Below are positions 1-60,995 of a stretch of 60,995 nucleotides of DNA, piece after piece (the stretch's first letter is position 1; the number at the start of each line of letters is the position of its first letter). The DNA is taken from IMG/VR virus record IMGVR_UViG_3300029619_000004; one strand, given 5' to 3'. The notes under the pieces are model-generated. The model was not told where the DNA came from, made no database searches, and saw nothing but the letters and a program-made list of their open reading frames with translations. Both the position numbers and the translations under genes were made by a program. Source of the stretch: a virus.

Positions 1-99
1 GTTCAAGAATCCTATAGCACCATTAGCCGCCGCCTTGAAAGCGTCCTTAAATGCTACTGGTACTTTGCTTAGAACATCATCCCATTTCTTCTTAGTAAA
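1..99. repeat. terminal 99-bp duplication identical to 60897-60995 (circular-contig overlap)
   Basis: Bases 1-99 (gttcaagaatcc...cttagtaaa) recur exactly as the last 99 bases. A minus-strand ORF reads through the join in frame. Confidence 0.9.
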
Positions 100-3000
100 C
101 CATGGTGCAACATTAACAGTCCACCACTTAGTAAGATTGGCTACCCATTGAGTAGATGTCTCTGTCCACTTTGTATTGAACGATTCCTTTACGTTATTGA
201 GTACTTCCAGCCACTTTTCTAATGAAAACCATGGTACAACGCTTTCTTCCCACCATGTGACAAGAGCTGTTCCATTCCACCATTCCACGATCTCATCCCA
301 TTTGGTCTGCGCCGCTACTAAGATATTCCCCAGCAGTTCAGTCCACTTTTCAACGGTAAACCATGGAAGAACATAGTTTTCCCAAAATTCGTTAATCTTC
401 TCTGTAAACGTATCGAATAGAGAAGTAAATCCCTCAATGATTCCTAAGAAGATATTTTCGCCTAATGGTTTCATTTCTTCCGCAGGGGAATGAATACCGA
501 ATACATCTTTTATTTTCCCAACAAATTTATCAAAAAATCTGCTTACTACATCACCTATAGTCAATTCTGAGTTGCTATCTCCCATAGGCTCTGTAATGCC
601 AGCAACTATGTTTTCACCCAGCTCTGAATAGTCTGTAGAATTTGATTCGTCTTTTGCACCTTGGGAATATTCCGAAACCATATTCTTTCCACTATCGTAT
701 GCCGTATTATTAATAGACTCTAACTGCGTTGTGGCATTGTTTACCATAGCGTCTATCTCTTCTGTAGACATACTAGCATTGTCAGAAATTCCGCTTGCGT
801 ATTCGCTTGCTACATTCTGCCCATTGGTTCTTGCTGTAGTTTTTGCTTCTTCTGCTCCAATGCTTATTGAGTTGTACATTTCTTCATAAAAAGAAGATTG
901 TTCAGAAATAAGGTCTAACTGTTGCTTATTTTCTTTAAGTACGTTGCTAAATTCTTCTACCGCCTGTGAAGCTTTAGAAACTTCGTCTTGATACGGCGCA
1001 AGATTAGCATTTCCACCGGATTTTTCAAGTTCATCATTGCAGATTCCTGTCCAGTACGCTAAATCTTCTTGTGCTTTAGAAAGATTCTGTGCGTTTTCCT
1101 TGACTTGCATCTGCGCTTCTGCTTCTTGTTTTAATGTTTCTTTCCACTGCTCTGAAATAGCTTCAAGTCTTATCTGTTTTTCTTTTTGAGTAATTAATTC
1201 TTTCAGCTTATCGGTAGTGATTGTCAGTTTTTCATTTTCTGAATCATAGTACTCATTCAGTTCGGGCATTTTGCTAATAAGTTCTTGTGTGTACTGTGTA
1301 AGTAATTTTTGCTCGTCTGCTGTAAGATTTGTCTTACTGCTTAATGCTCCATATTTATCAGCAAGTGTTTCAAGAAAAAGAATATTTTCATCCTTTGTAT
1401 TTATCTGTTCTCTAAATGCTTCATTTGTTTCCCTTATTCTGTCTGTAAGGTTTTTTGCTTTTTCTGCTATATTGTTAAAAGTATCTCCATACTTTTTAGA
1501 CTGTTCCTCTCCAAATTTAGCAAGCTCTAAGTCTATAAAAGTGCTATCCAACTTATTAGCAAGTAATGTGATTGAAAGAGGAATTGCAATAGACCATGTA
1601 ATGCCAGATTCTAATACAGATGCAATCGCAGTATTTATTACACCTTTTAGCTTTTCTGCTATAGACGCACCAAGACCAGTAAATTTCAACAGTAATACAG
1701 ATGTTGTAATTGCTGTTTCAATAGGTGCTGCGCTGAATATTCCTATATAGGTTTCAATTGCGGCATTGATAGCCTGCCATATTACTTGACCTACCTTAGA
1801 CAAAATTCCTTTAAAATCTATCTTCGATATAAAATCTCCTATTTTGTAACCAATATAAGACCATTTTACTTTTTTAAGGTACGTAATCATGGTATCTAAC
1901 AAGCCGTTAGCCCATGTATTGATAGTATGTGCCAGTAACCCAAAATCAAAATTTCTAAAGAAAGAGTTTACTCCCTCGGCTAATGATTCTCCAAAGTTCC
2001 TCCAATCAAATGTAGTGCCAAATGAATCAAGGAAATGTAATGCTGAATTTAAGGAATTTGCTATTGTTTTTCCTACATTACTAAATAATCTGGGAGATAT
2101 AAGACCATTAAGGAAATTCGCAAGACCTTTTCCAAAATTATCAGCCTTTTTATAGATTTTATTCCAGTCCACATTGTCCATAGCCTTGTTAAGAGCCGCA
2201 TTAATGGTCTTTCCTAATCCCTCTAAGCTCTTAATACCACTCTCATATCCCTTGAAAATGGTATCTACCTGTACAAGACCGCCTTGTGTCTTATCAACTT
2301 TGCTTGCTCCACCACCTGCGCCGCTACCATTTTTATCATTATCTCCAGAGTTAATGTTTAATTCATCAATTTCAAGAATATTATTTTTCAGTTTTTTAGC
2401 GTTCTTTGCCGCATCACCAGTAGCATCCGAAAAATCTTCCATGCCGTCTGCCCAGTCCTCGGCTACACCGCCAGCAGATACCTCATACTGCCATCCGAAT
2501 ATTGAACCTAAAGCATTTGTAACAGTCTCCGCAAATGCAATTACATATTGCATGACTTGATTTAGAGTGCGCACAAATGGCTTGAATGCATTAATCAAAG
2601 CACCGCCTATAATGGATGCCAACTGTTGGAACGACTGCGTAAGAACCGTAATTTGGTTGTGCCATGTGTCTGCCGTCCTTGCAAAATCTCCCTGTGCGGC
2701 GGCTGTATTCTGCATGACATACTGGTATCGCAACATAGCCTTTTGTGCCTGCGTCATAGATGTAATATCAGCATCTAATCCCTGTTTCAACGCCCATTCC
2801 TTTAATGTTGCCTGTGTTAAATCAAGACCATATTTTCTTAAAGGCTCTGTCTCTCCTGTGAAAATAGCCTGTAAATTCCTTGCAACATCCGTCTGTGACA
2901 TGTCATAAAAAGATGCCATGTCTGCGGTCAGTTTTGTTAATTCCAATGACATATTCGCCATGTTCTTTTGTGAGAATCCCATGGCAACGCCCATAGCTTG

Positions 3001-3837
3001 GAATCGGCTTGCTACCTGTTTTGCCATCAGCTCGGACATACCAAAATCCTGTATGGATGTCTTGGAAAAGTCCTGTATCATCTTCTCATAATTGCCAAAC
3101 GTAGTCCTTACAACGTTTTCTACTTCCGTCAACGAGGACGATATGTCGATTGCTTCCCCTAGCTTATGGAACGCTCTGAACAATAGCCAGTATGATGCAT
3201 ATAATTTTCCAAATGCAGAAGCAAGGGAAAAGCTGTTTATCTTTGCACTTTTAGCCGACTTGCTAAAAACATTCAGACTACTTGCAAGGGAATTAGCCGC
3301 ACGACCACTGGAAGCACCTGTTCTTGCCAACTTCGCCAACGCATTAGTCATGTCAATAAGGTTTCTGTTTACTGTCGGTGCTTTGGAAAGCGTTGTCATA
3401 AGCCCCTGCATCGCTGTAGCAAGTTTAGGGATATTCTCTATAGCCTTAGTTGACGATTTATAACCTAACTGTGAAATTCCTTTTGCCAGTTCTGATATCT
3501 GTGCAGTAGCAGAACTACTAGCCTGAATATTTCCAAATGCTTTACTAAGCTGGTTCATAGAGGATGCCGCACGATTGATTTTAGTTGTGTCTACTGTGGA
3601 TATCTTCTCTATGCCCTTTGCAAGCCTTGTAAAATCAGTAGTCTTTACATTATTCATGCTCTGCATGGCATTTGAAAGCCTATTCACACTATTTGCAAGA
3701 CCATTCAAATTACTGGTATTAATGCTGTTCAATGAAGTAGACAGTTTATCAAGTTTTGTAATCAGCTTGTCAATCGCATTATTCGCCTTTGTTGCCTGCG
3801 CTTTAATTTGAATTTCCAGTGAATCTATCTCTGCCAT
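1..3837 (-). CDS. tape measure protein, N-terminal 1279 codons (continues across the circular junction to 60462)
   Basis: Minus frame is open from ATG 3837-3835 to the window edge, so it has no stop here and is absent from the ORF track. The frame matches ORF 60462..60902 through the overlap, giving 1423 aa in total. Ala/Ser/Asn-rich helical sequence with Trp-rich PWFxxEKW-type repeats near 60-420. Confidence 0.8.
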   Translation of the reverse strand, partial: MAEIDSLEIQIKAQATKANNAIDKLITKLDKLSTSLNSINTSNLNGLANSVNRLSNAMQSMNNVKTTDFTRLAKGIEKISTVDTTKINRAASSMNQLSKAFGNIQASSSATAQISELAKGISQLGYKSSTKAIENIPKLATAMQGLMTTLSKAPTVNRNLIDMTNALAKLARTGASSGRAANSLASSLNVFSKSAKSAKINSFSLASAFGKLYASYWLLFRAFHKLGEAIDISSSLTEVENVVRTTFGNYEKMIQDFSKTSIQDFGMSELMAKQVASRFQAMGVAMGFSQKNMANMSLELTKLTADMASFYDMSQTDVARNLQAIFTGETEPLRKYGLDLTQATLKEWALKQGLDADITSMTQAQKAMLRYQYVMQNTAAAQGDFARTADTWHNQITVLTQSFQQLASIIGGALINAFKPFVRTLNQVMQYVIAFAETVTNALGSIFGWQYEVSAGGVAEDWADGMEDFSDATGDAAKNAKKLKNNILEIDELNINSGDNDKNGSGAGGGASKVDKTQGGLVQVDTIFKGYESGIKSLEGLGKTINAALNKAMDNVDWNKIYKKADNFGKGLANFLNGLISPRLFSNVGKTIANSLNSALHFLDSFGTTFDWRNFGESLAEGVNSFFRNFDFGLLAHTINTWANGLLDTMITYLKKVKWSYIGYKIGDFISKIDFKGILSKVGQVIWQAINAAIETYIGIFSAAPIETAITTSVLLLKFTGLGASIAEKLKGVINTAIASVLESGITWSIAIPLSITLLANKLDSTFIDLELAKFGEEQSKKYGDTFNNIAEKAKNLTDRIRETNEAFREQINTKDENILFLETLADKYGALSSKTNLTADEQKLLTQYTQELISKMPELNEYYDSENEKLTITTDKLKELITQKEKQIRLEAISEQWKETLKQEAEAQMQVKENAQNLSKAQEDLAYWTGICNDELEKSGGNANLAPYQDEVSKASQAVEEFSNVLKENKQQLDLISEQSSFYEEMYNSISIGAEEAKTTARTNGQNVASEYASGISDNASMSTEEIDAMVNNATTQLESINNTAYDSGKNMVSEYSQGAKDESNSTDYSELGENIVAGITEPMGDSNSELTIGDVVSRFFDKFVGKIKDVFGIHSPAEEMKPLGENIFLGIIEGFTSLFDTFTEKINEFWENYVLPWFTVEKWTELLGNILVAAQTKWDEIVEWWNGTALVTWWEESVVPWFSLEKWLEVLNNVKESFNTKWTETSTQWVANLTKWWTVNVAPWFTKKKWDDVLSKVPVAFKDAFKAAANGAIGFLN

Positions 3838-3892
3838 ACTGCACCTACTTTCAATTGTTAAAGTGAGTGACTATCTCCAACCGATAGCCAGT

Positions 3893-3924
3893 AAAAAAGG
3901 CAGTAGACTATGACCTCTACCGCC
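3893..3924 (-). terminator. intrinsic terminator between endolysin and tape measure gene
   Basis: Minus-strand RNA GGCGGUAGA-8nt-UCUACUGCC (9 bp, one G-U) is followed by UUUUUU. It lies just downstream of the endolysin stop. Confidence 0.6.
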
Positions 3925-3930
3925 CCTGTG

Positions 3931-4806
3931 TTATCTTTTCAGATATTCTCTTGTTACTTTTCCTGCCTTGCAATCCACCGTGATTCCTACACGTTTTTGG
4001 AAAACTCCGATTGCACTGGCTGTATCATTTCCCAATATACCATCAATGTTGCTCTTGCCTTTTGCATTTGTGGCAGGCAGGCACTTATGATAGATAAGTT
4101 CCGTCTGTAGCCATTTCACATCATCACCACGCATACATGGGAATTTCTTATATAATGTACGTGTAGGCTCTGCATATGGGTTATTGTGCGTGTCGTAGAC
4201 GGTCTGTAATTCGTTTAATTCCCTGTACCATACATTCATATCAACGTTGCCATTAACGCCGCTTACAGTACCTTTTGATGTGTACTGCCAGCCTACCATG
4301 TTTTCAATCTGCGGCTGGTACTTCAAGTCCATGTTTCCCTTATTCTTTCCATATGCCGCAATCCACATAGGATATTTCACACCGCCATACGGCTTGATGT
4401 AGGAATTATAGAAAGACTTTCCAGTATACACACCGAATGCAAGCCCATAACTTCTGATAACATCACCGTAAGCGTTGATAATGTCAATCAGCTTGCTTCC
4501 CAGTCTTTTCTGGCAGTTGTCCTCAACGTCCAGCCATACCATTGTCTCACGACCATTAAGAATTTCTGCTACTTTCCTTGCATCATTTCTAGCCTTTGTA
4601 ACTGTTGTCGCATAACTATAGTTGTAAACGCCCTGTATCGTCAATCCGTTTTCTTTACAGCCTGACCAGTTAGCTTCAAACTGCTTATCACGGTTCAAAT
4701 CTTTACGGATGATTTTAAGGATGGCAAACTGGATGCCGCCTGCCTTGACTTTTGCCCAGTCAATAGTTCCCTGATATGCCGATACGTCTATACCGATATA
4801 ACTCAT
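3931..4806 (-). CDS. endolysin: GH25-type muramidase with C-terminal peptidoglycan-binding domain
   Basis: N-terminus GIDVSAYQGTIDW...VWLDVE...WQYTS matches the GH25 lysozyme pattern. The C-terminal GDDVKWLQ...GILGNDTASAI..FQ region resembles PG_binding_1. The ATGA start/stop overlaps the upstream gene. Confidence 0.8.
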   Translation of the reverse strand: MSYIGIDVSAYQGTIDWAKVKAGGIQFAILKIIRKDLNRDKQFEANWSGCKENGLTIQGVYNYSYATTVTKARNDARKVAEILNGRETMVWLDVEDNCQKRLGSKLIDIINAYGDVIRSYGLAFGVYTGKSFYNSYIKPYGGVKYPMWIAAYGKNKGNMDLKYQPQIENMVGWQYTSKGTVSGVNGNVDMNVWYRELNELQTVYDTHNNPYAEPTRTLYKKFPCMRGDDVKWLQTELIYHKCLPATNAKGKSNIDGILGNDTASAIGVFQKRVGITVDCKAGKVTREYLKR

Positions 4807-5276
4807 TTTTTATCATCTTCTTTCTTTTTGTGATTCAATTCAAAATTAACTCTCATGGCTTCCAATTTTGCCACGAACAGCTCTCTCTGTCTGTCCATTT
4901 CTTCTTCCGATAATGGCTTATTCTTTTCTTCAAGTTCTTTCATAATTGGCTTATCAATGTAACTGCTACGTGCTTTTCTGCCATTCAAGCAATGGTCAAT
5001 AGCAACCGTAAGGGCAGATATGCCATAAGAGCCAAACATAGCCCATGCATCATTATCTTTTTTCTGATTTTCCAGCCTGTATGCTTGTGCATATGGCTGT
5101 AGGTCAGCAGGGCAAGACCAGTCTATATCATGTATCGTGAGTCCATACCCCTTAGTGACCAGTAGCCAATAAGGACGTATTTCCTCACAGTATAATTTCC
5201 ATGTTAATTCTCGGCTTTCTTCTTGTTGTCCGAGTTCGCCTGTGCTTTCTCCACTTCCTTCTCGAACATCTTTTTT
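4803..5276 (-). CDS. gpT-like -1 frameshift extension of the tail assembly chaperone (G-T fusion spans 4803..5632)
   Basis: The -1 frame is open without stops from the slippery site (5276-5270) to 4803. It runs into track ORF 4803..5039. Confidence 0.7.
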   Translation of the reverse strand, partial: KKDVREGSGESTGELGQQEESRELTWKLYCEEIRPYWLLVTKGYGLTIHDIDWSCPADLQPYAQAYRLENQKKDNDAWAMFGSYGISALTVAIDHCLNGRKARSSYIDKPIMKELEEKNKPLSEEEMDRQRELFVAKLEAMRVNFELNHKKKEDDKK

Positions 5277-5632
5277 AAAAAACCGTTAGATGTTAACTCT
5301 TCCTCTAATTCTGTGAAAAAGTCTGTGATATCTACATCACCAGTATCTACATAATCGCCGACAAGAGAAAAGGCTTTATTCTTTGCTTCTTCGTAGCCGT
5401 CATTTGTGTCCATATTGTAGCCAAACTCATCAGAATGGAATTTCTGCAAGCCTACCAGAACCATTTCAGGTACAAATAAAAGCATATTCTCAATCTGTTC
5501 CAGATTTTCTTCTGCATCCTGCTTCGTATTTACAGTCATTTTTGCAACTCTGGAAAGTAATCTTGATTTTAATGTTGGCTCATATCCAAATTTGATTGTG
5601 TATTCTTTATCATTTACTTTGATTGTTAACAT
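5204..5632 (-). CDS. tail assembly chaperone (gpG-like)
   Basis: 142-aa acidic protein directly after the major tail gene. It contains the slippery run near its 3' end. Confidence 0.7.
   Translation of the reverse strand: MLTIKVNDKEYTIKFGYEPTLKSRLLSRVAKMTVNTKQDAEENLEQIENMLLFVPEMVLVGLQKFHSDEFGYNMDTNDGYEEAKNKAFSLVGDYVDTGDVDITDFFTELEEELTSNGFLKKMFEKEVEKAQANSDNKKKAEN
5270..5284 (-). promoter_or_regulatory. programmed -1 frameshift slippery run GGUUUUUUAAAAAAG
   Basis: In the zero frame it reads GGU UUU UUA AAA AAG, which contains the heptamers U_UUU_UUA and A_AAA_AAG. Confidence 0.7.
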
Positions 5633-5660
5633 ATCTATTCCCTTTCCCTTACTATTAGTA

Positions 5661-5692
5661 AGAAAGGGGGCAGTCCTAAGACCGCCCCTGTT
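5661..5692 (-). terminator. hairpin/attenuator after major tail gene
   Basis: Minus RNA GGGGCGGUC-UUAG-GACUGCCCC (9 bp, one G-U) is followed by a CUUUCUU tail and preceded by an A-run. The U-tail on the minus strand is weak. Confidence 0.35.
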
Positions 5693-5704
5693 TTTTTATC
5701 TAAC

Positions 5705-6178
5705 TTAGGTAAACGCTACCTTTGTTTCCATTCCCTTGTATTCCTCGATTGTAAGGTTCATTTCAAGGGTAAGCAACTCATTCTGTGCAAACTCTGGTGC
5801 AGGAATTGCTGTAGGTGGCTGTGCCACAACAAAGAAAGCCTTTTCAAACTTAGGAATAATGGTCTCAAACCACATTCTCTTACCACTTGTCAGCGCTGTG
5901 TAAGTAGAAATTACCGTTTCCCACTGCGTAAGTGTTTCTGTTGTAAAGTTAATAGTAACTGCAAATGAACCGCCTGTATCACCACGCCCCTGAATGTATC
6001 TGGAAACCAAATCTTCCAGTGCAGATGCATCAATCTGTTCATTCTCGATTGTGATACCGCCGATAGCATTAATTCTGTCCAACTGGGTAAATGTATCTGG
6101 TTTTGTTCCTGCTGTATCTTCTACGCCATACCCAAACGTAATACCCAGACTGGATAAGCCAGCTATTGTTGCTGCCAT
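5705..6178 (-). CDS. major tail protein
   Basis: 157 aa. Lies immediately upstream of the chaperone G/GT pair, the conserved siphovirus order. Confidence 0.6.
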   Translation of the reverse strand: MAATIAGLSSLGITFGYGVEDTAGTKPDTFTQLDRINAIGGITIENEQIDASALEDLVSRYIQGRGDTGGSFAVTINFTTETLTQWETVISTYTALTSGKRMWFETIIPKFEKAFFVVAQPPTAIPAPEFAQNELLTLEMNLTIEEYKGMETKVAFT

Positions 6179-6245
6179 ATATACCGTCCTTTCTACCGCT
6201 AATTAATGCGGTCAGTGACACACTCTGTTGTGTGCCAGTTAATAG

Positions 6246-6668
6246 TTATTGTAATGGGTCAAGCGAACCGATTGTTCGTGTAGCCCTAAATGTTGCCGTC
6301 CTGATTTTATTGGTTATCGTATAAACAGGATTGCTTATCTCAAACCTTTTCCATTTAAAAAAGTTGATAGCCGTTGCGGTCATATCAACTAATTCTGCCC
6401 TGTCTTCTGCTTTTTCACCTTGGTAGTTAATAGTGATCTGAAATGTTGGTCTTACAGCGTTTATCCGCTCGCCTGTTAAATCCTGTCCTGCTTCTGTAGC
6501 ACCAATCTGTCTCATTAGAACTGTCGGAAATTTGGGCGTTCCTGTGACTGCTTCATCCTGCGTCAGATACAGGTTCTTATACTTGCTTCCATATGCCAGC
6601 TTCATTTCATGTGAAAACATGTTGAATAACTGGTCTTGCAATCGTAAAGCCCATGAATTATCAATCAA
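6246..6668 (-). CDS. head-tail joining / tail terminator candidate
   Basis: Called on position alone, between the gp10-like and major tail genes. Confidence 0.35.
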   Translation of the reverse strand: MIDNSWALRLQDQLFNMFSHEMKLAYGSKYKNLYLTQDEAVTGTPKFPTVLMRQIGATEAGQDLTGERINAVRPTFQITINYQGEKAEDRAELVDMTATAINFFKWKRFEISNPVYTITNKIRTATFRATRTIGSLDPLQ

Positions 6669-7194
6669 CGGTGAACACCTCCTTGGCAGTTTCCATTATC
6701 AAGTCTCTAAGTTCATTAGCCGTGTAGTACATGAATGGTCTGCTAGGCATACCCTCTGTAAACCACCATTGACCGTTATCGTCACGGTAAAACCATCCGT
6801 AGCGTCCGTCTGCCAACTGTCTTATGGTCTTACCGCTTGCATACTCCCATGTAACACCGTCTGGTAGTTTGCCTGGATAAGGACTTTGTTGTCCGACAAT
6901 TCCTGTTCCGAACTCTACGAACAATGCGTGGTCTGTTCCTGCCACAACCGCATATATCCCACCGCCTTGCACATCTTTTACGTGTTCAGCGTGTATACTT
7001 GAATTAAGTTCGTATGTGAATATTGCATCAAGTGAAGCAACATATGTCTGTGCAATCTCTACGCCCTTTTCAGCGAGTTTTTCAGCTAACATCCTACATT
7101 TATACTCTAACGAATTTTGATAGCTTCTCAGCTCCTTTATGACGTTCTGTACGGATTTCTGTGATAATGTCATGGAGATAACTTTCTTTGCCAT
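6661..7194 (-). CDS. HK97 gp10-like head-tail protein
   Basis: The FVEFGTG motif and its position match the HK97 gp10 family pattern. Confidence 0.55.
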   Translation of the reverse strand: MAKKVISMTLSQKSVQNVIKELRSYQNSLEYKCRMLAEKLAEKGVEIAQTYVASLDAIFTYELNSSIHAEHVKDVQGGGIYAVVAGTDHALFVEFGTGIVGQQSPYPGKLPDGVTWEYASGKTIRQLADGRYGWFYRDDNGQWWFTEGMPSRPFMYYTANELRDLIMETAKEVFTVD

Positions 7195-7202
7195 ACGTCC
7201 AC

Positions 7203-7520
7203 CTATATTGCTTCAAGCTCTTTGAATACTTGCAACATTTTAGGAAACTGAATTGCGATCCAGTTAACCAGTTCTTCATTAGATGAATAATTATCTAATC
7301 CAGACTCACTAAAAAAAGCATGAATTACTTCATGCCTTAAAACTTCGTTAAATCTTTTTTTCTTTGTTTCCATGAAATCATCATCACACAGCATTGCTCC
7401 TACATTTCTAACTGTAATTTTTTTGTCGTATTCTTTACAAAGTCCATCACAATTAGTTTTTTCTAATGTATCGTCAATATCAATGCTATATTCAGTTCCC
7501 AAAATATTTACATTCTTCAT
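7203..7520 (-). CDS. small HExxH metallopeptidase-like protein
   Basis: Carries motif LRHEVIHAFF (HExxH). Its architecture resembles ORF 28971..29294. Confidence 0.5.
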   Translation of the reverse strand: MKNVNILGTEYSIDIDDTLEKTNCDGLCKEYDKKITVRNVGAMLCDDDFMETKKKRFNEVLRHEVIHAFFSESGLDNYSSNEELVNWIAIQFPKMLQVFKELEAI

Positions 7521-7528
7521 GTTACCAC

Positions 7529-7987
7529 CTACTTAACAACTTTCTGTAACAGGAATAAATCGGCTGTCAATCCCTCATCAGCTACGCCCTTTACAATGTA
7601 ATCTGCGCTGTTCTCGTCTGGCAATCCATCATCATTCAGAACGACTTCCGATTTCTTCCATACGACATCACCATTGTTGATAGGCAGATATCCTTTATCT
7701 GTAACAATCTGTACATATGATGTGCTATCGTCTATGCCGAATTGCTTTACCAATACTTCTGACAGCTTATTACTGATATTTGCATAGAACGTAACTGGTT
7801 CAGAGAATCCGCTTACTTCCTTTGTCTTTGGGATCGGATTGCCCTGTGAATCAAGGTATGGAATGAAGTTTCCACTTGCGTCCGTATATCCCTCATACAC
7901 TGGGTTTCCATATTCGTCAGTTTCCTCAACGGTCACGGTCTGACCCTGCAAGGCGTATTTCATTTTCTGCTTATTAATATCAAGCAT
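7529..7987 (-). CDS. hypothetical head-tail module protein
   Basis: Long minus-strand ORF tightly packed in the structural operon. No motif recognised. Confidence 0.4.
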   Translation of the reverse strand: MLDINKQKMKYALQGQTVTVEETDEYGNPVYEGYTDASGNFIPYLDSQGNPIPKTKEVSGFSEPVTFYANISNKLSEVLVKQFGIDDSTSYVQIVTDKGYLPINNGDVVWKKSEVVLNDDGLPDENSADYIVKGVADEGLTADLFLLQKVVK

Positions 7988-8246
7988 TTTTGACCTGTTT
8001 ATAAATCTGATTTACGCCTGTGCTTGCAAGACCGCTTACAATTCCTACTGCAATTGCATTCAGCACGTCATTTGCCGGAAAATCAGCAATTACGTACATT
8101 CCAACTACGCCTAAGATGCCGCCTGCCACACCTACGATAATCGGGATGTAATTGTCCTTTACGCTTGGAATTGCTTTAGCCGCAAGACCGATCAAATAAG
8201 TAATCACTACGATTGAAACTACTGTTGATACTGATGTTATATCCAT
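7980..8246 (-). CDS. holin-like membrane protein
   Basis: 88 aa with two or three TM segments and a charged C-terminus (IP..IVGVAGGILG...GIVSGLASTG..QIYKQVK), like Firmicute phage holins. GGAGG RBS lies ahead of ATG 8246. Confidence 0.6.
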   Translation of the reverse strand: MDITSVSTVVSIVVITYLIGLAAKAIPSVKDNYIPIIVGVAGGILGVVGMYVIADFPANDVLNAIAVGIVSGLASTGVNQIYKQVKNA

Positions 8247-8247
8247 T

Positions 8248-8553
8248 TTAATCCTTACCTCCATTCTTTAAGTGAATTTCCTGTATTTCGTTATACATTT
8301 TGGTTACCATACCATTACCGCCCAATGCGTGATATGCGTTATACATTTCAACAAAATTGTCATACGCATAAGATGGTATTTCGCCGAGTTTCATATACTT
8401 ATCGTGATATTCGATAAGCTGCACTCGCAAAAGTAACATTGTACCTTTACTATTGGCGTCTTTGTCTTTTTTTTGTTGCTTCAGAAGCCAAACTATATAA
8501 CCAAGCAATATTGGTAACGCTATGGTGTAAGTCTGTAATAAAATTTCTTTCAT
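8248..8553 (-). CDS. single-pass membrane protein (holin-associated candidate)
   Basis: N-terminal TM helix followed by a KKDKD charged patch. AGGAG RBS lies ahead of ATG 8553. Adjacent to the holin-like gene. Confidence 0.45.
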   Translation of the reverse strand: MKEILLQTYTIALPILLGYIVWLLKQQKKDKDANSKGTMLLLRVQLIEYHDKYMKLGEIPSYAYDNFVEMYNAYHALGGNGMVTKMYNEIQEIHLKNGGKD

Positions 8554-8673
8554 TTTATATCTCCTGCAATTTAATATAGGCGCACCGCCCTCCACCTCTT
8601 ACTGCGCGCCGCCTACGACCATCTTACTGATTCAAGTAAAAAGGTCATGCACAATCTTCTTTTTTCATACAAT

Positions 8674-9051
8674 TCAGAGAGCTTTAACATGCCAAGAAAT
8701 ATCATAATAACATAATATGTCTTCTTTGCTATTCCATGTTCTTGTTATTCCATTTTCTGAATAGCTGGCACTGTAATCTGCTCCTAATTTGTTACGATCA
8801 TAAAGCGCAAGTTCAACAATAGCTTCTTCTTTCTTTTTTAAGTATTCTTCTTTTTTTGCGCTTGATATTCCAGAAGCATTTATTACTAATTGCTCATTTT
8901 GATATAACAGTAACTCAATAAGTGGGTTATCTTCCTTACGATCGAATACAGTAACATCAGACGTAATTCCTGTGTCGGGGTCTGTGACTTCCTCTGTATG
9001 AAATTGTCCTAGCCTGATTTTTACTTTCTGTAAAGTACTGTATTTTTCCAT
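8674..9051 (-). CDS. head-tail connector candidate (gp6-like position)
   Basis: Called on position downstream of the capsid gene, and on size. Confidence 0.4.
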   Translation of the reverse strand: MEKYSTLQKVKIRLGQFHTEEVTDPDTGITSDVTVFDRKEDNPLIELLLYQNEQLVINASGISSAKKEEYLKKKEEAIVELALYDRNKLGADYSASYSENGITRTWNSKEDILCYYDISWHVKAL

Positions 9052-9060
9052 ACGGACTCC

Positions 9061-9300
9061 TTATAAGTTTATCAATTCAATAAGCATTTTCTTTAAATCC
9101 TCACCGCTAAAGGAATCGGCATTTTGAATTCCTTTTTCTCCTGCTAACTTCTGCAAGTCTGCAGTTCTCATGCGGTTAATGTCTGTCTTTGTATATGTCT
9201 GATTTTCTGTTTTAACTTCCTTATCAGCATTTCCGTCTGGAACTTCTGTTCCTGCTGGATACCAAACACCGTTTTTATTTACGATATACGGATACTTCAT
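9061..9300 (-). CDS. small protein with Rho_N/SAP-like C-terminal motif
   Basis: C-terminal MRTADLQKLAGEKGI...LKKMLIELI resembles the Rho N-terminal helix-extended-helix motif. Confidence 0.45.
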   Translation of the reverse strand: MKYPYIVNKNGVWYPAGTEVPDGNADKEVKTENQTYTKTDINRMRTADLQKLAGEKGIQNADSFSGEDLKKMLIELINL

Positions 9301-9315
9301 CCTAGATACCTCCTA

Positions 9316-10386
9316 CTAAGCAGAATGTACTTCTATTACAAATGTTGAATCCATATTCTCATAAGAAGGAAGCACGATTTCTGAAGCTGTAACAGATGTG
9401 ATTGCAGGAGGACCGTATTCAACTTTCTTAGCAACTGCAATTCCCATACCATACATAGAAACATCTACATCAGCAACCTGTGAAGCTGTTCTTTCTTCTG
9501 GAGTAGTTCCAAACCAAGTATTGCCAAGAGAACCACTTGGTAGTAACGTAACCTTATTATCAGGGTAGAAATACTGTTCGTTTCCCTCATCGTCAATGTA
9601 CATCTTGTCGTAAAGAACAATAGTAAGTTTTGTTCTTGATTTTGTGATAGAGACAACATTATCATCTGTAAGTTCAATGTTTGCCGTTAAGTTCTGCGCA
9701 AGAATAGCATTTTTGACCTGTGCATTTTCTAACAGATAATTAAATGTGTTAGAGTTCATAAGCGCATAGGAAGCAATCTTTCCTAATTTTGCAAGTGTTT
9801 TTCTTGCATTATTAAGGTCAGTGAGTGGCTTGGAATTTGTAGTATCGCTCCACATAGCCGTGTCCTGCAATTTTAAGTAATGCTTCTTTGTGTATTCTCC
9901 GTTAGGGTCATAATCATACTCATACTTAACACCGTCAGATTCAATACCGATTGTAGGATGTCCATTTGTTGTTGATAGAAGAGACATTCTCATTCTTTCT
10001 GGCACGACTTCCGCTCCGCTCACAAGAGTATTAGTGTCATCATAAATACTCTGCAATACACCCTGCAAATACGGATCGTTTTCATCTTTGATTCTATCAA
10101 TTTCCTGTGCATCCTCTTCTGTGACAATCATCTGTTCACGGAAAAATGCCATCTGTGTTTTTTCTGTCTTTAATCCGCCCCTTGCTCTGATTGTTGGCAG
10201 CGCATCAAAATTAGACGGTTTCAGTGATACAGGGAGTCCCTTGTGTGTCTTAATCCACTTTAAATCAAGACCTGACTTTTTCTTCTCTGGAAACCACTGT
10301 AAACCAAGATAAGGAATTGTATTGCTTGCGTTTTCTGTAGCCGCAAGTGCAATAGCCTTTGTATTTACTACTTCATTTACTAGCAT
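9316..10386 (-). CDS. major capsid protein (lambda E-like arrangement)
   Basis: 356 aa. Follows the scaffold and a small decoration-like gene, the same order as lambda Nu3/D/E. Confidence 0.7.
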   Translation of the reverse strand: MLVNEVVNTKAIALAATENASNTIPYLGLQWFPEKKKSGLDLKWIKTHKGLPVSLKPSNFDALPTIRARGGLKTEKTQMAFFREQMIVTEEDAQEIDRIKDENDPYLQGVLQSIYDDTNTLVSGAEVVPERMRMSLLSTTNGHPTIGIESDGVKYEYDYDPNGEYTKKHYLKLQDTAMWSDTTNSKPLTDLNNARKTLAKLGKIASYALMNSNTFNYLLENAQVKNAILAQNLTANIELTDDNVVSITKSRTKLTIVLYDKMYIDDEGNEQYFYPDNKVTLLPSGSLGNTWFGTTPEERTASQVADVDVSMYGMGIAVAKKVEYGPPAITSVTASEIVLPSYENMDSTFVIEVHSA

Positions 10387-10405
10387 TATTTTTACCTCCT
10401 GTTAA

Positions 10406-10744
10406 TTATTCAAAAACAATCATTGGCAATGCCGTTTTTGCAACTGCCGCAATTTCAACGCCTGAATGTGTCTGCGCAATTGTTTTGTCAATATATGCCT
10501 TTTTAAGCAACGTTCCCTGTGGTCTATCTTCTGTAACGTCATGTAATAAGATTCCCACTACTGTAGCCGTGTTATCTGCTACTCCTGTAGAACCGATAGG
10601 GGTTCCTGCTTTTACAACCTTTTTACCGTTTGCCAGTTTTGTATCAACGCTTGTAAAATCAAGTGTCATAGGGATTCCTTCAAACGGCTTTCTTTTTAAG
10701 ATTTCAACATCGCCAGCGTATGTTGTCTGCTCAAACTGCATCAT
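10406..10744 (-). CDS. head decoration-like protein
   Basis: 112 aa, between the scaffold and capsid genes. Called on position only. Confidence 0.4.
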   Translation of the reverse strand: MMQFEQTTYAGDVEILKRKPFEGIPMTLDFTSVDTKLANGKKVVKAGTPIGSTGVADNTATVVGILLHDVTEDRPQGTLLKKAYIDKTIAQTHSGVEIAAVAKTALPMIVFE

Positions 10745-10745
10745 C

Positions 10746-11321
10746 TTAGTTACCTCCTACATAGTGTGATAAAATATCATTGTTCTGTTTCTGACCGCCG
10801 TATAACTTTTCAACAAGTTTTTCAGCAGTAGTCTTATTTTCATTTTCTTTGCCAGCCATGCCACCGCCTGGATTAGTAGAATTGTTTGCAATCTCCTGTT
10901 CCTTTGCCTGTGCCGCTGCGGTCTCTTTTTCGGACATAATCTTTCCAAGTTCGGCTGTATCAAAGCTGCCATCTTCTTTTACAATTGTTTTTGCCTGTTC
11001 TGCGGTTACTTTGAAATCGGTCATAGCCTTTTCACGCAAATCTCTAATAGCATTTTTTTTCTGCAATTCTGCGATCTGCTGATTAGCTGTGTCTAATGCC
11101 TTATTTGCCTTTTCAAGCTCTGTCAGATTTCCAGCTTCCAATTCATCCAGCTTTCTCTGCAATTCATCCGCATTATCAGCCTTTGCCTTATACTGGTCTG
11201 CCTTATCTTTCTCCTTTTTGGTTTCGCCATTGACCTGATTCAGATAATTGCTTACCTGTTCATCCGTAGGCTCTGCCACTCCGATAGCAATAAGATTCTG
11301 TTTTGCCTGTTCTCTTGTCAT
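10746..11321 (-). CDS. scaffolding protein
   Basis: Charged coiled-coil protein rich in K/E/A/Q, between the portal and capsid genes. Confidence 0.6.
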   Translation of the reverse strand: MTREQAKQNLIAIGVAEPTDEQVSNYLNQVNGETKKEKDKADQYKAKADNADELQRKLDELEAGNLTELEKANKALDTANQQIAELQKKNAIRDLREKAMTDFKVTAEQAKTIVKEDGSFDTAELGKIMSEKETAAAQAKEQEIANNSTNPGGGMAGKENENKTTAEKLVEKLYGGQKQNNDILSHYVGGN

Positions 11322-11425
11322 AAATTACCTCCGATTCACTACGCTTTTTTACGTTGGTTGCTCAACCTGTGATTTCTCCTATTTACCGCATAGGTGCAAT
11401 TTTATAAAATAAAAACAACTACCGA

Positions 11426-12862
11426 TTATTCCCCGGTAGTTGCCTTATTCTGCTGATTGTTTAATTTTTCCATAACTTCCTGTGCTTTCTTTTCTTTTGC
11501 TTTGACATTATCAATGGTTTTCCATAATACATCAAAGTACGGTTTAGAAACTAAATAAGTTTTTTCCGCATCTCCCCAAAGTCCAACTGTTTTTACAGCA
11601 ACAAGTGGGTGTATGCCTGCCTGTAATAACTGATATAAGGTCTGTGCCTTAGTATACATGTTATCCTGTGGACTATGGTTTATTTGTACTTCAAAATCCC
11701 TCATAGAAAGACCCAAATCATGGTCTTTTATGCGGATAGCATTTAAAACCAGCTTTGCAAGGCGTTTTTCTGCTGTTTTTACAATTGGGTCTTTTAGCTT
11801 CGCTCTGGATTTTGAAAAATCCCATCCGTTTCTTAGTTGCACTGCCCCTTGTGTATCGCCGCCTGTATTACTCTGCTTATTTGGAATTGCCAGAATAGAT
11901 AAGGCATTATCAATCAAATCTTCTTTAGCAACTTGACATTGCGTCTGGTTCAATTCCTGCGTCATAACATCAACATCACTCTTGTTATCCTTGTTAATGG
12001 ATTTTACTACAAGAGCGTGGTTTATTTTCATTTTTTTAAATTCTTCTTCGTCAATCTCACAATTTACGAATTTTATCCACGCCTGCACAAATTGCTCTAT
12101 GCCGTCCATTCTGTTAGACTGCATATTGTTCACAGCGTCCATTATATCTATTACCAATTCGATATCTGATAATCTGGATGGGTTATTTGGGTATTCCACT
12201 ATAGGAATACTTCCAAAAGCGTGTACTTTCCAGTCCTGCACATTGCTATTTACAATCTTGCATTCATGGGAATCTGTGTAGCATTGTTTATACCAGTTCC
12301 CCTCAATGTCTTTTAATTCCTGCACTGCAAGAATCGGCTCTCTCGTTGAGCGGTTGTAAATAATAAAAGTATTCATAGGGCTGGGTACTACAATTCTGAA
12401 CGGTATATCTCCATTAGCAAACTGCACCGCTTTAAATGATGTTCCAGTTGCCGACTGCCATTCTCCAGCTTCTATATCTTTTTCCTGCTTATTAGCATCC
12501 ACAAGATAATCATTCAACTCATCAACTGCATTGTTGGTTTCATCATCATCCTTGCGACTGATATACTGGACAGGCTCGCCATATGTCTGGGCGACCTTGA
12601 ATTGCACCCATTCGTAAGAGTGGTTCTCGCAAATTTTATTGATAATATCCTCATTGGATATCTTTACACGGTATCTGATAGGTTGGTCACCTTTGTAATA
12701 ATTCCAAAGGTACTCTATAGCCATTTTGTTAAAGTAAAAGGCTCCAATGCACTGACCAATGACTTTTACAATGTTGTCTTGTGTAATAGTCTCAACATCT
12801 GTATATGCAATTTTTCGACCATAACATCCCTTGACCAGCTCTTGAAAAGTCCTGTTGTTCAT
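11426..12862 (-). CDS. portal protein
   Basis: 478 aa, SPP1-type portal-like N-terminal pattern (WNYYKGDQPI), located in the packaging/head module downstream of terL. Confidence 0.8.
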   Translation of the reverse strand: MNNRTFQELVKGCYGRKIAYTDVETITQDNIVKVIGQCIGAFYFNKMAIEYLWNYYKGDQPIRYRVKISNEDIINKICENHSYEWVQFKVAQTYGEPVQYISRKDDDETNNAVDELNDYLVDANKQEKDIEAGEWQSATGTSFKAVQFANGDIPFRIVVPSPMNTFIIYNRSTREPILAVQELKDIEGNWYKQCYTDSHECKIVNSNVQDWKVHAFGSIPIVEYPNNPSRLSDIELVIDIMDAVNNMQSNRMDGIEQFVQAWIKFVNCEIDEEEFKKMKINHALVVKSINKDNKSDVDVMTQELNQTQCQVAKEDLIDNALSILAIPNKQSNTGGDTQGAVQLRNGWDFSKSRAKLKDPIVKTAEKRLAKLVLNAIRIKDHDLGLSMRDFEVQINHSPQDNMYTKAQTLYQLLQAGIHPLVAVKTVGLWGDAEKTYLVSKPYFDVLWKTIDNVKAKEKKAQEVMEKLNNQQNKATTGE

Positions 12863-12871
12863 TGCTTCTCC

Positions 12872-13066
12872 TTATACAAAACAAACGCCGCTAGAAGTGG
12901 CTCTTTGTGGTAATCTCTTTGTTTCTGTCTCTCCTGTGTCATAGTGGTATATGATTCTCTTTTCACATTTGCGGCACTTACAGATTGTATTTGTCTGTGA
13001 CCGCATATCATGCCTGCCTACCGTTCTATGACATATAGGGCAGTATATTGTTTTTGATTCTGTCAA
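12872..13066 (-). CDS. zinc-ribbon protein
   Basis: CPIC...CKCRKC motifs. TTG start with a GGGGGA RBS. Confidence 0.45.
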   Translation of the reverse strand: MTESKTIYCPICHRTVGRHDMRSQTNTICKCRKCEKRIIYHYDTGETETKRLPQRATSSGVCFV

Positions 13067-13089
13067 AATAAATCCCCCTTTTATGCATT

Positions 13090-13116
13090 AAAAAAGCACC
13101 GTCATAAAGACGATGC
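13090..13116 (-). terminator. intrinsic terminator after terL/sigma-like unit
   Basis: Minus RNA GCAUCGUC-UUUAU-GACGGUGC (8 bp) is followed by UUUUUU. Confidence 0.6.
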
Positions 13117-13203
13117 CTTTTGAGAGAGGTGTGAAAACTTATTGATTTGGTCTTTAACCATTTTAATAATACCACGCTGTATATAGGACATTCTAGGACA
13201 ACA

Positions 13204-13632
13204 TCATAATCCAATATACTGTTCACCATATTTTTTTTCAAATTCCTTTAATGCCCTGCCATGAAGCCTTGTAATATTGCGAAAAGAATAGTTCATTTCC
13301 GTTGCGATTACTTCAAAAGTCTTTTTCTCAATATATCTGGCAAACAGAATATTATATACATTTTCATCATCCATGCTGTCAATTTGACTTATGATTACAT
13401 TTTTCTTTTCAACGTAACCGTCTATCATTCTATCCAGTTCTTTTTCCATTTCATCTATTTTGGAAAATGTAACTCCCATTCTGTCTGGATCAGGGGAAGT
13501 TTTTACACGTTCATCATTCTGTATAGCAGTAACATTGCACGTCATTTCCCTTAATTGCTGTATTTCCACCAACTTATTATTAATCGTCCTGTTAAGTCTG
13601 CTTATTTGGTTAAGATATTCTCTTGTCTGCAT
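13204..13632 (-). CDS. sigma-70 region-4-like / ArpU-DUF1492-type late regulator candidate
   Basis: C-terminal FARYIEKKTFEVIATEMNYSFRNITRLHGRALKEF resembles a sigma r4 HTH. GGAGG RBS lies ahead of ATG 13632. Confidence 0.4.
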   Translation of the reverse strand: MQTREYLNQISRLNRTINNKLVEIQQLREMTCNVTAIQNDERVKTSPDPDRMGVTFSKIDEMEKELDRMIDGYVEKKNVIISQIDSMDDENVYNILFARYIEKKTFEVIATEMNYSFRNITRLHGRALKEFEKKYGEQYIGL

Positions 13633-13669
13633 CCTTAATACCTCCACGTTTGATAATATATTTAATTAC

Positions 13670-15385
13670 TTAATACCTCCTAAATGGGTTGTGGGCTGCT
13701 TCGGCTTTTGCCACTAAATTTTTATCTGTTACAAAAAGGCAAAAGTTTGCAAGACCATCTGGTACATCATCATGGTCATTTTTACCGACTACCGAATAAG
13801 TCATTAGCCATGTCATCATTATTCCGTAATCGTCTTTAGGCTTATAGTTCTCTGCTGTTTTAAATAAAACATGTTTTTTAACCCAATCTGCATTAACAAT
13901 AATTCTTGTTTCCTTATTTGTCTCTGTCGGCTTGTCTGTAATATTACATCGTCCACCCATTTTTTCTACTCTTTGTGCAACCTCATAAGATACTCTGTCA
14001 CCGCCTGAGTTGCTTTCGAACTCACACTGTTGCATTTTATGTTCAATAATGATATTGGATAGCCTGCCATATTGTATGCCGTAATCTGTATTGTCATCAC
14101 AAATGCAGTCAACAAGATAAAAATCATCTTCATATTGATACATGCAAGGTAGAAACATAAAATCTGTTCCTTTGTTTTTAACATCGCATATGCCAAGTAT
14201 TGCATCTGGTTCTCTAAGTGGCATTGTTACAAATCTTCTAATATCATCACTGTGGTAAAGCAGTCCTTCACGTTCAATCGGCTCATTCTTATAAAGGCAA
14301 CGATATGAAATGTCATCCATTGTAAGCTCTTGATCGTGGAAAAACTCAACCGACATTCCATTGTATTTATAATCGAAATTGCTTTTTCCTGTAACTGGGT
14401 CAATATCAGGAATTGCAATAAAACGTACCCTGTTGCTTTTTTCATATGTTCTTTGTAGCCTGCCTATAACATCATGCACGCTCCATCGTGTAGCAATGTG
14501 AATTTCCTTAACTTGCTGATTAAGTTTTCTTTGTCTTGCATCAGTACCGTAAATTCTCCACAACTTATCAAGTGATTTTTTATTTAATGCTTCTTCGATG
14601 CCACTTATTAAGTCATCACAGTACAAATATCTGTTGCATCGAACCTTACCAGCATTTTTACTGCCTACAGAAGTACATTGAATATTTGAAAATGCTTTTG
14701 GCTTGTCAAAATTGATACGCTGTCTTTTTGCGTCTGTATTTTGCAATTTTACATTTGGAAAAATTTCACTCCATGTGTATTCCTCGGCATTTGTAGTAAT
14801 ATCAAGTACTCCATCATAGAACATTCTTGTAATATCATCAGAATGTGAGAAAAACAAACTATAATCTTTTGGGTGTCTGCCAATTATCCAAGAACAAAAG
14901 AATTTTTCAAGAGTAGTCTTTTGTGTTCCAGGTGGCATTGATATTGACAAAAGGTCAAGTTTATCATCCTCTAAGTCCTGCATAGCTTGAATAAGTCCAT
15001 GCTTATTAAGCTGCTTCATTTTTGGTTGATAAAATCTTTCGCTTTCTTCTCTGTTTTTTTCAAGATAAAGCAAATAGCTGTGAAACAAATGCGGTGCTTC
15101 CAAAAGCAAAACTTCATAGTATTTGTTAATCAATTCATAGCTTTGTTCATGCTCAAATGCATATTCTTCTAAATCAAAAATCGTGCCGCCTGAATTTTTT
15201 ACACAGAATTGCTCTATAATCTCTTTTGCACGTTTCGTTATCTGCAATCCGTATGGAATGTCTTTTTCTGTCTTGATCGCAACTGTGGAAGCATCAACAT
15301 ATGCATTTATGACCTGTTCATCAATCCCATGCGCCTGTATGTAATTTTCATAGTTTTTTACGGCATTCTGTAATTCTAAAGACAA
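13670..15385 (-). CDS. terL: terminase large subunit
   Basis: 571 aa with a Walker A-like PPGTQKTT, a Walker B-like YLYCDDL and a C-terminal acidic nuclease-type region. It precedes the portal gene. Confidence 0.8.
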   Translation of the reverse strand: MSLELQNAVKNYENYIQAHGIDEQVINAYVDASTVAIKTEKDIPYGLQITKRAKEIIEQFCVKNSGGTIFDLEEYAFEHEQSYELINKYYEVLLLEAPHLFHSYLLYLEKNREESERFYQPKMKQLNKHGLIQAMQDLEDDKLDLLSISMPPGTQKTTLEKFFCSWIIGRHPKDYSLFFSHSDDITRMFYDGVLDITTNAEEYTWSEIFPNVKLQNTDAKRQRINFDKPKAFSNIQCTSVGSKNAGKVRCNRYLYCDDLISGIEEALNKKSLDKLWRIYGTDARQRKLNQQVKEIHIATRWSVHDVIGRLQRTYEKSNRVRFIAIPDIDPVTGKSNFDYKYNGMSVEFFHDQELTMDDISYRCLYKNEPIEREGLLYHSDDIRRFVTMPLREPDAILGICDVKNKGTDFMFLPCMYQYEDDFYLVDCICDDNTDYGIQYGRLSNIIIEHKMQQCEFESNSGGDRVSYEVAQRVEKMGGRCNITDKPTETNKETRIIVNADWVKKHVLFKTAENYKPKDDYGIMMTWLMTYSVVGKNDHDDVPDGLANFCLFVTDKNLVAKAEAAHNPFRRY

Positions 15386-15481
15386 AAAAAGGACACCTCC
15401 GCATAGCAGAAGTGCCTTGACCTCTGCCTATAACTGTTTTAGGTTAGCGACTAACTCCATTTGTTAGCCGGTAATATCGTT

Positions 15482-15673
15482 TTAGCTGCAATATACTGTT
15501 TTGTGGCACAATGGACATTCAGCTTTCCATTCGTCACCTTCAATCTGGCATCCGCAATATTCATATTCTCCCTTATCCGCTTCAAATATGGTCTTGCATT
15601 CCTTACACTCAAAGCGAATAGTTTTCTTAGCAAGTTCTAGATTGCCCTCTCTAATTATCTTCATTCTTTCCAC
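15482..15673 (-). CDS. zinc-ribbon protein
   Basis: Carries CKECK...CPLC motifs. Confidence 0.45.
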   Translation of the reverse strand: MERMKIIREGNLELAKKTIRFECKECKTIFEADKGEYEYCGCQIEGDEWKAECPLCHKTVYCS

Positions 15674-16076
15674 CGTCCATTAAAACAACATGTGTTACTT
15701 TCCCAGTTTTTGTTACTTGGTCTACTTCCAGTTTTGTCTGAAGCTTATCAATATGCATATCAATATTTGTCATATGCCTAATTTGCTTATCCCCGACACA
15801 CAAACTTGTACTGCCGTCCTCATACTGTAAAAGTAATAATTTAATCTTTTTGCTTTCCTGCATTTTTGACTTTATCGTTATATCTCTGATAATCACAAGC
15901 AAAATAACCGCTATCCAATAGCACGCATATGCTATTTTGCCTAAAAAAACATAAAAAATTGCTCCTATTACGCAAGCAACAAAGCAAATAGCAATTATTC
16001 TGGCATATTCAATTAATGTCTTTGCTACAATTTTAAGTATTCTTTTCATTCCCCATAAATCTCCTTGTTTCTTCAT
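15651..16076 (-). CDS. membrane protein
   Basis: Two long hydrophobic helices in the N-terminal half. Confidence 0.45.
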   Translation of the reverse strand: MKKQGDLWGMKRILKIVAKTLIEYARIIAICFVACVIGAIFYVFLGKIAYACYWIAVILLVIIRDITIKSKMQESKKIKLLLLQYEDGSTSLCVGDKQIRHMTNIDMHIDKLQTKLEVDQVTKTGKVTHVVLMDGGKNEDN

Positions 16077-16248
16077 TTATTTTAGAACAACTAGCAAAAT
16101 TCATTTCAATATGGCTTTGTGGCAGTCTGCCAAACTTTTCCAAAGCATATTTTTCTACCACTTCTCTTGAAATATCTATTCCAAAATTTATCATCGCTTC
16201 TTTAGATGGTGGTTGATACTCTGACAAAGGATTATCAATGTTCTTCAT
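16033..16248 (-). CDS. hypothetical protein
   Basis: Minus-strand ORF that overlaps its neighbours in operon style. Confidence 0.4.
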   Translation of the reverse strand: MKNIDNPLSEYQPPSKEAMINFGIDISREVVEKYALEKFGRLPQSHIEMNFASCSKINEETRRFMGNEKNT

Positions 16249-16405
16249 TCCTCATAAACCTCTCAAAATCTTCCATACACTTAGTGCACAAGTCGTATGT
16301 GGTATTTAAAATACCATTCCTTGTAACAGAATTTCCGCACAGTATTCCTTTTTTAATTTCCACACCGCACCTATCGCAAGTGTGCCATTCTTTTTGATGT
16401 TTCAT
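16235..16405 (-). CDS. 56-aa zinc-ribbon protein (below ORF-track cutoff)
   Basis: Hand translation gives MKHQKEWHTCDRCGVEIKKG...LCTKCMEDFERFMRNEEH. The stop overlaps the next ATG. Confidence 0.4.
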   Translation of the reverse strand: MKHQKEWHTCDRCGVEIKKGILCGNSVTRNGILNTTYDLCTKCMEDFERFMRNEEH

Positions 16406-16673
16406 ATAAAAGCCCTCACTTACAAATCAAGTTTATTCAAATAATCTGTCCCGCTATTTTTAAGTGCCTTGCTAATTTCGTTAATCATATTAGCCATTGC
16501 CTGTTCGACTTCCTTTATCTTTTCAACTCTTCCACCTCATTGTAATGATAAATATCTTTTCTGCCAAACACTTGCATTTACAACTATTGATGTTGTATCA
16601 TAAAAGTTGACAGCCTATTCTCAAGGATTTTGATATATAATCATAATCAATACGAGAACAGGAGAAACAACCT

Positions 16674-17015
16674 ATGGCACAGAACCAAAAATCTTATGAC
16701 AACGAATTTAAAGCACAGGCGGTAAAGCTTGCACAGGAAATTGGCGGGCATAAAGCAGCTAACGAATTAGGTATCCCTAAAGGTACTATGTACACATGGA
16801 TCAAAGCATTTAAGGAAGGCCGCCTCAGTGCAAATGAAGCAGTTCATACCCCCAAGAATGCTTTATCCCTTAATGATGAGCTTATCGAACTCAGGAAACG
16901 TGTTAAAGAGCAGGATAAGGAAATACGCCGTTTAAAGGAAGAAAACGAATTTCTTGAGGAAGCAAGTGCTTTTTTCGCAGCCAGCCGTCGGAAGTCAGCA
17001 AAAAACAGAGATTAA
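16674..17015 (+). CDS. IS3-family transposase OrfA (HTH)
   Basis: YDNEFKAQAVKL...GIPKGTMYTWIK HTH plus a leucine-zipper-like tail. The slippery A_AAA_AAC lies near its 3' end. Confidence 0.85.
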   Translation: MAQNQKSYDNEFKAQAVKLAQEIGGHKAANELGIPKGTMYTWIKAFKEGRLSANEAVHTPKNALSLNDELIELRKRVKEQDKEIRRLKEENEFLEEASAFFAASRRKSAKNRD

Positions 17016-17920
17016 TGTTTATTGCAATTAAAACGGATGACGGCAGGATTAAGGGCAAAATTTCTTTTTATTGTAAAGTGCTTCATGTTTCCAGACAGGC
17101 ATTTAACAAATACCTAAAAACAAAAGATGCTCCTTGGAAATATCAGGCACTGGCAGATGCGATGATTGATATATGTAGTGAGGATGAATGCAACGACACG
17201 TATGGAAGAATCCGTATGTATCAGGCATTACAGCTAAAACATCCTGAAGATGTACACATTCCCGGTGAAAGAACTGTTTATCGTATCATGGAAGAACTTG
17301 GTCTTAATCATAAGCCGAAACGCAAGCCCAACGGCATTACAAAAGCTGATAAAGAAGCCCGTAAATCAGATGATTTAATCAAACGAGATTTCTCAGCCCA
17401 AAAACCTCTTGAAAAATGTATTACAGACATGACCGAAATAAAAGCTTCCGATGGAAAACTGTATGTTTCAGCTATCTTTGACTGCTACGATCTGGCAGTG
17501 CTGGGGCTTGCTATGGATACAAATATGAAGGCTACCCTTTGTGAGCGAACTTTAGATAATGCTTACAAGGCATATCCTATGCTTCGTGGAGCTGTTCTTC
17601 ACAGTGACAGAGGCACACAGTACACAAGCGAGTTATATCGTAAAGCAATCAATAAATATGGTATTCTTCAGAGCATGAACAGTGCCGGTGGCAGATGCCA
17701 TGACAATGCCAGATGTGAAAGCATGTGGGCACGCTTCAAAGAGGAATTACTTTATGGGCGTTATGACACCACCACAATGACTGTAGAACAGTTAAAAACC
17801 CTCATCTGGAGATACTTCATCAGCTATTGGAATAACCGGAGGATTTGCTCTGCTAACGGGGGGTTACCTCCGATGGTTAAGCGACAGCAATACTATGCTT
17901 CACTACAGGAGGCTGCATAA
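17015..17920 (+). CDS. IS3-family transposase OrfB (DDE/rve catalytic domain)
   Basis: Lies in the -1 frame relative to OrfA. The DMTEI, HSDRGTQYTS and ESMWARFKEE motifs fit a DDE triad. Confidence 0.85.
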   Translation: MFIAIKTDDGRIKGKISFYCKVLHVSRQAFNKYLKTKDAPWKYQALADAMIDICSEDECNDTYGRIRMYQALQLKHPEDVHIPGERTVYRIMEELGLNHKPKRKPNGITKADKEARKSDDLIKRDFSAQKPLEKCITDMTEIKASDGKLYVSAIFDCYDLAVLGLAMDTNMKATLCERTLDNAYKAYPMLRGAVLHSDRGTQYTSELYRKAINKYGILQSMNSAGGRCHDNARCESMWARFKEELLYGRYDTTTMTVEQLKTLIWRYFISYWNNRRICSANGGLPPMVKRQQYYASLQEAA

Positions 17921-18015
17921 GGTCGAACATTCTTGAGAATAAAGTGTAAACCAATATTGACAATATCATATACTATTGTGGACATCTTTCTGTGTAACCA
18001 TCATTCTGCCGCCTT

Positions 18016-18387
18016 TCAAACCAATCCGTACATATACAGAATATCAAGTGGTGTTATTCTATCTCGTTTAAAAGAATTTCTTGAAATATAATTTGCCAAC
18101 TCTCCATCTTTCCATCCGTCCGTACTTGTCATAGAATCATAAATCTGTTTATATTCTCCGGTCAGTTTGTCAAATTCAAACCATCCCAAGTCAAGTGTCA
18201 CTCCGTAATCATAAAATCCCCTGTCACACCACTTTCTGACATAATACATTAACTGCTTATATGAGAATCCAAGCCTTTCAAAAATATTCCCAATAGTTCT
18301 TATGCTCAATTCACGGTCACTCGAACGCAATTTTCTTTTCTGTTCATTCACGCAAGCTCTAAAAAATATTTCTTCTAATGGCTTCAT
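18016..18387 (-). CDS. hypothetical protein
   Basis: Compact 123-aa minus-strand ORF in the operon. Confidence 0.5.
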   Translation of the reverse strand: MKPLEEIFFRACVNEQKRKLRSSDRELSIRTIGNIFERLGFSYKQLMYYVRKWCDRGFYDYGVTLDLGWFEFDKLTGEYKQIYDSMTSTDGWKDGELANYISRNSFKRDRITPLDILYMYGLV

Positions 18388-18402
18388 TCTTCCACCAGCT
18401 TT

Positions 18403-18612
18403 CTACATTTCTGATATATCCTTTATTTCACCATTCGGCAGTTTTACCTTAACTTCGCTCGCAACTACCTTTATTGTAATTTCCTTTGCCATGTCTTTTG
18501 AGTAGATACCTGATATATTATCAATACTTGTCGCTCCTTTTACAATTTCTCCATCAAGTGATAATGTAATAAATTTTCCACTTGAGTTGTCAAGTAATGC
18601 TTCTTTAACCAT
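18403..18612 (-). CDS. hypothetical protein
   Basis: Compact minus-strand ORF. Confidence 0.45.
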   Translation of the reverse strand: MVKEALLDNSSGKFITLSLDGEIVKGATSIDNISGIYSKDMAKEITIKVVASEVKVKLPNGEIKDISEM

Positions 18613-18626
18613 CTTCCGCCAGCTTT

Positions 18627-18929
18627 CTAAACACCATTCATAAACATATTTCCAAAATGCAAATCATTTAGTGCTTTTTCTAATTCGTCTTTGTACCGAA
18701 ATGGACTTAAAGGACTTGTTATTTCTTCTCTCAATATAGGTGACATATTGTCTATCAAGATACCTTGTGTAGCACTTGCAAGATTTTGCGGTGGCAAATC
18801 TGCTAAAGCGCATAACTCCATTCTTTTATGGTCACATTTTTCAGATTTTGGGCAACTTTTACATTTTTCTGCTAATTTGCTTAAAGGTTCTGCCATTACT
18901 ACACCAACTTTCTGCCGCAGATAGGGCAA
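18627..18929 (-). CDS. hypothetical protein
   Basis: Compact minus-strand ORF with a CKSCPKSEKC motif. Confidence 0.45.
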   Translation of the reverse strand: MPYLRQKVGVVMAEPLSKLAEKCKSCPKSEKCDHKRMELCALADLPPQNLASATQGILIDNMSPILREEITSPLSPFRYKDELEKALNDLHFGNMFMNGV

Positions 18930-19084
18930 TAGTTAATCTCAAATGCTCCTTCTCCGTATTCATCAGCGCTATTGTCATAGCGAAGTGAATATGAGTAGCC
19001 AAAATTATTTTTTACTATATGAGCATTTCCATACGTGAAGCCGCTTTCAATCCTTTTCTCTCTGCCATCGCAAAATTCACACAT
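18899..19084 (-). CDS. zinc-ribbon protein
   Basis: Carries CEFCDG...CPICG motifs. Confidence 0.45.
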   Translation of the reverse strand: MCEFCDGREKRIESGFTYGNAHIVKNNFGYSYSLRYDNSADEYGEGAFEINYCPICGRKLV

Positions 19085-19086
19085 TC

Positions 19087-19281
19087 TTACACCTCAATAC
19101 CGTATTCACTAAAATAGTTTGCAATATTTTCTGGGATTTCTACACCCATTTCCTTTGCCTTTTTAAGTGATTCTATTTCTTCATCAGTCGGCGCATTTGC
19201 AAGTCTGAACCATTGTTCTTTATCAAGTGTCCTACATTGTAAAGCGTTTTCAAAATCTGTGGTATCATAGTTTTCTTTCAT
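19087..19281 (-). CDS. hypothetical acidic protein
   Basis: AGGAGAG RBS. First ORF after the noncoding region. Confidence 0.5.
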   Translation of the reverse strand: MKENYDTTDFENALQCRTLDKEQWFRLANAPTDEEIESLKKAKEMGVEIPENIANYFSEYGIEV

Positions 19282-19522
19282 TTTCTCTCCTATCTATGCA
19301 GTTTCCGTAGGCGGTTCGGACTACAAACAACACCTACGGTACTTGCAAAAATCAGAATGGCAGGAATCGAACCCTGTCAACCCAAACCATGCCAACCGCT
19401 TTCAAATCTGCAATTTCTAATCACGGAAGTGTTTGCTGTTTCCAATGATACCACTACCATCCATAAGTCTCCCATCGACCGGAACTATTGCAGTAGCACC
19501 CGACTAAGTGGAGATAAGGAAT

Positions 19523-19663
19523 TGATGTGGTGAGGATTTGAACCTCACATGATTGATTTCTGAAAGCTGCTTGTTGCTAATTACGGACAATCTCCGCTTA
19601 TTACTCGGCAAACATGCTATCAATCAGTTTCTTTGCTTGCGTTTACCCATTCCGCCACACATC
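19523..19663 (-). ncRNA. tRNA-like element with a long irregular hairpin in place of the anticodon arm
   Basis: The minus RNA has an acceptor GAUGUG(U)/CCACAUC, a D-arm-like GCGG-AAUGGGUAAA-CGC, a perfect T-arm UGAGG-UUCAAAU-CCUCA, and a roughly 75-nt arm closed by GAUUGAU/AUCAAUC. No 7-nt anticodon loop is found. Confidence 0.4.
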
Positions 19664-19762
19664 TACCACTTGCGTAGTAACTATTTAAGCTATTGCCACT
19701 AAGAATTATTAAGTAAAGGGGAATCCGACTGTAACGGTCATATCTGCGTAAGCTATGGTTCG

Positions 19763-19834
19763 GGTTTTCACCAAGCGGTCAAGTGTTGTGGGATTTCACT
19801 CGACCGATACCAGCCGGACGGTCTCTCACCGCCC
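19763..19834 (-). other. GC-rich three-way-junction fold plus GNRA hairpin (unclassified RNA structure)
   Basis: Minus RNA GGGCGGU/ACCGCUU encloses the hairpins GACCG..CGGUC and AGUG..CACU. GGU-GAAA-ACC follows directly. Confidence 0.3.
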
Positions 19835-19935
19835 TTAACAGTAGTCCTAACTGGTGTAGAGGAGATTACATACCTATCTCGGAAGAAAAGGTAAATGGTG
19901 TGTACGTCCTGTCCAAAATGCTAAAAACAGGACAA

Positions 19936-19982
19936 CGGTAACGGTAGGAGTCGAACCTACATAACCGTTTGAGTACGTTACC
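19936..19982 (-). ncRNA. tRNA-like acceptor/T-arm minihelix (47 nt)
   Basis: The minus RNA reads GGUAACG-UA-13nt-GUAGG-UUCGACU-CCUAC-CGUUACC-G. That gives a perfect 7-bp acceptor, U8A9, and a perfect T-arm with a canonical T-loop. There is no D or anticodon arm. Confidence 0.5.
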
Positions 19983-20175
19983 TAGATTCTTGTTTTATAA
20001 AAAGTAGCCCTGCATGAATTATCAAAAAATGAAATTCTATTGAAAAATTCTTTTCTTTGTATACCATGTTATCTATAGCAATCCAAATTGTTGGTATAAC
20101 CGCTATTTGATTTTTGGAAATGCAAAATCCTTTTCTTTCTAACCGATACATAACAAGTCTACCTTTCTGCCAGTT

Positions 20176-20382
20176 CTATGTATTTCCCGAGATACCATCA
20201 TTTTCTCTCTTATCCCTGTGTTCAAATTGGCATTCCAACATCTTTGATATGTTCTGTCGGTCACATTTGATACCATGCCCCTGTCGGAACAATTCGCATT
20301 CTAAGACTTTACCGCATCTTGAACAATCGTCTGTGATTTGCTTGCCGAAGATTAACATGGCTATGACTGCTACTAAAAACAT
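20176..20382 (-). CDS. possible small membrane-anchored Cys-rich protein (weak)
   Basis: The only 60+ aa minus-strand ORF in the 1.9-kb gap. It has an N-terminal hydrophobic helix plus CSRCG...C...C, but no recognisable RBS. Confidence 0.25.
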   Translation of the reverse strand: MFLVAVIAMLIFGKQITDDCSRCGKVLECELFRQGHGIKCDRQNISKMLECQFEHRDKRENDGISGNT

Positions 20383-21050
20383 ATACAAATGTATATGCTA
20401 GATGATTCGCTACAATCTCACAATTTGTAGTTACTGCTTCTTTGTGTATGCTTTGGTGGTCGCAAGTGACACACTACTCACAAGTTCTTGTACACTCCAC
20501 AGTCGTAAATTCCCGACTAAGCCATCGGTACATACCTATAAATTCTTTTTTATTGATTAGATATAGGTTTTAATCTAAATAGCTTTTCCTTTCTTAATAT
20601 TTTTTTGCTACTTGGTTTTCGTAGACTCACACCGTTACTCAATCTTTACCATCAAGGTTCTACCCTATAGTTAACAAGACTTTTTCAACTTGTACTGGCT
20701 TATATTTCCTAAGATTTCAGTGGTTTTAAGTTACCAACTAATACTCTGGATTTTGAGTATCTTTGAGTACATTGACTCACATTTAATTCTGTTTTTAGTT
20801 ACTTATATTTCCTCCTTTTTGTTTTTGAAAATTCACCATTTACCAGCCTTGTGTAAAATCCATCAGCATTACAATTAACTGAACAAACATTTCCCAAGGA
20901 TTTTGTAAAACTTTACTGCTTCAACTTTGTTCTTTTAGCTTTGATAGAAATAAGCTTTGATTTTTGAGTTTTAAGCATTGAACTTTACCCTTTAATCTTT
21001 ACAGTAAATTTTTGTTTGTAAATTGCCTATACCAGTTCGGCTATGACTCT

Positions 21051-21120
21051 ATCCCGAATCAGTTGGATTTGAACCAACAAAACATTTACCCATTCCTTAT
21101 GCAAAAGAAAAGTTTTCGGG
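21051..21120 (-). ncRNA. degenerate tRNA-like element
   Basis: Perfect T-arm GUUGG-UUCAAAU-CCAAC. The D-loop-like GGAAUGGGUAAA is shared with element 19523-19663. It has only a 6-bp CCCGAA/UUCGGG closing helix and no anticodon arm. Confidence 0.3.
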
Positions 21121-21203
21121 TTTCTTTTTGTTTGCATAAGTCTATGCCCGAAAAAGACTTATGAATTGTAGTTTAGGATTTTCAGTAAACAGTGAATGTA
21201 ATG

Positions 21204-21851
21204 TTAGTATTCTATCGTAATTTCTGTCAGTGCATTGGAAACTGATAACTGTGAATCAACCTCTGTCAAAAATCCAGATGTAATTTTGTCAATATCATCA
21301 ATTTTCTCAAGTACACCGATAGGGTCTACCAGTTCAAACTGGTTAGAAGTTATGAAATCATTTCTGACTTTCTCAATATCCGCAGCATTTGTTTTGCTGT
21401 CTTTCTGACCGTAGATAGCAGTTACATACTGGTCTGCTCTTTCTTCAAGACCGTTTCCATTTTCTTTTGATATTGTTGCCTGTGCCTTTGTGTAATCTCT
21501 CTTCATGGCGCTTGAAAGTCTCTGCTCAAATTCTATGCCATGGTTTTTCATTTCTATTGCTTCTGCAACTGTATATTCAACGCCGCACACGCTAACTTTT
21601 GTAACCGCATTAGAAAGAACCACAGCACGTTTAATAGCTTTTCTCCTGTTGATCAAGTCAACAGCCTTATCGTAGTAAGACCTGATATTCTTTTCAATTT
21701 GCGTAACGTCAGTTCCAGCAACCTTATCTGTCGAATGTTTCTTAGCGCAACAGTAAACAGGCGTATTAATAGCCGTTTCAATTCTTGCATCTAACACCTT
21801 TAATTCTGACAGTGCCTTGTGGATAGTCATCGTTTCTCTTGTCATTTTCAC
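21204..21851 (-). CDS. hypothetical protein (215 aa)
   Basis: Long ORF with good coding appearance. No motif recognised. Confidence 0.6.
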   Translation of the reverse strand: MKMTRETMTIHKALSELKVLDARIETAINTPVYCCAKKHSTDKVAGTDVTQIEKNIRSYYDKAVDLINRRKAIKRAVVLSNAVTKVSVCGVEYTVAEAIEMKNHGIEFEQRLSSAMKRDYTKAQATISKENGNGLEERADQYVTAIYGQKDSKTNAADIEKVRNDFITSNQFELVDPIGVLEKIDDIDKITSGFLTEVDSQLSVSNALTEITIEY

Positions 21852-22140
21852 ATACCTCCGTAAACTTTATATTGCATATATGCCTTTTTTATTTTTGAAA
21901 AATTTTTAGAAATAGGGTGTCTGGATAATTAATATCTGCGTGTTGGATAAGGGCTTTTTGTTTATCGGGTGGTTTTGCTGACTTAGTAGGGGCTGTCTCG
22001 TCCGTTCTTCCGACCCCCTCCCCCATGCCTGTCAGGTTCATTCCATCAATCAAACATACGTTAACTATTCGCAAAATATTAATTTTCCGCACTCTTTAAT
22101 ACCATTGATAAAACCTTGAAACCCTTATAAACACTGCATT

Positions 22141-22794
22141 CTAGCTGTTTTCCTTATCTTCCAGTACTGCATTGTTGTCCTGTATCTGTACAATAGTGCC
22201 ATTAATTGCACCAAATAACGGCAATTTCGACGCTGGTAGAGCTGCATCAAATGTCTTTTCCCTGCTAACGCCAGGCAGATTCCACTGGTAATGCCTATTA
22301 AGGATTGCCAGTATACCTACTGGGTTCTTGTTCCCTGTGGCAAGCTTATCGCTTAAAGATTCCTCTCGATACTCATATAGTTTTTTGTATACGACAAATC
22401 CCTCTTGACTTAGCTTCCCGTTATTATTCCCCCAGTTATTAATGTTTTCTGTATCTATTCCTGTAATATTACTAAATCCTATGATAGATACCTCTTTATC
22501 ATACAGGAAACATAAATCTATATATATATCACATATATTATTTACTAACTCATAATTATACCTGTTGTAATTACTAGGCATAATATTGCTAGATATATTA
22601 ATATTAGTCTTAGCTTTAAGTATATCCTTAACCGGGAAGACGATCTTACGGATATACCTTAACGCAGCATTCCAGACACTCTGAGATTCTTTCTTTAAAT
22701 CCTCTATGCTGTGCGACTCACAGAACATAGATAGAGCCATAGCTATATCATTTTCATATACTTCCATTCCGTCCTGTTCTGTTACCTTCTCCAT
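22141..22794 (-). CDS. terminase small subunit-like protein
   Basis: C-terminal ATGNKNPVGILAILNRHYQWNLPG resembles the conserved terS tail (G.IF.LKN..GW). AAGGAG lies upstream of ATG 22794. It sits about 6.7 kb from terL. Confidence 0.4.
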   Translation of the reverse strand: MEKVTEQDGMEVYENDIAMALSMFCESHSIEDLKKESQSVWNAALRYIRKIVFPVKDILKAKTNINISSNIMPSNYNRYNYELVNNICDIYIDLCFLYDKEVSIIGFSNITGIDTENINNWGNNNGKLSQEGFVVYKKLYEYREESLSDKLATGNKNPVGILAILNRHYQWNLPGVSREKTFDAALPASKLPLFGAINGTIVQIQDNNAVLEDKENS

Positions 22795-23270
22795 GCTCCT
22801 GATCATCTCCTTAGAAAAATAAAAAAGCCGAGAAACAAAACTAAAAAACACTAGCACTGTTTAAATGCTATATGCTTTCACGCCTTGCTCTCGGCAATTC
22901 TTTAGAATAAACGGTTATGTAAACCGTCCTATAAATCTTAATCGTGTATAGCTCTCGTATGAGCTTATATACATAATAAAACACATTTTATAAAAATGCA
23001 ATAGGTTTTTTAAAAAAATTATCCAGTAGGTAAACGGTTAATATATCCGCAAATGGAAATTTAAACCGATAATAAAAATCTGTCTTTAAATCCAAAATTT
23101 AAAACTGTTTTGCACTTAACAGGAAAATTTTTGTTGTCTCGCGCGTATACGCGATACATAACCTATACTATCCTAACCTAACCTAACCTATACTATACTA
23201 CGGATACAAGCTGTATACATTTTGTATCCATAACGGTTAAATCGGTTAAAATTTGGAAACATTTATAGGT

Positions 23271-23729
23271 TTAAAATGGTGGTTTATCTGGTATTTGTAT
23301 GTCGGTCAGTGTTGGCTTTTGCTCTACAGGCTTAACAATACATGTCTTCCTTGCGTTTATCTCTTCCTGTAGCTTCAATAACCGCATACGGTTGTCTGTC
23401 TCTTCCTGTTCTGTCGGCACATGCTTCTTAAATGCCCCAAAATCAATTTTAATATCGTTGTCGATAATTTCATCGTCAAATTCATTTTCATTCGTCCTAG
23501 ACGATTCTGTGACGTTTGAGAGGTATTCTGCATTGTTACATAAACCATAATTAGCAAGCCTATCATCAATACAGCTATTTATGAACTCTGTTATAGTTCT
23601 ATATCCATGCTCTTTAGCTATATTATTAATATATTCCTTATCACCTGTCTTACGTAATATAGTTATTCTATCATATCTTTCTTTTTGGTAATCATTGATA
23701 TAGTTATAAACGGCTTTCTTTTTATCCAT
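23271..23729 (-). CDS. ribbon-helix-helix-like regulator candidate
   Basis: N-terminal YDRITILRKTGDKEYINNIAKEHGYRTITEFINSCI fits an RHH pattern. The gene is flanked by palindromic operators. Confidence 0.45.
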   Translation of the reverse strand: MDKKKAVYNYINDYQKERYDRITILRKTGDKEYINNIAKEHGYRTITEFINSCIDDRLANYGLCNNAEYLSNVTESSRTNENEFDDEIIDNDIKIDFGAFKKHVPTEQEETDNRMRLLKLQEEINARKTCIVKPVEQKPTLTDIQIPDKPPF

Positions 23730-23750
23730 AATCTAACCACTCCTTTATAT

Positions 23751-23852
23751 AGTTATAACTTATTTGTAACTATATATAATTATAGCGCATATTCCCTTTA
23801 AATACAATGTTTTTGTGTATAGTTATAACTTAGTTATAAATTAGTTATAACT
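23751..23852. promoter_or_regulatory. three perfect AGTTATAACT palindromes around a minus-strand TTGTAT-17-TATAAT promoter
   Basis: Palindromes at 23751-60, 23821-30 and 23843-52. The -10 is at 23779-84 and the -35 at 23802-07, read on the minus strand. Confidence 0.5.
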
Positions 23853-23965
23853 ATATATGCATGTTATATATGCACGCTATGTATAATGCAAACAAAAGCA
23901 CCCTCATTTTAAAGGTGCTTTCTCCGAAGTAAACTAATTGCTTTGCATATATTAAGCTAGTTAAT

Positions 23966-24232
23966 TTATTCTTCCACTTTTCCAAAGACCGCTTCGTATT
24001 GATCTCCGTCTAATACTTTTTCTGCAAAATCTTTGGCATCATCTTCTACTATTGGTTCTATCCAAACTTTTTTATCTTCCGTAAATTTTTCACACAAGAA
24101 ATAAAATTCTCCTGTTTTCTTTTTATATAGTGTAACTTTGGAATATGGTTGCTCGTCCTCATATTCTATATTTTTGGCTACCACTGTAGCCGTATCTGTA
24201 TCGTACATTTTACCGTTTATGACCTTACGCAT
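23966..24232 (-). CDS. hypothetical protein
   Basis: AGGAGG RBS ahead of ATG 24232 (MRKVINGKMYDTDTA...). Confidence 0.5.
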   Translation of the reverse strand: MRKVINGKMYDTDTATVVAKNIEYEDEQPYSKVTLYKKKTGEFYFLCEKFTEDKKVWIEPIVEDDAKDFAEKVLDGDQYEAVFGKVEE

Positions 24233-24242
24233 TAAATACCTC

Positions 24243-24527
24243 CTATCTTTCAATACCACACTTCTTCATAAGTTTCTGTATGTTCCTTTCCATATTAACT
24301 TCTAATGGAAGGACAGTAACCAATTCCACACCATTATCTGCGCAAAACCTCTTTAAGAGGTTTAACCCATCAGTGAGTAATTTATAGCGCATGAACCCAC
24401 TGCAATGTGTAGCCGGGAACTTTCCAAATAATTTCTTTTCATTATTCTTGTTAAAATCCTCTAACTTTTGGACAAGATTATCTCTTGTCCAAGTATAAAA
24501 ATAAATATTGTCTGTTACAATTTTCAT
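24243..24527 (-). CDS. hypothetical protein
   Basis: GGAGGA RBS ahead of ATG 24527. Confidence 0.5.
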   Translation of the reverse strand: MKIVTDNIYFYTWTRDNLVQKLEDFNKNNEKKLFGKFPATHCSGFMRYKLLTDGLNLLKRFCADNGVELVTVLPLEVNMERNIQKLMKKCGIER

Positions 24528-24575
24528 GTGCAAATCCTCCTTTACTTAATTTATATTATAAAATGTAAATACTAA

Positions 24576-24812
24576 TTAAGCAATCTTAAATCTAACAGAG
24601 TAAATCCAAGTGTTAAAGTGATCCATGGATATAAATTTTAAGTAATCCTCAAAACCTTCAACCACTTCCCATGCTGAGAAAAAACCTTTTGCGTATTCTT
24701 TATAATTATTATTTGGCTCTATATCAATATAATTGCCTTTCTTATGTACTTCATGTCCTCTTTTCTGCATTTCTTTTTTAAATAATTCGTAATTAAACAT
24801 ATTGCTAACCAT
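24576..24812 (-). CDS. hypothetical protein
   Basis: Minus-strand ORF. The start is uncertain (ATG 24812 or 24800). Confidence 0.45.
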   Translation of the reverse strand: MVSNMFNYELFKKEMQKRGHEVHKKGNYIDIEPNNNYKEYAKGFFSAWEVVEGFEDYLKFISMDHFNTWIYSVRFKIA

Positions 24813-24836
24813 TCAGATACATGTTATAATGTATCT

Positions 24837-24896
24837 GCCTTTCTTTTTGTTGGGTAGCGGTTGCGTTGACTTGGTAGGTTGTGCAACCGCTTTTTA
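24837..24896 (+). ncRNA. candidate about 60-nt antisense sRNA
   Basis: A plus-strand TTGCTA(24802-07)-17-TGtTATAAT(24825-30) promoter is followed by the terminator GCGGTTGC-18nt-GCAACCGC plus TTTTT (24857-24895). Confidence 0.3.
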
Positions 24897-24898
24897 AT

Positions 24899-25213
24899 TT
24901 ATAGATTCTCCTGTTTTTCTTTATCCATTATTTCGATAATTCTTTTTATTCTCTTCTCATCCTTTTGCAAAGCTTCTATTTGCTTTTTTGTTGCTTTAAG
25001 GATAATTTTGTTTGCATTGCACTTGTTTTTAACAAGGCACATGTTTCTTATTGCTTCGTCTACCGTATCGCCACGGCTCAAAAGCTCATCTTTGCTATGA
25101 TGCCCCATGATATATGTAACATCATAGCCATCTATAGCAACTACTGTTATTTTCTGGGGCGTTGTTCCGTGCCCTTTAAATAACTTGTAATAGTTTCCGT
25201 ATAGTTCTATCAC
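24899..25213 (-). CDS. hypothetical protein
   Basis: Compact 104-aa minus-strand ORF. Confidence 0.5.
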   Translation of the reverse strand: MIELYGNYYKLFKGHGTTPQKITVVAIDGYDVTYIMGHHSKDELLSRGDTVDEAIRNMCLVKNKCNANKIILKATKKQIEALQKDEKRIKRIIEIMDKEKQENL

Positions 25214-25234
25214 TGTTATCCATCCTCTCTCTTT

Positions 25235-25642
25235 TTACAAAATGATCTCTCCGTTGCACTCTATGTACAGCTCGTTACTGTAATTCCAGTAATCATAAGC
25301 ATCTTTTAAGTTGTCAAAAGTTGCAACTTTATCAAAGCTGTTGTTATCAACAACAGCAAACACCATTTCGGACGTTGCCCATGTGTCTTTATACTCACCG
25401 TCTCCGTCCTCATCGTATTCATATTCCTCTATAACATATTCTGTTACGAGGAATAAATGTGGATACTGGTGTACAGTTGATTTGTACTCTTTTAGAGCTT
25501 CTCTTGCTTCTTCCAGAGTAGCGAAAGAAGCTACATTTTCACTACCTACAGAATCATAATCAAACGTAATGTCCTGTTTGATCTTAAACCTGTCTTTAAA
25601 TGGCACTTCTATCTCACTACTATTAATTTCATATTTCTTCAT
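25235..25642 (-). CDS. hypothetical acidic protein
   Basis: 135-aa ORF with a GGAGACGGAAAC RBS region. Confidence 0.5.
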   Translation of the reverse strand: MKKYEINSSEIEVPFKDRFKIKQDITFDYDSVGSENVASFATLEEAREALKEYKSTVHQYPHLFLVTEYVIEEYEYDEDGDGEYKDTWATSEMVFAVVDNNSFDKVATFDNLKDAYDYWNYSNELYIECNGEIIL

Positions 25643-25707
25643 GTTTCCGTCTCCTTCTAATTTTAAATTTTTATTGACTAATCAAACCAATTATAATACT
25701 ATATATA

Positions 25708-25826
25708 CATAGCTTTGCTATGGTGTAGCATCCATGACGTGCTACACAGTCGCCACAGTCTACGGTGTGGCGTTGGATTGAAATAATATTTTTTAGGAAT
25801 TGGTACAGAATAGTCTGTACCTTTTT
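25708..25826 (+). ncRNA. candidate structured sRNA (four hairpins, plus-strand terminator)
   Basis: Hairpins are CATAGC-ttt-GCTATG, GTGTAGCA..TGCTACAC and CGCCACA..TGTGGCG, then GGTACAG-aatagt-CTGTACC plus TTTTT. A weak TTGACT promoter lies upstream at 25674. Confidence 0.3.
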
Positions 25827-26132
25827 CTATTCCATGCATCCGTCTTTTAAAAATTTGAATCCGGCTGGATTTTCTTCTATCAGTCCTTCATCTTCCAAAA
25901 ACTCTAAACATTTGCTGTAGAAATAATTCAAGTTTTCTTCCCATGTTCCTGTCATCCACTTGGCATGAGTAATTTTAAATTCAGCGAATACATTATATTC
26001 TGGATATTTTTTGTCAGAAAAGCTAACATGGTCTGAATAAATGTTAGCAGAACTTACAAAAGCATATATTTTTGTAGTTGTCTTGCTTTCTTTTTTGATA
26101 TCCTTGTCTAAATCAATTACATATTTTCTCAT
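25827..26132 (-). CDS. hypothetical protein
   Basis: 101-aa minus-strand ORF. Confidence 0.5.
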   Translation of the reverse strand: MRKYVIDLDKDIKKESKTTTKIYAFVSSANIYSDHVSFSDKKYPEYNVFAEFKITHAKWMTGTWEENLNYFYSKCLEFLEDEGLIEENPAGFKFLKDGCME

Positions 26133-26187
26133 GGTTTCCTGTCTCCTCTCTTTGCTTGTTTCCTGTTCCTTGACTATAATATAGCAT

Positions 26188-26582
26188 ATTAGTGCTTAAT
26201 TGTCAACACTTAATTAGTGCTTAATTCAAATTATTTTTTCATTTTGTCCATTCTTGCCAGTTCTTCTAATATTAACTGTCTCGCAAATGCGCTTGTTTTT
26301 AATCCATATGCATTTATTCTGTCTACTGTGCCTTGCGGTAATATTATGTTTATTCTGTCTCTGCTTTCCATACATTTTTTTACTGCTTGCCTGTTTTTTA
26401 GCACTTTCTCATTTTCTGTTACTGCCATGCTTCAAACCTCCTTTGCATTGTTATAACTACATTATATATATTAGTGCTTAAATAGTCAATAACTTTTTAG
26501 TGCTTAATAATGATGCACAATTTCTGATATGATATTAGTGCTTAATTTTGTGTGTTTTGTCAATATACATTAGTGCTTAATT
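26188..26582 (+). repeat. six direct copies of TTAGTGCTTAA(T/A)(T/A) flanking the RHH gene
   Basis: Copies start near 26189, 26214, 26471, 26497, 26535 and 26570, all in the same orientation. The last two overlap the plus-operon promoter. Confidence 0.7.
26231..26428 (-). CDS. ribbon-helix-helix (Arc/CopG-like) DNA-binding protein
   Basis: RINIILPQGTVDRINAYGLKTSAFARQLILEEL fits a beta-strand/helix/helix pattern. Confidence 0.55.
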   Translation of the reverse strand: MAVTENEKVLKNRQAVKKCMESRDRINIILPQGTVDRINAYGLKTSAFARQLILEELARMDKMKK

Positions 26583-26631
26583 TATGTATAATAAAAGTAT
26601 CAAATGAAACGCAGAAAGAGAGGAAAACAAT

Positions 26632-26886
26632 ATGATTATAGGAACTTTAACAGATGGAACAAAATGCGTATATGATTTACCAAACAACATAAAGACAGCC
26701 GAGGAAATGCAAAGCCTTGTATATGGCTACAACAACGGCAGAATGGCAGAAAGTCAACGACCAGAGCTTTACAATCAGCCCAAATTATTAAGCCTCAACG
26801 GTCCGATGTGGAACGGTTGGGGAACTCTTAAAAGCACAGGCGAAACAGTCGCAATTATTCGCTATGAAAAGCCTAGCAAATTTTAG
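26632..26886 (+). CDS. hypothetical protein (first gene of plus-strand operon)
   Basis: GAGAGGAAAACAAT RBS. 84 aa. Confidence 0.55.
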   Translation: MIIGTLTDGTKCVYDLPNNIKTAEEMQSLVYGYNNGRMAESQRPELYNQPKLLSLNGPMWNGWGTLKSTGETVAIIRYEKPSKF

Positions 26887-26952
26887 CCGAAACGCTCCGA
26901 TCTGGAGCGTCAGCCGCGGGACGGTCGCCGTGGCTCTGATGATGGCAGACCA
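26884..26952 (+). ncRNA. hammerhead ribozyme, type II (HH1), predicted cleavage after C26911
   Basis: Read 5' to 3': GAAA 26889-92; stem III ACGCUCC-GAUCU-GGAGCGU; GUC 26909-11; stem I AGCCGCGG-8nt-CCGUGGCU; CUGAUGA 26936-42. Stem II is short (GGC/GCC) with one extra U. Loop I GGUC can pair with GACC 26948-51. Confidence 0.7.
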
Positions 26953-26964
26953 GAAAGGGAAAAT

Positions 26965-27354
26965 ATGAAAACGTTAAAATTTGAAAACAATAAAATCTAT
27001 AGTACCTCTTCACTTTTTGAAAAAACTGATGTTTTTGAAATCGTGGAAAAAATTCCGGTTCGCTTTTTTGTCTGGAATATTGGTGAAAACATGGGAACGC
27101 ATGAATATATTCCGGTTTGCGAAGACTTGCACCCAGAATACAAAGACAATTACGAGATCAACACGGCAACACTTAAAGCCGTAAAAGTTGCACCGGATGA
27201 ATGGGAAAAACTCAACAAAGCGGCATCTTGGGGAGTTGGAAACCTCAAGCAAGCAGAAAAAGCCTTAAAGAGCAAACGCCACGGCTACACGTCCGACAGA
27301 AAAAGAGCTGCCGCAGAACTCACAATTGAAATTTTTCGCAGAATTTGCGAATAG
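26965..27354 (+). CDS. hypothetical 129-aa protein bracketed by two hammerheads
   Basis: AAAGGGA RBS. The ORF lies entirely between the two predicted cleavage sites. Confidence 0.6.
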   Translation: MKTLKFENNKIYSTSSLFEKTDVFEIVEKIPVRFFVWNIGENMGTHEYIPVCEDLHPEYKDNYEINTATLKAVKVAPDEWEKLNKAASWGVGNLKQAEKALKSKRHGYTSDRKRAAAELTIEIFRRICE

Positions 27355-27416
27355 TCGAAACCGCCAAAAGGCGGTCTGCAGGAACTGCCCCACCTGCACT
27401 GATGAGACAGGGCGCA
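27346..27416 (+). ncRNA. hammerhead ribozyme, type II (HH2), predicted cleavage after C27376
   Basis: Read 5' to 3': stem II UGCG/AAUA/GUC pairs with GAC/AGGG/CGCA; GAAA 27357-60; stem III ACCGCC-AAAA-GGCGGU; GUC 27374-76; stem I UGCAGG-10nt-CCUGCA; CUGAUGA 27399-405. Loop I CCCC can pair with GGG 27410-12. Confidence 0.85.
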
Positions 27417-27426
27417 TAATGAAAGG

Positions 27427-27714
27427 ATGGTTGATTTTATGACAAAAGCAGAATTGTTGAAAGAATTTGACAGATTGGAAAAGGAAAAAGGAGTACACAT
27501 TGAGGGAATTTATTACAATAGCAAGAAAAGTGTTATAGAAAACGCTATAGAATGCCTAAAATGCCCGGATGAACTGCTAAACAAGTATTTGACCGTTTTA
27601 AGTCTCAAATACCCAAATACCGGGCGCGTGATTGCTGAAAATGGAGATTTTAAGCACCACAGCCACAACCGGCTCTATGTATTTAATACAGCACGGCAGA
27701 TTTTAGCAAGTTAG
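27427..27714 (+). CDS. hypothetical protein
   Basis: 95 aa. GAAAGGATGG RBS. Confidence 0.55.
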   Translation: MVDFMTKAELLKEFDRLEKEKGVHIEGIYYNSKKSVIENAIECLKCPDELLNKYLTVLSLKYPNTGRVIAENGDFKHHSHNRLYVFNTARQILAS

Positions 27715-27757
27715 GCAAGCGGCGGCGTTTACCGGGGTTCGATTCCCCGACTTGCTT
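27705..27757 (+). ncRNA. tRNA-like acceptor/T-arm minihelix (53 nt) overlapping a stop codon
   Basis: Reads AGCAAGU-UA-19nt-CGGGG-UUCGAUU-CCCCG-ACUUGCU-U, followed by a U-run. That gives a perfect 7-bp acceptor, U8A9 and a canonical T-arm. Confidence 0.5.
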
Positions 27758-27765
27758 TTTAAAAC

Positions 27766-27789
27766 ATAGCCTAGAATTAACTAGGCTAT
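27766..27789 (+). terminator. hairpin ATAGCCTAG-aattaa-CTAGGCTAT (possible attenuator)
   Basis: Perfect 9-bp stem. The U-run is separated from it by several nt. Confidence 0.35.
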
Positions 27790-27820
27790 TATTATATAAT
27801 TTTTTTAAGAGGTGGTTAAT

Positions 27821-28408
27821 ATGTATTATAAAAACGTGGATATAAAAGATTTAGAATCTATACTAAAAAAAGGCATTCTATCCATGGACGAGTGCAAAAA
27901 TAATAACTGGGATGACGGAAGAAGAGCAAATAATCCGACTAATGTTGTTTACTTATTTAAGCCTAAAAATCGAAATTGCTTAGTAATGTACGGACTAATT
28001 TTGCTAGAAATCCAGGAAGAAATAAACGCAAGCCATGTAGAGTTTTGCAAAAATGATTACAACGCGGAAAATTACGATGAATTTATCGTTGATCGTGTTG
28101 CTCCGCAAGAAATAAAAGCCATTTATGCGCCTTTATTTTTAAAAGATCGCATATCCGTTATGCTTACAAAAGATGTTACTAGTCGCATAACATGGGTGGA
28201 ATTTAAAGCGTATGTATACACTCCAGATACAGCACAGGCGGTCAAATTTGGTCGTTTTGGTTCTGGATATAGAGAATGCAGCGCATACGAATATTCGCTG
28301 ATGCAAAAAGACAGTTGTAATCTAAGCACTAACGATTTTAATTATTTTAGAGGATTTGATAAAAACAAACTTATATGTGATTATCCAATATTAGATTATA
28401 TTTTTTAG
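27821..28408 (+). CDS. hypothetical protein (195 aa, AT-rich)
   Basis: AGAGGTGG RBS ahead of ATG 27821. No motif recognised. Confidence 0.55.
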   Translation: MYYKNVDIKDLESILKKGILSMDECKNNNWDDGRRANNPTNVVYLFKPKNRNCLVMYGLILLEIQEEINASHVEFCKNDYNAENYDEFIVDRVAPQEIKAIYAPLFLKDRISVMLTKDVTSRITWVEFKAYVYTPDTAQAVKFGRFGSGYRECSAYEYSLMQKDSCNLSTNDFNYFRGFDKNKLICDYPILDYIF

Positions 28409-28431
28409 AGTGGACTTGTTCCGCTCTTTTT
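28408..28431 (+). terminator. intrinsic terminator of plus-strand operon
   Basis: GAGTGGA-cttgt-TCCGCTC followed by TTTTT. Confidence 0.6.
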
Positions 28432-28970
28432 CCAGTTCCATGTTACCGTACAGGGCTACGTGTGCGTTATCCGTCCATGTAGCCGTATGCAGTAACCGTA
28501 CCTTGACAAGAACATAAAACAGGCGTAGAGTGTTTATAACTATATCCGTGCTATAAGTGTACCCTGTTAGCTTTAAACTGCCTTACAGTGGCTTACAGTG
28601 CGTTCTGTTGGTATATCCGTTATGCGTCTATGCTCTATAGCCACCAGATACACGCACTTTAACATTGTAAAGTTTTGCAGCCATTTTCTGGTCACAATCT
28701 TCCAAATATTGCACATAAATCTGGTCACGTTTCCGATCTGGTTTTTCCAGTCCAAAAACCCCACCAGGGGGGTTCAAAATTTTTCCGAATGTTGCGGAAA
28801 ATCCGAACAAAATTTTGCTTCAAAACCGTTCTTAAAATCCCATTTAGAAAAGTACCATAGGGGCGGTCAAATTTGTTTCAGAATATTTTTTTCTCCCAGG
28901 GATTTTTAGGTACACATCTTTTTTCAACATTTTTCTGTGGAAATTTGAAATTTCTTTGCAAAAATCAATC

Positions 28971-29294
28971 TCAAATTACATTAGTACGCAACTTTGCCAG
29001 CAAATCATCTAACAGATATATTATCTCTTTTCCATAATCAGCCATGAAATTACACAACCGTTCTTCCAAATCTATAGGTATAGACACATCATGCGAAAAG
29101 CACATGACATGAGTTAGTTCATGGCAGATTACACGTTCTGTCATGTATGCAGACATACCGCTTGCGATTGATACTGTCTTAGTGTTGTTGTCTGTAACAC
29201 CAAATGTGTACGCTCCGTCACTGCGCTGTAAGTCTTGGCTATTGGCAGGAACAAAAGCTAATTTCCATGTCTGACCGTTTACCGTAAAATACAT
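28971..29294 (-). CDS. ImmA/IrrE-like small HExxH metallopeptidase candidate
   Basis: ERVICHELTHVMCF motif. Adjacent to the ORF6N antirepressor-like gene. Confidence 0.5.
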   Translation of the reverse strand: MYFTVNGQTWKLAFVPANSQDLQRSDGAYTFGVTDNNTKTVSIASGMSAYMTERVICHELTHVMCFSHDVSIPIDLEERLCNFMADYGKEIIYLLDDLLAKLRTNVI

Positions 29295-29354
29295 AAAATC
29301 AACTCCTATCCAAAAACCGCCAGCTTTTTACGGTTGGCGGTTTCTTTTACACTA

Positions 29355-30047
29355 TTATAATTTTCCACTTTCCTTTAAGGATTTTTCGGCACATTCCAAA
29401 TATTTGTCTGCGCACTCTGATAATTCAGGGAAGTAACTAATCATGTCCATGGAATATCTTGGTGGATATCCCTTTTCCTGTTCATAGATAGCGGCGGCTT
29501 CATCAAGGTCGTATTCTTCTCCAACAAACAACAGGATTCTATGATACAACTGTGATTTTTTACCGTGTATTGCCTGGACTATCCTTTCAATCCTGCGCTG
29601 ATTCCTTGCATACCATGTAGGTGTCTTTGGCACAGGTGTCATGCTGACATGATAGTTGCAATCCTCTATCTTTGGTTCTGCTGTTTCCATCTGATTCTTG
29701 ACCGCAAAGTAAGAGTTTACCAGTTGCCGCTGTACTTCCCATGCTAAATCATCCGTAAAAACTTTTACTATCATGAGATATCCGCTTTCTGTAAAGAGAT
29801 ATGTTTTCATATTGGGATTTCCGACTATTTTTTCGTTGGGGGAATATCGTTCCCCTAACTCTTTTCTTGTAATTTCAAAGTAATCCGTTCCAAGTATAAA
29901 ATGACTCTTATGCTTTTGAAATGACTTCTTTGCCGTATCGGATTTTTTATGATGAACCCTGTCAATATCTTTCATAGTGACAACTCTCATACCGTTATAT
30001 TCTTTGATTGCCATTTCTGTATTTTCAATCTTTACAAGTTCTGCCAT
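29355..30047 (-). CDS. ORF6N/antirepressor-like protein (paralog of 51091..51915)
   Basis: N-terminus IKEYNGMRVVTMKDIDRVH...HFILGTDYFEI...GYLMIVKVFTDDLAWEVQRQLVNSYF is shared closely with 51091..51915. Confidence 0.6.
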   Translation of the reverse strand: MAELVKIENTEMAIKEYNGMRVVTMKDIDRVHHKKSDTAKKSFQKHKSHFILGTDYFEITRKELGERYSPNEKIVGNPNMKTYLFTESGYLMIVKVFTDDLAWEVQRQLVNSYFAVKNQMETAEPKIEDCNYHVSMTPVPKTPTWYARNQRRIERIVQAIHGKKSQLYHRILLFVGEEYDLDEAAAIYEQEKGYPPRYSMDMISYFPELSECADKYLECAEKSLKESGKL

Positions 30048-30231
30048 ATTAGTTCCCCCTATTCAAACATTCCTCCATGAAACCAAATGAAAAATTCAAC
30101 CGGCTCCATTTGGTGCTCGTCTAAAATTTCTATATATCCCTTAATGTGTTTCCATTTTCCTGTTCTTCCCTCTAATTTCCTTAAAATTTTAGAGCTAACC
30201 TTGATTTCTTTATTCATAAATGCGCCCCCCA

Positions 30232-30474
30232 TTAAACAAATGGAATATAAGTTCCGTCCATTATGCCCATAGCCAGTTTCATACCTTCAACCGCATAAAA
30301 TCTGTTAGAATCAACAGCATTATCAATAAACTCTTCCTCTATTGTCTCATAAAGTTCAGGGCTTAAAATTCCTTTTAGTTTATCAAGAGTAGGCTTAAAA
30401 AATTCCATATACTTGTCTGTCATTTTTCTTTCTTCAAACTGTCCTTCATAAACGATTTCTAAAAATTTGTCCAT
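30232..30474 (-). CDS. hypothetical protein
   Basis: 80-aa minus-strand ORF. Confidence 0.5.
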   Translation of the reverse strand: MDKFLEIVYEGQFEERKMTDKYMEFFKPTLDKLKGILSPELYETIEEEFIDNAVDSNRFYAVEGMKLAMGIMDGTYIPFV

Positions 30475-30595
30475 TATTAAAACCTCACTTTCAAAATAAT
30501 ACTTGTGTGAGATTCCCTTATGTGATAGAATATTTCACATGAGAGATATCTCACTTGGATAGAACGTTGTACAGATTTCCTGTCGTGCCAACGTT

Positions 30596-30772
30596 CTATT
30601 TTTTTATTTCAGCATAAACCTTTTTTATCCCAGTCATCACAATATCGTATTGAGTTTTGTTTGACTCTTCACAACATTTTTCAAGAAGCGCTTTATCTTC
30701 TTTTGTTGCTCTAATTTTTATTTGCTCTGATTTGGGATTTTCTATTTTGGGTCTGCCTGTCCTTGGTGACAT
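30596..30772 (-). CDS. ribbon-helix-helix-like small protein
   Basis: RTGRPK...QIKIRATKEDKALLEKCCEES fits a CopG/MobC-like pattern. GAGAGGTGAG RBS lies ahead of ATG 30772. Confidence 0.45.
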   Translation of the reverse strand: MSPRTGRPKIENPKSEQIKIRATKEDKALLEKCCEESNKTQYDIVMTGIKKVYAEIKK

Positions 30773-30917
30773 TTTTCTCACCTCTCTTTCTGTGTACACA
30801 TTTAGTATATTACAGTGTACACACTAAGTCAAGTACTATTTCAAAATTTTCTAGCCATTATTTTATTTTCAAGGTTCTAATCAAAAAGGCTAGAGTTATT
30901 CGCCCTAGCCTTTGCCT

Positions 30918-31589
30918 TTACATCTTAGCCGCAAGTGTGGTAATCTTTGTCTTTGCCATTTGCCGCTCTTCTGGTGTCATATCTGCCAGTAGCCCTGTCA
31001 AATCCTCTGACAGTTCTTTCAGATATTCTTCCAGACTGTGCATATTGGCTTCTTTATCCTGTGGTGTAGTTCCCTTGTGCATTTCCTTTGTTTCCATGTA
31101 GCCTTTGCGCATCATGCCAGCCCTGCCCTCTCTGCTGTCTCTCATACCACCGTCTTTACGCATGGGTTCTGTCTCGGTATAGTACATACGTCCTCTTGAT
31201 GCCCTGTCAAGGTCACGCATACGCTCACGTTCAGACATGGAATCCCAGTCCTGCAAATCTTCCCTGTTCATCATGTGCATATATGGCGGTTCTTCATAGC
31301 CACGTCTGCCAACGTAACTACCTTTGCCTTTAGGCGCATATCTGCCAGTAGTCTTATAACGGTAATCGTCATAAAATCTGCGGTCAAGCATTTCCTGTAC
31401 ATCTTCTACGTCAGATTCTTCCATGATGTTTGTCAATGTACGGTAATACATGGCTTCCGCAAGGTCTTTAAGCATATCCGTTACTTTTCCCATCTCATCC
31501 GTATTCACGTTCTCAATGCCTTTTTCAAATTCGGACTTTGCACATTCAGACAGTTTTTCGATCATATCATGCATTCTTTTGATATCCAT
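30918..31589 (-). CDS. R/M/Y/D/E-rich low-complexity protein
   Basis: GGGGG RBS ahead of ATG 31589. The central region is RRGYEEPPYMHMMNRE...RGRMYYTETEPMRKDGGMRDSREGRAGMMRKGYMETKEM. Confidence 0.5.
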   Translation of the reverse strand: MDIKRMHDMIEKLSECAKSEFEKGIENVNTDEMGKVTDMLKDLAEAMYYRTLTNIMEESDVEDVQEMLDRRFYDDYRYKTTGRYAPKGKGSYVGRRGYEEPPYMHMMNREDLQDWDSMSERERMRDLDRASRGRMYYTETEPMRKDGGMRDSREGRAGMMRKGYMETKEMHKGTTPQDKEANMHSLEEYLKELSEDLTGLLADMTPEERQMAKTKITTLAAKM

Positions 31590-31602
31590 AATATACGCCC
31601 CC

Positions 31603-32022
31603 TTATGCTTCCCTTGTTGCAATTAAGTTGCTGTTCTGAACCTGTATTGTCTGTGCAGACGTATTTTCAACAGATACTGTGCTACAGCATCCCTTTGGAA
31701 CATCAATGTATGCCTGTGCGCTGACGTTAAAAAGATTCTCGACAGCCGCAGGGCTAACTATCATTCTTGTTGACTGCAATGGTTCTCCGTCTACAGAAAT
31801 AGCAAGTGATATGGCATCCACTGTACCGCCTGTAGGTATCTGTATATTCCCCGAATATCCCACAAGATATCTTGCCCTGCACTGGTTTGTGATTCCCCTT
31901 AATTTAATGATTCCACTGCCCTGTCTATGAACAATGCAATTTGTACCGTTTACCGCTGTTTCTGTGAAAGCTACATCCTGTCCAGCTTCTACCGTTTGTA
32001 ATGCGATTGCTGTAATTTCCAT
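31603..32022 (-). CDS. beta-rich protein resembling BclA-C/C1q-TNF-like exosporium domains
   Basis: The alternating-strand pattern G.I.L.G...YLVGYSGNI....ISLAISVDG.PL......VSV.N.S...I.V.NSNL.I resembles that fold. This is by eye only. Confidence 0.4.
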   Translation of the reverse strand: MEITAIALQTVEAGQDVAFTETAVNGTNCIVHRQGSGIIKLRGITNQCRARYLVGYSGNIQIPTGGTVDAISLAISVDGEPLQSTRMIVSPAAVENLFNVSAQAYIDVPKGCCSTVSVENTSAQTIQVQNSNLIATREA

Positions 32023-32134
32023 AAATTTACCTCCATAAAATTGAAAAGGGCAGACTATACTGCCCGCCCTTTAGTTTCCTGTAACACTGCTATACGCAGA
32101 CATAATCTTTGATTAAGTTACCGATATTCTGTTG

Positions 32135-32923
32135 TTAGCATCCACAGCCTGTATTACATCCGCATCCGTTGTATGCATAACCGTAGAGGTTAGATGCAGG
32201 GAATGCTGGTACAGGTGTCGGTCTTACAGCGTCAATAATCTGGTTTGTCTGTGCGCTCATGGCTGAAGTCAGAAGTGCATTCTGTCTATCCTGTGAAGCA
32301 GCTCTTCTCAAATCGTTATTCTCTGCCTGTAAGGTTGCGATCTTGTCATTCGTCAGGAAGTCCAGAATTGCTCTTGTTCCTGCCTGCTGGCTGTCGATAA
32401 TGTCTCTTGTATTGCTGTTCATGGTGTTCTGCAAAGCGCAAGTGTTAGTTGCTAAATTGTAATTAATTCCCTGAATAGCTTCACGGGTTTCACAGCAACA
32501 GTTAGCAAGCTGTGCCTGCAAAGCATTTGTATTCTGCATATTAGCAACCGTATCAGCGTTGATCGCCTGCTGGATGCCGAATCCAGTCTGCAAAATGTTT
32601 GTGTTGATGCCATTCATGCCGTTTTGCACTGCATAAAATCCGTCACAAATTCCGTTTGTAATGCCATCAAGTTTTGATACAACCGCCTGATTATCAAATC
32701 CTCTCTGTAAGTCAGCCTGTGTAACTGCACTTGTTGAGTATGGTGTCGCTCCACCATTATTGCCATTTCCCCAGCCACCGAAGCCGCCGCCCCAGCCACC
32801 GAAAATTGCAAAAATTACAACTATAAACCAAAGCCATCCACCGTCAGCCCAGTTACCGTTGCCATTTCCGTTTCCGTCAATGTTCGCTACTAATGGAACG
32901 GATGCACAATTGTTTGAAAACAT
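32135..32923 (-). CDS. membrane-anchored Gly/Asn/Gln-rich protein with Cys-rich C-terminus
   Basis: Contains (GN)4, the TM segment WLWFIVVIFAIFGGWGGGFGGWG, a long N/Q/T-rich region with a CCC, and ends NGCGCNTGCGC. Confidence 0.55.
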   Translation of the reverse strand: MFSNNCASVPLVANIDGNGNGNGNWADGGWLWFIVVIFAIFGGWGGGFGGWGNGNNGGATPYSTSAVTQADLQRGFDNQAVVSKLDGITNGICDGFYAVQNGMNGINTNILQTGFGIQQAINADTVANMQNTNALQAQLANCCCETREAIQGINYNLATNTCALQNTMNSNTRDIIDSQQAGTRAILDFLTNDKIATLQAENNDLRRAASQDRQNALLTSAMSAQTNQIIDAVRPTPVPAFPASNLYGYAYNGCGCNTGCGC

Positions 32924-32972
32924 ACTTTTTTACCTCCATTAAATTTATTTCTAATCTTGCAAGAATTAGCTT

Positions 32973-33209
32973 TTATAAATGAAACTGTTTTTTAATTTGG
33001 TTCATTGCTTCATCAGGATTCAATCCCTTTTCTTTGCACAGATTCCTAGCCATCTGCTCAATGCCCTTGGTGTCTCCGTTCTGCGCCATCTGCATAGCGT
33101 TCTTGGCTATTGGATTCTGCATTATCTGACTATTACCCATAAGCTGTTGTACAATCTGCTGTGGGTTGCCACTTTGCATCATTTGCATTAACTGCATTGG
33201 ATTAAACAT
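32973..33209 (-). CDS. Met/Gln-rich small protein
   Basis: Begins MFNPMQLMQMMQSGNPQQIVQQLMGNSQIMQNP... Confidence 0.5.
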   Translation of the reverse strand: MFNPMQLMQMMQSGNPQQIVQQLMGNSQIMQNPIAKNAMQMAQNGDTKGIEQMARNLCKEKGLNPDEAMNQIKKQFHL

Positions 33210-33211
33210 AC

Positions 33212-33700
33212 TTACTCATCCTTTCTCTGTGACTGTGAAGTTTTTCTTTGAGATTGCAAAGATTTTTCTAACTGCCCTAGCCTGTCAGATATTTCATCAA
33301 ACTTGCTCATAATACCCTCTGTAGCTTCGTCAGAAAGCTCACATTTCAATTTTTCTGTATCGGTCGGTACATTCTTAGGATCGTTATCCAAAACAGGCTT
33401 ATAAGTAACTGTGCGGATTGTACCGTCTGCATTCCAGCTCTTGGCATATACTTCTGACAAGTCCTGCTTTGGAAAAAACGCAACACTACCGTCCATAGGT
33501 ACATCATTTGCTGTTATCTGACTCATCTCCGAAATTATTTTCCCGTTAATTCCCTGTACAATCTGATTCTGCTGGTAATTGTTTGGTATATTCTGCTGAT
33601 AATCTATTGCTCTGTTTTGCACCTGTGCCAGTGGGTTATAATACTGCGGATATCCCTGCTGGTTCTGCTGTAGGTAATATGGATTCACATACGGTTGCAT
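33212..33700 (-). CDS. protein with Q/N/Y/P-rich (prion-like) N-terminus
   Basis: The first about 50 aa read MQPYVNPYYLQQNQQGYPQYYNPLAQVQNRAIDYQQNIPNNYQQNQ. Confidence 0.5.
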   Translation of the reverse strand: MQPYVNPYYLQQNQQGYPQYYNPLAQVQNRAIDYQQNIPNNYQQNQIVQGINGKIISEMSQITANDVPMDGSVAFFPKQDLSEVYAKSWNADGTIRTVTYKPVLDNDPKNVPTDTEKLKCELSDEATEGIMSKFDEISDRLGQLEKSLQSQRKTSQSQRKDE

Positions 33701-33765
33701 ATTGGTTCTCCTTTTTCAACTTTTCAGTCTCATATAATATGTTTGTATCATCATAAGATAGGTAT

Positions 33766-33921
33766 TTAGTAATCTGTTCCTGTTGATTGCATATTCTCAT
33801 TAACATCTTTTAATACTTCCTGTATCGCATGGGTCATGGCTACTTGATAGATTGTCGGTATCGCCTGTACATCTTCCCTAGCACATAACTTTTCTATGAT
33901 TTCGTCCGTTTCAATATTCAT
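33766..33921 (-). CDS. 51-aa hypothetical protein (below track cutoff)
   Basis: GGGAGGAATAACCC RBS ahead of ATG 33921. Hand translation gives MNIETDEIIEKLCAREDVQ... Confidence 0.4.
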   Translation of the reverse strand: MNIETDEIIEKLCAREDVQAIPTIYQVAMTHAIQEVLKDVNENMQSTGTDY

Positions 33922-34022
33922 GGGTTATTCCTCCCTTTGTAATTATCATAAAACAAAAAGAGCCATTAATAGCGACTAATAATTGCCACTATAATGACTC
34001 AAAAGTGTAGTAAATATGCGCA

Positions 34023-34128
34023 TTAGCACTAACCCCATGCCATGGGTATGGTACTATTTTACTGCTAAATTAATATACCTATATTAGCAGTAAATATATA
34101 CCATAGGATAGCATTATAGTAGTGCTAA
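34023..34128. promoter_or_regulatory. candidate attP: nested inverted repeats just downstream of the integrase gene
   Basis: Perfect 10-bp inverted repeat TTACTGCTAA(34059-68)/TTAGCAGTAA(34084-93). It is flanked by TTAGCACTAA(34023-32) and its near-complement GTAGTGCTAA(34119-28). Confidence 0.3.
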
Positions 34129-35486
34129 AAATCTTTCAATTTTATCTCAATATTTCCATTGCTAATTACTATTTTTTCAATTATACTCTTTAGTAAGGTG
34201 TTTTTCTGCTTCTTGTCGATATCTTCCCAAATGTCGGCAAGATTTTTTATGTTCTTAAATACATTTTGTCTAGTTTTATTTGTTTCTATTGCGGATTCTT
34301 CTTTAATCTGCTTACGGATATCTTCTATTACTTTCTCAATTTCTTTAATCATGCTGATAACATCATCATTGCCCTCTGCATACAGGTTATATAACCTTTT
34401 ACGCTTAGTCTGCTCTTTTTCTAATTGTCCTTGCAATATTTCCAATTTAGATTCTTTTACTCTTGGCTTATATTCTGATATATTAGCAGATATTAAAAGT
34501 ATTTCGTCCTCTACAGCTTTTTCAATATCCGAAGCCCATTCCAAGGTGTTATTACAGTTTGGATTGTGGTTAGGAAGATAATGCAAGTCCTTGTTCCTGG
34601 AACAACAGTAAATCTTATGCTTTCCATGCGTCCACTTCTGATACCTCATAGCGCATCCACAGATTCCACAATAGCACAAACCTGTCAATAAGTTAGTTTG
34701 GATGTTATGGCAACTTGCCCTTTTGTTTTTCCTTATTGCTCTGAATTGTTGGGCTTTTTCAAACACTTCATTATTAAATATAGGTTTATGCAATCCCTGA
34801 TAGATATTCCCCTTATACGGTATCATTCCAATGTTTACAGGGCTTGTGAGTACTTGCTTCACAACAAATTCGCTTTTAAATCCTAACATATCACGGATTT
34901 TTACGTCTGAATATCCTTGCAAGAATAAATCCATTGCTTTGTTTGCCTGTTCCTTGCGTTCTGGAATTGGTATAAGTGTTCCTGTATCTTTGCTGTATGT
35001 ATAGCAGTATGGAAGATTACCACCGCCCATCCAGTAGCCTTGCTTGACACGCTCCAACATTCCACCACGCATGCGCAATAACATTGTATTCTTGTCCAGT
35101 TGTGCAAATACCGCCATCATCTGTGTATAAGCCTGCTCCATAGGATTATCATAGCTGATACTGTCATGTACACACTTAAATTCTACATTGTTCTTTAAAA
35201 ACACACGCTCAATCAGATAAATACCGTCCACCATGCTACGTGATATTCTATCCAGTTTGAAAGCAACAACATAGCCTACACGCTTACGATCACAGTCTGA
35301 TACAAGCCGTTGCAATTCTGGTCTGTCCATATTTGCGCCTGTGTACCCATCATCAATGTACCAATCTGTAATTACCAGTTCATTTTTTCTGCAATAGTTT
35401 TCAATATCTCTCCTTTGGCTGTCTAATCCGTTTCCCTCTTCTGCCTGTTTCTCTGTAGAAACACGCATATATGCGACACATTCCAT
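34125..35486 (-). CDS. large serine recombinase (integrase)
   Basis: Has the resolvase-type N-terminus YMRVSTEKQ...GLDSQ...DDGYTG...L.RISR, a recombinase domain, a Cys-rich zinc ribbon and a C-terminal coiled coil. GGAGG RBS lies ahead of ATG 35486. Confidence 0.85.
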   Translation of the reverse strand: MECVAYMRVSTEKQAEEGNGLDSQRRDIENYCRKNELVITDWYIDDGYTGANMDRPELQRLVSDCDRKRVGYVVAFKLDRISRSMVDGIYLIERVFLKNNVEFKCVHDSISYDNPMEQAYTQMMAVFAQLDKNTMLLRMRGGMLERVKQGYWMGGGNLPYCYTYSKDTGTLIPIPERKEQANKAMDLFLQGYSDVKIRDMLGFKSEFVVKQVLTSPVNIGMIPYKGNIYQGLHKPIFNNEVFEKAQQFRAIRKNKRASCHNIQTNLLTGLCYCGICGCAMRYQKWTHGKHKIYCCSRNKDLHYLPNHNPNCNNTLEWASDIEKAVEDEILLISANISEYKPRVKESKLEILQGQLEKEQTKRKRLYNLYAEGNDDVISMIKEIEKVIEDIRKQIKEESAIETNKTRQNVFKNIKNLADIWEDIDKKQKNTLLKSIIEKIVISNGNIEIKLKDF

Positions 35487-35657
35487 TCTCATTCCTCCAT
35501 CAGATATAAAAGAATGCGCCATATTCACTACTGACGCATTCTACACTATTATCAATTTTTCGTCAATTAATCAGTTCCGCAATCAGTTTCAAAACCTCTG
35601 ACGGCAAAACTACATCTTCTGGATTAATTTCTTTCCCATTCTGTGTAAGCACAACTG

Positions 35658-35870
35658 TCATATAGTCAAACCTCCGATTCTATTTATTTTTGATTTTATT
35701 TTTTCAATTCTTCGGCTAACTGTGCGATTACACGCATTTGTCTTTTGTGCTATTTCTGTAATAGTCTTTCCTTTTGTCAACATTTTAAACACTATTAATT
35801 CTTCTTCTGTAAAATTTGCGCTTTCAATGATGCTTTCAAGTTCTGGTCTTGTAAGCTCTGAAAAACGCAC
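35658..35870 (-). CDS. small sigma-r4/LuxR-type HTH regulator
   Basis: FTEEELIVFKMLTKGKTITEIAQKTNACNRTVSRRIEKIK. GTG start with a GAGAGGAG RBS. Confidence 0.5.
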   Translation of the reverse strand: MRFSELTRPELESIIESANFTEEELIVFKMLTKGKTITEIAQKTNACNRTVSRRIEKIKSKINRIGGLTI

Positions 35871-35889
35871 TTATTAGTTCACTCCTCTC

Positions 35890-36060
35890 CTATTTACTTT
35901 TTGCACATTCATTACAGTAAAATGCATCCTCATTTCCATAATAAACGCCATTTTGATAACTGCCTTTAATGCAACGTATTTTTCCGTCCTGACCTCTCTG
36001 CTCTGTCAGAATGTATTTACCACACTTCTTACAATTAATATCCTGTTTTTCTGATTCCAT
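35890..36060 (-). CDS. 56-aa zinc-ribbon protein
   Basis: Hand translation gives MESEKQDINCKKCGK...YCNECAKSK. It is preceded by a variant of the junction motif. Confidence 0.4.
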   Translation of the reverse strand: MESEKQDINCKKCGKYILTEQRGQDGKIRCIKGSYQNGVYYGNEDAFYCNECAKSK

Positions 36061-36083
36061 AAAATTATCTCCTAAATCTCAGT

Positions 36084-36269
36084 TTAATTTACTTTAAGAG
36101 AAAATTCCGCTCTTAAGAAACTGTTTGCATCAGCAACAAAAATACCCTCGTTCTTTTCATCGTCATTGTAGACTTCTTTTAAGTATTCCATTGCTTCACC
36201 GCCATCTTTGGCTTCAATTTCAATCTCATATTCATATATTTCTCTGACAACGCCTTTATACTTTGCCAT
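36084..36269 (-). CDS. hypothetical small protein
   Basis: 61 aa. Junction-motif variant upstream. Confidence 0.45.
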   Translation of the reverse strand: MAKYKGVVREIYEYEIEIEAKDGGEAMEYLKEVYNDDEKNEGIFVADANSFLRAEFSLKVN

Positions 36270-36317
36270 ATGCGCTCACTCCTTCACTAAATCTTAAATT
36301 TGTAGAATCATTCGAAT

Positions 36318-36617
36318 CTACAAATATTTTCTATAGTGTTCTGGAAATTTAAAAACTCGTTCTCTCCCTATATTCCTTGGTTTTCTATTAAATCTCTGTA
36401 ATTCCGTGGAGAGACTGTTCACATTCAAATCCAAATCATTATAGCATTGATTGCACTCAAGTCTTACAACCCAATTAAAAGAACCACTATCGTATTGATA
36501 TAATAGTGCGCTTGCTTTTGGATAAGATTTAAGGTAGTTTTCTATCTCCTGAAATTGTCTAGCGGTTTCTTCGCAATCCGTATATCCGCTTATCTTGAGC
36601 CAATGCACATACTTCAT
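36318..36617 (-). CDS. hypothetical protein
   Basis: 99 aa. Junction motif upstream. Confidence 0.5.
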   Translation of the reverse strand: MKYVHWLKISGYTDCEETARQFQEIENYLKSYPKASALLYQYDSGSFNWVVRLECNQCYNDLDLNVNSLSTELQRFNRKPRNIGRERVFKFPEHYRKYL

Positions 36618-36644
36618 ACTTCGCCTCCTAAATCCTTATTTTAG

Positions 36645-37019
36645 TTACATAATTTCATTCAGTATTTTTGCTATTTCTTTTTTATCCTCATAATAACTTT
36701 GAGGTTTTGATAATTTTTGCAATATTAGTATTTTTCTGTTATTCCTTTTTATTATAATAGAACTTTCATCTTGAATTTCTTCCCACCCTGTAGCTTGCAA
36801 GATACCACACACAAAACCGTCAAGCCTTGCATACTCTGTATTCCCGAAGGCTGTTGGAGAATATAATTGATAGTAATTTTCTCTTTTTGACAATGCTATA
36901 TACAAAAAATAAATACATCTCATATAATCTGATTGATTATTTTCATAATCTTTGAATATTTCAGTATCAGTTATATCTGGCAAAAGATTTTCTTCTGATT
37001 TTATATCATAACATTTCAT
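36645..37019 (-). CDS. hypothetical protein
   Basis: 124 aa. Junction motif upstream. Confidence 0.5.
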   Translation of the reverse strand: MKCYDIKSEENLLPDITDTEIFKDYENNQSDYMRCIYFLYIALSKRENYYQLYSPTAFGNTEYARLDGFVCGILQATGWEEIQDESSIIIKRNNRKILILQKLSKPQSYYEDKKEIAKILNEIM

Positions 37020-37037
37020 ACTTACCTCTCTAAATCC

Positions 37038-37262
37038 TTAATATACTTTCTGACCGCATCCGCAATAGCCCGGATATTTCATAAGGTTCTTGCATTTAGG
37101 GCAAAAATATCGACCTTCGATTATTACTCTTGATACTGGTATTTGTTTTTCGAGAGCTGTCGTAATATTCAATAAGTCTTCTTCTGTCATACCATCTATT
37201 AAAACCGTTCCATTTCCCAAATTATTAATTATATGTAGTGTTTCGATATATGTTCTCGCCAT
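37038..37262 (-). CDS. zinc-ribbon protein
   Basis: CPKCKN...CGCG. GGGAGG RBS ahead of ATG 37262. Confidence 0.45.
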   Translation of the reverse strand: MARTYIETLHIINNLGNGTVLIDGMTEEDLLNITTALEKQIPVSRVIIEGRYFCPKCKNLMKYPGYCGCGQKVY

Positions 37263-37307
37263 GTATTTACCTCCCACATGTACTTTATTTTCATAATATA
37301 TAAATCC

Positions 37308-37460
37308 TTATTCTGTGTAATAGTCACAATCTCCAGAACAGTAACTTTCTCCCATTGGACATCTGTTTATATCAAGTGGGCTTCGTTCATCATCATCTGC
37401 ACAACATTTAGCGGTCTTTGGTAAGATACAAATTTCAATTCCATCTCTGTACATTTCCAT
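37308..37460 (-). CDS. 50-aa Cys-rich protein
   Basis: Hand translation gives MEMYRDGIEICILPKTAKCCADDDERSPLDINRCPMGESYCSGDCDYYTE. Junction motif upstream. Confidence 0.4.
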   Translation of the reverse strand: MEMYRDGIEICILPKTAKCCADDDERSPLDINRCPMGESYCSGDCDYYTE

Positions 37461-37505
37461 GATTTATTTTTTTCCTCCTAAAATCCTTATTCTATGACGA
37501 ATCCA

Positions 37506-37889
37506 CTAATTACCTCTTGTCCAACCCTGTATATGTACAGGATCAAACGCTTTCATGCATTTAGGACATATTGGAAACAAACCATTACGATAGTTACTTT
37601 CCATATCCCTAAAAACTTTATTCCTTCTCATTCTTTGGAATTCCTCATCTGCCAACTTAGCATAACTCTGTGCCTTAGATAACATTCGTTGTTGCGTTTT
37701 CTCAATCTCTTCATACCTTCCTGCCAAGGATACAAGCGCATCAAATGCGTTCACGATAGCTCCGCAATCTTGGCAAGTAACTATCCGGTTCGTAGTATCT
37801 ACTTCATAATGTGCCGGATTGCATTTGCAAATTTTATCTCTAGCACGATTAATTCTAACAATATCAAATGATACTATATTATTCTCCAT
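37506..37889 (-). CDS. double zinc-ribbon protein
   Basis: CKCNP...CQDCG and CPKC motifs. GGGGAG RBS ahead of ATG 37889. Confidence 0.5.
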   Translation of the reverse strand: MENNIVSFDIVRINRARDKICKCNPAHYEVDTTNRIVTCQDCGAIVNAFDALVSLAGRYEEIEKTQQRMLSKAQSYAKLADEEFQRMRRNKVFRDMESNYRNGLFPICPKCMKAFDPVHIQGWTRGN

Positions 37890-38014
37890 GAACATTCTCC
37901 CCAAAATCCTTATACAGCATAATCCGCTTCGTCATTCAAATATTCTGCCACATCTTCCACTGTAATTCCTCCTTCGCATTGCCTGTCATATGCTTCTAGT
38001 TCTGCAATCTCAGT

Positions 38015-38197
38015 TTAGATGTTCATAACACCAGATTTCCATCCTGCTTTTTTAGCCTCTTCTGAAAGAATCTCATTTTCTTCAGCTATAGCCATACTTT
38101 TTTTAGGTTTACATCTTCTTTTCTCTGTACATTCTTTATTTAGCCTTACACACCATCCACATGGTGTTTCATATTGGCAAAACATTGTTCCAAACAT
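38015..38197 (-). CDS. Cys-containing small protein
   Basis: 60 aa. Junction motif upstream. Confidence 0.45.
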   Translation of the reverse strand: MFGTMFCQYETPCGWCVRLNKECTEKRRCKPKKSMAIAEENEILSEEAKKAGWKSGVMNI

Positions 38198-38219
38198 ATT
38201 ACATTCCTCCGCTAAATCC

Positions 38220-38498
38220 TTAGTTTAGTTCATCGAGACTTTCCTGCAATTCTTTGTAGTAATTGATTTGATCAATGCAATGATTATCTAATGTATCAAT
38301 CATTTCTCTCTTGGCATCTTCTAGTGTTTCTGCTTCCATTGACTCCATATGACCATCAATTACTGACTGCCATCCTATCTCTTTACCACAGTAAACAATA
38401 CTGCCTATTGTAATGCTGCCATAAAAAGCGACTATATCAAATTGCCTTTCCCAGTTATCCTGTTCTGGATTAACTTCTTTCCATTCCATTGTACACAT
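38220..38498 (-). CDS. hypothetical acidic protein
   Basis: 92 aa. GAGGTG RBS. Confidence 0.5.
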   Translation of the reverse strand: MCTMEWKEVNPEQDNWERQFDIVAFYGSITIGSIVYCGKEIGWQSVIDGHMESMEAETLEDAKREMIDTLDNHCIDQINYYKELQESLDELN

Positions 38499-38515
38499 AC
38501 TTTCACCTCAAATTC

Positions 38516-38656
38516 TTACCAAAGTGGTACTCCTATATTGGATGTAATATCTTCGCAATCATCACAATTATCGCATTCACCGTCACAGCCTACATTGTCA
38601 ATATCTTCCTCGTCCATATCGGAGCACCACATATTCATTACTTTGCACCATTTCAT
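38516..38656 (-). CDS. 46-aa acidic Cys-rich protein
   Basis: Hand translation gives MKWCKVMNMWCSDMDEEDIDNVGCDGECDNCDDCEDITSNIGVPLW. Junction motif upstream. Confidence 0.4.
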   Translation of the reverse strand: MKWCKVMNMWCSDMDEEDIDNVGCDGECDNCDDCEDITSNIGVPLW

Positions 38657-38682
38657 AGTTGTCTTACTCCTTGTCTAAATCC

Positions 38683-38943
38683 TTATTCCTGTGTTTTTAA
38701 CACATTCAAGATACCAACTACTGCTTTATCCCAGAATACATTTACAAAATCCTCAACAGTGCAAATCGTGTCTCCGTCCCAATCTACGATAGTGGCATCA
38801 TCTACTTGGCATAATTCACACCCAGATTCTTTCAACACTTCGTTTGCACATTCTGTCACAACCGTCTGCGTATCGGCATAGTCACAGCCTCTGTTTAAAA
38901 TATCCTCAAGTTCTTCTATTGTTTTCTTTGATATTTTCGCCAT
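38683..38943 (-). CDS. hypothetical acidic protein
   Basis: 86 aa. Junction motif upstream. Confidence 0.5.
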   Translation of the reverse strand: MAKISKKTIEELEDILNRGCDYADTQTVVTECANEVLKESGCELCQVDDATIVDWDGDTICTVEDFVNVFWDKAVVGILNVLKTQE

Positions 38944-39052
38944 TCTTCTACCTCCGCTAAATCCTTATTTAGTCTAATACTCACTATCGCATCTGCTTTC
39001 AATCACCATACCAACAATCAGAACAATCACCGTCAGTACAGCTTTCCATGCA

Positions 39053-39535
39053 TCACTCATTTTTAATTCCCTCCCAGTCGATTCTCTGACCGCAATTTTC
39101 ACAATACTTCTTTTTCCTCTGGTCATGAATCCTGCCATGTACAATAATTCTTTCTCCAACAACCGATTTGCATTTAGGACAACGCCAGAAATTACTTTCA
39201 GTCTGTTTTATTTCTCCATGCCCATCTGAATAATCAATAGCCATACAACCTTTTTCATACATACTTAAAATTGGCTTCTTTCTGCTCTGCTTCTCTCTTG
39301 CTTCCAACAGGGATTTAAAGGTAAATTCCTGTTTTACGCATTCATCCTCAAACTGTATATATTCCCTAATATGGTCTACTGTCAGATTTCGCTTAGATAA
39401 TTCAGATTCAAGTTCTTTATACTTCTTGGCTGTTTCAAGTGCCTGTATTGCCATATCTAATGCTTCGTTCAAAATATAATAACCGCTTGTAGGCTTGTTA
39501 TCTTTTATTGCCTTGATTGCTTCATTCTCTGTCAT
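39053..39535 (-). CDS. zinc-ribbon protein
   Basis: 160 aa. C-terminal CPKCKS...CENCG. Confidence 0.5.
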   Translation of the reverse strand: MTENEAIKAIKDNKPTSGYYILNEALDMAIQALETAKKYKELESELSKRNLTVDHIREYIQFEDECVKQEFTFKSLLEAREKQSRKKPILSMYEKGCMAIDYSDGHGEIKQTESNFWRCPKCKSVVGERIIVHGRIHDQRKKKYCENCGQRIDWEGIKNE

Positions 39536-39773
39536 TCATTCCACCGCCTTTCACAATCTCGATTGCTTTACAAATAACTCCTCTAATCCCAAATTCCTCG
39601 ATATCATATCTTCTTTTTAGTTCTTCCAACTGTTCCACAACCTTGTCCACATCATAAGCCGTCGGATATTCTTCTAGTAAATACAATACTGCATTTGTAT
39701 TCACTAAAGTTCCATTGCTTAAAGTAACCGATTTTAAATCTTTCTTTAGTGCATCTGCATCAATCAGTCTCAT
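39522..39773 (-). CDS. hypothetical protein
   Basis: 83 aa. Overlaps its neighbour in operon style. Confidence 0.5.
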   Translation of the reverse strand: MRLIDADALKKDLKSVTLSNGTLVNTNAVLYLLEEYPTAYDVDKVVEQLEELKRRYDIEEFGIRGVICKAIEIVKGGGMNDRE

Positions 39774-39779
39774 TATTTT

Positions 39780-39941
39780 TCATCTCCTATTACCCTCCAA
39801 ATACGCCGTTGCATCTTCATGTCCTGCCAGTCTAAGCGCATTAATGATACCTGTTACCTTGTCCACATTTCCGACTCTTGCATACTTCTTGAAAGCGTTC
39901 TTGAATGTTCCTGACTGTTCAAATAAACAATGGACTTTCAT
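39780..39941 (-). CDS. 53-aa hypothetical protein
   Basis: Hand translation gives MKVHCLFEQSGTFKNAFKKYARVGN... The stop overlaps the next gene's RBS. Confidence 0.35.
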   Translation of the reverse strand: MKVHCLFEQSGTFKNAFKKYARVGNVDKVTGIINALRLAGHEDATAYLEGNRR

Positions 39942-40003
39942 TCTAAATCTACCAAAAGGAAACCTCGGTTTTATGTGCGCACAACCTATTCCTTTCTTTG
40001 ATT

Positions 40004-40162
40004 TTTAGTTAGTTACCGTGGTTTTCTTCCTGTATGAAAATACTCGTCATAAGCGTCAACTGTATCGCGTATTTCAACCATAGCCATATCAAGTGTTACA
40101 TCTTTTTTATCCAAGGCTCTTTCTGCATAATCTTTAATTCTCATCATTAAAGCCTGTGCCAT
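40004..40162 (-). CDS. 52-aa hypothetical protein
   Basis: Hand translation gives MAQALMMRIKDYAERALDKKDVTLDMAMVEIRD... Confidence 0.35.
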
Positions 40163-40182
40163 TACTATCTTTGCATTGTCAC

Positions 40183-40479
40183 TCACTCTGAATCACTCGC
40201 TTTCTTATCATTAACAATCTTTATTTTTCTGCCACAAGCATTGCAGTAAATATCAATGCCTGTCGCACAACTAAGCCTTATTTTTCCACAGCCTGTATTG
40301 TAAATAGGCATTCCATGTGGTGTATCAACAATCTTCCATTCACAGAATTTATTTTCTTCTGTCTCTGCAATTTCAATGGCAAAATCAAGTATTTGTTCGT
40401 ATTCCGCATAGTCATTTTCTTTGTATGCTTTCTGCAAATCTCTTAATTTGTCTGCGATTACACCCATTAACATCACCAA
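40183..40479 (-). CDS. zinc-ribbon protein
   Basis: C-terminal half carries Cys motifs (TGCGK, LSC, CNACGRK). The start codon among the clustered TTG/GTG/ATG is uncertain. Confidence 0.45.
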   Translation of the reverse strand: MVMLMGVIADKLRDLQKAYKENDYAEYEQILDFAIEIAETEENKFCEWKIVDTPHGMPIYNTGCGKIRLSCATGIDIYCNACGRKIKIVNDKKASDSE

Positions 40480-40596
40480 CTTTCAATAAATCCATAAACG
40501 CTAAGATTTGTTCGTCTCATTCTTACCTCTCTTTCTGACCGATTTTTCCGTTCTTATTGCAGTCTATCGGTGTACCAACAGGTAAATCATTCACAT

Positions 40597-41088
40597 TCAT
40601 GTTATTCCCAAGCCTTTCTCTATCTTGTCATAATCGTAATTGTTCTGTTCTTTACAATTAAAGCTGTTCCTATTATAAGAAGTCTTTTTCTCTTTCTTCT
40701 TGGAATCCTGTATGCACCTTGTAACCATTTTAGATTCATCGAACGTGTATGCCTTATTCTTTTTCAATCCCAACATGGATTTTTCCTCAACGTAATCAGT
40801 CGGCACGTATCGGTCAGATTGTATGTAATTATGCATCTTCCAGTGCTTTATCACGATGATTCCACTATCAAATGTCAGAACAAATGACTTGGCGATCAGC
40901 AGCCTAAAATCATCATCAGAAGCACCGCACATCCGCTGAATCTTCTTCGGGTTGTTCACAAATCCGTCATCATCCGCATTCATGCAAAAGTGAAAGTATA
41001 ACATCTGCGTACTACTTGGCATTTCCAGGAACGCATCACTTTCTGTTATCTTCTTCGTGAACATTCTTCGTTCTGCCGTACTAATCAC
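40597..41088 (-). CDS. replisome organizer / replication initiation protein N-terminal domain-like
   Basis: ITESDAFLEMPSSTQMLYFHFCMNADDDGFVNNPKKIQRMCGASDDDFRLLIAKSFV resembles the N-termini of Firmicute phage replisome organizers. Confidence 0.5.
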   Translation of the reverse strand: MISTAERRMFTKKITESDAFLEMPSSTQMLYFHFCMNADDDGFVNNPKKIQRMCGASDDDFRLLIAKSFVLTFDSGIIVIKHWKMHNYIQSDRYVPTDYVEEKSMLGLKKNKAYTFDESKMVTRCIQDSKKKEKKTSYNRNSFNCKEQNNYDYDKIEKGLGIT

Positions 41089-41139
41089 TTCCTTACTTCA
41101 AGTTCTTTGTCTTAATTATTGCAAAAGTTCGGGATTGCT

Positions 41140-41424
41140 CTAATACCTTGATATTTCTATCTTGCCATTCAATATGGTATTAAGTTCATTGCTAAGTAAA
41201 TCAAACTCACGCTTCACTAATGATTGCGCTTCATTTATCGCAGCTATTACAGATGTACTGTTTAATTTTCTATCCACAATACCTAGTGTTTGACAATTCA
41301 TGTATAATGTTTCCCCGCAACCGCATAGTGTGTGAACACATATAACTAATCTTTTGTTGTCACCTCTGTAGATAGTTCCTGTTTCAACTGGCTCTCCATA
41401 TTTTGCATTGCTTATGTATTTCAT
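41140..41424 (-). CDS. hypothetical protein
   Basis: AGGAGAAAAT RBS ahead of ATG 41424. Confidence 0.45.
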   Translation of the reverse strand: MKYISNAKYGEPVETGTIYRGDNKRLVICVHTLCGCGETLYMNCQTLGIVDRKLNSTSVIAAINEAQSLVKREFDLLSNELNTILNGKIEISRY

Positions 41425-41432
41425 ATTTTCTC

Positions 41433-42035
41433 CTATTCTGCTTCTGATTGAAGCCATTTCTCTATTTCTGTTACCGAACACATTGCAATGCCGTTCCTAA
41501 TAGTCTTAACGCTACCCTCTTCATAAGTTTCTATTGAACATATAAAATCAAGCAACTCTTCATCCGACATGTTCCTTATCCTGTCGGCATTGGTCACTTT
41601 CACATCAACAAGTTCAAAACACTCATCACGCCATTTCAATACATTATCAATATTGAATGAACTGTAACCTACATGGTAATAATATTCGCCGACTTTTTTG
41701 TACATAATTTCGTAATATGGCTTGTTGTCTGTCATCCTTACGATAATTTCCAGAGATGTAACTTTGTTTTTTGTATCATCATTTTCTGAAACTTTGCTAT
41801 CACATCTGCAACAAGGCTTATTATCTCTTGAATTGCTGTTATGCTTGCAGTTGCAAGTGTGGTTATCATCATTTGAAAGCATATCCGATAAAATATTTAT
41901 TGCTTCACCATATTCAACTCTTATGCCTGTTTCACGATTGCAATAAGCCGTGTTGTAATGTCTGCCAAAATGCTTATCCATAGTATTTATGGCTAATTTA
42001 ATAGCATATTTCTGTTTATCTGTCATTTTCTCCAC
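41433..42035 (-). CDS. hypothetical protein
   Basis: 200-aa ORF with a Cys cluster (CNCKHNSNSRDNKPCCRC). Confidence 0.5.
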   Translation of the reverse strand: MEKMTDKQKYAIKLAINTMDKHFGRHYNTAYCNRETGIRVEYGEAINILSDMLSNDDNHTCNCKHNSNSRDNKPCCRCDSKVSENDDTKNKVTSLEIIVRMTDNKPYYEIMYKKVGEYYYHVGYSSFNIDNVLKWRDECFELVDVKVTNADRIRNMSDEELLDFICSIETYEEGSVKTIRNGIAMCSVTEIEKWLQSEAE

Positions 42036-42047
42036 CTCTCAATTCTT

Positions 42048-42278
42048 TCAACTTCTTAAATTAAGTCCGCCGCACCTAATACAATAAAACTTTTTATATC
42101 CTCTGGCATATTCACACAAATAACCACAATGTCCGCAATATTCTCTTCCGTTACTACCAAATGATGTTTTTTTAGGTTCTGACACATTTTTTCTCTCGAA
42201 CAACTCTCCATGTTTGCAATCTATACAATAACCATAATCTTCTTTATACTTGCAAATATTACAATCAATCATTGTCAT
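42048..42278 (-). CDS. Cys-rich zinc-finger protein
   Basis: Four CxxC pairs in 76 aa. Confidence 0.5.
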   Translation of the reverse strand: MTMIDCNICKYKEDYGYCIDCKHGELFERKNVSEPKKTSFGSNGREYCGHCGYLCEYARGYKKFYCIRCGGLNLRS

Positions 42279-42705
42279 ACCTCAATTCTTTCAGTTTTGC
42301 TTCGGCTTCGGATTTTGTGAGAAATACGGTTTTACCAAAATTCTTCAAATTTGTTACAATCCAATCAAGGCTATATGCTCTCATGTCTTGCACATAATTT
42401 TCTTTTTTGCTGTCACACTCATACTCGCACCCTTGGCAACTATATTCGTCAAATTCCTCATTGCTAAATGTGCATTTAGTGTATCTGTTGAAAATACAAT
42501 AAACTGCATCTCCCACTTTACAAGGCAACTTGATAAGTCTGCCCTGTTCCTCTAAATTCTCATAATCAGCAAGTTTTTTAACCATATCTTCAACAATTCC
42601 GCAATTGCAACCGCTGGTAATGCATCCAATGCAATACGTGCTATATGGAATTTTTACTCCTGCGCAAGAATTTTCTCCATATTTTCTGTTTGTTAATCTC
42701 TCCAT
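42265..42705 (-). CDS. hypothetical protein, paralog of 46855..47280
   Basis: Shares MERLT... and KLADYE(N/D)LEEQGRL..LPCK(V/I)GD with 46855..47280. AAAGGAG RBS. Confidence 0.5.
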   Translation of the reverse strand: MERLTNRKYGENSCAGVKIPYSTYCIGCITSGCNCGIVEDMVKKLADYENLEEQGRLIKLPCKVGDAVYCIFNRYTKCTFSNEEFDEYSCQGCEYECDSKKENYVQDMRAYSLDWIVTNLKNFGKTVFLTKSEAEAKLKELRYDND

Positions 42706-42724
42706 TACTGCTCCTTTCTGCCAT

Positions 42725-43315
42725 TTAATCGTTCTCCTCATATGTATTTTCAGAAATCAAAGTCATAAACTTCTCATACTGCTTTTCAGAAACTTTGTTA
42801 CCCTGTTTCTCCGGCTTTAAACGAATTTCAAGGTGCTTTTCTGCAATACTGGATAATTCCCTTGCAAGGTTGATTTTCCCTTGTCTAATGCCGTCACGAT
42901 AACCCTTAGTGGGTCTGTATTCATCAATCTTGGCTTTTCCCTCTCCCTGGCTACCGCTTGTCTTGTTACGCAACTGATAGCCATAATCGGCATAGGCTTT
43001 AATATAGTGCTGTTCCTGCTTATCCAGTTCTGATATTGGGAAATTCAGAAACCCGATTTTCCAACCGTGAGGGTTATCATCAGTATATAATCCATGTTTC
43101 TTCAGGCTAAGGTCTATATGCTGATACCCTACAAGATGTTGTGCAAGACGTTGTAAAATATGTACAGCTTGTCCGATATAAGCGTATCGAAAGCCGTTTT
43201 CATCAGTTCTTGTCAAGAAATAGATACCGCTTTCATCCGTAAGGCTAGGGTTTACTTCCAGTAACCGTTTACGGTTCTTTGATTCTATTGCATATCTCTG
43301 TCTTGGATTCTGCAA
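42725..43315 (-). CDS. GIY-YIG domain nuclease
   Basis: Carries the GIYFLTR...YAYIGQA...RL.QH motif. Confidence 0.6.
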   Translation of the reverse strand: MQNPRQRYAIESKNRKRLLEVNPSLTDESGIYFLTRTDENGFRYAYIGQAVHILQRLAQHLVGYQHIDLSLKKHGLYTDDNPHGWKIGFLNFPISELDKQEQHYIKAYADYGYQLRNKTSGSQGEGKAKIDEYRPTKGYRDGIRQGKINLARELSSIAEKHLEIRLKPEKQGNKVSEKQYEKFMTLISENTYEEND

Positions 43316-43333
43316 GATAAATCACGCTCCCTT

Positions 43334-43741
43334 TTAGTTAAATGGTAATTCTTCATCTATTCCATCTGGTATATTCATAAACCCGTCCCCGCTTGGAACT
43401 GCACTTCCGTTTTCCTGTTCACTGCTACTGCTCTTACTTTCTGCAAACTCGATTGATTCAACCATACAGTCGTTTGTATAAATGGTGTTACCGTCCTTGT
43501 TCTTATAGCTTCCAGTCTGCCATCTGCCATGAACTTCAAACTTTACGCCTTTTCTTCCGTACTTCTCGACAAATTCAGCCATTTTCCCAAATGCCGTACA
43601 GTTGATAAAATCTGCATTTGCCTGTCCTTCCTGTTTGAATCTGCGATTTACTGCAAGGCAGAATTTTGCAAATGGCTTATCTGCCGCATATCTTACTTCT
43701 GGCTCTCTTGTCATTCTTCCTGATATATCTACACTGTTCAC
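43334..43741 (-). CDS. ssb: single-stranded DNA-binding protein
   Basis: OB-fold pattern (GRMTREPEVRY...F.LAVNR...DFINCTAFGK.AE...KG..V.V.GR) with the acidic tip DEELPF. Confidence 0.85.
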   Translation of the reverse strand: MNSVDISGRMTREPEVRYAADKPFAKFCLAVNRRFKQEGQANADFINCTAFGKMAEFVEKYGRKGVKFEVHGRWQTGSYKNKDGNTIYTNDCMVESIEFAESKSSSSEQENGSAVPSGDGFMNIPDGIDEELPFN

Positions 43742-44052
43742 TGTATTTCTCCTTTCTCTACTGCTTCTAACTGTTCTCTTAACTGTTTCACCCTTTTTTC
43801 TGCATCAGATATTTTTTTATTAATTGTTTCAGTGAAAATACTTCTAGCAAGAAAATCATCTTTTTCAAGCAATATAACAGTGTCCCCCATTCGTTTACCA
43901 ATATATTCTTTACTTATTTTTCTACAATAAAAATCTCTAGGGCGTACATGCAGCAAATAAGTCTTGGACTTCTCGTCAGCTTCACACTCTTCAAACTGAA
44001 TAAATAGTTTACCATTATATGGTTCTTTCAGTGTATAAAAATACAATTTCAT
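43738..44052 (-). CDS. hypothetical protein
   Basis: 104-aa ORF with an overlapping start/stop. Confidence 0.5.
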   Translation of the reverse strand: MKLYFYTLKEPYNGKLFIQFEECEADEKSKTYLLHVRPRDFYCRKISKEYIGKRMGDTVILLEKDDFLARSIFTETINKKISDAEKRVKQLREQLEAVEKGEIQ

Positions 44053-44074
44053 TGATTTAATCCCTCACTTTCTC

Positions 44075-44772
44075 CTAAAACGGACATTCATCCGCATTTC
44101 TAAGTTCCCATTCCATACCGCCCTGTGCAACGCTCACATTTGCACTAGGAACGATTTTCTTAATCTCTTCAATAATTCTATCCTTATCGCAAGTTTCTTT
44201 CGCTGTGTGGCATAATATGACGTTCTGCAATGCATCTGACTTATTTGTTTCTACAATCCCTTTGCAAGTTTCCAGTTCGCAATGACCTAGAATCTTATGC
44301 TCGTAATTTGGGATATCCCTGTCCACCATATCCGCTATGTAGTTGCACTCAATCAACATGTGATCTACCGCCTGTTTCCTAAAATTGTAAGGGCAATACT
44401 CCATGTCGGTCATGTATAATAGCTTCTGTCTGTCTGCCTTGATGTAAAATCCGTAATTGGTAGTTCCGTTATGTGGCAACTGGAAACACTGGATTGTGAA
44501 ACTACCGTATTTCTGCATCTTCGGATTTTCTTCTTCATATGGTTTCCATACTGGGATTCCCATTTTCTCTATTAAGTCTGCGCTTTTGCTGTGGTCGCCT
44601 AACCATGGGAGTGACTTATAATCACTCCCGATATCCCCCTTATGTTCCAATTCAAACCTTTCTTAATCTCCTTAATCGGTATTCCACAATCAAGGATAAG
44701 TGTTTCTCCACTGTTGGAAGTTAGCAGATAACAATTTCCGGCTGATGATGAACCTAAGCATTTTAATCTCAT
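44075..44772 (-). pseudogene. metallo-beta-lactamase-fold hydrolase interrupted inside the HxHxDH motif (pseudogene or recoded by a +5 hop)
   Basis: Frame A runs from ATG 44772 and ends MRLKCLGSSSAGNCYLL...GVIISHSHG then UAG (44601-599). Frame B continues LGDHSKSADL... to 44075. Skipping 5 nt restores SHSHGDHSKS. Confidence 0.6.
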
Positions 44773-45443
44773 ATCGTACCTTTTGCTTTCCCTATTTCAG
44801 AAAAAGTTGTGTAAACCTCCCCTTCTACATAATAGTTATTGTAGTCACACTGCTTGATATACCACCAAAGCTTTTTATGCCCTAAATCAAGAATATCTTC
44901 CCAGTAATCAGTAGTTTTATATCCTTTATCAACAAGCTGTCTAAAGCTCAATTCGTCAATATCTCCACTATCTGACACGAATAATGCAATATTCATAATT
45001 TGCTCAAGTGTAAAATCCTTTGTCACAACATAAACTACTCTTACAATTTCATTTCCTGTTCTTTCAATATGCCTTAATTGCTCAAAGGTATTCAAGTGAT
45101 ATACAACTCTCGCGCAATCATAAAATGGAAAAGTGCTTTCGTTAGTCATATAGCTTGTATGCATTTCGATTGGTATGGAATTCCCTATTTGCCTATTTGC
45201 ATTTTTGCAAATTTTGAACAGTTTTCTGTACCAATCTATATGGCTTTCGTAATTGTATAATGGGTCTCCACCACCAGAAATTGAAATTATTGCACTTCCA
45301 GTTTCTTTTATTTTATTTTCTAAGTTATCAAGCCCCAAAAGCGTTGTTTTAGGTACATTGATTTCATTTTCTCTTGTAATACAGTATGGACATCTCCCGT
45401 GACAGCCAAAATTTGTTATAATACTTAGATATTTTTTATTCAT
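44769..45443 (-). CDS. radical SAM protein (224 aa), substrate unknown
   Basis: CHGRCPYC (CX3CX2C) near the N-terminus, and ISISGGGDPL as a GGE-like SAM motif. Confidence 0.7.
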   Translation of the reverse strand: MNKKYLSIITNFGCHGRCPYCITRENEINVPKTTLLGLDNLENKIKETGSAIISISGGGDPLYNYESHIDWYRKLFKICKNANRQIGNSIPIEMHTSYMTNESTFPFYDCARVVYHLNTFEQLRHIERTGNEIVRVVYVVTKDFTLEQIMNIALFVSDSGDIDELSFRQLVDKGYKTTDYWEDILDLGHKKLWWYIKQCDYNNYYVEGEVYTTFSEIGKAKGTI

Positions 45444-45820
45444 GCTTCTACCTCGTCATCTTTTGGAAACTGAAAGACAGCATTGTTAATGTATTCTACT
45501 TTTGACGGTTGATCTTCTGCTCGCACCACAATACCGCATTTCTTTAATGTTTCAAATGTCTTTGCCACATTTTCTGAAACATCAACATTCTGCATTACGA
45601 TAGGCATACCGATATATGTCTCTCTAAGCATTTCCATAGCTTTCTTTGCTTTTTCCTCCGAACTATAAAGTGCTATACATTTATGTCTCTCCTGTAAAGC
45701 AAAGTATGCTTCGATATCCCATCTGGCTAATCCATCTCCATATATTCCAACACATGATTCTTCTAACGTAACATTCTCATAAGGAATATCAATCGTTCCA
45801 TCCTGTGAAATTACTCTCAT
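45440..45820 (-). CDS. hypothetical protein
   Basis: 126 aa. Translationally coupled to the radical SAM gene. Confidence 0.5.
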   Translation of the reverse strand: MRVISQDGTIDIPYENVTLEESCVGIYGDGLARWDIEAYFALQERHKCIALYSSEEKAKKAMEMLRETYIGMPIVMQNVDVSENVAKTFETLKKCGIVVRAEDQPSKVEYINNAVFQFPKDDEVEA

Positions 45821-45823
45821 ATC

Positions 45824-46852
45824 CTATTCCCCCATAAAACTAGGTGTTTCTTCCACCTCTGTTGAATCTGTGTCAATTGCTTCTGTTTCTTCGGGGAAGT
45901 CTACTGTGTTGGCGTTCTCTGCGATATCTTCCTGCGCCAACTGATAAACTTTGTCCATTTCAATCTGCGCCTGTCTTGCCATAGGGTCATAATTCTTAGG
46001 ATATTTACGTGTTGCATTGTTACACATCTTCCTCTGAATCATGCTTTCTGGCGTATCAAGCCATGCACCGCTGATATACGGTCTGGCTACTTCACACTGC
46101 AACATATCATCCACTGTCGCACACGCTCTTAAAGCATCTAAGATTTCATTTTTCTTAGCCTTGATTTCCTCTTTCTGCTTCGGAGTTGCCTTGTATCTAT
46201 CCTCACAGATACCAAACGTGGCATTAATCATGTTTTGCTTGACGTGTGCTAAAAGGTTGACCTTAACACTGTCTCTGTCTGCCATAAGGTATGTTACTGT
46301 TCCGTCTGTCAGTTTTACAGGATATACAACTCTTACAGCTTTACTTGACAATCCTTTTTCTTCCCATTTCGGGGGCGTAACTTCCAGACCTTTATGCTTG
46401 GGTGGTATATATTCGTCTCCTTCTTTTATGACCCAGAACGGATAAACCTTGTCAACGTCTTTTCCATAGTTGGAAAGTAATGAGTCATAGCCTGTTCCCT
46501 CAATACCCATTTCAACGACCTTTACCCACTCATTTCCCTGCTTAACGCTTCGTAACTGGAAGTAACACTCTCTCGGATATGCGCTCGCATTCAGTTTAAG
46601 GCTTGCACACTGCTCTACAATCTGTCTAAGGTTGCTTGTATCAATGCTCCTCATGTCTGCCTTATCATCATTCTTAACAAGTGTATAAATGCTTGTCATA
46701 GCTTCCATTGCGCATTTTTTTGCGTAATCATCAAATTTTACCCCACACGCTTCATAATCTCTTGCAATAAGTCCTGTGATTTCATTTGACCACTGGCTTA
46801 ATGATGTTGTAAATTCTTTTTTTTCTGCTAATGCCTGTTTTGTATCTGCCAT
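45824..46852 (-). CDS. single-strand annealing protein candidate (RecT-like)
   Basis: Based on size, position between the SMC-like ATPase and the nuclease/SSB genes, and a loose RecT-like core pattern. This is an unverified call. Confidence 0.4.
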   Translation of the reverse strand: MADTKQALAEKKEFTTSLSQWSNEITGLIARDYEACGVKFDDYAKKCAMEAMTSIYTLVKNDDKADMRSIDTSNLRQIVEQCASLKLNASAYPRECYFQLRSVKQGNEWVKVVEMGIEGTGYDSLLSNYGKDVDKVYPFWVIKEGDEYIPPKHKGLEVTPPKWEEKGLSSKAVRVVYPVKLTDGTVTYLMADRDSVKVNLLAHVKQNMINATFGICEDRYKATPKQKEEIKAKKNEILDALRACATVDDMLQCEVARPYISGAWLDTPESMIQRKMCNNATRKYPKNYDPMARQAQIEMDKVYQLAQEDIAENANTVDFPEETEAIDTDSTEVEETPSFMGE

Positions 46853-46854
46853 AA

Positions 46855-47280
46855 TTATTCCTCACTTTCATTCTTCTTCATTTCTGCTAACATCTTTTTT
46901 GCATCTTCCAGTGTAAGAAGTGCATATTGAGAACCGATTGTATCTGGAGCTGTAAAAAATTCATCAATTCCAAGCATTACAAAAATGTCACCGTCTTTGT
47001 CAATTCCAATAGCTTGTACTTTTTCGTCCTCATTGTACTGTTTAATGCAAAGTCCTTTGTTTCCGTCATCGTCCTCATCAGTAATCCAATACAGCCTATC
47101 TCCAATTTTGCACGGAAGAGCTAACAGTCTGCCCTGTTCCTCTAAGTCCTCATAATCTGCCAGTTTGGTAAGAATATTAATGCAATATTCATTAAGTCTG
47201 TCAAAGTCTCTATCAATAAGAGGTTCTTTTGAAACTCCTTTACCCGTTCTAGTTCTTTCTTTACGTGTCAGTCTTTCCAT
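46855..47280 (-). CDS. hypothetical protein, paralog of 42265..42705
   Basis: Shares the MERLT and KLADYEDLEEQGRLLALPCKIGD block. Confidence 0.5.
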   Translation of the reverse strand: MERLTRKERTRTGKGVSKEPLIDRDFDRLNEYCINILTKLADYEDLEEQGRLLALPCKIGDRLYWITDEDDDGNKGLCIKQYNEDEKVQAIGIDKDGDIFVMLGIDEFFTAPDTIGSQYALLTLEDAKKMLAEMKKNESEE

Positions 47281-49224
47281 TTAAACCACCTCTAACCTCT
47301 CGTTTTCATTTACAATCAGCATAACCAACTGCGAATCGACCATTTCAGCAACCTTTGCCTGGTTATCATCGTCGAGTGACTCCGAATCATCAAGAAACAC
47401 TGTCGTGCTGATTCCACACATTTTCTGAATTGAATTGCAGATGTCCACTCTGCCTAAGATCCTGTTACCCTTGTTGCTCATGGTCGTAAGAATAGATTTC
47501 CCCTCTACAGTAGGTATGCAAACGGATTTATAATTACCGTTCTTAGCCGTGTCAAACAACTGCCATTTAACTAATGAGAAGTTGTTATTGACCGCATCTG
47601 TCAAGGCTTCATTCTTTGCTCTGTCTAACTGATCTAACAGGGCAAGTATTTTCTCTGCATCCGTTTTCGCCTGTTCCAAGTCTGTTTTCTGATTTCTAAG
47701 TTCTTCCAGTCTTGCTTCATCAGATTCCGTATTTGTAGAAGCTATTTTCTTTTCAACCTCTGCTAACTGTGATCTGATTTCAGATTCTTCCAGTTTCAAA
47801 GATTTCTTGATATCTGAAAGTGACGTTGACTGCTTCAATAATTCTTCCTTACGGACGATTTCATCCTGTACAGACTTATAATCTTCCCTGTCGTGGATAT
47901 CAACATACTGCGGGATAGATTCTAACTTTGTTGTCATTTCTGCGTATTCTTTATTTACAGTGTTCAAATTTTTGTTTAAATCAGATAACAACTGTTCTTT
48001 TTCTTTTAATAACTGCTGTTCTTTTTCAATCTCTCCTTTAGCCTTGAATCCGTCCGTCTCAATTTTACCGATTCTATCAGTTTTTGACTTTTCAAAGGTT
48101 TCCATGAGATTCTTAACATCTTCTTCCAGCAACTCTCTGTGACAGGTAGGGCATATAGCTGTATTTGAATCAAATTTCTCTGCCTTGACCGCTTTCCACG
48201 CATTCCACAGTCTTGTCTTTTCCTCTGTCAATTCTGCAATCTTCTTATTGCTGTTGGAAATTTCATTCTCTGCAAGCCTGATACTGGATTTCAGACTGTT
48301 AATTTCAACGCTCTTATTCATCATGGTTGCCCTAAGTTCTGCCATTTGTACTTCTAACTCACTGTTAGCCGTATTCTGCATTTCAGAAAGCTTCATTTGT
48401 AACTGCATAATATCCTGTGTAGCCTTATCATACTCTGCCAGTAAGTTTTCATTCCCGTTCTGCTTGTAAAGATTCTGTTCAAGCTGTTCCTGTAATGCAT
48501 TTTTCTGTAAGACAAGTTCTGCTGTGTCAATGTCGGATTTAATCTGAATATCACGTTCTTTTTCCTTGATCTGACCGTCCAAAATTTTAGAATTTGTGTT
48601 GTAATCACTCTTTACTTTCTGATTCATAGCCCGAATTTCATCTGCTTTGTATTTTTCAAGTAAAGGAACAAGTTCATGTAATTCTGAATTACTACTTGCA
48701 AAATCAATGTCTGATATTTTACTGACAAATTGGAACAAAAATTCTCTCATTTCCGTAGGTTTCTGGTTAATAAAAGCATTGATATTGCTACACATTTTAA
48801 ACAGCTTCATATTTACATCAAAGTACTCATTAAACGCCTTTAATGTTTTTGGAACGCTATTAATGTAATATGAGTTAGTATCGCTTACGGTTTCAACAAC
48901 GATGCCATCTTTTACTGCTTCGCCATATGTACGCTTCTGCACTTTCTTAGCCGTAACTTCCTTACCGCCAATATCCAGTACTGCTGTGACTGCTGTGTCC
49001 ATATCGTCTACGCTCTTGCCGTCAACTGTTCTTCTAACCGCTGGATTGTCCGATAAATCATAGTCACAGTTGAAAAGCAGCCATGTGTAGGCATTCACAA
49101 TACTGGACTTGCCCTTGCCATTCTTCCCCATAATTCTTGTCAGTTCCGAGAAATCAAATTCTGCCTGTGAATACATCATGAAATTTTCAAGAATCAGCTT
49201 CTTTAATCTAATTACCTTACACAT
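47281..49224 (-). CDS. SMC/SbcC/Rad50-like ABC ATPase with coiled coil and CxxC hook
   Basis: Walker A GKNGKGKSS, a long coiled coil with a central CPTCHR, and a C-terminal Walker B VFLDDSESLD. Confidence 0.65.
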   Translation of the reverse strand: MCKVIRLKKLILENFMMYSQAEFDFSELTRIMGKNGKGKSSIVNAYTWLLFNCDYDLSDNPAVRRTVDGKSVDDMDTAVTAVLDIGGKEVTAKKVQKRTYGEAVKDGIVVETVSDTNSYYINSVPKTLKAFNEYFDVNMKLFKMCSNINAFINQKPTEMREFLFQFVSKISDIDFASSNSELHELVPLLEKYKADEIRAMNQKVKSDYNTNSKILDGQIKEKERDIQIKSDIDTAELVLQKNALQEQLEQNLYKQNGNENLLAEYDKATQDIMQLQMKLSEMQNTANSELEVQMAELRATMMNKSVEINSLKSSIRLAENEISNSNKKIAELTEEKTRLWNAWKAVKAEKFDSNTAICPTCHRELLEEDVKNLMETFEKSKTDRIGKIETDGFKAKGEIEKEQQLLKEKEQLLSDLNKNLNTVNKEYAEMTTKLESIPQYVDIHDREDYKSVQDEIVRKEELLKQSTSLSDIKKSLKLEESEIRSQLAEVEKKIASTNTESDEARLEELRNQKTDLEQAKTDAEKILALLDQLDRAKNEALTDAVNNNFSLVKWQLFDTAKNGNYKSVCIPTVEGKSILTTMSNKGNRILGRVDICNSIQKMCGISTTVFLDDSESLDDDNQAKVAEMVDSQLVMLIVNENERLEVV

Positions 49225-49459
49225 CGTCAAACTCCTTTCCTTCTGATGAATCAAACAGTTTCTTTTCTTTCTCTGCCTGCTTGTTTGCTTCTTTATAAAA
49301 TCCCATGATTCTTAATGCGGTCTTTACGTTGCAAAAGTCCGTATTAACGATATAGTCAACTGCCGCATCAACTCTACTTTCTAAAGCAACTAACTGCTCA
49401 TACCGTTCCTGCGAAATAGTGACCGTATCGCAGGATTTACTTTTAATCAAATCTTCCAC
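49217..49459 (-). CDS. hypothetical protein
   Basis: GTG start with an AGGAGTG RBS. Confidence 0.45.
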   Translation of the reverse strand: MEDLIKSKSCDTVTISQERYEQLVALESRVDAAVDYIVNTDFCNVKTALRIMGFYKEANKQAEKEKKLFDSSEGKEFDDV

Positions 49460-50034
49460 GTTCTCACTCCTAACTTCAATTCGTTCCCGGACAATTCGTA
49501 AACTGTCTTAGTCCGTCCGTCTTTCTCATACTGCCTTGACTGGAATCTTCCTTTTATAGTAACTGTCTTCCCTGTTGCTAAATTCTTTGCAAATAAAGCA
49601 TTTACTGACCACACAATACACGGTATGCAATCCGTTTTTCCATTCTTCCTGGAAGATACCACTAGCAACTCTGCTATGTATCTTCCACTTTGGGTCTGCC
49701 TGAACACTGGTTTTTTGACGATAACACCTGTTATTTCTGTGTGGTTTCCATCTGCTTCAAATACCATTGATATAGATTCTACATGGACAAATAACTCTAA
49801 GTGCGTCCGTTTTCCGTCAAACACCTGTCTACTATGGATAGCACCTGTTATTTTATGAACAGTTCCGTTTTGAATCTGATTTGCAATCCCTTGTTCTGCG
49901 ATACATGGTATTATGTCCTCATATCCACTTAGCCGTCTAACAATCATTTGAAAGCTGTAGAATCGGATTTTACCTACCGTGTGGCTGTATTTAGGTTTTT
50001 CATTCATCCTGCCGCATAGCGTTATCCTGTTCAT
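49447..50034 (-). CDS. tandem OB-fold (SSB-like) protein
   Basis: Two repeats of an SSB-like pattern (ITLCGRM...IPCIA and ITGVIVKKP...IPCIVW...V.IKGRFQSRQY). The start is taken at ATG 50034. Confidence 0.45.
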   Translation of the reverse strand: MNRITLCGRMNEKPKYSHTVGKIRFYSFQMIVRRLSGYEDIIPCIAEQGIANQIQNGTVHKITGAIHSRQVFDGKRTHLELFVHVESISMVFEADGNHTEITGVIVKKPVFRQTQSGRYIAELLVVSSRKNGKTDCIPCIVWSVNALFAKNLATGKTVTIKGRFQSRQYEKDGRTKTVYELSGNELKLGVRTWKI

Positions 50035-50350
50035 CTTCCAGCTCCCTTCTGATGTTGAATGCCAGTAGGGAAACAAAACCGCTGTTCGTTTTGAACTCAC
50101 TCTCGATATACTTTTTGTAGGTAGGAGTTCTTGAGTCCGCAAGTTCTACTGTGCGTGTTACAACTTTATGAACTGAACCGCCTGTAATTCCATGTTCAGA
50201 TGCAATTTCGTCATACATATCCTGTAGTTTCTTTGTCGGATTTATTATCTTTCCTACAGTCAGTTCCACGATATAGTAGAATCCACGCATACTGGGTTCT
50301 ATTCCCATAGATATCAAGGCATTCTCAATTTTTCTTAGCCTGTTATCCAT
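50000..50350 (-). CDS. Spo0A C-terminal (DNA-binding) domain-like protein, no receiver domain
   Basis: MGIEPSMRGFYYIVE...MYDEIASEHGITGGSVHKVVTRTVELA...KTNSGFVSLLAFNIR parallels Spo0A GVPAHIKGY.YL..AI...LY..IA.K...T.S.VERAIR.AIE.A...PTNSEFIAMVADKLR. Confidence 0.6.
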   Translation of the reverse strand: MDNRLRKIENALISMGIEPSMRGFYYIVELTVGKIINPTKKLQDMYDEIASEHGITGGSVHKVVTRTVELADSRTPTYKKYIESEFKTNSGFVSLLAFNIRRELEDEQDNAMRQDE

Positions 50351-50352
50351 GG

Positions 50353-50460
50353 CTATTCCTCTTCTACTTCAAATCCGACTACATGACCGTCATTGATCAA
50401 GACTCCAACACCTAATTCCTCACACATTTTTTCTACTTCCGCAATTGTAAAATCTTCCAT
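50353..50460 (-). CDS. 35-aa acidic peptide
   Basis: Hand translation gives MEDFTIAEVEKMCEELGVGVLINDGHVVGFEVEEE. It fills the gap between neighbouring genes. Confidence 0.3.
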   Translation of the reverse strand: MEDFTIAEVEKMCEELGVGVLINDGHVVGFEVEEE

Positions 50461-50482
50461 ATCTTTTTCCCTCTCTTCTTAT

Positions 50483-50728
50483 TTAAAATAGCATTGCTTT
50501 TGTCAGTCCTCTTGAAGCCGATTTCTGAAACTGCTTCATTTCCTCTATTACCTCTGATTCTGCCCTTCGGGAATCCTCTACAGCCTGTGCAATCAGCATT
50601 TCTGCTGTCTCTTCATCAAAGTGCTGTTCAAATCTGAACCGTAGTGTTCGGATGATATTCGCAAGGTCAAGGCACATTTCTGTATCTTTACCGATAAAAT
50701 CCACTTTTGAATCATTTGCTATAATCAT
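50483..50728 (-). CDS. hypothetical protein
   Basis: 81-aa minus-strand ORF. Confidence 0.5.
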   Translation of the reverse strand: MIIANDSKVDFIGKDTEMCLDLANIIRTLRFRFEQHFDEETAEMLIAQAVEDSRRAESEVIEEMKQFQKSASRGLTKAMLF

Positions 50729-51084
50729 GATCCCACCTCTTCTGCTAACTTAGCCATTTTCCAACCGGCTATATCTTCACTCCTGCATACGCTCCAAGAT
50801 GTTGTTCCGCATTTCCATGCGTACACTATTCCGTTCTCGTATTTTGCAAAATATCTTTTTTTCCACGCATTTTCTTTGTGATCTCTTACCAAAATCGGTG
50901 TATCTACAGCTACATTGTTCCAATCAACAGGCAGTTCTTCATATTCCTTTTTGTCTATTGGCTCTTCATACAAAAGTGTGTCACAGCCATTATCAGTTCC
51001 TATTATTATTTTGTAATCAGCTTTGGCATCTGCCGGATATTGCATTAATTTCTTCATAAGTTCGTATATTGTCAAATCTTTCAC
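50725..51084 (-). CDS. hypothetical protein
   Basis: 119-aa minus-strand ORF. Confidence 0.5.
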   Translation of the reverse strand: MKDLTIYELMKKLMQYPADAKADYKIIIGTDNGCDTLLYEEPIDKKEYEELPVDWNNVAVDTPILVRDHKENAWKKRYFAKYENGIVYAWKCGTTSWSVCRSEDIAGWKMAKLAEEVGS

Positions 51085-51090
51085 CTCTCT

Positions 51091-51915
51091 CTAAGCGCAG
51101 TACTCAATTTCATACTCTGAAACAATTTTTGTAAATATCTCACGCAATTTCTTATCTTCCTCAATTACATCCATGCGATTCAACTTATTAATTTCTGTTT
51201 TCGTGCATCCATTATCAGTCATGCGCTGTTTACGGTTTCTTAATCTGGTAGACAAATCGCATCCTGCTCTACGTTCCAATTCACAATACATTTCTGTACG
51301 TAAAAGATTAAATGGTGTAGATGCACTTTTCTGAATACGATTAAATTTAACATTGATTTCATCACGCCAATTATCGAGAACAGGTTTTACAGCTTCTTTG
51401 ATATGTTCAGTTGTCTCAATGGCTTTCTGTGCTGTTTCCTGTGCGATAGCAATTTGTTTATCACGTTCCTTGTCAGCAAGTTCTTTCTGAACCATTTGAT
51501 TAAGAAGTCCTTGCAATGCTTGCAATTCTGGAGATAACTGATCGTTGACGCTTTGATGTACATTGAAATAAGAAGAAACTAATTTTCTTTGCACTTCCCA
51601 TGCCAAATCATCCGTGAATGACTTTACTAACATCAGATAACCCTGTTCTGTAATGAGTGCTGTTCCTCTTGGACTTGCGGTATCAATTCCTACTGGACGA
51701 AATCCGTCCAATTCAGTATTTTCAAGGTCTGACGGCTTCAAAACGAAATAATCTTCGCCCTCAACAAAATGTTTCTTGTTTTCAGCGAATCTGTGTCTTG
51801 CTGTTCCGTCCGGTCTTTCGTGAACCATATCAATGTCCTTAAATGTAACTACTCTCTGACCCTTATATTCTTTTATGGAAATATCAGCATTTCCAATGTG
51901 AATTAATTTGTTCAA
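51091..51915 (-). CDS. antirepressor-like protein (ORF6N-type N-terminal domain)
   Basis: IKEYKGQRVVTFKDIDMVH...HFVEGEDYFVL...GYLMLVKSFTDDLAWEVQRKLVSSYF. Second gene of the Cro-side operon. Confidence 0.6.
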   Translation of the reverse strand: MNKLIHIGNADISIKEYKGQRVVTFKDIDMVHERPDGTARHRFAENKKHFVEGEDYFVLKPSDLENTELDGFRPVGIDTASPRGTALITEQGYLMLVKSFTDDLAWEVQRKLVSSYFNVHQSVNDQLSPELQALQGLLNQMVQKELADKERDKQIAIAQETAQKAIETTEHIKEAVKPVLDNWRDEINVKFNRIQKSASTPFNLLRTEMYCELERRAGCDLSTRLRNRKQRMTDNGCTKTEINKLNRMDVIEEDKKLREIFTKIVSEYEIEYCA

Positions 51916-51935
51916 TTCTTCTCCTTTCTTAAAAG

Positions 51936-52160
51936 TTAAATGTTTTGAACTTCTAAGGTAAAAAAATAATCCTGTATATCTTCCTCAGATAATCCAAGAA
52001 GATTAATAGCTGTCAATATTTCGTTCTGCTTCCATGGTCTTTTTCCGTTCATTTTAAGAGATAAAGTCCTTTCAGAACAGCCAAGGGCATTGGCAAAATC
52101 ATATTGACTACCAAACTTTTCAACAATGCGACCTCGCAATTTGCTGTAATTAAAAGCCAT
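51936..52160 (-). CDS. Cro-like HTH regulator
   Basis: 74 aa, SQYDFANALGCSERTLSLKMNG HTH, divergent from the repressor gene. Confidence 0.6.
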   Translation of the reverse strand: MAFNYSKLRGRIVEKFGSQYDFANALGCSERTLSLKMNGKRPWKQNEILTAINLLGLSEEDIQDYFFTLEVQNI

Positions 52161-52187
52161 ATTTTATTTCTCCTTTCTTTATTTTCT

Positions 52188-52307
52188 AGTTCAATGTTTT
52201 GAACTATTTGTATAATAACATCATAGATTTCTTTTGTCAATAAAAAGTTCAAATATTTTTACTTTTAAGTTTTTCATATTGAACTTTTGTTCAAATAGTG
52301 ATATATT
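52188..52307. promoter_or_regulatory. genetic-switch region: divergent promoters and GTTCAA/TTGAAC operators
   Basis: AGTTCAAtgttTTGAACT at 52188-205, TTGAACttttGTTCAA at 52279-94, and a half-site at 52247-52. The minus promoter is TTGACA(52240-35)-17-TATTAT. The plus promoter is TTGAAC(52279-84)-17-TATATT. Confidence 0.55.
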
Positions 52308-52332
52308 ATTTTTAGAAAGGAGGTTAATACAA

Positions 52333-52704
52333 ATGAAGGAAAATACGTCTGATAGGCTTAAAAAAATAATGGAAGAAAGGAAGATAAAACAAGTTGACAT
52401 TTTGAATATGTCTTTGCCTTACTGTAGAAAGTACAATATTAAGATGAATAAATCAGATATTAGTCAATATGTATCTGGTAAGGTTGAGCCTAGTCAAGAA
52501 AAGCTAGTCATTCTAGGAATGGCATTAGATGTTTCAGAAGCATGGTTAATGGGTCTTGATGTTTCACCGTTTCGAAGAGGAAAAACTGGAGAAGCTAAAG
52601 AAGATGTTGATTTGCTTTGGAAAATTTCATTGTTAGATCAAAGAGATAAAGAAACTATATTAGATATGATAGATGTTATGTTATCTCGAAAAGAAAAGAA
52701 GTGA
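52333..52704 (+). CDS. CI-like XRE-family repressor (no S24 peptidase domain)
   Basis: AGGAGG RBS ahead of ATG 52333. Has HTH KQVDILNM...SDISQYVSGKVEPSQEKLVILGMALDVSEAWLMG. Confidence 0.7.
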   Translation: MKENTSDRLKKIMEERKIKQVDILNMSLPYCRKYNIKMNKSDISQYVSGKVEPSQEKLVILGMALDVSEAWLMGLDVSPFRRGKTGEAKEDVDLLWKISLLDQRDKETILDMIDVMLSRKEKK

Positions 52705-52741
52705 GTTATCCCCACTTCTTCAGAAAAAAAATTATGAAGGA

Positions 52742-52767
52742 ATGCAGGTACTCTAAAGTGCCTGCAT
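52742..52767. terminator. bidirectional terminator between convergent genes
   Basis: ATGCAGGTAC-tctaaa-GTGCCTGCAT (10 bp, one G-T), with an A-run upstream and TTTTCT downstream. Confidence 0.55.
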
Positions 52768-53108
52768 TTTCTATTGTGCCAATAATTTTATTGATTTCTC
52801 TCTTGTAAAATTCTGCATCATTGCCATTATCCCCTGCCATATCCTTGCCCTCTCTACAACTATGTAACCCACTCATGCAATCATCCTCTCTATAATGTTT
52901 GTACTAATTATAGAATGTATGTTTGCATATGTCAACAAATAAATCAAACGTCTGTTTGCAATGTTTGGTAATTCGGGCGGCATGAAATGCCACTAACATA
53001 CCGCCCGGACCAGAACTTGAAGAACCACATTATTGTGGACAAGTTTATTGTACTTCTATAAATGCAAGGATTCAAGAAAATACGTTCGACAAATTTCGAC
53101 AACACGCT

Positions 53109-53552
53109 CTAAAAAAGTCGATATCGTGGCTTTTCTTCCCCAAATATCCAGTACCGCAAATAATCGTCTAGGATAATCGCAAGCGTTCCTACAATTATCC
53201 ATAACAGGCTGAATGGTAGACATATCTGCCCTAACAGGTTAAATGGCATATTGCTGTAATCCCATACATTCCACCCTAACCATATATTTACAATAAGACC
53301 GCATAGGAACTCTAACAGGGTAATAACCAAAGCTACCCTGACAGACTGTAAAACAAGTGGGCAATTCCAGTCTGTATGTTCGTTCTGCTCTCCTGCATAC
53401 AGGAAACAAAGACCGCCCAACAGAAACATTGTCCAATGGCTACGACCACGGTACAGTAGTTCAATCATTACGTAAAGAAAGCCACCTATCGCAAACAGGA
53501 TAAGTGGCTTAATAACCTTACGCAATACCTTTGCTTGCGTAGATATCCGCAA
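53109..53552 (-). CDS. polytopic membrane protein (resembles the family annotated as putative ABC-transporter type IV)
   Basis: Four or more TM segments, plus ELLYRGRSHWTM and VWDYSNMPFNLLGQICLPFSLLW motifs. The TTG start is uncertain. Confidence 0.5.
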   Translation of the reverse strand: MRISTQAKVLRKVIKPLILFAIGGFLYVMIELLYRGRSHWTMFLLGGLCFLYAGEQNEHTDWNCPLVLQSVRVALVITLLEFLCGLIVNIWLGWNVWDYSNMPFNLLGQICLPFSLLWIIVGTLAIILDDYLRYWIFGEEKPRYRLF

Positions 53553-54231
53553 GCACTTCTGAACGGTATTCTTTAGGAATTGTCATGCCATAGGTTACAT
53601 TCTGTACGGACGTTGAATCTTCCATTGAATTGATATAGATACGCAAATCTCTGAAATACGTAACAGCAAATGTCACAGCTTGCATAGCTGTTTCCGTAAT
53701 CAATCCCATGTCAGTATTGGAATAATACTTACATGGTTCATTCACATCTGAAGTATGCCACGGTATCTGTGTTTCTCCCTGCGCAACCTTAGTCTGCAAT
53801 CCCATAAGGCTTGTCTGGTCGTGGTCAGTCAGTGTAAAATGTTCAATTGTTCCGTCAGACAGGGTAACATCAACACCGTTTTGAATTGATTCCTGCTGTG
53901 CAGCGTTCATTTCTGCAATCTTCTGCTCTTTCAGTTCGTCAAGTGTCGGTTCAACAGGTGTTGGCTGTGGCTGTTCTTCATAAACAGAACCGTCATTAGA
54001 AAGCTGATATCCGTTATACTCTGCGGTTGTATCATCATTCCTGTATACAGTATTATAGCTGTGGTAAGAATCACCGCCAATGTCAAGTTCTCCTTTTTCG
54101 TCTAAGAACAAATCAAATCCGCTTTTATCTACGGTAACCGCATCATGGAATTTCAGTGTTACGATATGTTCCGATTCTGGAACTACGGTACACTGGATTA
54201 TTTTTTGGGAATCTAAAAATTTTAAATACAT
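53518..54231 (-). CDS. tail-fibre-associated protein
   Basis: Lies after the fibre gene. The C-terminal half resembles phage fibre-accessory domains by pattern only. Confidence 0.4.
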   Translation of the reverse strand: MYLKFLDSQKIIQCTVVPESEHIVTLKFHDAVTVDKSGFDLFLDEKGELDIGGDSYHSYNTVYRNDDTTAEYNGYQLSNDGSVYEEQPQPTPVEPTLDELKEQKIAEMNAAQQESIQNGVDVTLSDGTIEHFTLTDHDQTSLMGLQTKVAQGETQIPWHTSDVNEPCKYYSNTDMGLITETAMQAVTFAVTYFRDLRIYINSMEDSTSVQNVTYGMTIPKEYRSEVLADIYASKGIA

Positions 54232-54439
54232 ATATGTCTCCTTTCTTTATTGAAAATTTATGTAAGTGTCTTGGTATAACTTTTCTATTCTTGTGCAACG
54301 ATTGAGCTAAATAGTAATTTATAATGTATCTATCTAGGCTAGTGCGGTAATCACATTTGGTTCAAGCCTTTGTACTGTGACAGTGGATATCTTTGTACTT
54401 TAGAATAAACAACAGCTTATTATGCTATATATTGAACAA

Positions 54440-55072
54440 TTATATTGCAAAAACAACATATGTTATTTGTGCGCCAGAAGATGAATCATCTCCATTATAT
54501 GCTGTTCCGTTTATCGAAAAATCAGAAGATGAATTTGTAACTTCTATTATGGCTGCAACTTGATTTGTACTTTTATTGAGAAAAGTTATAGATTTAACAT
54601 TATTGCCTCCACTGGTAACTGTGAACGTCATGTTGTAAGCATTCCTAGTTTGAGACACGTAGATAAGATATTTTTTGTGTCCTGTGGCTGGTATAGTAAA
54701 TTCTGCCGTTGTTGTTCCTGCTCCAATAACTAAAGTACTGCTATTACTTGTAACGTACTTAATGTTGCTCCCTAAATTACTATTTAATGCCTTAACTGCC
54801 AATGCCCCAGCAATATATCCAGACTGCGTATTTGCCTTTATAGTTTCTAAGCTGTCAATAATCTTGCTTGCGTCTGCCGCATTATTTACAGCTTCATTTG
54901 TGGCATTAATCTGCGCCGCTCCGAATGTGCTTCCAACCTGTGTATAATCTGTCACATCTTCAAAACTGACTGTACCGTCACTGTTCTGAATCATTTTGAA
55001 TCTACGCTTGCCGTTCATATTTTCTTTCAATATATCGTCCTTAAAATTGACAGGTAAATTTGCCTTTGCCAT
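54440..55072 (-). CDS. tail fibre / receptor-binding candidate
   Basis: The first about 95 aa of the N-terminus are paralogous to 59376..59675. The C-terminus is beta-rich. Confidence 0.45.
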   Translation of the reverse strand: MAKANLPVNFKDDILKENMNGKRRFKMIQNSDGTVSFEDVTDYTQVGSTFGAAQINATNEAVNNAADASKIIDSLETIKANTQSGYIAGALAVKALNSNLGSNIKYVTSNSSTLVIGAGTTTAEFTIPATGHKKYLIYVSQTRNAYNMTFTVTSGGNNVKSITFLNKSTNQVAAIIEVTNSSSDFSINGTAYNGDDSSSGAQITYVVFAI

Positions 55073-55236
55073 TACTTTATACCTCCCTTTTCTTGCCCTA
55101 ATCTCATGGGCAATCTATACATTGTAGGTTCGGTCACTGTTTCCTTGACAGCAACAGATATTTTAAATGTTTCCTTTGTATTTACTGGATTCTTGGAAAT
55201 TGTAACATTTGTTATTACTACACCCATAAGCACCGC

Positions 55237-56148
55237 CTAATCCGTAGCCTTAACGGTTACTGTAAATACTTCTCCTGTGCTTACTGGGTTCGGGCTGATT
55301 TCTACAGAATTGATAACTGGTGCCACTGTATCTAATGTCACAATTCTTGTAACACTGGAAGAAAGACCGCCGTTATCTGTGGCAGTGACAACAATTGTAT
55401 TCGCTCCCTCTTCCAAAGTAATTGTTGTGTTAAAATTGCCACTTGAATCTACTGTGACATTAGTAGCCGTACCGCCATTTAGCATAACTGTAACCGATTT
55501 GACTCCTGCTGTAACATCACTGGTCTTGCCTGTTACTACACAAGATGCGTTATTGGTAACAAGATTATTAGTCGGTGCTGATACAGATAAGGTAGGTGGC
55601 GTTGCGTCCACCTTAAACGTTACTGTACGCTGTGTGGCGGCATTTCCATCATTGTCCTTGGCATTTACCTTAATAGTGTGGTTTCCGTCTGTAAGAGCCG
55701 TAGGAATCGCATAAGAGCATGAATATCCATTTGTTATTGCAGTCTTTGTGATCCCACTTGTCACAGCACTACCGCTGTCAACCGTAATGCTGATACTGTC
55801 AGAATTAACACCGCTGTCTGCATCTGTAACAGTAAAATTAACTGTAGGCTTTGTGTTATTAGTTACTTGGCTTTCTGTAGGAGAGCTAATTACAATGGCT
55901 GGTGCAGTGGTTTCTTTTACTTTTAATTTTAGCTTGTTTCCAAGTGTTGCGTTAGTATCGTTGATTGTGGTACTGTTTCCTGCACTGTCTGTAGCCTTAA
56001 TCGTTACAGGGAAGTAATGACCGCTGTTATTATTGTATGAACTTGTACTTGGTGCTGTAACACTTGCTTCATACAATCCAGTAGAGCTATTCAGGGTCAG
56101 ATTGTATGTAGTACCTTTGATTGTTGCTTGTACGCTTGATATAGCCAT
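55237..56148 (-). CDS. tail protein with three Ig-like repeats
   Basis: About 90-aa repeats, each containing (A)TD/KD-x-(A/D)GN(S/A) (ATDSAGNSTT, AKDNDGNAAT, ATDNGGLSSS). Confidence 0.55.
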   Translation of the reverse strand: MAISSVQATIKGTTYNLTLNSSTGLYEASVTAPSTSSYNNNSGHYFPVTIKATDSAGNSTTINDTNATLGNKLKLKVKETTAPAIVISSPTESQVTNNTKPTVNFTVTDADSGVNSDSISITVDSGSAVTSGITKTAITNGYSCSYAIPTALTDGNHTIKVNAKDNDGNAATQRTVTFKVDATPPTLSVSAPTNNLVTNNASCVVTGKTSDVTAGVKSVTVMLNGGTATNVTVDSSGNFNTTITLEEGANTIVVTATDNGGLSSSVTRIVTLDTVAPVINSVEISPNPVSTGEVFTVTVKATD

Positions 56149-56733
56149 TTATATTCTTACCTCCCTAAATGCTCCCAGTCTGAATGGCAATTTCCTCAAA
56201 GTGGCTTTCTGTCGCTCCAAAAGGTCATTCATTTGCAACGTAGCCGACTCTATACGGTTCAATTCATCCCATTTGATAAACTGTCCGTTATCAAAGAATC
56301 TTTGTGATACGCCGTAGTCCTGTGTGAATATGTTCTTGTTTATCGTGTCTAAATTGGATTCAAAATTATTAAAAGACGCCGCCGTAAACCATCCTGTATA
56401 ATCTTCAATATCTGCGCCCATATCCACAATTGAAAACTGCTTATATACTTCCTGTGCTAGTTCATACAGATAGGTCAGATTGTTCTTAATACGGTTATAG
56501 TCCACATAATTGAATCGGTCATTTATTGTCCAGTTAGTCTTAGGAGTATGCCATAGGCTTACTTCTGCTACCGTTGATTTATCTATGGTTACATTTCCTG
56601 CATCATCATAGGCAGACACCGTAACAGGATAATCGCCCGATTCTTTAGGTGCTGTAAGGCTTCCAGTATATGTTGAATTGCTATGTTTTAAATCGGTTGT
56701 ATCGTCAGCAACCGCCGCTGTTACTTTAGCCAA
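56149..56733 (-). CDS. tail-associated protein
   Basis: Contiguous with its neighbours in the tail-tip operon. Confidence 0.45.
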   Translation of the reverse strand: MAKVTAAVADDTTDLKHSNSTYTGSLTAPKESGDYPVTVSAYDDAGNVTIDKSTVAEVSLWHTPKTNWTINDRFNYVDYNRIKNNLTYLYELAQEVYKQFSIVDMGADIEDYTGWFTAASFNNFESNLDTINKNIFTQDYGVSQRFFDNGQFIKWDELNRIESATLQMNDLLERQKATLRKLPFRLGAFREVRI

Positions 56734-58983
56734 TTACAGCACCGCCTTTCTTGCTTTCATTGTTCCAGACCACGCACCATTAAATGTTATCTCATTTTGG
56801 TACGTCCTTATCATGGTTTCTCCACGGTCTTTTAATTCCATATAATATAAGTCGTTAGCATCTGTCCTTGGGTCTCCGCGCCATTTAATCTGATAGTCAA
56901 CATCACCTAAATAGTAGCTTGCAAGCCATTCCTCTAGGTCTTTGGCTAATTCTGTAGTACTGATTAACGGATTTTTCCATGTCTTAATATCCCCATTGTC
57001 ATTATGCGTGACCGTGTAGCCGATTTCCTCGGTAACGTACTCATATCCTTTAATTACATACTTAACAATCGTTTCTTCCGTAATGCCGCTAAACTGTAGA
57101 GTGGCATAATAACTGCTACTGTCTGTAATCTGCACCGATATAGCGCTTGGAATCGGATTTCCACCGTCATCTGTTCCGTTATCAATTACTGCTGTCAGTC
57201 CGTAACAGGGATTTTGGAAGTATACCGTATGCACATTGTTAGCAGGGCTAATGGTAATCTCTTCTGTAGAAATATCCTTATTCTCACTTGATTTACGGTA
57301 TTGTGTCTTAATTATGCTGATAGCCTTAATCTTATTCTGCCTTACTGCTGTAGGGCTGGCTGTCATGTCATTTCTTGTGATATGGTAGTCAGTGACATCC
57401 CCGACAGTGATATTATCCACTGTGATTCTGCTGTTCGGCTGTGCTTTGGTAAATTCTAACGCCATTTTATCAAACAGATTAAATTGTTCAAATGTGGTAT
57501 ATTCCAGTTCCCCGCCCTGCTCTACCGTGTAGCTGTCCACTTCTAAATCTTGGTAATATGTCGTTACCTTAAACTGATCCGGTGCAACATTCCTGAACTC
57601 TATCTGCAATCCATACGCTACAAATGCCGCTTCAAGATTAATGGTAATCTTTGGATTCTCTGTAAAAGTTCCGCTTGCATCTGCTATCTGTGAACTGATA
57701 TAACCAGTCTTTAAGTAATTGCTGTCAGCAGGCATAAAAAATACAGTTCCGTCCACTTTGGAAAAATCAGAACTGCATATCGCATAAGCTTCTTTGTCCT
57801 CTCCGTTCAGTACATCAGATACATGACTATACGCTGTTTCTCCATTGGATTCTGCTGTCATGTCGGGTATGAATGACGCTTGCATATGGATTTTACTGTT
57901 CCTGTCCTCAAATAGTACGCAACGCCCTGCATTGGCAATAATCTGTAATGCTTCGCTGTGCTTTACTGCTGGCATAGGATTCTGTACCTTGATGTTCTTT
58001 AAATATGGGTCTATTGAGTATTCTCTTTCATCCGTTATTCCTGCATCATTCAGAACGTCAATAGCAAGGTCATATAGGCTTATCCCGTTTTCCCTGTAAA
58101 GTCCACGGTAGTACTTACCTGTCAGGTAATCGAACCTGTCTGTTGCAGTAAACTTGGCTTCCGTATCAGTTGCCGACCATGTGTGAAGGTAGGTTGTTTC
58201 CTCTGGTAGCCATTCTATTTCGCCATTTCCAAACACATCATATCCGAATTGAATCTTTACTTCCTGTCCGACTTCCATGTAAGCAAGTGCGCTGTCTGGA
58301 TTGTCGGGCGAATAGTATTGATTCTGATTATCTATCGTCAATGATATATCGTTAGACGGTATCGTATCTGTTATGGAAGATACATATTGCTTACCGCTGT
58401 ATTTCTTTACTTCCTTGTTGCTAAATGTATTTGCGATACCGCAGTAAAACTGATATATTCTAAGTCTTCCCTGTCCGTTTACCATTTTGGTAGGTGTGAT
58501 AATCAGATAGGAAGTGCCGTTGAATACATCTTCTGTCACCCAGTAGCTTTTATCATTACCGCTGTAAGAGCGTGTAACGCTGTCATTTTGGACTGTAAAA
58601 TCAACTGGGTAATATTCTCCCCAGTCTATTGTTAATCCCTTTATATCAAGTCCTGTGACGCCAGAAAAGGATATATAGATAGTACCCAATATGTTGGCTG
58701 TCACAATTCCATTATTGTAATAGTCGTTGTTCCGTGGCGGAAGAAAATACATCGTACCGTCCACCTTGGAAAAATCTTGCTCCGCTGTTGCGTATACATT
58801 GTCTACCGTGTAATTATTAAAAGGCTTTCTCGCGTCCGAAAAGTAAGTAACCGCCGTACGATCATCTACAGCAACATTTTTCTGCGCCTGTGAGTTTATT
58901 ACACCGATTGTCGCTTTTATATATCCCCTGTTACGACCTATGCCTTTCATGGACTGCTTATAGGCTTTTGATACGTTCTGCAT
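56734..58983 (-). CDS. tail-tip (Tal-like) protein
   Basis: 749 aa, the largest ORF after the Dit-position gene. ATG 58983 follows the upstream stop. Confidence 0.5.
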   Translation of the reverse strand: MQNVSKAYKQSMKGIGRNRGYIKATIGVINSQAQKNVAVDDRTAVTYFSDARKPFNNYTVDNVYATAEQDFSKVDGTMYFLPPRNNDYYNNGIVTANILGTIYISFSGVTGLDIKGLTIDWGEYYPVDFTVQNDSVTRSYSGNDKSYWVTEDVFNGTSYLIITPTKMVNGQGRLRIYQFYCGIANTFSNKEVKKYSGKQYVSSITDTIPSNDISLTIDNQNQYYSPDNPDSALAYMEVGQEVKIQFGYDVFGNGEIEWLPEETTYLHTWSATDTEAKFTATDRFDYLTGKYYRGLYRENGISLYDLAIDVLNDAGITDEREYSIDPYLKNIKVQNPMPAVKHSEALQIIANAGRCVLFEDRNSKIHMQASFIPDMTAESNGETAYSHVSDVLNGEDKEAYAICSSDFSKVDGTVFFMPADSNYLKTGYISSQIADASGTFTENPKITINLEAAFVAYGLQIEFRNVAPDQFKVTTYYQDLEVDSYTVEQGGELEYTTFEQFNLFDKMALEFTKAQPNSRITVDNITVGDVTDYHITRNDMTASPTAVRQNKIKAISIIKTQYRKSSENKDISTEEITISPANNVHTVYFQNPCYGLTAVIDNGTDDGGNPIPSAISVQITDSSSYYATLQFSGITEETIVKYVIKGYEYVTEEIGYTVTHNDNGDIKTWKNPLISTTELAKDLEEWLASYYLGDVDYQIKWRGDPRTDANDLYYMELKDRGETMIRTYQNEITFNGAWSGTMKARKAVL

Positions 58984-58985
58984 AA

Positions 58986-59372
58986 CTACCACCCACAATC
59001 TATAAGGTTGAATGATAAAGTCTCGTCTTTGGTTATCATATGCGTAAGTCGGTCAACGAATAGTGGCACGCCTTTTCTGTCTCCAGGGTACATTGTGATC
59101 GTAATCGGGTTTCCAGGATTCTTCATATCCTCAAATGTAACAGGTACATAAAATGGTTCTATTGCTTTTAACATCATCTGTCTTTGCTCTACCGTCAGTC
59201 CTACCCATTTCAGATTATCCAGCTTATATAAATCTCTTCCGACTCTCTGACCGATAACTGCATTGTTTGCGTTTCTTCCTGCATTCACTGTTGTAGATAT
59301 AGTCCATGAAAAGCCGACAGCAGGGCAAGGAAAATCATATCCATTGACATTTAAGAATGAACTCATTGACAT
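58986..59372 (-). CDS. distal-tail-position protein
   Basis: Called on position only (128 aa, upstream of the Tal-like gene). Confidence 0.35.
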   Translation of the reverse strand: MSMSSFLNVNGYDFPCPAVGFSWTISTTVNAGRNANNAVIGQRVGRDLYKLDNLKWVGLTVEQRQMMLKAIEPFYVPVTFEDMKNPGNPITITMYPGDRKGVPLFVDRLTHMITKDETLSFNLIDCGW

Positions 59373-59375
59373 ATC

Positions 59376-59675
59376 TTATCCCTCCAGCATTGCTTTAACC
59401 ACCAGACAATCTACCATGTAACCAGACTGCGTACAGGCTTTTACATCATCCAGTGTAGTCAGAATCTTATTCTTGTCAGCCGCCGCATTGATAGCTTTGT
59501 TCGTGTCATTTATGTTAGATGCTTTAAATTCTCCACCGACCTGTGTATATGTCGTTACATCTTCCAGTGTCACCGTTCCGTCTGAATTGGTAGTCATTCT
59601 GTATCTGCGCCGACCGCCCATGTTTTTATCTAAAATATCGTCTTTAAAATTTGTTGGAAGTGTTGCTTTTGCCAT
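59376..59675 (-). CDS. 99-aa protein paralogous to the N-terminus of fibre candidate 54440..55072
   Basis: MAKATLPTNFKDDILDKNMGGRRRYRM..NSDGTV..EDVT.YTQVG aligns with MAKANLPVNFKDDILKENMNGKRRFKM... Confidence 0.5.
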   Translation of the reverse strand: MAKATLPTNFKDDILDKNMGGRRRYRMTTNSDGTVTLEDVTTYTQVGGEFKASNINDTNKAINAAADKNKILTTLDDVKACTQSGYMVDCLVVKAMLEG

Positions 59676-59833
59676 TATGTCAACCTCCTGTTTACTGTTG
59701 TTGCAAAGTATATTGTGAAATGTATTACGTTTACATAATTAATAATTTATATAAAAGAAAAACACCTACGTTATGTAGATGCTGTTAATTTCTTTTTAAT
59801 AGAGCCGAAAATACGGCGCTACTTTTTATGCAT

Positions 59834-59859
59834 AAAAATAGGACGGTCAAGCGCCGCCC
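59834..59859 (-). terminator. intrinsic terminator after the TMP-proximal small genes
   Basis: Minus RNA GGGCGG-cgcuuga-CCGUCC followed by UAUUUUUAU. It overlaps the stop of 59859..60158. Confidence 0.5.
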
Positions 59860-60158
59860 TACTTAATTTTCTTCTTTATTTCTTTTATTTCTGCTTCTAT
59901 GCTATTCAGTTTGTCGATTACGTCTATGTACCTATCGTCTGCCACATGAGCATATTTTTGATTCTCTTTCATGAGAAAATCGTTTGATTTGTACTTTGAT
60001 TCCAGTAATTTGCTGTTACTTTCCCTTGCCTGTATCACTTCTTGCGCCAGCTTCTGAAATTCTCCTGCGCTGTCCAACTGTTCAAACTCAATATTTTTAA
60101 TACGTTTTTCCAGCTCGATAAGTTTCTGTTCAATCTCCATATTATCCATAGCAATCAC
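59859..60158 (-). CDS. coiled-coil protein
   Basis: 99 aa with K/E/I-rich heptad character. Confidence 0.5.
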   Translation of the reverse strand: MIAMDNMEIEQKLIELEKRIKNIEFEQLDSAGEFQKLAQEVIQARESNSKLLESKYKSNDFLMKENQKYAHVADDRYIDVIDKLNSIEAEIKEIKKKIK

Positions 60159-60389
60159 CTACCAATTTTTCATCATTTCTCTTGCTCTTTGATTTGTTTC
60201 TTCTATTTCTTGGGTAAGCTGTTTTGCTTCTTTTTCCGACTGTTCAAACGTTTTACCGTACTTTTCAATCTGTTCCTGTTTCCATTCCTCTTGCTCTTTC
60301 GCTATTGCCCTGTTATCTAAATAATTAGCGCATACAATAATTAATATGGCTATCAGTGCAATACCTATACCTGTTTTTACTTTATTCAT
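60159..60389 (-). CDS. single-pass membrane protein
   Basis: GAGGGGG RBS ahead of ATG 60389. TM segment GIGIALIAILIIVCA followed by a charged coiled-coil tail. Confidence 0.5.
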   Translation of the reverse strand: MNKVKTGIGIALIAILIIVCANYLDNRAIAKEQEEWKQEQIEKYGKTFEQSEKEAKQLTQEIEETNQRAREMMKNW

Positions 60390-60461
60390 GTAAAAGCCCC
60401 CTCTCATTTTGGCTTATTATACCACTTATGAGAGGAGGATTTCTACAAAAGTTTACATAAC

Positions 60462-60995
60462 TTATGCAAAACTAAATCCGTTTCTATTGCTTCTTTCTTC
60501 TACAGCGGAAACAAGGCTTCTTCCGTCAATAGAGATTTCTTTACCATCTCTGACTGCATCTAATATTTCAGAAAGCAATGTAGCTTCTCTATTATTATCT
60601 TCATACGCACGTGAGAAACCTCTATATGCCGCTTCTTCAATTCCTGCCACAATCATTTCATTACTTGCAACCGCTGTCTTTCCGTTAGAAAACCGTCCTA
60701 CAAGCTCGTTATGGTTAGCCATGAAAAGTCCGTCCTCTGGGAATCCACCTGTTTGGAATGTAGGTATGCGTGGGAATGATACGTTAGGTATATCAATACT
60801 AAAGCTAACCCCTGGTATTTTGCTTGCCGCTTCTGCCAGCTTCTTCAATCCGTCTATAGCACGGTTTACAAGACTTTCTACACCATCAATTACACCGTTC
60901 AAGAATCCTATAGCACCATTAGCCGCCGCCTTGAAAGCGTCCTTAAATGCTACTGGTACTTTGCTTAGAACATCATCCCATTTCTTCTTAGTAAA
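60462..60995 (-). CDS. tape measure protein, C-terminal part (continuous with 1..3837 across the junction)
   Basis: Track ORF 60462..60902 begins at an internal Met. The frame stays open upstream and matches the 1..3837 frame through the duplicated 99 bp. Confidence 0.8.
   Translation of the reverse strand, partial: FTKKKWDDVLSKVPVAFKDAFKAAANGAIGFLNGVIDGVESLVNRAIDGLKKLAEAASKIPGVSFSIDIPNVSFPRIPTFQTGGFPEDGLFMANHNELVGRFSNGKTAVASNEMIVAGIEEAAYRGFSRAYEDNNREATLLSEILDAVRDGKEISIDGRSLVSAVEERSNRNGFSFA
60897..60995. repeat. second copy of the 99-bp terminal duplication
   Basis: Identical to 1-99. Confidence 0.9.

Follow-up and report, generated by a model that had tools for sequence, protein, structure and literature searches.

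Two type II hammerhead ribozymes as putative self-cleaving punctuation of a small-gene operon in a temperate phage of gut Clostridia

The window, i.e., the whole 60,995-nucleotide stretch of viral DNA analysed here (IMG/VR record IMGVR_UViG_3300029619_000004), carries two type II hammerhead ribozymes, HH1 (26885..26954) and HH2 (27353..27416), on the plus strand on either side of a gene for a 129-residue protein (ORF129, 26965..27354). Both ribozymes are conserved and covary in related phages, and both are fitted exactly between the stop codon of one gene and the ribosome-binding site of the next. Judging from these sequences, HH1 and HH2 are probably active hammerheads which serve as self-cleaving punctuation of an operon of small genes; we infer both their cleavage in the cell and its effects on the mRNAs. 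Prophage genes flanked by clusters of type II hammerheads have been known since 2011, and the present locus is a well-documented example of such an arrangement.

The phage is temperate and siphovirus-like, and its assigned host group is the gut Clostridia/Lachnospiraceae. The GenBank phage collection contained no close relative of this phage, the sole match being a 100-nt segment over HH1 in an unannotated and otherwise unrelated faecal phage (82% identity). The ribozyme operon on the plus strand comprises, in this order, a promoter, ORF84, HH1, ORF129, HH2, ORF95, a tRNA-like element and ORF198; both hammerheads lie on the coding strand of this one operon, one ribozyme per intergenic gap. Upstream of the operon, a repeat search detected four direct copies of TTAGTGCTTAA(T/A) (family D1; 26471..26581, no strand assigned), which separate it from the divergent, RHH-like ORF65 (26231-26428, minus strand). 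The repeat region is conserved in the relatives of this phage. The repeats look like operator sites, and the operon is apparently repressor-controlled. A promoter scan identified a sigma-70-like promoter at 26564..26592 on the plus strand (10/12 matches), which is composed of a -35-like TATACA, a 17-nt spacer and a -10 TATAAT (26587-92) preceded by TG, and from which transcription is predicted to start near 26599. The first cistron, ORF84 (26632..26886), ends with UAG at 26884-86, directly adjoining the 5' strand of HH1 stem II. The third cistron is ORF95 (27427..27714), for which AUG at 27439 is the more likely start given its spacing to an AAGGA ribosome-binding site, and the next plus-strand gene is ORF198 (27812..28408), with AUG at 27822 as the likely start. 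Searches of Pfam, PHROG and PADLOC gave no match for ORF84, family searches gave none for ORF95 or ORF198, and a terminator-like scan found no site between the promoter and 27733.

The bracketed cistron, ORF129, encodes a conserved phage protein, and its likely ribosome-binding site is GAAAGGG (26954-60). Its homologues fall into 1140 clusters at 90% identity, with 265 representatives at 50% identity. We found no match to ORF129 in Pfam, PHROGs, PADLOC or the PDB sequences. The AlphaFold model of the protein (pLDDT 96.2) matched no fold in the PDB, and its viral matches were uncharacterised proteins only.

HH1 was detected with the Rfam model RF02276 (Hammerhead_II) at 59.4 bits, the gathering score of this model being 37 bits, and all positions assigned to it in the original prediction match the sequence. 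The core nucleotides C3-U4-G5-A6-N7-G8-A9 and G12-A13-A14 are present in CUGAUGA (26936-42) and in the GAA (26889-91) of GAAA (26889-92), respectively. Stem III (26892-98 with 26904-10) is closed by A26892-U26910, and the cleavage-site residue is C26911 (not G) in GUC, with the cut predicted between C26911 and A26912. Stem I comprises 8 bp (26912-19 with 26928-35), and stem II is formed by GGC (26944-46) with GCC (26886-88). In this stem, the G10.1-C11.1 pair adjoins A9 and G12 only with U26943 bulged after A9, and the Rfam alignment treats U26943 as an insertion; all members of the HH1 class have such an extra base after A9, U in the majority but A in one relative (L007). The pseudoknot of HH1 joins GGUC in loop I (26923-26) with GACC in the 3' tail (26948-51).

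HH2 possesses a canonical core consisting of CUGAUGA (27399-405), including U4, and GAAA (27357-60; GAA at 27357-59). Stem III (27360-65 with 27370-75) is closed by A27360-U27375, the cleavage-site residue is C27376 (again not G), the cut is predicted between C27376 and U27377, and stem I is formed by 27377-82 and 27393-98. Stem II comprises 3 bp, GUC (27354-56) with GAC (27406-08), in which G27406-C27356 adjoins A9 and G12, and the pseudoknot joins GCCC in loop I (27387-90) with GGGC (27410-13). These coordinates, too, agree with those first proposed. The distal extension of stem II that had been proposed along with them, UGCG (27346-49) with CGCA (27413-16), did not hold up: all of its pairs form in only 16 of the 84 distinct sequences of the HH2 class, the 5' strand belongs to a coding region, and the 3' strand shares nucleotides with the pseudoknot. 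The minimum-energy fold of each ribozyme in isolation was a three-way junction with stems I and III looped and stem II open.

Scores below the Rfam threshold had been named beforehand as evidence against the pair. By this measure HH1 stood and HH2 did not, as the latter reached 33.0 bits with RF02276 against the gathering score of 37 (E = 0.0075 over the whole window; 3e-5 locally). Nevertheless, we override this score and regard HH2 as a type II hammerhead, because the HH2 class shows conservation and covariation, as described below. None of the 20 HH2-class loci tested after ORF129 reaches the RF02276 threshold. With our self-built covariance model R1, HH2 scores 97.2 bits, the window sequence being part of the R1 seed.

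An Rfam hammerhead and twister search of the window (E <= 1) gave no match beyond HH1 and HH2. Our own strict structural finder for type II hammerheads also returned HH1 and HH2 only from both strands of the window, whereas shuffled windows gave 0.02 matches each. Scanning the family with R1, we detected 133 matches in the window and 80 related phage contigs (hereafter the relatives; many of the 80 loci are closely related, and the counts are therefore not independent), every one of them on the strand of the ORFs. A hammerhead lies directly 3' of ORF129 in essentially all 80 relatives, and HH1-class copies occur in ~46 of the 80, upstream of ORF129 and elsewhere. Beyond these contigs, ORF129 is also followed by a hammerhead in Clostridium sp. 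CAG:510 and in a Lachnospiraceae MAG, at 63-84% protein identity.

The family alignment, which was fitted to the model, covers 107 distinct members; pairing is intact in 99.6% of the cells of the structure, and both partners vary in 12 of 15 pairs. The covariation score was 0.54, compared with 0.165 for shuffles. The best helix between loop I and the tail averaged 4.89 bp, against 3.75 +/- 0.08 bp with permuted partners, and the partners change together in the relatives (UUGC/GCAA, UGGC/GCCA, UCGCC/GGCGA and CUGACC/GGUCA). Pseudoknots between loop I and the stem II side had been anticipated for both ribozymes, and this was borne out, as the complementarity is present in the window and equivalent pairings covary in the relatives. 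The HH2 junction is likewise conserved and covarying.

The placement of the ribozymes is equally regular. In 88 of 114 family members (77%), a distance of 2-3 nt separates the end of the upstream stop codon from G12; the next AUG lies at a median distance of 22 nt 3' of A9. What the family conserves is a single ribozyme in each intergenic gap, whatever the flanking genes are: an HH1-class unit may stand after ORF84, after ORF129 or after another gene, ORF129 itself is preceded by HH1 in some loci and by a promoter in others (the same promoter and 5'UTR as in the window are found directly 5' of ORF129 in ~35 relatives), and other phages carry arrays of 4 to ~10 such ribozymes at a spacing of 230-350 nt.

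If HH1 and HH2 indeed punctuate the operon, the operator-flanked promoter would transcribe ORF84, HH1, ORF129, HH2 and ORF95 as one RNA, in which the ribozymes would fold co-transcriptionally and cut after C26911 and C27376. Three single-gene RNAs would result, namely an ORF84 RNA of ~313 nt, an ORF129 RNA of 465 nt and an ORF95 RNA. Each upstream product would end one base past the stem III hairpin with a 2',3'-cyclic phosphate, and each downstream product would begin with a 5'-OH already paired within stem I and would carry its ribosome-binding site after the pseudoknot tail; as the ribozymes are of type II, both new ends would be closed by hairpins. The type II anatomy and the location of both ribozymes on the coding strand of one operon thus predict that ORF129 is released, free of the adjacent genes, as a 465-nt RNA with 5'-OH and 2',3'-cyclic phosphate ends, and the extent of this RNA (26912-27376, holding the ORF at 26965-27354) is that given in the original prediction. 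Decay and translation of each cistron would then be independent of the neighbouring cistrons, and each would possess a constant 5' leader regardless of the upstream gene, which would suit a region whose genes move from phage to phage as cassettes. A 5'-OH end can target RNAs to RNase J1 for degradation in Bacillus subtilis, as exemplified by the glmS ribozyme product; stabilisation of the products is therefore not guaranteed. Cleavage, the promoter and co-transcription in this phage are predictions.

Cleavage could instead be deliberately partial or conditional, and set the ratio of multi-gene to single-gene mRNAs, a proposal that we regard as rather unlikely. This could be achieved through the core alleles, namely U4 or C4 in HH2 and the base bulged 3' of A9 in HH1, and also through transient opening of stems II and III by ribosomes that terminate at the adjacent stop codon. 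With a stop codon ending 2-3 nt before G12 in 77% of the members, a terminating ribosome, given its presumable footprint, must cover the 5' third of the ribozyme. Nevertheless, the adjoining stop may merely reflect the compactness of phage genomes and the conserved A-G with which the type II consensus of Rfam starts. The alleles of the HH2 class are also consistent with partial cleavage: most HH2-class relatives have C4 instead of U4 (55 distinct sequences versus 26), and stems I and II are as intact in the C4 alleles (52/55) as in the U4 alleles (25/26). In a distant homologue (L202), C4 is retained together with compensatory stem changes. The core change U4C is reported by Perreault et al. 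2011 (PMC3088659) to reduce in vitro activity considerably, yet to be biologically sufficient in a viroid. Given the C4 majority and the lowered activity in vitro, fast and complete cleavage may therefore not be selected at the HH2 junction. The HH2 of the window itself, however, has the canonical U4.

We consider it quite improbable that the ribozymes act mainly as DNA, i.e., as recombination boundaries or as passengers of mobile ribozyme-plus-ORF cassettes, with cleavage being incidental or, in some copies, lost. It is true that the cassette order varies among the relatives, with breakpoints at the ribozyme edges. The L012-type loci harbour an inserted block of HH1 and a 78-aa ORF flanked by duplicated TGCGAATAG, of which L063 keeps a similar remnant, and the otherwise unrelated faecal phage mentioned above has only the HH1 region in common with the window. 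A few copies bear inactivating changes (L047 with G12A, L069 altered, L078 truncated, and L201 with C3A in HH1). Nevertheless, such degenerate copies are rare, the core nucleotides are nearly invariant in the family, and all matches lie on the transcribed strand. Furthermore, covariation in the three helices and the pseudoknot shows that selection acts on the RNA fold and not on the DNA sequence alone.

Least probable is the suggestion, contained in the original prediction, that the 465-nt fragment is closed, for example by RtcB, to a circular coding RNA whose junction recreates a hybrid hammerhead. The hybrid would consist of the 5' half of HH2 and the 3' half of HH1, and a reversal of the hammerhead reaction would be an alternative to RtcB as the ligating step. 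RNA ends with 5'-OH and 2',3'-cyclic phosphate are substrates of RtcB-type ligases, as the predicted ends of the ORF129 fragment would be, and the hybrid junction could form a 3-bp stem II (GUC/GGC, with one G-U) with the HH1 pseudoknot kept intact. This compatibility of stem II is trivial, however, and is no sign of co-adaptation, and stem II is missing from the minimum-energy fold of the hybrid junction, which speaks against a recreated hammerhead. As a ribozyme occurs only downstream of ORF129 in ~35 of the 80 relatives, where the promoter immediately precedes the gene, the two-cut fragment is not a conserved feature of ORF129. Moreover, a circle offers no obvious coding gain, because ORF129 has its own stop codon. 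Hammerhead-bounded circular RNAs do exist as eukaryotic retrozymes (PMC7229834), but in arrangements comparable to the present one circular or spliced products were sought by Perreault et al. 2011 (PMC3088659) and none was detected. If true, the ORF129 circle would establish the first case of a DNA phage using hammerheads to produce a circular RNA that encodes a protein.

The gene order of the L012-type loci (promoter, ORF129, HH1, ORFx, HH2) was considered separately, and two readings of it were rejected. It is not a circular permutation of the order in the window, which would have been a sign of a circular intermediate, as ORFx is the unrelated 78-aa protein and not ORF84. Cut-and-paste of RNA-derived cassettes at the cleavage sites was discarded as well, as the insertion boundary in L012 is the 5' edge of HH1 and not a cleavage site, and the ribozyme after ORF129 in L012 is no hybrid but entirely HH1-like.

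The next gap between genes, after ORF95, is filled by a tRNA-like element (27705..27757, plus strand), which combines a 7-bp stem resembling an acceptor stem with a short hairpin in the centre and a T-arm, CGGGG-UUCGAUU-CCCCG (fold z = -2.45). The element is kept after the last hammerhead in ~45 of the 80 relatives; it is 90% paired, which is no better than in shuffles, and too conserved for covariation. Punctuation of polycistronic RNAs by tRNAs and the 3'-end element of MALAT1/mascRNA are analogues for 27705-27757, and a tRNA-like fold between segments could be excised by RNase P and RNase Z. Unlike tRNAs and mascRNA themselves, however, the element gave no tRNA with ARAGORN and no significant family match in Rfam, where mascRNA was the best match with 20.6 bits, below threshold. 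Alternatively, the element may be the attachment-site remnant of a host tRNA. It is followed by a 9-bp hairpin, found by the terminator-like scan (27766..27789, plus strand), an A/U-rich run and then the ribosome-binding site of ORF198. This hairpin could be a weak terminator or the 5'-end hairpin of the next mRNA, and the relatives have a different small hairpin (CCGGAAUAACCGG) in its place. Less radically, hammerheads and the tRNA-like element might replace one another within a common system of RNA punctuation for shuffled phage cassettes, in which the widespread C4 would be a natural tuning of cleavage.

Self-cleaving punctuation of this kind has close precedents. Perreault et al. 2011 (PMC3088659) found that hammerheads clustered around prophage genes cut at all of their sites in vitro, the tandem of Clostridium scindens among them, another example being the triple around ardA in Agrobacterium tumefaciens; the authors proposed that long phage transcripts are processed in this way to single-gene mRNAs, and considered circular products. 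These clusters share with the present locus the type II form, the pseudoknot between loop I and the 3' tail, the prophage context, and several ribozymes per transcript flanking single small genes of varying identity, and one cluster has a Lachnospiraceae-type host, as here. The genes and the phage differ, and HH2 represents a subclass missed by the Rfam threshold. The published PCR primers for the C. scindens tandem matched neither the window nor any of 204 loci. The stop-to-G12 and A9-to-AUG spacings and the downstream tRNA-like element, quantified in this study, were not found in the passages of PMC3088659 that were examined. Using cyPhyRNA-seq, Olzog et al. 2021 demonstrated that three type II hammerheads of Desulfovibrio vulgaris cleave in vivo; two of them, loc 2 and loc 3, lie on the same strand, ~313 nt apart, near phage-like and hypothetical genes, and cleave both in vivo and in vitro (PMC8782182). 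In contrast to loc 2 and loc 3, the present pair belongs to a phage of another host phylum, is known from sequence, and brackets a well-conserved 129-aa gene in a defined operon.

A further likeness is offered by RiboJ, a synthetic ribozyme insulator reportedly introduced by Lou et al. in 2012, in which a hammerhead upstream of a ribosome-binding site is said to trim variable upstream RNA and to leave a 5' hairpin, giving context-independent expression. RiboJ is an engineered type III hammerhead, derived from a plant satellite RNA and equipped with an extra hairpin, whereas the ribozymes here are natural and of type II, with stem I as the 5' hairpin. Retrozymes and viroid-like RNAs also undergo two hammerhead cuts that leave 5'-OH and cyclic phosphate ends, and can be circularised by tRNA ligase or an RtcB-type enzyme, but these elements bear identical repeated ribozymes of type I/III, are non-coding, and replicate or retrotranspose (PMC7229834). 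Near-identical repeated ribozymes are absent from the present locus, as each of the three stems as well as the loops is different between HH1 and HH2; here a protein gene in a DNA phage operon lies between two unlike type II ribozymes, and this bracket is not conserved.

As the Rfam threshold systematically misses one ribozyme class, paired or arrayed phage hammerheads are under-annotated. The role of bacterial and phage hammerheads was described as unresolved in a 2019 review (PMC6765202), and the present locus leaves that question unchanged while providing a clean and abundant natural test case. With hundreds of natural variants available in gut phages, among them U4 and C4 alleles of one ribozyme and versions of one gene that either have or lack a ribozyme upstream, it can be tested directly whether single-gene messages are insulated and stabilised by phage hammerheads.

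The window represents a temperate Firmicutes phage of siphovirus-like type, which encodes an SPP1-type portal, major capsid protein E, a terminase, a GH25 lysin, RecT, a large serine recombinase, an anti-repressor and a tail-fibre protein. Most of its genes are carried on the minus strand, and the two type II hammerhead ribozymes, HH1 (26885-26954) and HH2 (27353-27416), lie in a short plus-strand operon with the order promoter, ORF84 (26632-26886), HH1, ORF129 (26965-27354), HH2, ORF95 (27427-27714), tRNA-like element, hairpin and ORF198 (27812-28408). A promoter scan placed a sigma-70-like promoter, with TG before TATAAT, at 26564-26592 (plus strand). This promoter is embedded among four direct copies of TTAGTGCTTAA(T/A) (26471-26581), and the array, situated between the promoter and a divergent small RHH-like gene (26231-26428, minus strand, phrog_31631), looks like the operator array of a genetic switch. 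No terminator-like site was found by a scan between the promoter and 27733.

Two further features of the phage genome were noticed. A gene for a 301-aa rve-family (IS-type) transposase (17015-17920, plus strand) lies on the strand opposite to the surrounding phage genes, which suggests an insertion sequence at this position. Just downstream of the tail-fibre gene (21204-21851, phrog_1491), we found a RAGATH-18 RNA (20431-20503, 69.9 bits) and a RAGATH-27 RNA (21115-21196, 77.1 bits), both on the minus strand and over the Rfam gathering scores. RAGATH-18 serves IS607 TnpB nucleases as the scaffold of their guide RNA (PMC11061315); as no TnpB-like ORF adjoins it in the window, the RNA is a solo copy in this phage.

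Every segment listed for the two ribozymes in the original prediction was recovered from the plus-strand sequence where it had been placed. HH1 comprises the 5' strand of stem II (GCC, 26886-88), G12-A14 (26889-91), a 7-bp stem III (26892-98/26904-10) closed by A26892-U26910, the cleavage-site nucleotide C26911, an 8-bp stem I (26912-19/26928-35), CUGAUGA (26936-42) and, after a single extra U (26943), GGC (26944-46). HH2 likewise comprises GUC (27354-56), GAAA (27357-60), stem III (27360-65/27370-75), the cleavage-site nucleotide C27376, stem I (27377-82/27393-98), CUGAUGA (27399-405) and GAC (27406-08). A purpose-written strict structural finder, run over both strands of the window, matched the HH1 and HH2 sites only, and on shuffled windows it returned 0.02 matches per window; chance thus does not account for a pair of same-strand matches that flank one ORF at a distance of 465 nt. 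The Rfam Hammerhead_II model (gathering score, 37 bits) confirmed the prediction for HH1 at 59.4 bits but left HH2 under the threshold at 33.0 bits (E = 0.0075 for the whole window, 3e-5 locally), and the Rfam models gave no further hammerhead or twister match at E <= 1 in the 61-kb window.

Comparative data argue that the sub-threshold HH2 is genuine. We fetched 80 related viral contigs, each about 55-62 kb long, and searched them and the window with a covariance model built from HH2-class sequences; it yielded 133 matches, every one on the ORF strand. The ORF129 stop codon is immediately followed by a hammerhead in essentially all of these loci, the exceptions being one truncated copy, a few copies degenerate by point changes, and one lost at a contig end. 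It is also present after the ORF129 homologues of Clostridium sp. CAG:510 (84% protein identity) and of a Lachnospiraceae MAG (63%), the latter with compensatory substitutions in stems I and III. Across 107 distinct family members, in an alignment fitted to the model, 99.6% of cells were paired, both sides varied in 12 of 15 pairs, and the covariation score reached 0.54, where shuffles gave 0.165 and slid partners no more than 0.064. The proposed pseudoknot between loop I and the 3' tail also holds across relatives, its partners covarying (GCCC/GGGC, UUGC/GCAA, UGGC/GCCA, GGUC/GACC, UCGCC/GGCGA and CUGACC/GGUCA) with a mean best helix of 4.89 bp versus 3.75 +/- 0.08 bp for permuted partners. 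The predicted distal extension of HH2 stem II (UGCG/CGCA) did not survive this comparison: complete pairing occurs in just 16 of 84 distinct sequences, and the extension competes with the pseudoknot strand. Since Rfam at its gathering score found the HH1 class everywhere but not a single HH2-class copy in 20 loci, the low score of HH2 is a property of the Rfam model and not of the window's copy.

The catalytic core varies within the family. The HH2-class core reads CCGAUGA (C4) in 55 distinct sequences versus 26 with the canonical U4 (loci L001-L200 and L202), and HH2 itself carries the minority U4 allele (U27400). Stems I and II are equally intact in C4 and U4 copies, and the C4 form is retained beside compensatory stem changes in the locus of the 63%-identity homologue. 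Elsewhere, U4C is described as an infrequent variant in a viroid, less active in vitro (PMC3088659); the literature searched held no further mention of it. In a cultured-genome prophage (Clostridium sp. CAG:510 scaffold, L201 2918-2995), an HH1 copy reads AUGAUGA in place of CUGAUGA, and is probably inactive because C3A should break the C3-G8 pair.

The ribozymes fit the gaps between genes exactly. In 88 of 114 matches, 2-3 nt separate the stop codon of the upstream ORF (ORFs of 30 aa or more) from G12, with UAG-UC-GAAA or UAA-GUC-GAAA at the junction, and the median distance from A9 to the next AUG is 22 nt among family matches. The units are also portable. HH1 lies directly upstream of ORF129 in about 46 relatives; in about 35, ORF129 directly follows the promoter and 5'UTR found ahead of ORF84 in the window. 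L012-type loci run promoter, ORF129, HH1, a 78-aa ORF and HH2, so that an HH1-class unit follows ORF129 itself. Where such an extra block of hammerhead and small ORF separates ORF129 from HH2, the final 9 nt of ORF129 (TGCGAATAG) recur on the far side of the insert (L012 2879-2893 and 3214-3227), and a similar remnant, TTGCGAAAATTAG, occurs in L063 (about 3196-3216); these duplications look like a footprint of recombination or insertion at the ribozyme 5' edge. Arrays occur in other phage contigs, with 4 to about 10 type II hammerheads spaced 230-350 nt apart: covariance-model matches gave four copies in L088 (7479-8600, minus strand), four in L093 (6826-8049, plus strand) and, with a spacing of 230-350 nt, about ten in L120 (3612-6712, plus strand). 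Between genes, the unit in L120 and other arrays runs from stop codon through ribozyme and ribosome-binding site to AUG. Of the four hammerheads in L088, only two reached the Rfam gathering score.

The bracketed ORF itself belongs to a family very abundant in metagenomes, which forms 1140 clusters when grouped at 90% identity and has 265 representatives at 50%. ORF129 is a real, conserved protein of a large phage family, with the conserved motif FEIVxKIPxxYFVWNIGxNMG...YIPLC. The fold, predicted with very high confidence (pLDDT 96.2, pTM 0.87), is a beta-sheet domain followed by three helices. With this model as query, Foldseek returned no structural counterpart in the PDB (best E-value, 0.15), and the only viral matches were uncharacterised proteins, with no annotated relative among them; searches of Pfam, PHROGs, PADLOC and PDB sequences gave no match.

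Farther down the operon, a conserved 52-nt tRNA-like element (27705-27757, plus strand) begins at the ORF95 stop codon; 3' of it lie a small hairpin and the ribosome-binding site of the next gene. Its parts are an acceptor-like stem of 7 bp, a short hairpin at the centre and a T-arm (CGGGG-UUCGAUU-CCCCG); ARAGORN called no tRNA here, and the best Rfam match, mascRNA, was below threshold at 20.6 bits. Across relatives its helices were 90% paired, a figure that did not exceed shuffles owing to the strong conservation of the sequence. The element recurs in about 45 of the loci L001-L080, always after the last hammerhead of the operon, and in L203 (3360-3410) it lies directly 3' of the ORF129 homologue, the site occupied by a hammerhead in other phages. 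By analogy with tRNA punctuation or mascRNA, the element may serve as a signal for RNase P/Z processing; alternatively, it may be the remnant of a host tRNA attachment site. A second, truncated element of like architecture lies at 19936-19982 (minus strand). Its acceptor stem is perfect over 7 bp (GGUAACG/CGUUACC), with a linker of 15 nt and the T-arm GUAGG-UUCGACU-CCUAC; the Rfam tRNA model scored it at 29.3 bits (gathering score, 29), and ARAGORN found nothing there.

The bracket around ORF129 had been read as a possible source of circular coding RNA, and here the original prediction is only partly supported, the observation standing and the circle being very improbable. Ligation of the 465-nt fragment is chemically allowed and a hybrid stem II (GUC with GGC) could form at the junction, but the minimum-energy fold of that junction lacks stem II, the two-ribozyme bracket is not conserved in relatives, and the L012 cassette boundary is the ribozyme 5' edge rather than the cleavage site. 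For comparable arrangements, spliced or circular products were considered by Perreault et al. 2011 (PMC3088659), and neither was detected.

We prefer processing to single-gene mRNAs, the role proposed in that paper for multiple prophage hammerheads placed around single genes or short gene blocks of varying identity. The window resembles those clusters in having several hammerheads that flank individual genes, and its arrangement has thus already been described in kind. The identity, conservation and placement of the ribozymes are observed here. We infer that they cleave in vivo, as supported by (i) complete in vitro cleavage in three tandem arrangements, one from Clostridium scindens (Perreault et al. 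2011), and (ii) in vivo cleavage by type II hammerheads of D. vulgaris, two of which are 313 nt apart (Olzog et al. 2021, PMC8782182). A 2019 review (PMC6765202) still called the function unresolved. Added here are the quantified spacing to stop codon and AUG, the setting of promoter and operators, evidence that cassettes have been shuffled, an HH2 class missed by Rfam, and the side observations.

If single-gene processing operates, the whole operon would be transcribed as a single RNA, in which HH1 would cut itself after C26911 and HH2 after C27376, releasing an ORF84 RNA of about 313 nt, an ORF129 RNA of 465 nt and an ORF95 RNA. Owing to the type II topology, both new ends would be hairpin-closed at each cut: the upstream product would end one base beyond stem III with a cyclic phosphate, and the downstream product would start with a 5'-OH already paired within stem I. 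The locus is ordinary to specialists, yet it is a good experimental model. We take its hammerheads to be the natural counterpart of synthetic ribozyme insulators: cleavage would uncouple the decay and translation of adjacent cistrons, and would give each cassette a constant leader whatever its upstream neighbour.
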